Shown here piece by piece: positions 1-23,164 of a stretch of DNA of 23,164 nucleotides. Positions within the stretch are counted from its first letter, which is position 1. Each line of letters starts with the position of its first letter. The DNA comes from a bacterium (lineage in GTDB: Bacteria > Arandabacterota > Arandabacteria > Arandabacterales > JALGWA01): contig JASFEA010000036.1 in assembly GCA_050125095.1 (NCBI GenBank), positions 1-23,164 on the forward strand. The letters are read 5' to 3'. The position numbers and the translations under genes were made by a program. Under the pieces are notes generated by a model. The model had not been told where the DNA came from, made no database searches, and saw only the letters and a list, made by a program, of their open reading frames with translations.

Positions 1-1
1 G

Positions 2-1654
2 GGCGAGATCGAGAAATTCAATAAGCAAAGAGAGAAGTGGGAGAAGGAGTTCTCCGGGTCGGGCCTGCCATTTGAGGCGACGAACCCCTCGGGCAGGAAA
101 CTCAGGCCGCTCTATGGTCCGGGGGATCTGGCCGGGCTCGATTACGAGAGAGACCTGGGCTACCCGGGGGCATACCCCTATACGAGAGGCGTGCGCACCA
201 CCATGTACCGGGGCAGGACCTGGACCATGAGGCAATTCTCGGGCTTCGGGTCGGCCAGGCAGTCCAACGAGCGGTATCACTTCCTCTTGGGCAGGGGGCA
301 GACCGGCCTCTCCGTCGCCTTCGACATGCCGACCATCATGGGCTACGACTCGGACCACCCGCGTTCCCACGGGGAGGTGGGGATGTGCGGCGTCGCCATC
401 GACTCGCTTCAGGACATGGAGATACTGTTCGATAAGATCCCGCTGGATAAGGTCTCCACGTCCATGACCATAAACGCGCCGGCGTCGATGCTGCTCGCGT
501 TTTATATCTGCGTGGGCGAGGAGCAGGGCGTCGCGTCCGAGAAGCTCCGCGGCACCATTCAGAACGACATTCTCAAGGAGTATATCGCTCAGAAGTCGTG
601 GATATTCCCGCCGGAGCCGTCGATACGCATCATCACTGACATCTTCGCCTTCTGCGCCGACCATGTTCCCAGGTGGAACACGGTTTCCATCAGCGGCTAC
701 CATATAAGAGAAGCCGGCTCGACGGCCGCCCAGGAGCTGGCCTTCACCCTGGCCGACGGCTTCGCGTACGTCGAGGCCGGCATCGAGGCGGGCCTGGACG
801 TGGACGTCTTCGCACCGCGGCTCTCCTTCTTCTTCAACTCGCACCTGGACTTCTTCGAGGAAATCGCCAAGTACAGGGCCGCCCGGCGCATATGGGCGCG
901 GCACATGAAGGAGAAATACGGGGCCAGGAATCCGGAGTCTCTCCTGGTGAGGTTCCACACGCAGACGGCGGGGTGCACGCTCACGGCACAGCAGCCCGAG
1001 AATAACATCGTGAGAACGGCATATGAAGCCATGGCGGCGGCCCTGGGCGGGACCCAGTCGCTTCACACCAACTCCATGGACGAGACGCTTGCGCTTCCGA
1101 CCGAGAAAGCCGTACAGATTGCGCTGCGGACCCAGCAGATCCTGGCATGCGAGACCGGTGTCACCAATACCATAGACCCGCTTGCCGGGTCCTATTATGT
1201 CGAGCATCTCACCAACAAACTCGAGGAGGAGGCAGAGGAGTACTTCCGCAAAATAGAGGACTTCGGCGGGGTCGTCAAAGCCATAGACCACGGCTTCTTC
1301 CAGAAGGAGATCTCGGATGCCGCGTATCGCTACCAGAGGGAAATCGAGAAGAAGACCAAGATTGTGGTCGGCGTCAACGACTATGTCATAGAGGATGAGG
1401 AGATCGATATAGATATCCTCAAGATCGATCCTGAGGTGGAAGAGGAGCAGTCAAAGGCGCTCGAGAAGCTGCGCGCGGGCCGGGACAGCGGGGCCGTCAA
1501 GAAAGCCCTTGCCGGGCTCAGGGCGGCGGCGGAGGGCACGGAAAACCTCATGCCGCGCATCCTTGAATGCTCGAGATGCTACACGACTATGGGAGAGATG
1601 ATAGAAACGCTCAAGGGTGTTTTCGGAGAATACAAGGAGCCCATTATCTTTTAG
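2..1654 (+). CDS. icmA: AdoCbl-dependent acyl-CoA mutase large (substrate-binding) subunit, isobutyryl-CoA mutase type; 5' end truncated by the window
   Basis: The frame is open from base 2 (…[13 protein letters not shown]…). Motifs: [53 protein letters not shown]. It has Phe and Gln where methylmalonyl-CoA mutase has Tyr89 and Arg207. No C-terminal B12-binding domain. Confidence 0.88.
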
Positions 1655-1674
1655 GGCAGGTTCGGGAGGCACGT

Positions 1675-2076
1675 ATGGAGAGGAAGATAAGAGTTCTGAT
1701 CGGCAAGCCAGGGCTCGACGGTCACGACCGCGGCGCGAAGGTCGTGGCAAGCGCTTTGCGTGACGGGGGGATGGAGGTCATTTACACGGGCCTGCACCAG
1801 ACGCCGGAGATGATTGTCGAGGCGGCGATACAGGAGGACGTCGACGTTGTCGGCCTCAGTATCCTGTCGGGCGCCCACATGACGCTGTTTCCCAAGATAG
1901 TCAAGATGCTCAAGGAGCGAGGAGCGGACGACATAATGGTGGTGGGGGGCGGGATCATCCCCGAGGACGACGCGGCCGAACTCAGGAAGATGGGGGTGGC
2001 CCAGATCTTCACCCCGGGCGCGCCGACTACGGAGATTGTGGACTTTATCAAGAAAGAGATGGCTTCGCGCTTGTGA
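1675..2076 (+). CDS. icmB: Acyl-CoA mutase small, cobalamin-binding subunit
   Basis: GLDGHDRG (DxHxxG), GLSILSG and GGGIIP motifs. ATG at 1675 follows a GGAGG RBS, so the ORF-track start at 1567 is too long. Confidence 0.88.
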
Positions 2077-2139
2077 TAGAAGTTTCGGCACCTGATCCGC
2101 ACGTGTTTTCGGCATTTGGATGTACCCAGGAGGATGAGT

Positions 2140-3276
2140 ATGGAGCTTTCTGAAGAACACAGAATGATAAAACAGATGGTGAGGGAATTCGCTCTCGGGG
2201 AGGTCAAGCCGCTCGCGAGGGAACTCGACGAGACGGGCGAGGTGAACTGGGATCTGTATAAGAAGATGGCGGAGCTGGGCCTCCTGGGCATGCCCTTCCC
2301 CGAGGAGTGGGGAGGGGGAGACACCGACACGCTCGGGTATACCATAGGGGTCGAGGAGATATCGAGAGTGTGCGGCTCGACCGGGCTCAGCATGGCGGCC
2401 CACACGTCTCTCGGCACCTACCCCATTTACGAGTTCGGCACCGAAGAGCAGAAGAAGAAATACGTGCCCGACCTGGCGAGCGGAAGGAAGCTGGGTGGCT
2501 TCGGGCTTACAGAGCCGGGTGCCGGTTCGGATGCCGGGGGCACTCAGACGACGGCCGTCAAGGACGGCGATCACTACGTGCTGAACGGCACCAAGTGCTT
2601 CATCACCAGCGCCGGCGTCGGCGAGACATTCGTGGTGACGGCGGCCACCGACAAGGAGGCCGGCGCGCACGGCATCACGGCCTTCATAGTCGAGAAGAGG
2701 ATGCCGGGATTCAAGGCCGGCAAGAAGGAGAACAAGCTGGGCTGCCGCGGCTCCGACACGGGCGAACTCATTTTCGAGGACTGCAGGGTCCCGGCCGAAA
2801 ACATGCTCGGGGAGGAGAACCAGGGATTCAAGATCTTCCTCCACACGCTCGACGGCGGCAGGATATCCATCGGCGCCATGGCGCTTGGGATCGCGCAGGG
2901 CGCGCTGGACGCGAGCATCGAGTACGCCAAGGAGCGCAAGCAATTCGGCAGGCCCATCGCCAAGTTCGGCGCCATCTACGACATGATAGCGGATATGGCC
3001 ACGGAGATCGAAGCGGCGCGGCTGCTCGTTTATGATGCCTCGGTCAAGAAGGACAGGGGCGAAGCCTATTCCATACCGTCCGCGATGGCCAAGCTCTTCG
3101 CTTCCGAAGTCGCGATGAGGGCTTCCAGGACCGCGATTCAGATTTATGGCGGCTACGGCTACATGCTGGACTATGACGTCAACAGGTTCTGGAGAGACGC
3201 CAAGATAACCACCATAGGAGAGGGCACGTCGGAGGTGCAGCGGCTGGTGATCGGCCGGCACCTTCTGGGCAGGTAG
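2140..3276 (+). CDS. Short/branched-chain acyl-CoA dehydrogenase
   Basis: [40 protein letters not shown] and [10 protein letters not shown] motifs. AGGAGG at 2128-2133 favours ATG 2140 (2134 is an alternative). Confidence 0.93.
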
Positions 3277-3309
3277 CCGGGCAGGCAGCTGGCGGCCGGG
3301 AGATAACGC

Positions 3310-4326
3310 ATGAACAGTCTCGAGAGAGTTAAGGCCACGTTCAGAAGGCAGCAAGTGGACAGGCTCCCTTTTTATCCGATAGTGAGCGGGATGGCGGCCA
3401 AAGTCACCGGCATCACTACGGCGGAATACTATGGGAACCTTGACAGGATGGCGGATGCCCAGATCGGGCTCCACGAGGAGATCGGGCAGGACGTGGTGGT
3501 TATGATGTCGGACCTCTTCATGGAAGTGGAAGCCATGGGGGCCGATCTGGAATTTCCCGAAGGCGAGGTCCCGAGACTCAAATCATACCTTCTCAAGGAC
3601 AAGCGGGCTCTGGGTTCGCTGGCGATGCCGGACCCCGCCACGAGCGGGAGGCTCCCGGCCTATGTCGACGCCTGCAGAAAGGCGGTGGGCGCGATCGGTG
3701 ACGCCCCGGTGGGAGGCGTCATCTGCGGGCCCTGGACGCTGGCCACCAACCTGAGGGGCGCGCAGGAGCTTATCATGGATACGGTGGAGGACCCGGACTT
3801 CGTGCATGAGCTCATGAGATTCACCTCGGGCGTCACCAGGGTCTTCGGCGAGGCGGTTACGGGAACGCGCGCCGGCCTCAGCCTGAGCGAGGCACCCGCT
3901 TCGCTAAGTCTAATATCCCCAAAGATTTTCAATGAGTTCGTATTACCTTACTTGAAGGAAATCGTGGGGCATTTCAAAGAGAGAAAGTCGGGCATTACGC
4001 TTCATATATGCGGTTTTATAGATCCCATCATGGACGACATTGTGTCCTCGGGCGCCATCGCCATCAGCATGGACCAGCCGTCGTCGCTCGATAAGATGCT
4101 CTCGGCCTGCGGCTCGAAGAGCGTGGTCATCGGCAATGTCTCTACGGGCGTCTTTATAGACGGGTCGAGGGAGGATATAGAGAGCGAGGTCAGGCGATGC
4201 GTTGAGGTCGGGAAGGATAGAGGGGGCTTCATATTGAGCACGGGTTGCGAGATCTCCCCCAAGGGGGATTTGGATAGAGTCAGGACATTCTGTGAACTTG
4301 CCGCGAGCATGGGCAGGTTCGAGTAG
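3310..4326 (+). CDS. URO-D superfamily protein, MtaA/CmuA-like methylcobamide:thiol methyltransferase
   Basis: N-terminal MNSLERV…VDRLP, then VEAMGA and GPWTLA. LHICG (HxC) plus a distal STGCEI cysteine match the Zn-ligand pattern of MT2-type enzymes. It lacks the HemE W-M-R-Q-A-G-R motif. Confidence 0.75.
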
Positions 4327-4349
4327 CGGGAAAGGAGTTGGAGGGTAAA

Positions 4350-5540
4350 ATGGCAGATCCAAAAGACATAGTGATAGTCGGGGCGGCAAGAACCGCGACG
4401 GGTGCTTTCTTAGGTTCGCTGAAAACGGTCCCGGCCCCCGTGCTCGGCGCGGCCGCGATTAAGGCGGCGGTGGAGCGGGCGGGCATTAAGCCTGAGGACG
4501 TGGACGAGGTCATCATGGGGAACGTGGTGGGAGCGGGAATGGGTCAGAATCCCGCCCGGCAGGCCGCCATCAAGGCCGGCATACCCGACACCGTGGGCTC
4601 CACGACCATAAACAAAGTGTGCGGGTCGGGCCTCAAGGCGGCCGTATTCGCCGCCCAGGCCATCAAGGCCGGTGATCACAAGTGCATCGTAGCGGGCGGC
4701 ATGGAGAGCATGAGTAATTGTCCCTATATGCTCTCCAAGGCGAGGACGGGATACAGGCTGGGTGACGGCAAGCTCATCGACTCCATGGTCCATGACGGCC
4801 TGTGGTGCGCCTTCGAGGACTTCCACATGGGGAACACCGGCGAGCTCGTGGCCGAGAAATACAAAATCTCCCGGCAGGCCATCGACGAATACGCTTTCAA
4901 GAGCCATCAGAAGGCCGTCGCGGCGATCGAGGCGGGCAAGTTCAAGGATGAAATCACCCCGGTCGAGGTGCCGCAGCGGAAGGGCGACCCCATCGTGTTC
5001 GAAGTCGACGAGGGCCCGCGCAAGGATACGAGCGTCGAGAAACTCGGCAAGCTCCGGCCCGCCTTTAAGAAGGACGGAGTCGTCACTCCCGGCAACGCGC
5101 CCAGCGTGAATGACGCCGGTTCGGCGGTCGTGGTGATGTCCAGGGAGAGGGCCAAAGAGCTCGGGGCGAAGCCCATCGCGAAGATAACGGGCTACGCCAC
5201 GGGCGGCACCGAGCCCAAGTGGGTCATGATGGCGCCGGTGCCCGCGGTAAAGAACCTGCTCAAGGTCACGGGCTACAAGATAGAGGACTTCGACCTCATA
5301 GAGCTCAATGAGGCCTTTGCGGTGCAGGCCATGGCCGTGATTCAGGAGCTGGGTTTCGATCCGGAGAAGGTCAACGTGAACGGCGGGGGCGTCGCCCTCG
5401 GCCATGCCATCGGCTCGACCGGGTGCAGGATACTCGTGACGCTGCTCCATGCTCTCAAGGACAGGGGGCTTAAGACCGGTCTTGCGACGCTCTGCCTGGG
5501 TGGCGGCAACGCGGTCGCGCTATCAGTGGAGATGGAATAG
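4350..5540 (+). CDS. thlA: Acetyl-CoA C-acetyltransferase (thiolase)
   Basis: NKVCGSG (catalytic Cys), NEAFA, GHAIG and CLGGG motifs. ATG 4350 follows GGAGG. Confidence 0.93.
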
Positions 5541-5550
5541 GAGGAAGGAA

Positions 5551-6402
5551 ATGGAAGTCAAGAAGGTAGGGGTAGTCGGCGCCGGCACGATGGGGAACGG
5601 GATAGCCCATGTGTTCGCGATGAGCGGCTATGACGTTGTGCTCATGGACGTGGAGGAGAGCTTCCTCGAGCGCGCCATAAGCATTATCACGAAGAACCTC
5701 GACCGCATGATCAAGAAGGAGAAGATCACGGAGGCCGAAAAGGAGGCAACCCTCTCGAAGATCAAGAGGACCGTGAACATCGGCGATATGGCGGACTGCG
5801 ATGTCGTCGTCGAGGCGGCCACGGAGGACTTCGCCCTTAAGAAGAAGATCTTCAAGGACCTGGACTCCGCCTGCAAGAAGGGCGCGATCCTGGCCACCAA
5901 CACGTCCTCGATCTCGATCACCCAGATCGCGGCCATTGTGAAGTGCCCCGACAAGGTCATAGGCATGCATTTCATGAACCCGGTCCCCATGATGAAGCTC
6001 GTCGAGGTCGTGCGCGGAGTGGCCACTTCGGACGAGACTTATAATGCCGTCATGGACCTCGCCGCCAAGCTGGGAAAGACCCCGGTGGGCGTAAACGACT
6101 ATCCCGGCTTCGTGGCCAACCGTCTTCTCATGCCCATGATCAACGAGGCGTGCTACGCCCTCATGGAGGGCGTGGCCACCAAGGAGTCAATCGACACCGT
6201 CATGAAGCTCGGCATGGCGCATCCGATGGGTCCGCTCGCGCTGGCCGACCTCATCGGGCTGGACGTATGTCTTGCCATTATGGAAGTGCTGTATGAGGGC
6301 TTCGCGGATTCCAAGTACAGGCCATGCCCTCTCTTAAGGAACATGGTCAAGGCCGGCTATCTCGGAAGGAAGACCAAGCGGGGCTTCTACGAGTACGAGT
6401 AA
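5551..6402 (+). CDS. hbd: 3-hydroxybutyryl-CoA dehydrogenase
   Basis: [13 protein letters not shown] Rossmann motif, ATNTSS, GMHFMNP, PGFVANR and HPMGPL. ATG 5551 follows AGGAGGAAGG. Confidence 0.93.
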
Positions 6403-6422
6403 TAGCCCCCGCTGTCAGATTC

Positions 6423-6460
6423 GGGGCTGCTTCCCCTCAGGAGGCAGCCCCTTTCTCCTA
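6423..6460 (+). terminator. Probable Rho-independent terminator of the acyl-CoA operon
   Basis: GGGGCTGCTTCC-cctca-GGAGGCAGCCCC forms a 12-bp stem (one G-U pair) followed by TTTCTCC, 20 nt after the hbd stop. Confidence 0.7.
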
Positions 6461-6518
6461 TCACCTCTTTTCCGGTGCCCTTTTCTCCAATGCTCTCTTC
6501 TTTAATGCACCCTCTCTT

Positions 6519-6544
6519 GTACCGGATCGTGTGTACCGGATCGT
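6519..6544. repeat. Short direct repeat GTACCGGATCGT x2 (14-bp period)
   Basis: Copies at 6519-6530 and 6533-6544, lying between convergent genes. Confidence 0.6.
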
Positions 6545-6554
6545 ACGGCGCCGC

Positions 6555-6947
6555 CTAGGTCTGTGAGGGAGGGGGCGCCTCCTGGTCTTCCGGGGGCTCG
6601 ATCATCATCTTGGGCGTCGAGTTCTCCTCGGCGAATGTGTCCGAGGCCTCCATGTAGACGCAGTATGGGTGCACGCCCCTGGTAGCGTCGGCAGCCACCG
6701 TCACGGTGGTCTCCTTATCCGCATCCAGGTGAATGAACCTGTTGGCGAAGATACTCGCCGAATCGTCGATGGGCACTATGATGGTGACATTCTCGCCGCT
6801 ATTGTTCCTGAAAGTGACGTCCTCGCCTCTCTCTATATAGATCTCCGGGTCTCCGATCTTAAGGTCCTCCGGGGGAACGGCATGTCCGCCCGACTGGGAG
6901 ACTCTGCGGTCACTTCCGATGCTCACCTCAAGCACAAGTCCTGACAT
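6555..6947 (-). CDS. Hypothetical 130-aa acidic, beta-rich protein (possibly cupredoxin-like fold)
   Basis: Strong AGGAGG RBS 7 nt before the ATG. The pattern 'PEIYIERGEDVTFRNN…TVTV…GVHPYCVY' resembles a cupredoxin strand order, but there is no C-x(n)-H-x(n)-M copper motif. Confidence 0.7.
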   Translation of the reverse strand: MSGLVLEVSIGSDRRVSQSGGHAVPPEDLKIGDPEIYIERGEDVTFRNNSGENVTIIVPIDDSASIFANRFIHLDADKETTVTVAADATRGVHPYCVYMEASDTFAEENSTPKMMIEPPEDQEAPPPSQT

Positions 6948-7044
6948 TTCTCATCCTCCTTCGCAGGCTGCGGTTTAACCGTGAGTAGATTCAATCCTCT
7001 TCCGGCAGGCCGCCCACGTCAGCCGGCTCGGCCCGCATGCATGA

Positions 7045-9720
7045 CTATCTCCCGTCTTTGCGGCCGCCTTCCAGATAATCGAGCACCTCGGGGATGTCCC
7101 TGAAGCGTTCATCTACGACCATGCTCCTGAACCTGGGCGATTTAACGACATACTCCGCCGCATAGCCGTTCGCGACCGCCCGGGCGATCCACTCGATGGC
7201 CAGGTCGCGTTCGCCAAGGCATTCATATACCTCGGCGATGCGGAACTCGGTCGCGGGATCCGCGATGCTCATCTGTACTCCCTGTTCCACGAGTTTCCGC
7301 GCCTCCTCTGTTCTGCCGAGTTCAGCGTAGTAGCTGGCCAGGTCGGTCATTATGATCACGTCATCGGGCTCCTCCGCCAGCTCCTTCCGGGCCAGGTCCG
7401 CCGTGCGCTCGAGAAGCGCGGTCGCGGTGTCCCTCTTGCCGGGCATCCAGTAATAGCTCTCCGCAAGGCTGCCCCATACCGTATACCATGCATCCGGCTT
7501 CAGCTTGAGGGCTTCTTCATACATCGCCGCGGCATCGGCGAAACGCGTGTCATAGAAATAGAAAGTCCCCAGGTTGGTGTAGGTCTGGTAATCGGGTTTG
7601 ATCTTGAGTGACCGCTCGAGTATCGTTATGGCCTCCGCATGATGTCCCTCGAGGTCATAAGCCGCCGCCAGCCCGCTGAGGAACCACGTGTTCTCGGGGG
7701 CCAGCTCCAGGGCCCTCTTGTAGTAATCTATAGCCTGGCTGTAGACGCCGCCTTTGTAATAGAACATCGCCAGGTCCCACTGGGCAATGGCGTCGCGGGG
7801 GCGTTTCTCGGCGGCCATGCGGTAGGCAAGCTCGGCCGATTGCATATCGCCCCGCCGCTTATGGAGGTCGGCGAGTTGCCAGTAGGCGTTCCAGTAGTAG
7901 GGGTTCACTGCCAGGGCCGTTTCGAGAGTCGCGATTGCGGCCGAAGTGTCTCCGATGGCCGCCTGAATCCTCCCCAGCGTGATGCGCGGAGACGATGCGC
8001 CATGGTCGAGTTCTATCGCGCTTCTGCAGGCTTGCTCCCCGCGTTCGGCCCAGGTGATGTCCCTGGTCCTTTTGTGTTTGAGCATGCAGACATGCCCGAG
8101 TTGAGCGTATGCGAGCGCGTATGACGGGTCCAAGTCCGCGGCCTTTTCCAGCCAGGCCAGCGAGGTGTCCAGTTCACCCGGGGCCCTTGGGAGCTTCAGG
8201 TATCCCAGACCCATAAGATACGACTCGAATGCGGCGGGGACCACGGTTTCGCCCGACCTGAGTTTCTGCCTCAGCTCCGGCGTGATCCGGGCGTCCAGCA
8301 TTCTGGCCAGCTCGACGGCGGCGCTGTCCTGCCATGTAATGAGGTTGGCCGTGTGGTCGGTGATGACGAGGCTGTCCGTGTCCTCTGCCAGGCCCCGCCC
8401 CCGCACGTCATGCCGGCCGAGCGCGAGTATGAGCGTGTCCCCCCGGCAGCCGAGGGTGCCGCTTATGGCTACGTTGGCGCCGAGCTCAAGGCAGGACTTC
8501 TCGGGCTGCGTGAGGTCGGTCGCGAGCGGTGTATAGCGCATGACCGTCCAGAGCGAATCCTCCGGGCTTTCGAGGCCATTCAGGCGATATGCTATGTAGT
8601 CCGCCAGCCCCTCGCAGTACATCCTGTGCTCGGAGTCTCCCTTCTCGAGGTTGAAGTCCAGGAGGAGCACCCGTCTCTCCCCGCGCGGCCGCTCCTTGCC
8701 CATATAGGTCGCCAGTCTTTGCCTCAATGGAGTTGCCAGCAGGAGGATCACGGCTATGATGGCGATGCCGGCCGGGAGCGCGTAACGTCTGACCTTCTCC
8801 GTCCTCGCGAATGCCGGCACCGGAACGGCGATGACGCTGTCGGAGGTGAGCTCGTCGAGGAGCCTCTGAAGCGCTTCTCCCAGCTCCTCCGCCGTCTGGT
8901 ACCTGCAGGCGGGGTCTTTTTCGAGACATCGCTGGACAGTGTCCGCCAGTTCCCTGGGCAGGCGCCTGTTGATCTCATCGATTCGGCGGGGCGCCTCGTG
9001 AAGTATCGAATATATGACGGCCGACGAATTGGCGCCCCGGAAGGGCCGCCCTCCGGTGAGTGCTTCGTAAAGCACCACCCCCACCGACCAGATGTCGGAC
9101 CTCTGGTCAACGGTCTCCCCGCGGGCCTGCTCGGGCGACATGTAAAGAGCTGTGCCTACCGTGATGCCGGTTTTGGTAAGCTGGGTCTCGCCCGCGAGCT
9201 TGGCCAGGCCGAAATCGAGCACCTTGGCGCTGCCGCGGTCGGTCACCATTATATTGCCCGGCTTGATGTCGCGATGCACTATGCCGGCCTCATGAGCGCG
9301 GGCCAGACCGTCGCATACCTCTATGGCGATCTTGAGAACGGTTTCCAAGTCAAGGGAACCCGATTCGATCCTGCTCTTGAGCGTGTCTCCCTCATAATAC
9401 GACATGCAGATGAAGGTCTGGCCGTCGGGGGTCTCCTCTATTTCATGTATATTGCAGATATGCGGATGGTCGAGTGACGATGCCACCTGGGCTTCCTGGA
9501 GAAAACGCTTCTTGGCTTTCTCGTCCCTCGTGAGGTCGTAGGGCAGGAACTTGAGCGCGACCCGTCGCTTGAGCTTCGTATCCTCGGCGAGATAGACCTG
9601 GCCCATAGCGCCCTCGCCGATCTTCTCGATTATGCGGTAATGGGCTATGACTGTGCCCGCCGCGATATACTTGAATGAGCGGGTACTATCCAGCTCGTCA
9701 TTTCCGTGGTCAGGAGACAT
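7045..9720 (-). CDS. Hanks-type Ser/Thr protein kinase with one TM helix and C-terminal TPR repeats
   Basis: IGEGAMGQVY, VALK, HRDIKPGN, DFGLAK, YMSPEQ and SDIWSVG motifs. Hydrophobic segment YALPAGIAIIAVILLLA. Repeated TPR patterns (…ALELAPEN, …SLKIKPD, …ALKLKPD). Confidence 0.93.
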   Translation of the reverse strand: MSPDHGNDELDSTRSFKYIAAGTVIAHYRIIEKIGEGAMGQVYLAEDTKLKRRVALKFLPYDLTRDEKAKKRFLQEAQVASSLDHPHICNIHEIEETPDGQTFICMSYYEGDTLKSRIESGSLDLETVLKIAIEVCDGLARAHEAGIVHRDIKPGNIMVTDRGSAKVLDFGLAKLAGETQLTKTGITVGTALYMSPEQARGETVDQRSDIWSVGVVLYEALTGGRPFRGANSSAVIYSILHEAPRRIDEINRRLPRELADTVQRCLEKDPACRYQTAEELGEALQRLLDELTSDSVIAVPVPAFARTEKVRRYALPAGIAIIAVILLLATPLRQRLATYMGKERPRGERRVLLLDFNLEKGDSEHRMYCEGLADYIAYRLNGLESPEDSLWTVMRYTPLATDLTQPEKSCLELGANVAISGTLGCRGDTLILALGRHDVRGRGLAEDTDSLVITDHTANLITWQDSAAVELARMLDARITPELRQKLRSGETVVPAAFESYLMGLGYLKLPRAPGELDTSLAWLEKAADLDPSYALAYAQLGHVCMLKHKRTRDITWAERGEQACRSAIELDHGASSPRITLGRIQAAIGDTSAAIATLETALAVNPYYWNAYWQLADLHKRRGDMQSAELAYRMAAEKRPRDAIAQWDLAMFYYKGGVYSQAIDYYKRALELAPENTWFLSGLAAAYDLEGHHAEAITILERSLKIKPDYQTYTNLGTFYFYDTRFADAAAMYEEALKLKPDAWYTVWGSLAESYYWMPGKRDTATALLERTADLARKELAEEPDDVIIMTDLASYYAELGRTEEARKLVEQGVQMSIADPATEFRIAEVYECLGERDLAIEWIARAVANGYAAEYVVKSPRFRSMVVDERFRDIPEVLDYLEGGRKDGR

Positions 9721-9995
9721 ACCGATGCCCTTCCGGTATATGTCCGGAGCGTGCCTACCCTGTTACCAATTGCCCCATTCCGCCAGCTCCGCAAAGACTA
9801 TATCACCAGGGCCACGGGGCTGGAAGCAAAAACTCCCGGCCGAATTACCTGTTGCTTTTGGGTAGGGTTTATAGAGAATTGGGAGTACGTCCGGAACCCG
9901 CTGCTCGTGCCCGATGCGGCTTTTTGTCGGCGATGCGGCTCTTTGCAGGAGTGCAGTCGGGCCGGGGCGGTATCGGATACAGCAGAAGGTCTGCG

Positions 9996-11243
9996 ATGGA
10001 AGCAGGTTCCGACATATGGGCTCGACTCCTCAGTGTTCTTCACACAAGCGACGTTCTGACCCTGGGCGTACTCATATTCGCCGGGTTCCTGATGGGGAAG
10101 GTCGCGGAGCGTGTCAGGCTTCCCGCCATTACGGGTTACATTGTCGCGGGCGTGCTTGCGGGCCCGTCCCTCCTGGGCCTCGTGAGCGAGGAGACCGGTG
10201 ACAGTCTCGCCGGCATAACACATGTCGCCCTCGGCCTGATAGCGCTGACTATAGGCGGCGAGTTCAGCCTCGCGCGTGTCAGGCGCACCGGGGTCAATAT
10301 CATAGTGCTCACCATGTTCGAGGCCCTTTTCGCCTTTGCCCTCGTCACCGCAGTAATGCGCTCGCTGGGGGTGGCAACGCCCGTATCGCTTCTCCTGGGA
10401 TCCATTGCGGCAGCCACGGCCCCGGCCGCTACGGTCGTCATAATAAGAGAGCTTAAGGCGCGCGGGGAGTTCATAGACTACCTCTATGGTGTGGTCGCCT
10501 TCGACGATGCGGTATGCGTCGTTCTCTTCAGCGTGATCTTCGCCTTCATAACTCCTGCTCTCTCGGGCGCGGCCTCGGGAGCCGGCGTGCTGGGGGGACT
10601 CTGGCACGCCGTATCGGAGATCGTGCTGTCGGGCCTAATAGGGTTCGTGGGCGGTATGGCCGTGCACCTTCTGGTGCGTCGCAGGCACAGGACCGGCGAG
10701 GTTCTCCTGATATCCATCTCGTTCCTCTTCCTGGTCTCGGCGCTGTCGATTGTGCTCAATCTGTCATCGCTCATTGCCAATATGGCCATGGGGGCCTGCC
10801 TCATTAATCTCTCGTCGAGGAACAGGAGGGTGTTCGAGATACTCGAGCCCCTGACCCCGCCGATCTTCGCGCTGTTCTTCGTGATAGCGGGCACCGAACT
10901 CAGTATTTCGGTCTTTGCATCGGGCTTCATAGTGCTCCTTGGTACGGCCGCGATTCTGAGCCGGTTTGCCGGCAAGTGGGCGGGCATATACCTGGGCGCT
11001 TCGCTGACGCGCGCGCCCGATGAGGTCAGGAAGTATCTGGGATTCTGCCTGGTGCCCCAGGCGGGCGTCGCGCTGGGGCTGGCCCTGTTCGTGCGCACGT
11101 CGCCGCTTGCGATGTCCCTGCCGCCGGGGGCCAGGGAGTATATGGCGCTTACCGTGGACGTGGTTCTCTTAAGCGTTTTCATTAGCCAGATTGTGGGGCC
11201 GGCGGTCTCGCGCTATGGAATAAAGAGGGGCGTTGGACTATGA
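9996..11243 (+). CDS. Cation:proton antiporter (CPA2/KefB-like Na+(K+)/H+ exchanger)
   Basis: About 12 hydrophobic segments. RLPAITGYIVAGVLAGP, ATAPA, AFDD, FFVIAG and PQAGVALGLA motifs. The start is placed at ATG 9996 because the longer ORF-track N-terminus is not protein-like. Confidence 0.87.
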   Translation: MEAGSDIWARLLSVLHTSDVLTLGVLIFAGFLMGKVAERVRLPAITGYIVAGVLAGPSLLGLVSEETGDSLAGITHVALGLIALTIGGEFSLARVRRTGVNIIVLTMFEALFAFALVTAVMRSLGVATPVSLLLGSIAAATAPAATVVIIRELKARGEFIDYLYGVVAFDDAVCVVLFSVIFAFITPALSGAASGAGVLGGLWHAVSEIVLSGLIGFVGGMAVHLLVRRRHRTGEVLLISISFLFLVSALSIVLNLSSLIANMAMGACLINLSSRNRRVFEILEPLTPPIFALFFVIAGTELSISVFASGFIVLLGTAAILSRFAGKWAGIYLGASLTRAPDEVRKYLGFCLVPQAGVALGLALFVRTSPLAMSLPPGAREYMALTVDVVLLSVFISQIVGPAVSRYGIKRGVGL

Positions 11244-11257
11244 GGGGGGTGAGGTAA

Positions 11258-12073
11258 ATGGGAATTCTCGAGGCGCTCAAGGAACAGGCGTGCTCGCTGT
11301 CGCTTTCCGCGAAGTCCAAGGGCGAATGCCTGAAGGAGCTTGGCGGGCTCATAGCGTCGGCAGCGCCAGGCCTGGAAGCGGGCGATGCGTTCAGACTGCT
11401 CGATCAAAGGGAAAGCGAGGGCTCTACCGCTCTTACAGACGGCGTCGCGATACCGCATGCGAGGATCGAGGGCCTTGGTGACTTCGTGCTAGGCATAGCA
11501 ATATCCAAGAAGGGGGTCAGGTTCGAAAGCCCCGACAACAAGAAGACCCATATATTCTTTGTGCTCATCGGGCCTGAGGAGAAGCCCCAGGATTATCTCG
11601 AGCTGCTTGCCCTCATCTCGCGCGTGGCCAAGAGCGTGAGAGCCAGGCGCGACCTCCGCAACGCCAGGACGGTGAACGCGCTCAAGGAGGCCTTCCTGCA
11701 GAATTCTGGATTGGCTCCCGTTAAGGAGCGCAAGGGCAAGCTCAAGCTCTTCACGATCGTGCTCTTCGAGAAGCAGCATATGGATGACATCAGCCAGCTC
11801 TTTCTCGAACGCGGTATACGCGGGGCTTCTGTGACGGATTCGTCCGGCGTGCAGGACGTTCTCTCGAGAGTGCCGCTGTTTGCCAACTTCTTAGACTTTC
11901 TCGGAGAGCGGCGCGCGACGAGCAAGACCATTTCGACCATAGTCGAAGAGAGCGAAATACCGGCCCTGGTGGAAGGCATAGAGGAGATCATAGGGGATCT
12001 CGATACCCACACCGGCGCATATGTGTACGCCGTGGACGTGGACTTCCTTAAGGGCTCGCTCGAGCCCATGTAG
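11258..12073 (+). CDS. PTS EIIA (Fru/Ntr type) domain fused to a C-terminal PII-like domain
   Basis: RESEGSTALTDGVAIPHAR carries the EIIA phospho-His signature. The last ~110 aa (KLFTIVL…GIRGASVTDSSG…SKTISTIV…GDLDTHTGAYVYAVDV) follow the PII/GlnB-like pattern. RBS is GAGGT. Confidence 0.8.
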   Translation: MGILEALKEQACSLSLSAKSKGECLKELGGLIASAAPGLEAGDAFRLLDQRESEGSTALTDGVAIPHARIEGLGDFVLGIAISKKGVRFESPDNKKTHIFFVLIGPEEKPQDYLELLALISRVAKSVRARRDLRNARTVNALKEAFLQNSGLAPVKERKGKLKLFTIVLFEKQHMDDISQLFLERGIRGASVTDSSGVQDVLSRVPLFANFLDFLGERRATSKTISTIVEESEIPALVEGIEEIIGDLDTHTGAYVYAVDVDFLKGSLEPM

Positions 12074-12162
12074 GGAGCTGCAGGGAGACGGAATAAGTTC
12101 TAAGGAGTCATGGAGTCGCGGCCTACCTACGCAGGCCGCGATCGAGAGCGGGAGGGGTGCGA

Positions 12163-12645
12163 GTGGGTACTGCCAGGAAACCTGCAGTGATCGCGGCAGT
12201 CGTTCTGGCGCTGCTTATCATATTCCAGGTGCTCCTGGCGGCAGGACTTCCCATGGGCAGGGCGGCCTGGGGCGGTGAGCACCGCGTCCTCCCGGCAAAC
12301 CTGAGGATAGGGAGCCTTCTGGCCATCGTGATACTCGGTTTCGCGGTCTTTGTGGTACTTGCCAGTGCCGGACTCATCGCCACCGGCTCCCGGTCGCGGG
12401 CCGTTCGTGTCATAGCCTGGATATTCGCGGGCTACTTCTGTCTGAATATATTGATGAACTTAGTCTCCAGGAGCCCGCCGGAGAGATACATCATGACGCC
12501 CGTGGCGACGGTCGTGGCGGTGTGCTTTATTCTCGTCGCCCGGTCGCAGACTGCCGGCGGTCATCCCGGCGACGAGGGTCGCGGCAATGCGGGCGACGGC
12601 TCCGACTCCGACAATGGTACCGGCACGAATACCGGTAGCAACTGA
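12163..12645 (+). CDS. Hypothetical membrane protein (about 4 TM helices)
   Basis: Four hydrophobic stretches and an LAAGLPMGRAAWGG segment. GGAGG at 12151 precedes GTG 12163. The stop overlaps the next start (TGATG). Confidence 0.7.
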   Translation: MGTARKPAVIAAVVLALLIIFQVLLAAGLPMGRAAWGGEHRVLPANLRIGSLLAIVILGFAVFVVLASAGLIATGSRSRAVRVIAWIFAGYFCLNILMNLVSRSPPERYIMTPVATVVAVCFILVARSQTAGGHPGDEGRGNAGDGSDSDNGTGTNTGSN

Positions 12646-13691
12646 TGAATCCAATGAGGCTGGACATACAAAAGCTATCCGATTGCATTGAGCGCCAGGC
12701 CGAGCCGGAGCCCTTCTCCGGCGTAATTTACCTTACGAGGGGCGATGAGGTTCTATTTGAGAAGGCATATGGCCTGGCCATCAGGTCCGAGTCCATACCC
12801 AACAGAGTGACGACCAGGTTCCAGACGGCGTCGGGGTGCAAGATCTTCACGAGCGTCGCCGTCTGCCGGCTGGTCGAAGAGGGGAAGCTCGGATTCGATA
12901 CGCGCCTCAGCGATTGCGTGGATGTGGAGTTCCCCAATTATGATCCCGGCATAACAATACGCCACCTTCTGACTCATACCTCGGGCATCACTTCCTATTT
13001 CGAGGAGGACGTCGACCCGGATTACGAAGCTCTCTGGCGCGATGTGCCCGTGTACCGGATTTGGCGCCCGGCCGACTTCCTGCCTCTCTTTAAGGACAAG
13101 TCCATGAAGTTTGCGCCGGGGGAGAAGTTCGACTACAACGACGGGGGTTATATTCTGCTCGGCCTCGTCGTAGAGGCCTTAAGCGGCGTGACCTTCCAGG
13201 CATACGTCCAGAAGGCGGTATTCGAGCCGGCCGGCATGGCGGACTCGGGGTATTTTGCCACCGACCAGCTTCCGGAGCGAACCGCCTATGCCTACATAGG
13301 GAACGACGACGGCACATGGCGCACCAACTTCTTTGCCGTTCCCATAGTAGGCGCGCCCGACGGCGGCGCTTACACCACGGCCCCGGATATGGCCAGTTTC
13401 TGGACGGCGCTTAAAGAGAACCGACTTCTTTCCCCCGAGACTACGGAGTCAATGACGAAGTCCCCTGTCGCTACTTCCTGGAAAGCGCCATACGGGCACT
13501 ATGGATATGGTGTGTGGATCGACGTTGGGGAAGAGACTCTAAGAAAGTACTTCGTGGAAGGGTCTGACCCGGGGGTGGCGATGAGGTCGGCGGTCTATCC
13601 TGTTGAGGGCGTTGCTCTCACGATGATAGGCAATACCGGCCGAGCCCTGTGGCCACTCTACAGGGAGGTAGAGGGGCTGCTTGGGCTGTGA
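12645..13691 (+). CDS. Serine hydrolase, beta-lactamase/AmpC-PBP superfamily (no signal peptide)
   Basis: FQTASGCK (SxxK), TIRHLLTHTSG, PGEKFDYND (YxN-like) and GYG motifs. Confidence 0.87.
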   Translation: MNPMRLDIQKLSDCIERQAEPEPFSGVIYLTRGDEVLFEKAYGLAIRSESIPNRVTTRFQTASGCKIFTSVAVCRLVEEGKLGFDTRLSDCVDVEFPNYDPGITIRHLLTHTSGITSYFEEDVDPDYEALWRDVPVYRIWRPADFLPLFKDKSMKFAPGEKFDYNDGGYILLGLVVEALSGVTFQAYVQKAVFEPAGMADSGYFATDQLPERTAYAYIGNDDGTWRTNFFAVPIVGAPDGGAYTTAPDMASFWTALKENRLLSPETTESMTKSPVATSWKAPYGHYGYGVWIDVGEETLRKYFVEGSDPGVAMRSAVYPVEGVALTMIGNTGRALWPLYREVEGLLGL

Positions 13692-13770
13692 GGGGATTTC
13701 ACTACTACTGGGCAGCTGCCGGCTCGTACTCAGGAGCATGTATATTGACTCAGGTGAATCGCCCCGGGAC

Positions 13771-13794
13771 TGCCGGAGACTCCATTTTCCGGCA
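13771..13794. terminator. Possible hairpin/terminator between convergent genes
   Basis: TGCCGGA-gactccattt-TCCGGCA inverted repeat. On the minus strand there is no strong U-tract. Confidence 0.3.
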
Positions 13795-13850
13795 AACACG
13801 ATGTCCTGATGATGGGTACTCCTGCACTATAAAAGGCAGAAGAGCTTGGG

Positions 13851-15041
13851 CTACTCGAGAGCTGCGGCCAGTATCTCCGTAACGTCCATGACCTCGATCT
13901 CTATGCCCATGGACTTGGCCGTCTCCTGGATCATCTGCTGGCAATAGGGGCAGGCCACCGCGATTACGTCCGCGCCAGTAGCCGTGAGCTGCTCTAGGCG
14001 GACGGCGACGATCCTCTCGTCCTTGTCCCACTCGTTCCAGAGGGCTCCGCCGCCTGCGCCGCAGCAGACGCTGAACTCGCGATTGAAGTCGGGGACCTCC
14101 AGGAGCTCCAGTCCGGGTATGCTCCTCAAGACTTGCCGCGGCTCATCATAGACGCCGCTCTGCCTTCCGAGAGTGCATGGGTCGTGATAGACGACCTTCT
14201 TCTTGAACTCCCCGGCCGGTTTGAGCTTGCCCTCTGCTATGAGCCCGGCCAGTACCTGGGTTATGTGGACGGCTTCGAACCGGGCCCCGTGCTCGGGGTA
14301 TTCGTTTTTGAAGGTCACGTAGCAGTGAGGCGAGTTGACCAGCACGCGGTTCGCGCCGGCTTCGGTGAACGCCGCGATGTTTGCGGCGGCGTTCTCCATG
14401 AACACCTCTTCGGCCCCGACGCGCCTTATTGCCTCCGAGCAGCATTTGTTTGCCGCGGGGAGGAGACCGAAGGAGACGCCGGCGGCCTTGAGGGCCCTGG
14501 CGACGGCCTTTGATACCTCTTTTATGCGAGGGTCATAGGAAGATATGCAGCAGGAGAAGTAGAGGTAGTCCATGCCGGCCTCGTAGGCCGGGATGTCGAG
14601 TTCCTTGGCCCAGTCCAGGCGCTTCTCGGCGGGGTCGCCGGTGGGATTGCCCGTGTCGCGTATTCTCCCCACTACGTCCTTGAGCGCCTCGGGATAGGAG
14701 CCGTATTCCACGAGTATCCGCCTCGCCGCCCTCAGTATGGTCGGGATCCTGACGCCGTGCGGGCACTGATTGACGCAGGCCTCGCAGCCGACGCAGCGGT
14801 AGATCTTGTCGACCTCCGCCATGAGGTCGTCCTTGTCCTCGCTGCTCGCCATCATCCCGAGCGCGGCTTCGAGGGGGAAGCGGTAGACGGGGAAGTCGTA
14901 TGTGCCCACCTGGAACCACGGGCAGACGCTGGTGCACTTGCCGCACTGGTAGCATTTGAATATGTCTTCCGCGCCCATCTCGAGGAGGAATTCCCTGATT
15001 TCGGGATTGAGCTCGTCTACCAGTGACTTTCTGTCAGTCAA
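13851..15041 (-). CDS. Soluble HdrD/FadF-like Fe-S oxidoreductase (2x[4Fe-4S] plus two CCG domains)
   Basis: CYQCGKCTSVCP and CVGCEACVNQCP, then KCCSE…SPHC and YHDPC…CCGAGGG…ACPYC. No TM segments. Overlaps the hdrA stop by 8 nt. Confidence 0.87.
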   Translation of the reverse strand: MTDRKSLVDELNPEIREFLLEMGAEDIFKCYQCGKCTSVCPWFQVGTYDFPVYRFPLEAALGMMASSEDKDDLMAEVDKIYRCVGCEACVNQCPHGVRIPTILRAARRILVEYGSYPEALKDVVGRIRDTGNPTGDPAEKRLDWAKELDIPAYEAGMDYLYFSCCISSYDPRIKEVSKAVARALKAAGVSFGLLPAANKCCSEAIRRVGAEEVFMENAAANIAAFTEAGANRVLVNSPHCYVTFKNEYPEHGARFEAVHITQVLAGLIAEGKLKPAGEFKKKVVYHDPCTLGRQSGVYDEPRQVLRSIPGLELLEVPDFNREFSVCCGAGGGALWNEWDKDERIVAVRLEQLTATGADVIAVACPYCQQMIQETAKSMGIEIEVMDVTEILAAALE

Positions 15042-16986
15042 ATAGCACCTCTACCATTCTCGTAAGCTGTTCGTCGCTCAGGTTCTTCTGCTGTGTTGCT
15101 CCCGTCCCGCAGGCCACGACACACGCGCCGCAGCCCTTGCACAGCGCCTCCACCACGCGGACGACCTTTTTCTCCTCGTCGTACTCGCGCGCGTCATACG
15201 GGCATGTGCTTATGCAGAACTGGCAGCCCGAGCACAGGTCCTCGTCGACCCATGCCACCATGGGCTCCACCAGGAGCTCCTTCCTTAAGAACATCTCGAG
15301 CACCTTGGACGCGGCGGCGGATGCCTGCGAGACGGTCTCGGGGATGTCCTTGGGGCCCTGCGCGCAGCCGGCCAGGAAGAAGCCGGGCGCGAGGGACTCC
15401 ACCGGGCGGAGCTTGGGATGGGCCTCGCTGAAAAAGCCGTGCTCGTTGGTGTGGATCCTGAGCTGCCTGGCGAGCTCGGCGGCCGCGGGGGAGGGAGCTA
15501 TGGGCGTTGCCAGCACCGCCATGTCGCAGTCTACCCGCATCTGTTTGCCGCTTAAGGTGTTGGTGCACCAGACCGCGACTCCGTCCTCGGTTTGAAGCAC
15601 CCTCGAGGGCTTGCCCCTGACATAGATGACATTCTCTTGCTGCTTTGCCCTTGCGTAGAACTCCTCATATGTCTTGCCGGAAGTCCGGACGTCGATGGTG
15701 AATATGATGGCCTCGCCGTCGGGTACGTGTTCCCTGTAGAGCATGGCGTGCTTGGCCAGGTACATGCAGCAGACCTTGGAGCAATATGGCATGTAGTGTT
15801 CGGGATCGCGCGAGCCCGCGCATGATATGAACGCGACGCGCTTGGGCACCTTGCCGTCCGACGGCCGCCTGACCTCGCCCGCCGTTGGGCCGGAAGCCGA
15901 GAGCAGCCTCTCGAACTGAAGGCCGTGGACGACGTCCGGTATGCGGCCCGAGCCGTATTCGGCCAGGTTGGCCTTGTCGTAGAGCTCGTATCCGGTCGCG
16001 ACAACCACGGCTCCGACCCCTTCCTCCACGATCTCGTCCTGCTGCTCGTAGTCGATCGCCCCGAGCGTGCAATTGGTCTTGCACGCCCCGCACTTCCCGT
16101 CCTTCGTGAAATAGAGGCAGGTTTGCCGGTCTATTACCGGCCTGTTGGGCACGGCCTGGGGGAACGGGGTATATATGGCCTTCCTGTCCCCGAGCCCCTC
16201 GTCGAACTCCGACGGCACCTTGACCGGGCACTTCTCAATGCATATGCCGCAGCCCGTGCAGGCAGCGCTGTCCACGCATGAGGCCTTCTTCCTGATGCGC
16301 ACCGTGAAGTTGCCGACACTGCCTGATATGTCCTCGACCTCGGAGTAGGTGAGTAGTTTTATGTTGGGGTTCTGGGAAACGTCCACCATTTTGGGCGTCA
16401 GTATGCACTGCGAGCAGTCCAGCGTGGGAAAAGTCTCCGAGAGCTGCGCCATGTGGCCGCCCACCGACGGCGTCTTCTCGACAAGCACCACTTCATAGCC
16501 CGAGTTGGCGATGTCCAGGGCCGCCTGGATGCCGGCGATGCCCCCGCCGATTACGAGGGCGCGGGGAGTGACCGGGATCCTGGCCGGGGTCAGCATCTCG
16601 TTGAGTTTCACCTTCTCGACGATTGTCTTGATAATGCCTATGGCCTTTGCCGTCGCGGTGGCCGTGTCGGTGTGGACCCAGCTGCATTGCTCGCGGATGT
16701 TGGCTATCTCGGCGAGGTAGGAATTGAGGCCCGCGGCCTCCGCCGTCCTCCGGAAGGTGGCTTCATGCAGCGACGGGGAGCATGCGGCCACGACGATGCC
16801 CTCCAGGCCCTTCTCCTCGATTGTCTTCCTTATAAGAGCCTGGCCGGGGTCCGAGCACATGTACTTGTAGTTTTCACAGTGCTCGACGCCGTCGAGTACG
16901 GCGATCTCTTCCACGACCCGGTCGACGTCGACCGTGCCGGCTATGTTCCTGCCGCAATGACAGACAAAGACGCCGATTCTTTTCAT
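15034..16986 (-). CDS. hdrA: Heterodisulfide reductase subunit A-like FAD/Fe-S protein
   Basis: GVFVCHCG…ACSP…NIREQCSW N-terminus, GGGIAG FAD motif, ETFPTLDCSQC, an inserted ferredoxin, CAGSRD…YCSKVCCMY, GCAQGPKDI and a C-terminal ferredoxin. Confidence 0.93.
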   Translation of the reverse strand: MKRIGVFVCHCGRNIAGTVDVDRVVEEIAVLDGVEHCENYKYMCSDPGQALIRKTIEEKGLEGIVVAACSPSLHEATFRRTAEAAGLNSYLAEIANIREQCSWVHTDTATATAKAIGIIKTIVEKVKLNEMLTPARIPVTPRALVIGGGIAGIQAALDIANSGYEVVLVEKTPSVGGHMAQLSETFPTLDCSQCILTPKMVDVSQNPNIKLLTYSEVEDISGSVGNFTVRIRKKASCVDSAACTGCGICIEKCPVKVPSEFDEGLGDRKAIYTPFPQAVPNRPVIDRQTCLYFTKDGKCGACKTNCTLGAIDYEQQDEIVEEGVGAVVVATGYELYDKANLAEYGSGRIPDVVHGLQFERLLSASGPTAGEVRRPSDGKVPKRVAFISCAGSRDPEHYMPYCSKVCCMYLAKHAMLYREHVPDGEAIIFTIDVRTSGKTYEEFYARAKQQENVIYVRGKPSRVLQTEDGVAVWCTNTLSGKQMRVDCDMAVLATPIAPSPAAAELARQLRIHTNEHGFFSEAHPKLRPVESLAPGFFLAGCAQGPKDIPETVSQASAAASKVLEMFLRKELLVEPMVAWVDEDLCSGCQFCISTCPYDAREYDEEKKVVRVVEALCKGCGACVVACGTGATQQKNLSDEQLTRMVEVLFD

Positions 16987-17961
16987 CTACTGCTTCATTT
17001 CCGCTATGCTGTTCTTGAGCACCGGCAGTACCTTGAAGAGGTCGTCAACGATCCCGTAATCCGCCTCGTTGAATATGGGCGCTTCTGGGTCCTTATTTAT
17101 GGCCACTATCGTGTCCGAGTTCTTCATGCCCGTAAGGTGCTGGAATGAGCCCGATATCCCGATCGCGACGTAGAGTTTGGGCTTTATGGTCTTTCCCGAC
17201 GATCCGACGAGGCGGTCCTTGGGCAGCCACTCGGCGTCGGCGACGGGGCGCGAGCAGGCCACGACGCCTCCTATGGCCTCCGCGAACTCCTCTATGAGAG
17301 GGATGTTCTTCTGTTCCTTTATGCCGCGGCCGACGCTCACAATGATGTCGGCCTTGGTTATGTCCACGTCACCGGTAACGGCCTCTATGTAGTCCAAGAA
17401 CTTGAGATGCGCCGGGTCGGGCAGGGCGGGGGCGTCCAGCTTCACCACTTCCGCGTCGGCGCCTCCCTGCTCGGCGGCGGTGGCGCCGGCCCTCAGGCTC
17501 AGCAGATAGGAGGGGCCCTCCCTGAAGGAGACCCTCTCGTTGAGCTTGCCGTCGTACACCTGCCGCACGGCGACCGGTCGGTCGCCGGACATCTCTACGC
17601 CTATGCAGTCGGTGGTGAACGGGACATCCAGATGCGTGCCCAGCGCCGAGGTCAGCTCGATGCCGTAGGCCGTATGTCCTATGAGCGTTATGAAAGGCTG
17701 CTCCTTGCCGATGATGTCGGCCAGGGCCGCCTGGTAGAACTCGTTGTTGAAGTCCTTGAACGCCGGGTCGTCCACGACCAGGATGCGGTGGGCATGGGGC
17801 TTGAGGCTTGTGACCATGGAATCCGTTTCGGACCCCAGCAGCACGGCCGTGAGCTTGCTTCCCGTCTGGTCGGCAAGCTTCCTGCCGCAGGTCATCACCT
17901 CATAGGTCGCATCCCTGATCTCTCCCCGTCGATGCTCGACTAATGCAAGAATGTCACCCAT
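16987..17961 (-). CDS. etfA: Electron transfer flavoprotein alpha subunit
   Basis: VSVGRG, ACSRPVAD, VGSSGKT and LYVAIGISGSFQHLTGM…AINKD…APIF motifs. Confidence 0.93.
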   Translation of the reverse strand: MGDILALVEHRRGEIRDATYEVMTCGRKLADQTGSKLTAVLLGSETDSMVTSLKPHAHRILVVDDPAFKDFNNEFYQAALADIIGKEQPFITLIGHTAYGIELTSALGTHLDVPFTTDCIGVEMSGDRPVAVRQVYDGKLNERVSFREGPSYLLSLRAGATAAEQGGADAEVVKLDAPALPDPAHLKFLDYIEAVTGDVDITKADIIVSVGRGIKEQKNIPLIEEFAEAIGGVVACSRPVADAEWLPKDRLVGSSGKTIKPKLYVAIGISGSFQHLTGMKNSDTIVAINKDPEAPIFNEADYGIVDDLFKVLPVLKNSIAEMKQ

Positions 17962-17972
17962 GTCGTCCTCCG

Positions 17973-18746
17973 CTATATCAGACCTTTTTCCTTAAAAATC
18001 GTCGCCATCTTGACGGAGATCTCCTCGACGTTTCCCTCGAGGATCTCCGCGCGCTTTGTAACCGGCGGAATGAAGAGCTCCTCGACCTGGGTGTTCGCCC
18101 GGAGATCGCCTTCATTGACGCCGTCGCCTCCCAGGGTCTGGATTTCCTTCTTGGCCGCCTTGCGTATGGCGATGAGAGAGGCGTAGCGGGGAACGTTGAT
18201 CCCCGTCTGAACGGCAACCATCGCCGGAAGCGTTATCTCCAGGTGCTCCTGGAGCCCGCCCTCGACCTCTTTGTGTATGTCGGCCCTGTCGCCCTCGGCC
18301 TCGATCTTGCTCACCAGCGTGGCGTGGGGGATACCGAGGAGTTTCGCCAGCACGACGCCGACCTGGTAACAGGAGTCATCCGACGCCATCGTCCCCGCGA
18401 AGATGATATCGTAGGGAATGTCCTTGATGGCGGCGTGCAGGAGCTGGGCTGTCTTGTAAGCGTCGAGGTCGCCGAAGTCTTCCGCCTTCACCCTTATCGC
18501 ATTGTCCGCGCCCTTGGCGAGTGCCACGCGCAGCGTGTCCTGGGAGTCCGGCTGCCCCACCGAGAGCGCCGTGATAGTGCCCCCGTACTTCTCCTTAAAG
18601 AGCACGGCCTCTTCAAGCGCATAAGTGTCGAACTCGTTGGTATCGAAGGTCAGATGCTCCCTGTCGATTTTCTTTCCCGAGGAATCGACCCGGACTTCGG
18701 CTTCCGCCGTCTGGGGCACCCTCTTCATGAGCACTATGATATTCAA
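17973..18746 (-). CDS. etfB: Electron transfer flavoprotein beta subunit
   Basis: MKRVP, NEFDTYALEEA, ALAKGAD and NVPRY motifs. TTG start follows GAGGGG. Adjacent to etfA. Confidence 0.92.
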   Translation of the reverse strand: MNIIVLMKRVPQTAEAEVRVDSSGKKIDREHLTFDTNEFDTYALEEAVLFKEKYGGTITALSVGQPDSQDTLRVALAKGADNAIRVKAEDFGDLDAYKTAQLLHAAIKDIPYDIIFAGTMASDDSCYQVGVVLAKLLGIPHATLVSKIEAEGDRADIHKEVEGGLQEHLEITLPAMVAVQTGINVPRYASLIAIRKAAKKEIQTLGGDGVNEGDLRANTQVEELFIPPVTKRAEILEGNVEEISVKMATIFKEKGLI

Positions 18747-18823
18747 GCTAACCCCCTCTCTCGGCGTACTTCACCTTGGAAAGCGTCAGGCGGTGTTTTC
18801 ATGATTGTGACGCAAACCAGTAT

Positions 18824-18852
18824 AGTCTAAGCCAAGCCCAATCCGGGGTCAA
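18824..18852 (-). promoter_or_regulatory. Sigma70-type promoter of the etfBA-hdrA-hdrD operon
   Basis: On the minus strand: TTGACC (18852-18847), 17 nt, TAGACT (18829-18824). Confidence 0.55.
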
Positions 18853-18919
18853 GCTCGTTAGGAGGCGAGCAGGGGGGCGCCCCTGATGCCCCGCGGGCCG
18901 CAAAAACTCATCTTGCTGC

Positions 18920-18948
18920 TTGACAAATAGGATTAATTCCTAAATAAT
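18920..18948 (+). promoter_or_regulatory. Sigma70-type promoter of the diheme enzyme operon, with a Fur/PerR-type palindrome in the spacer
   Basis: TTGACA (18920-18925), 17 nt, AATAAT (18943-18948). The 7-1-7 palindrome TAGGATT-A-ATTCCTA (18928-18942) has one mismatch. Confidence 0.75.
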
Positions 18949-19011
18949 AGCAGCACCTCAAATAAAAGGAGTTTTGCAGACAAGCCGCAAACGCGGAAAG
19001 GGGGGTGAATC

Positions 19012-20163
19012 ATGAATAAGATCTATCTGGCCTCGCTGGCGCTCCTGGCGGCCGTCGTCGTAATGAGCATAGCGGCTGGGCAGGCGCCGGGCTCTTCGCC
19101 GCCCCTGGGACTGCCGCCCGTGCCCGTACCTGAAGGCAATCCCCAGACTCCGGAAAAGGTGGCCCTCGGCGACAAGCTCTTCCATGACACGAGGTTCAGC
19201 TCAACCGGAGAAGTCAGCTGCGCGACCTGCCATGCCGCCGAGAAGGCGTTCACCGACAGCCCGCTCAAGACCTCCGAGGGCATCAACAAGCTCACAGGTA
19301 CCAGGAACGCGCCGACCGTCCTGAACTCGGCCTATATGACGACTCTTTTCTGGGACGGCCGTTCCCCGGACCTTGAGGACCAGTCCCAGCACCCGTTCGT
19401 TAATCCGGTCGAGATGGGCCTGGAGGACCACCGGCCGATCCTCGATGTCGTCCGGTCGGACCCAGAATACGTCGAGGCCTTCAAAGACGTCTTCGGTAAG
19501 AGCGCTGATGAGGTCGGCATGACGGAAGTCATGATGGCCATTGCCGCCTTCGAGCGAACCCTCATCGCGGGGGACTCGCCGTTCGACCATTACTATTTCA
19601 CCGGCAAGGCGAGCGCCCTGACCGAGCAGCAGAAGCGGGGGTTCGACATCTTCGTGAACAAGGGGCGCTGCGTGAGCTGCCACCGCATCGAGCAGACGCA
19701 GGCCGTCTTCACCGACAACCGTTTCCACAATATCGGCGTCGGGATCAACAGCATCCAGGACGATGTCCCCGAAATCGCAGGCGAGTTCCTGCGCGCCGAC
19801 GCCAGCCTCGCTGAAGTGGACATCCAGGTGCTCACAGACCCCAGGACTTCGGAGCTCGGGCGCTTCGTGGTGACGCACGGCTTCGACGGAGTGGGGGCCT
19901 TCAAGACTCCGACGCTCCGCAACATCGCGCTGACCGCGCCCTATATGCATGACGGAAGTATCGCCACATTGCGGGACGTGGTCGTTCATTACAACAACGG
20001 GGGAGTGACCAAAAAAGACGATCCGGTCAATGACTTCCTGAGCGGAGGCATCCGCCCGCTCAACCTGGCCGAAGAGGAGATCGACGACCTGGTCGCCTAT
20101 CTTGAGTCGCTTACCAGCGAGGAGTACGCCCATCTGGCGGGAGACGCCGGAAGCGGGAAATGA
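19012..20163 (+). CDS. Periplasmic diheme bCcP/MauG-family enzyme, MauG-like (His/Tyr heme)
   Basis: Sec-type signal peptide; CATCH and CVSCH heme motifs; RNAPT, FWDGR, NPVEM, FKTPTLRN and APYMHDG, followed by VVVHY. Confidence 0.9.
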   Translation: MNKIYLASLALLAAVVVMSIAAGQAPGSSPPLGLPPVPVPEGNPQTPEKVALGDKLFHDTRFSSTGEVSCATCHAAEKAFTDSPLKTSEGINKLTGTRNAPTVLNSAYMTTLFWDGRSPDLEDQSQHPFVNPVEMGLEDHRPILDVVRSDPEYVEAFKDVFGKSADEVGMTEVMMAIAAFERTLIAGDSPFDHYYFTGKASALTEQQKRGFDIFVNKGRCVSCHRIEQTQAVFTDNRFHNIGVGINSIQDDVPEIAGEFLRADASLAEVDIQVLTDPRTSELGRFVVTHGFDGVGAFKTPTLRNIALTAPYMHDGSIATLRDVVVHYNNGGVTKKDDPVNDFLSGGIRPLNLAEEEIDDLVAYLESLTSEEYAHLAGDAGSGK

Positions 20164-20174
20164 AGGAGGCAGCC

Positions 20175-21245
20175 ATGAGCAATCAAACACGACGTGAGTT
20201 TTTGAGGACGGCGGGTGCGATCGCTGCTGCGAGCTGCCTGCCTATGACCGCGGTCGAGATGGCCTTCGCGGACAAGAGCAAGAACTTCACCTTTGCGCAC
20301 ATATCCGACGCGCACATCCAGCACATAAAGGGCGCCGAATTCGTGCGGAACTGGGACAGGGGCCTTATCCGGGCGGTTGCCGAGGCCAACCTCCTGGAGC
20401 CCAAGCCCGACTTCGTGGTGTTCGGAGGCGACCTGGCGCAGCTGGGCAAGAAGTCAGAGCTGGATCACGGTGCAGAGATGCTCTCCAAGCTCAACTACAA
20501 GACGTACTGCGTGATGGGCGAGCATGACTACTATCTCGACCTGGGCGAATACTGGTCGAAGCTCTTCGGCGACCACTACTACAGCTGGGATCACAAGGGA
20601 GTCCACTTCGTCGTGCTCAACAGCATATTGACCTACGACGAGTGGACCCACGAGCGCTGGCCTACCGCAGAGCAGCGCATGCTGGAGATGGCCGGGCTTG
20701 ACAATCCCAACGGTTCGCCATTCATGGTGGGCGAGAAGCAGCGCAAGTGGCTCGAGAAGGACCTCGAGAAGGTCTCCAAAGACACGCCCGTGGTCGTCTT
20801 CTCCCACTCGCCCATTCAGAAGATCTATGCCGGCTGGAATTTCTGGACGGAGGACGCCGAAGAGGTTCAGGCGCTGCTCAAGCCCTTCGATGACGTCACT
20901 GTTGTCTACGGTCACGTCCACCAGATTCAGTATAACCAGATCGGAAATATCAGTTTCAACGCGGTCATGGCGACAGCCTGGCCATGGCCGTACCCCGAGA
21001 GCTATGTCCACGCCGACGTCAAGTGGCCCAATATGACGGTGCCGATGAACCGCGCGGACCCGTTCTTCGAGAGGGACGCAACGGGGTGGCAGATGGTCGA
21101 CCTAGACAGAGGGCGCGTTGGACTGCGCTATAACCTCTACGACAACACCGACCGCACCGTCGCGTATAACCGCGACACCGGGCGCCCCGAGGACATGGAC
21201 TTTCAGGACGAGGCGGACAGGGTCCCGCCGCAGACCCATTACTAA
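20175..21245 (+). CDS. Tat-exported calcineurin-like metallophosphoesterase
   Basis: TRREFLR twin-arginine signal; SDAH, GGDL, GEHD, FSH and GHVH metal motifs. AAGGAGG RBS precedes ATG 20175. Confidence 0.88.
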   Translation: MSNQTRREFLRTAGAIAAASCLPMTAVEMAFADKSKNFTFAHISDAHIQHIKGAEFVRNWDRGLIRAVAEANLLEPKPDFVVFGGDLAQLGKKSELDHGAEMLSKLNYKTYCVMGEHDYYLDLGEYWSKLFGDHYYSWDHKGVHFVVLNSILTYDEWTHERWPTAEQRMLEMAGLDNPNGSPFMVGEKQRKWLEKDLEKVSKDTPVVVFSHSPIQKIYAGWNFWTEDAEEVQALLKPFDDVTVVYGHVHQIQYNQIGNISFNAVMATAWPWPYPESYVHADVKWPNMTVPMNRADPFFERDATGWQMVDLDRGRVGLRYNLYDNTDRTVAYNRDTGRPEDMDFQDEADRVPPQTHY

Positions 21246-21256
21246 AGGAGAGACCG

Positions 21257-21670
21257 ATGAGATATAAGATCGCGGGTTTGGTGGTCGTGGCGGCTGTCCT
21301 GGCTCTGGTCATAGGACGAGTTGCGACCCGGGCCGATGAGTTCACCGAGGAGGACCTGAAGCGTTGGGAGTCCGAGTTCATGAGCGTCGTCAAGGATGGC
21401 CGCGAACTGTGGGTGAGTGCCGAGCTCGGGACCAACGGAGTGGCCTGCGCCCAGTGCCATCCCAATGCCGCTAACACGCATCCGGAGACCTACCCCAAGT
21501 TTCAGCAGCAGCTGGGTCGCGTTGTCGCCTTCCGCGAGATGATTAACTGGTGCATTTTGAATCCCCTTGAGGGAGAGCCGCTGGAGCTGGACGAATACCG
21601 GATGATAGCCATGGAGGCCTACGCGACTTATGAACGCCGCGGGGTGCCACTGGCTCCAGGCAAGCATTAG
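21257..21670 (+). CDS. Small exported monoheme cytochrome c, SoxA/TsdA-domain-like
   Basis: Signal peptide, CAQCH, then YPKF…GRVV…REMINWCILNPLEGEPL…MIAMEAY. AAGGAG RBS. Confidence 0.85.
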   Translation: MRYKIAGLVVVAAVLALVIGRVATRADEFTEEDLKRWESEFMSVVKDGRELWVSAELGTNGVACAQCHPNAANTHPETYPKFQQQLGRVVAFREMINWCILNPLEGEPLELDEYRMIAMEAYATYERRGVPLAPGKH

Positions 21671-21703
21671 GCGCGTTGGGGGGGGAATCGTTAGGGCCGG
21701 AGA

Positions 21704-21736
21704 CAGAGTTCCCCGCCGGTTCCGGGGGGGACTCTG
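21704..21736 (+). terminator. GC-rich hairpin after the cytochrome gene (possible terminator)
   Basis: CAGAGTTCCCC…GGGGGACTCTG inverted repeat with no clear U-tract. Confidence 0.45.
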
Positions 21737-21750
21737 ATCATGCCGGCGAC

Positions 21751-21779
21751 TTGACAAGTGCGATCCGGATGTTAGTAAT
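21751..21779 (+). promoter_or_regulatory. Probable sigma70 promoter for perR
   Basis: Perfect TTGACA at 21751-21756 and an AT-rich TAGTAAT at 21773-21779, just before ATG 21785. Confidence 0.5.
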
Positions 21780-21784
21780 AGAAT

Positions 21785-22225
21785 ATGAAGACTCGACGCA
21801 AAAGAGACCTTAACCCCGACATTAGAGCTGCGCTCAGGAAAAAGGGTCTCAAGGTAACGCCGCAGCGCGAAGTGGTCTATGACGAGCTTTTGAGGTCAGG
21901 AACGCATCCGACCGCCGAGCAGCTCCACTCGAAAGTGAAGAAGCGCCTGCCCAATGTATCTATGGACACGGTTTACCGCACTCTGCTGACCTTGGTAGAA
22001 ATAGGGCTGGCAGATGTCGTGGAGGGCGAAGGCAGCCCGCGCCGTTACGACCCCGAGACGAAGGCGCATCATCACGTTCATTGCGTGAAGTGCGGGGCCA
22101 TAAAGGACTTCTTAAGCTCCGAGTTCGATGCCCTCGAGACCCCCAAAGACATCAGGAAGAGCTTCGAGGTCCTCGGCAAGAGGGTGGTAATCAGCGGAAT
22201 CTGCAGCCGTTGCCGGGGTAAGTGA
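21785..22225 (+). CDS. perR: Fur-family regulator, PerR-like
   Basis: KVTPQR, HPTAE, TVYRTL and RYD…HHHVHCVKCG…D…CSRC. The Asp/His/His/Asp regulatory site and 4-Cys Zn site are as in PerR. Confidence 0.8.
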   Translation: MKTRRKRDLNPDIRAALRKKGLKVTPQREVVYDELLRSGTHPTAEQLHSKVKKRLPNVSMDTVYRTLLTLVEIGLADVVEGEGSPRRYDPETKAHHHVHCVKCGAIKDFLSSEFDALETPKDIRKSFEVLGKRVVISGICSRCRGK

Positions 22226-22313
22226 CCGGAAGGACCTCCCTGCTCTGTTTGCTGTTGTGTCCTGCTGTGTTTCATTGTATTTCTATAGAGTAGATTCAAA
22301 GCAAGGAGAAAGC

Positions 22314-22730
22314 GTGAACATCAAAGGCACTTCCAGAGAGATAGGCAAAGAGACCACGAACGAGATCTGCAGCCAGTGCCCCTCGCTGTGCTGCAAGAAC
22401 CTGAGCATGATGATTTACCGGCCCGAGAACCGTTCCGAGGTGGAGGATCTCAAGTGGCAGCTCCGGTTCGACACTGTGAGCGTATACATAAGGAGCCACA
22501 GGTGGTACCTCTTAATTGAAGGCAGGTGTATGTATCTGGCCGATGACGGCAGGTGCCTGGAATACGACGGACGCCCGGACAAGTGCCGCCGGCACAATCC
22601 CCCGGATTGCGAGTTCTTCGGCGAGTTCTATGACGTGATGATTGAGACGCCCGAAGAGCTGGAGGATTACCTCAACAAGAAGAAAAAAAGGAAGAAGAAG
22701 CGGGCCGGGCGCCTTAAGAAAGCTGCATAG
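22314..22730 (+). CDS. YkgJ-family (CxxCxxCC) cysteine-cluster protein
   Basis: CSQCPSLCC…CMYL…CLEY…RPDKCR…C and a Lys-rich tail. AAGGAG RBS precedes GTG 22314. Confidence 0.8.
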   Translation: MNIKGTSREIGKETTNEICSQCPSLCCKNLSMMIYRPENRSEVEDLKWQLRFDTVSVYIRSHRWYLLIEGRCMYLADDGRCLEYDGRPDKCRRHNPPDCEFFGEFYDVMIETPEELEDYLNKKKKRKKKRAGRLKKAA

Positions 22731-22744
22731 CGCAGAACCCGGCT

Positions 22745-23164
22745 TCAGTGTTTTCCGAATCCCCCGGGCCTCGGCAGCCACCTGGGGACCTGCTCCGTGT
22801 ACTCCGAATACTCCTCGCCGAACCTCTCCGTGAGCTGCACCTCTTCATAAGCCGAGATACGGTCATAGAATATGAAGATGATCACCCAGAGTATCAGCGA
22901 GGCCAGGGACATGGTGAGTACAATGAGGCCGAGATAGATGAGGATGTTCGAGAGATAAAGGGGGTGCCGGATATGTGAAAATACCCCCGACTTGATCACG
23001 CTCGGCGGCTCGCGGACCTCGCCGAAGACGGTCCGGTGGCCCCTGACTGCCAGGTATATGCCCATAAAGACGAGGAGCGCGGCGACGGGTATTCTTAGGT
23101 ATAGCGGGACGCTTGCCGCTGGAAACGTGGTCAGCTTCAGCCAGAATGAGTCGATTGCCCAAAC
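22745..23164 (-). CDS. Isoprenylcysteine carboxyl methyltransferase (ICMT/PEMT) family membrane protein; 5' end truncated by the window
   Basis: GVFSHIRHPLY and YEE…FGEEYSEY…VPRW motifs. The frame stays open to the window end (VWAIDSFWLK…). Confidence 0.82.
   Translation of the reverse strand, partial: VWAIDSFWLKLTTFPAASVPLYLRIPVAALLVFMGIYLAVRGHRTVFGEVREPPSVIKSGVFSHIRHPLYLSNILIYLGLIVLTMSLASLILWVIIFIFYDRISAYEEVQLTERFGEEYSEYTEQVPRWLPRPGGFGKH

Follow-up and report, generated by a model that had tools for sequence, protein, structure and literature searches.

Three exported proteins are encoded in tight succession in the window, by which we mean the whole stretch of 23,164 nucleotides analysed here: a dihaem enzyme, a metallophosphoesterase (MPE) fold protein and a small monohaem cytochrome. 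The locus raises the question of what these proteins would do together in the periplasm and what would switch them on. The answer we favour, with a probability of roughly 0.4, is that peroxide stress turns on a self-contained periplasmic redox cassette that has spread horizontally. The trio is an uncharacterised cassette, intact across many phyla, and probably performs peroxide-driven redox chemistry that is new to the literature.

Table 1 Features of the locus, in window positions
Feature	Position	Strand	Size or basis
Sigma-70-type promoter	18920..18948	+	11/12 consensus matches
15-bp palindrome TAGGATTAATTCCTA, candidate operator of the Fur/PerR-like regulator	18928..18942	.	read from sequence
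MauG/MbnH-type dihaem enzyme gene	19012..20163	+	383 aa
Metallophosphoesterase (MPE) fold protein gene	20175..21245	+	356 aa
SoxA/TsdA-type monohaem cytochrome gene	21257..21670	+	137 aa
G+C-rich hairpin without U-tract, between cytochrome and regulator genes	21704..21736	+	folding
Fur-family regulator gene, PerR-like	21785..22225	+	146 aa

Organization of the locus

The packing of the genes agrees with the sequence-only reading, which had described a tight trio with a ribosome-binding site for each gene behind a single promoter. The dihaem/MPE and MPE/cytochrome gaps measure exactly 11 nt each, and contain AGGAGG ahead of the MPE gene (TGA-aggaggcagcc-ATG) and AGGAG ahead of the cytochrome gene (TAA-aggagagaccg-ATG). 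The strong promoter consists of TTGACA (18920–18925), a 17-nt spacer and AATAAT (18943–18948). A scan of the region gave two promoter-like sites, and shuffled sequences gave 1.2 on average, so the site count by itself is unremarkable. The palindrome occupies the spacer between the −35 and −10 elements. Of 76 orthologous promoter regions, 11 contain a related palindrome of the form T-N-R-G-A-N5-T-C-Y-N-A, a pattern that outside these regions occurs 5 times in about 729 kb of the loci concerned; the counts were made in the very promoters from which the pattern had been derived. Within the genome the exact arms are unique to the trio promoter, and a control pattern made by reversal is found 3 times per strand. 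Of the Fur/PerR-type operator proposed earlier, the palindrome in the spacer stands, but in the whole-genome count its exact sequence is no commoner than the control.

The 117-nt spacer between the cytochrome and regulator genes folds with −51.1 kcal/mol (z = −3.07; 2 of 200 shuffles fold equally well), and the hairpin within it is genuine. Lacking a U-tract, it does not qualify as a canonical intrinsic terminator, and a terminator scan listed no intrinsic terminator on the + strand at this position.

Conservation of the trio

The three genes form a real, strongly co-occurring unit. Our neighbourhood survey started from 268 MPE relatives in one-genome-per-species contigs, of which 80 loci, drawn from more than 10 phyla, were retained for counts. 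The dihaem gene lies directly upstream of the MPE gene in all 80, and the cytochrome gene directly downstream in 76, with three of the four misses at contig ends. Across many phyla, identity to the window proteins is 55–77% for the dihaem enzyme, 71–80% for the MPE protein and 65–81% for the cytochrome. A second clade, at 40–56% identity, keeps the order dihaem–MPE–cytochrome in 35 of 39 loci. There is no conserved fourth gene among the cassette loci. The earlier remark that no characterised pathway is known to have this combination was borne out by a targeted literature search, which found neither a characterised operon nor a paper matching the trio.

The dihaem enzyme

The dihaem enzyme contains the haem motifs C70xxC73H74 and C220xxC223H224, with W114 between the haems, and an N-terminal hydrophobic stretch that was read by eye as a putative Sec signal. 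It matches PF03150 with 189 bits and scores under the cut-offs of both the MbnH family (TIGR04039; 257.7 versus 362.85) and the MauG equivalog (211.5 versus 443.85). Among solved structures the closest is MbnH (6e1c), which matches over the full length with E = 1.3e-50, followed by MauG chains (E about 1e-32) and, distantly, BthA (6nx0; E = 8.7e-18). At the distal-ligand position, where canonical peroxidases have a methionine, the enzyme has Tyr327, which aligns with the tyrosine of MbnH and, counted by hand, with the methionine that serves as ligand in G. sulfurreducens CcpA; His326 and Tyr327 are retained in at least 98% of 78 dihaem sequences. His–Tyr ligation is described as the hallmark of the MauG type in PMC11892367. 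By these sequence features the enzyme is of the MauG/MbnH type, as had been suggested, and not a canonical peroxidase.

The claim that the window lacks mauAB and mbnP-like genes also held, with unequal force. Neither the window nor the genome, which is 91% complete, yielded an MbnP-like gene. Nor did either yield a mauA/B-like gene, but this negative is weak because the methylamine dehydrogenase family control matched no genome.

The MPE protein and the cytochrome

The MPE protein matches PF00149 and has the metal ligands Asp45, His47, Asp86, Glu116, His211, His247 and His249. Glu116 stands in for the usual metal-binding asparagine: the GEHD motif is invariant in 81 MPE sequences, and of 39 family members, which reach down to 26% identity, at least 90% retain the glutamate. 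On chemical grounds, a further carboxylate ligand would favour metals in higher oxidation states. Searching Foldseek with an AF2 model (pLDDT 84.5) returned GpdQ (3d03; E = 2e-15, TM to target 0.74) and Rv0805 (E = 9e-15, TM 0.66) as top folds, followed by purple acid phosphatases. The protein shares six of seven metal ligands with these class III phosphodiesterases, but is only 16–20% identical to them, has GEHD where they have GNHD, and features extra invariant loops and putative Tat export, its twin-arginine motif scoring 17.1 bits against PF10518 (cut-off 22.7). SoxB is a two-metal hydrolase of the MPE superfamily, and the kinship with it noted earlier is valid at the superfamily level. 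It does not extend further: the nearest folds are GpdQ and Rv0805, and profile searches found neither a 5'-nucleotidase C-terminal domain nor a SoxB family match.

The proposed resemblance of the cytochrome to SoxA and TsdA proved sound, as haem motif and Cys ligand are both kept. The motif C64xxC67H68, the candidate ligand Cys99 and a C-terminal PGKH are invariant in 35 sequences, and Cys99 aligns with the cysteine ligating the active-site haem in SoxA (1h31) and TsdA (4wq7 family). The protein scores 51.4 bits against PF21342 (cut-off 27), and its N-terminal hydrophobic stretch was read by eye as a putative Sec signal. Unlike the Sox proteins and TsdA, it is a single domain, and at 45.1 it stays under the SoxA equivalog cut-off of 110.

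We modelled MPE residues 35–356 and cytochrome residues 26–137 with haem and two Mn ions. The predictions reached ipSAE values of 0.92, 0.87 and 0.81 (median 0.87) versus 0.11 for the best of three controls; the score is the model's own confidence. In the calibration the mark was reached by 58 of 80 solved complexes and by 2 of 110 mismatched pairs, figures that apply only roughly here, given our own alignments and the riding ligands. The runs share at least 73% of contacts, with partner pLDDT of at least 90. In the model, the haem face of the cytochrome, including residues 65–70 (the CxxCH region) and Trp98/Cys99, caps the rim of the MPE active site, and the predicted assembly would join a Cys-haem and a metal site in one enzyme, recalling Sox and TsdA. 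The MPE side includes Gln49, Ile51, Val57, Asn59, Gly174–Asn177, Trp221, Trp269–Pro272, Arg293 and Asp295–Phe297. These positions are invariant across the clade and do not belong to the classical MPE motifs, and the clade-invariant loops GLDNPNG, GWNFW, AWPWPYP and RADPFF form the predicted interface.

Distant relatives, which lack both the dihaem and the cytochrome partner, place the MPE family in a redox context. Some carry a fused cupredoxin (P0204, P0236) or Rieske (P0214) domain. Of 63 loci in the P0224 clade, 34 have a member of a cupredoxin ORF cluster and 17 a member of a class-I cytochrome c ORF cluster; every member of either cluster lies on the MPE strand, and in the one representative scanned per cluster the ORF starts about 30–40 nt after the MPE match. 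These carrier fusions and neighbours, together with Glu116, indicate that the family is redox-coupled. They also make it very improbable that the locus combines ordinary parts, namely a periplasmic cytochrome c peroxidase and its donor cytochrome beside an unrelated phosphate-scavenging phosphatase. Such a view would fit the public annotations of the MPE protein (CpdA, Icc or metallophosphoesterase) and the fact that the dihaem gene is the only CCP-family (CCP_MauG) gene of the genome. It is at odds with the tyrosine in place of methionine at the E-haem ligand position, the persistence of the trio across two deeply split clades, a complex model that passes its controls and the conserved Asn-to-Glu change; nor is any pho-type gene conserved nearby.

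Possible chemistry of the cassette

We infer that the dihaem enzyme, activated by H2O2, serves the MPE–cytochrome pair, which would itself be a redox enzyme. The MPE protein and the His/Cys cytochrome would form a tight heterodimer, presumably the catalytic core, with the haem/Cys face covering the opening of the two-metal site, and would act as a redox enzyme rather than a plain phosphatase. In the least certain step, the His/Tyr dihaem enzyme would react with H2O2, drawing two electrons from or through the pair. Overall, H2O2 would be reduced at the expense of a small reduced compound that is oxidised at the MPE–cytochrome site. Our first guess for this substrate is a sulfur oxyanion or a sulfane, because a SoxA/TsdA-type Cys-haem would sit beside an oxyanion-binding metal site. 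The only pointers to sulfur are the SoxA/TsdA likeness of the cytochrome and the superfamily kinship between the MPE protein and SoxB; in the survey of cassette loci no other sox genes, SoxYZ and SoxX included, were conserved nearby.

The characterised His/Tyr dihaem enzymes MauG and MbnH are presented as protein-modifying maturases, not electron sinks, in PMC11951088 and PMC11892367, which favours a maturase over an electron sink. In that case, an MbnH-like enzyme and H2O2 would turn a partner tryptophan into a protein-derived cofactor, and the mature MPE–cytochrome enzyme would then work without the dihaem enzyme. We consider this possible rather than likely. The likeliest targets would be Trp269/Trp271 of the MPE W-P-W motif, or else Trp98 or Cys99 of the cytochrome, and kynurenine, hydroxy-Trp, a quinone or a cross-link are conceivable products. 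MbnH, the closest solved relative, has its tyrosine in the same position and uses H2O2 to oxidise a tryptophan in a conserved WxW of the co-encoded periplasmic metal-binding protein MbnP, and MauG, of the same His/Tyr superfamily, performs long-range oxidation of tryptophans on its co-encoded partner, pre-methylamine dehydrogenase (PMC11951088). The WxW of the MPE protein is invariant, lies at the predicted interface and active-site rim, and tracks the dihaem gene: it is present in both dihaem-bearing clades, whereas P0224 has STAYPQPA and P0235 ATAWPLPR, and no dihaem match was found in the 82 loci sampled from these two clades. A partner other than MbnP would also be in line with the absence of an MbnP-like gene from the genome. 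However, WxW comprises only three residues in a Trp-rich protein, its residues are also predicted cytochrome contacts, and the clades without it lack the cytochrome partner too, so docking alone could explain the correlation. The cassette differs from MbnH/MbnP in its partners, an MPE-fold protein and a His/Cys cytochrome, and in having no methanobactin genes.

A second parallel is BthA of Burkholderia, a His/Tyr enzyme of the MauG type whose function is given as unknown and whose gene always adjoins that of a putative purple acid phosphatase, phosA, its proposed oxidation target (PMC6405878). Here too a dihaem enzyme accompanies an MPE-superfamily protein, which likewise speaks for a maturase. 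In contrast to the cassette, the available portion of that paper mentions no cytochrome partner for BthA, and the cassette MPE protein is GpdQ/Rv0805-like with a glutamate in motif III.

Regulators beside the cassette

The window regulator matches PF01475. Its best NCBIfam match is PerR (106.3 bits, cut-off 180), and it scores under every curated cut-off. Among solved structures B. subtilis PerR (2fe3) is closest, and the alignment matches its His/Asp site and both CxxC pairs. However, all three Fur-family genes of the genome have the same PerR model as best match, below its cut-off, and share the aspartate used to separate PerR from Fur, so the PerR label does not discriminate. Of the earlier statement that a hairpin and then perR follow the trio, the hairpin and a Fur-family gene are thus confirmed, and the name is not. 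We infer that peroxide is the signal: a PerR-like repressor would bind the palindrome between −35 and −10 and be released on peroxide.

Of the 80 cassette loci, 32 have a Fur-family neighbour, which in 28 cases is encoded upstream and on the same strand, and the window regulator is only 29–45% identical to these genes. OxyR-like genes lie divergently upstream in three gammaproteobacterial loci (L040, L072, L077); the one in L040 keeps both redox cysteines and best matches P. aeruginosa OxyR (E = 2e-68). The type of neighbouring regulator varies by clade between PerR-like, OxyR-like and ECF/anti-sigma, the last being found in the P0224 clade, where an ECF sigma cluster occurs in 39 and a zf-HC2 anti-sigma cluster in 41 of 63 loci. 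These neighbours make a peroxide link plausible and support the earlier claim of a peroxide-induced module, which is weakened by the ambiguous PerR label and by the 48 of 80 cassette loci that have no Fur-family neighbour.

The regulator is indistinguishable from Fur by the tests run, and might sense iron or manganese, with the cassette oxidising or handling periplasmic Fe(II)/Mn(II) much as EfeUOB takes up iron in a peroxide-dependent way or as MbnH/MbnP handle copper, a role ascribed to the latter in PMC11951088. The MPE protein is a metal-binding protein with putative Tat export, in keeping with such a role. We nevertheless judge metal homeostasis improbable, since the cassette has no conserved transporter, permease or TonB receptor next to it and OxyR-like regulators take the same place at three loci.

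The MPE two-metal site could instead itself reduce peroxide or another oxidant with electrons from a carrier, following the logic of rubrerythrin, while the same cytochrome would also supply the dihaem enzyme, a second peroxidase working in parallel. A Fur-family gene with a set of peroxide-removal genes is a familiar rubrerythrin layout in anaerobes; oxidative-stress regulators stand beside three different MPE clades, electron carriers accompany the whole family, either fused or as neighbours, and the extra carboxylate ligand is widely kept. We still regard this as doubtful. His/Cys haems usually have very low potentials, ill-placed for electrons from the respiratory chain, and we know of no MPE-fold peroxide reductase. 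MauG-type enzymes, moreover, are reported as poor peroxidases in dye-linked assays (PMC11892367).

Organization of the cassette

The dihaem enzyme, the metallophosphoesterase-fold protein (MPE) and the small cytochrome are encoded by closely packed genes, each of the 11-nt gaps between them containing AGGAGG or AGGAG. The sequence-only reading had described these gaps with their ribosome-binding sites, a single promoter with a Fur/PerR-type operator, a hairpin and then the regulator gene, and that description is accurate. A second possible ATG for the MPE, at 20160, overlaps the stop of the preceding gene; the starts of homologues fall within residues 1-6 of the shorter version. The hairpin has a z-score of -3.07, with equally good folding in 2 of 200 shuffles.

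Coordinates of the cassette genes and of the signals around them
Feature	Position	Strand	Length	Remark	Source
CCP_MauG-family protein (dihaem enzyme)	19012-20163	+	383 aa		ORF listing
Metallophosphoesterase (MPE)	20175-21245	+	356 aa		ORF listing
Small cytochrome	21257-21670	+	137 aa		ORF listing
Fur-family protein	21785-22225	+	146 aa		ORF listing
Promoter TTGACA-17-AATAAT	18920-18948			upstream of the trio; 11/12 matches	
Palindrome TAGGATTAATTCCTA	18928-18942			occupies the spacer of the promoter	
G+C-rich hairpin	21704-21736			3' of the cytochrome gene; without U-tract	

A 157-aa ORF (22257-22730, + strand) starts 31 nt past the Fur-family gene. It encodes a putative Zn/Fe-chelating CxxCxxCC domain (PF03692, 27.6 bits), has a tail rich in Lys and Arg, and could share a transcript with the regulator gene.

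Conservation and spread

A scan with the MPE, using one genome per species, returned 268 relatives, and the survey retained 80 loci (L001-L080); the MPE is represented by 4567 clusters at 90% identity. The retained loci belong to Latescibacterota, Calditrichia, Gemmatimonadota, Krumholzibacteriota, Acidobacteriota, Planctomycetota, Verrucomicrobiota, Omnitrophota, Desulfobacterota, Myxococcota, Methylomirabilota and Gammaproteobacteria; gammaproteobacterial carriers include Methylotuvimicrobium buryatense 5G and Steroidobacter gossypii, both cultured. The gene-neighbourhood survey that the sequence-only reading had called for ties the three genes together: the dihaem gene lies directly upstream of the MPE gene in 80/80 loci, and the cytochrome gene directly downstream in 76/80. 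Of the four loci missing the cytochrome gene, three lie at contig ends and the remaining one is L017, from one Omnitrophota MAG. There (L017:4983-10169, + strand) the MPE is continuous with a 1728-aa ORF that has a long repetitive C-terminal extension, the cytochrome gene is absent after it, and the ORF reflects either a true fusion or an error of assembly.

Mean identity to the window proteins across the 80 loci is 70% for the dihaem enzyme, 76% for the MPE and 73% for the cytochrome. Identity is about 60-80% for each of the three over more than 10 phyla, which is unusually high for such a phylum spread. The flanks vary between loci, from which we infer that the cassette may be horizontally mobile; high identity and differing flanks together suggest either recent horizontal spread or very strong constraint. 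Clustering of flanking ORFs, polluted by overlapping shadow ORFs, gave no fourth recurring family beside the cassette.

A second clade, found via a distant MPE relative (P0138, 42% identical), shows the same gene order in 35/39 loci at 40-56% identity. Its members include Kuenenia, Scalinduaceae and Brocadiaceae MAGs and one cultured Vitiosangium, and the locus L095 of this clade retains the motifs HY, GEHD, AWPWPY, NWC and a terminal GKH. The cassette is common in environmental bacteria, with carriers that include cultured methanotrophs, Steroidobacter, myxobacteria and anammox MAGs. Targeted literature searches, whose reach excluded paywalled papers and supplements, found no paper on the trio.

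The metallophosphoesterase

The MPE has a twin-arginine leader and carries every classical metal ligand save one. Members of the metallophosphoesterase superfamily (PF00149) are recognized by five motifs of two-metal ligands: DxH, GD, GNH[D/E], H and GHxH. Their counterparts in the MPE are D45xH47, G85-D86, H211 and G246-H247-x-H249, and motif III reads G115-E116-H117-D118 (GEHD, not GNHD), Glu substituting the metal-binding Asn. With a PF00149 score of 58.2 bits against a cut-off of 21.5, the MPE is a member of this superfamily by fold and score, and atypical in one ligand. E116 is invariant in 81 close sequences and retained in at least 90% of 39 MPE sequences extending to 26% identity. The AF2 model (pLDDT 84.5) is nearest to GpdQ and Rv0805, followed by purple acid phosphatases. 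Public names are generic only: cAMP phosphodiesterase or metallophosphoesterase.

The MPE was rejected as a SoxB thiosulfohydrolase on both architecture and family score. SoxB pairs the metallophosphoesterase domain with a 5'-nucleotidase C-terminal domain, which the MPE does not have (the domains found were Metallophos and TAT_signal only), and no SoxB model was among its NCBIfam matches at E <= 0.01.

The small cytochrome

The cytochrome belongs to the SoxA/TsdA haem-domain family (PF21342, 51.4 bits against a cut-off of 27). It contains the haem motif C64xxC67H68, and in alignments its C99 falls on the Cys that ligates the haem in SoxA (1h31) and TsdA; C99 is therefore probably the sixth haem ligand. 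C64xxC67H68, W98-C99 and the C-terminal PGKH are invariant in 35 cytochrome sequences. Its kinship with the known proteins is limited to one such domain: a single 137-aa domain scoring 45.1 bits against the SoxA equivalog cut-off of 110 (TIGR04484) is neither a SoxA equivalog nor a two-domain TsdA.

MPE and cytochrome matches lie about 0.3-0.8 kb apart in the second clade. In L095, the only second-clade locus read, the cytochrome (7079-7891, + strand) is 270 aa long with a Pro-rich, low-complexity N-terminal half, and terminates in GKH where the window cytochrome ends in PGKH.

A predicted MPE–cytochrome complex

To model the complex, residues 35-356 of the MPE and 26-137 of the cytochrome were given an alignment each, together with haem and two Mn. 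Such structure modelling had been proposed in the earlier reading, and for this pair the outcome is favourable: ipSAE values were 0.92, 0.87 and 0.81 (median 0.87), against 0.11 for the best of three controls. The calibration mark is reached by 58 of 80 solved complexes and 2 of 110 mismatched pairs, counts that apply only roughly here because custom alignments and added ligands were used. Contact agreement between runs was at least 73%, and partner pLDDT at least 90.

On the cytochrome side, the predicted interface comprises the CxxCH stretch (65-70), W98/C99 and residues 126-130; the conserved C-terminal His lies outside it. The MPE would contribute residues 49, 51, 57 and 59, just past the DxH motif, 174-177, W221, W269-P272, 274, 276-280, 293 and 295-297. 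These are the clade-invariant residues outside the classical MPE motifs, and from the usual MPE topology they would rim the metal site.

Our preferred reading, to which we give a probability of about 0.4, is a peroxide-induced module in which the MPE–cytochrome heterodimer would act as a redox enzyme. The dihaem enzyme, activated by H2O2, would oxidise this heterodimer, and a small reduced compound, perhaps one of sulfur, would serve as the electron source. If true, the MPE–cytochrome pair would give MauG-type enzymes a third and very widespread class of partner besides MADH and MbnP, a phosphoesterase fold would have been recruited into electron-transfer chemistry, and the cassette would represent a periplasmic peroxide response distinct from the canonical cytochrome c peroxidase. 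Among the lesser explanations, the MPE might play a rubrerythrin-like reductase role, or the cassette might serve metal homeostasis.

The dihaem enzyme

The dihaem enzyme (PF03150, 189 bits) is the sole CCP_MauG gene product of the 3.35-Mb, 91%-complete genome. It bears the MauG-type signature of two CxxCH motifs (C70xxC73H74 and C220xxC223H224) with a tryptophan between the haems (W114, in FWDGR), and the haem motifs are conserved in 78 sequences. H326 and Y327 are retained in at least 98% of these. In the alignments Y327 matches a Tyr of MbnH (6e1c), giving Tyr rather than Met at the E haem, and the Met-bearing position of Geobacter sulfurreducens CcpA (3hq9); by our residue count, this Met is probably the distal ligand of the E haem. 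His-Tyr as opposed to His-Met ligation is the stated difference between MauG-type and canonical enzymes (PMC11892367). In function, the hallmark of MauG-type enzymes is a bis-Fe(IV) state generated by H2O2, with oxidation of a partner protein. Among the solved relatives MbnH 6e1c is nearest (E = 1.3e-50) and aligns over the full length; canonical peroxidases follow, aligned mainly over the N-terminal half, with MauG after them. An ordinary peroxidase that adjoins a phosphatase is a lesser explanation of the cassette.

The nearest known systems are MbnH/MbnP, MauG/preMADH, BthA/phosA and SoxAX/SoxB/TsdA. The top NCBIfam models for the dihaem enzyme are the MbnH family and MauG, and it shares MauG-type signatures with both; however, it misses both thresholds (TIGR04039, 257.7 against 362.85; TIGR03791, 211.5 against 443.85), and their known substrates were not found in the genome. 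The MbnP model TIGR04052 (MbnP_like_WxW) had 0 matches in the 91%-complete assembly. PF02975, the methylamine dehydrogenase light chain, likewise had 0 matches there, a weak negative since its control had no match in any genome. BthA is described as a MauG-type enzyme of unknown function that is always beside a putative purple acid phosphatase (PMC6405878).

The main rival to electron transfer is maturation, in which the dihaem enzyme would modify a Trp of its partner, with W269-P-W271 of the MPE as the candidate site. MbnH converts a Trp in the WxW motif of MbnP to kynurenine (PMC11951088), and the invariant W269-P-W271 parallels that motif. A WxW is present in both clades with the dihaem gene and missing from the two sampled clades without it, but the predicted cytochrome interface uses these residues too, and the correlation is confounded. 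We regard maturation as somewhat unlikely. Quite improbable, in our estimate, is a more elaborate reading that would make the MPE–cytochrome pair a new class of periplasmic redox metalloenzyme: the MPE and the His/Cys cytochrome would share a joint site of two metals, a Cys-ligated haem and a Trp-derived cofactor, the cofactor would be installed at W269-P-W271 by the MbnH-like dihaem enzyme, and the mature enzyme would oxidise an inorganic oxyanion such as thiosulfate, sulfite or phosphite, with H2O2 consumed in the process.

Regulation and a possible link to peroxide

Fur-family genes adjoin 32/80 cassette copies, and in 28 of these cases the gene is upstream and in the same orientation. The five products tested, the window's included, match PerR models best, all below cut-off. 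The window gene had been called perR in the sequence-only reading: its product is indeed a Fur-family protein whose best model is PerR (106.3 bits against a cut-off of 180) and whose best solved relative is Bacillus subtilis PerR, with all site residues aligned and kept. The PerR label, however, is not secured by sequence, because the two other Fur-family genes of the genome have the same best model, the same Asp and the same site residues. Neither of two candidate discriminators held: best family match is shared with these two genes, and the Asp at the position of B. subtilis PerR D104, which we take as the criterion separating PerR from Fur, is carried by 12/12 aligned Fur-family sequences.

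An OxyR-like LysR gene lies divergently upstream of the cassette in L040, L072 and L077. OxyR is the top model for all three (275.3, 212.5 and 258.9 bits), each score being below the cut-off of 329. The L040 regulator, the one of the three inspected for redox Cys, has both of them (within GHCLRDQ and AICE) and matches Pseudomonas aeruginosa OxyR (4x6g) with E = 2.1e-68. Judged by gene neighbourhood, these OxyR-like proteins and the ECF/zf-HC2 neighbours of a distant clade appear to lend independent support to a peroxide link. zf-HC2 anti-sigma factors are frequent sensors of oxidative stress.

A k-mer count over the 400 nt upstream of the dihaem gene returned coding-sequence words only. It was uninformative because many of these regions consist of a regulator gene, and it was replaced by defined promoter regions. 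The 15-bp palindrome class T-N-R-G-A-N5-T-C-Y-N-A, derived from the same promoters in which it was then counted, occurs in 11/76 promoter regions against 5 instances elsewhere in about 729 kb of loci. Genome-wide, the exact form TAGGA-N5-TCCTA is found at the window site only, and the reversed control 3 times per strand; the palindrome is no commoner than its control and therefore no regulon can be inferred.

Four loci, L037 (a Pseudomonadota MAG), L063, L073 and L080, with Steroidobacter and Peristeroidobacter among them, lack a Fur-family neighbour. Even so, TTAGAC-N3-RTCTAA-type palindromes lie 20-93 nt ahead of their dihaem genes, as though these cassettes answered to a regulator encoded elsewhere.

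Distant relatives and electron carriers

In longer distant relatives of the MPE, the C-terminal part carries a cupredoxin domain (P0204, P0236) or a Rieske domain (P0214). Around the relatives P0224 (66 loci) and P0235 (16 loci), the window dihaem enzyme and cytochrome had matches in 0/82 loci at E <= 1e-3. In the P0224 clade, a cupredoxin ORF cluster is present in 34/63 loci and a class-I cytochrome c cluster in 17/63, each cluster named from one scanned representative. Every member of these carrier clusters is on the same strand as the MPE, and in the two representatives the carrier ORF starts ~30-40 nt past the MPE match. Clusters named in the same way place an ECF sigma factor in 39/63 loci and a zf-HC2 anti-sigma factor in 41/63. 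From the carrier fusions and the P0224 neighbours it follows that the recurring core is an MPE with a small carrier; the dihaem enzyme and the His/Cys cytochrome accompany those MPE clades that bear WPW. The P0224-clade loci (L121-L183), hosted by Steroidobacteraceae, Dyella, Variovorax, Dokdonella and others, look like a separate uncharacterised module around the same metalloenzyme.

Genomic context

Genes elsewhere in the window code for methylmalonyl-CoA mutase, acyl-CoA dehydrogenase, thiolase and 3-hydroxyacyl-CoA dehydrogenase, alongside EtfAB-like ORFs and HdrA-like and CCG-domain Fe-S oxidoreductases, a content that fits a bacterium degrading fatty acids anaerobically. Contigs from runs with wetland, sediment and seawater metagenome labels contain near-identical DNA; four runs contain at least half of the sampled words, and no RNA run is among those listed.

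On the minus strand at 13851-18746, ORFs whose translations read as EtfB-like and EtfA-like come before those for a 650-aa FAD and 4Fe-4S protein and a 396-aa protein with CCG domains and Fe-S character. This set resembles the electron-transfer modules of anaerobic fatty-acid oxidisers. Also on the minus strand, at 7045-9720, is a gene for an 891-aa Ser/Thr protein kinase with a long TPR region.
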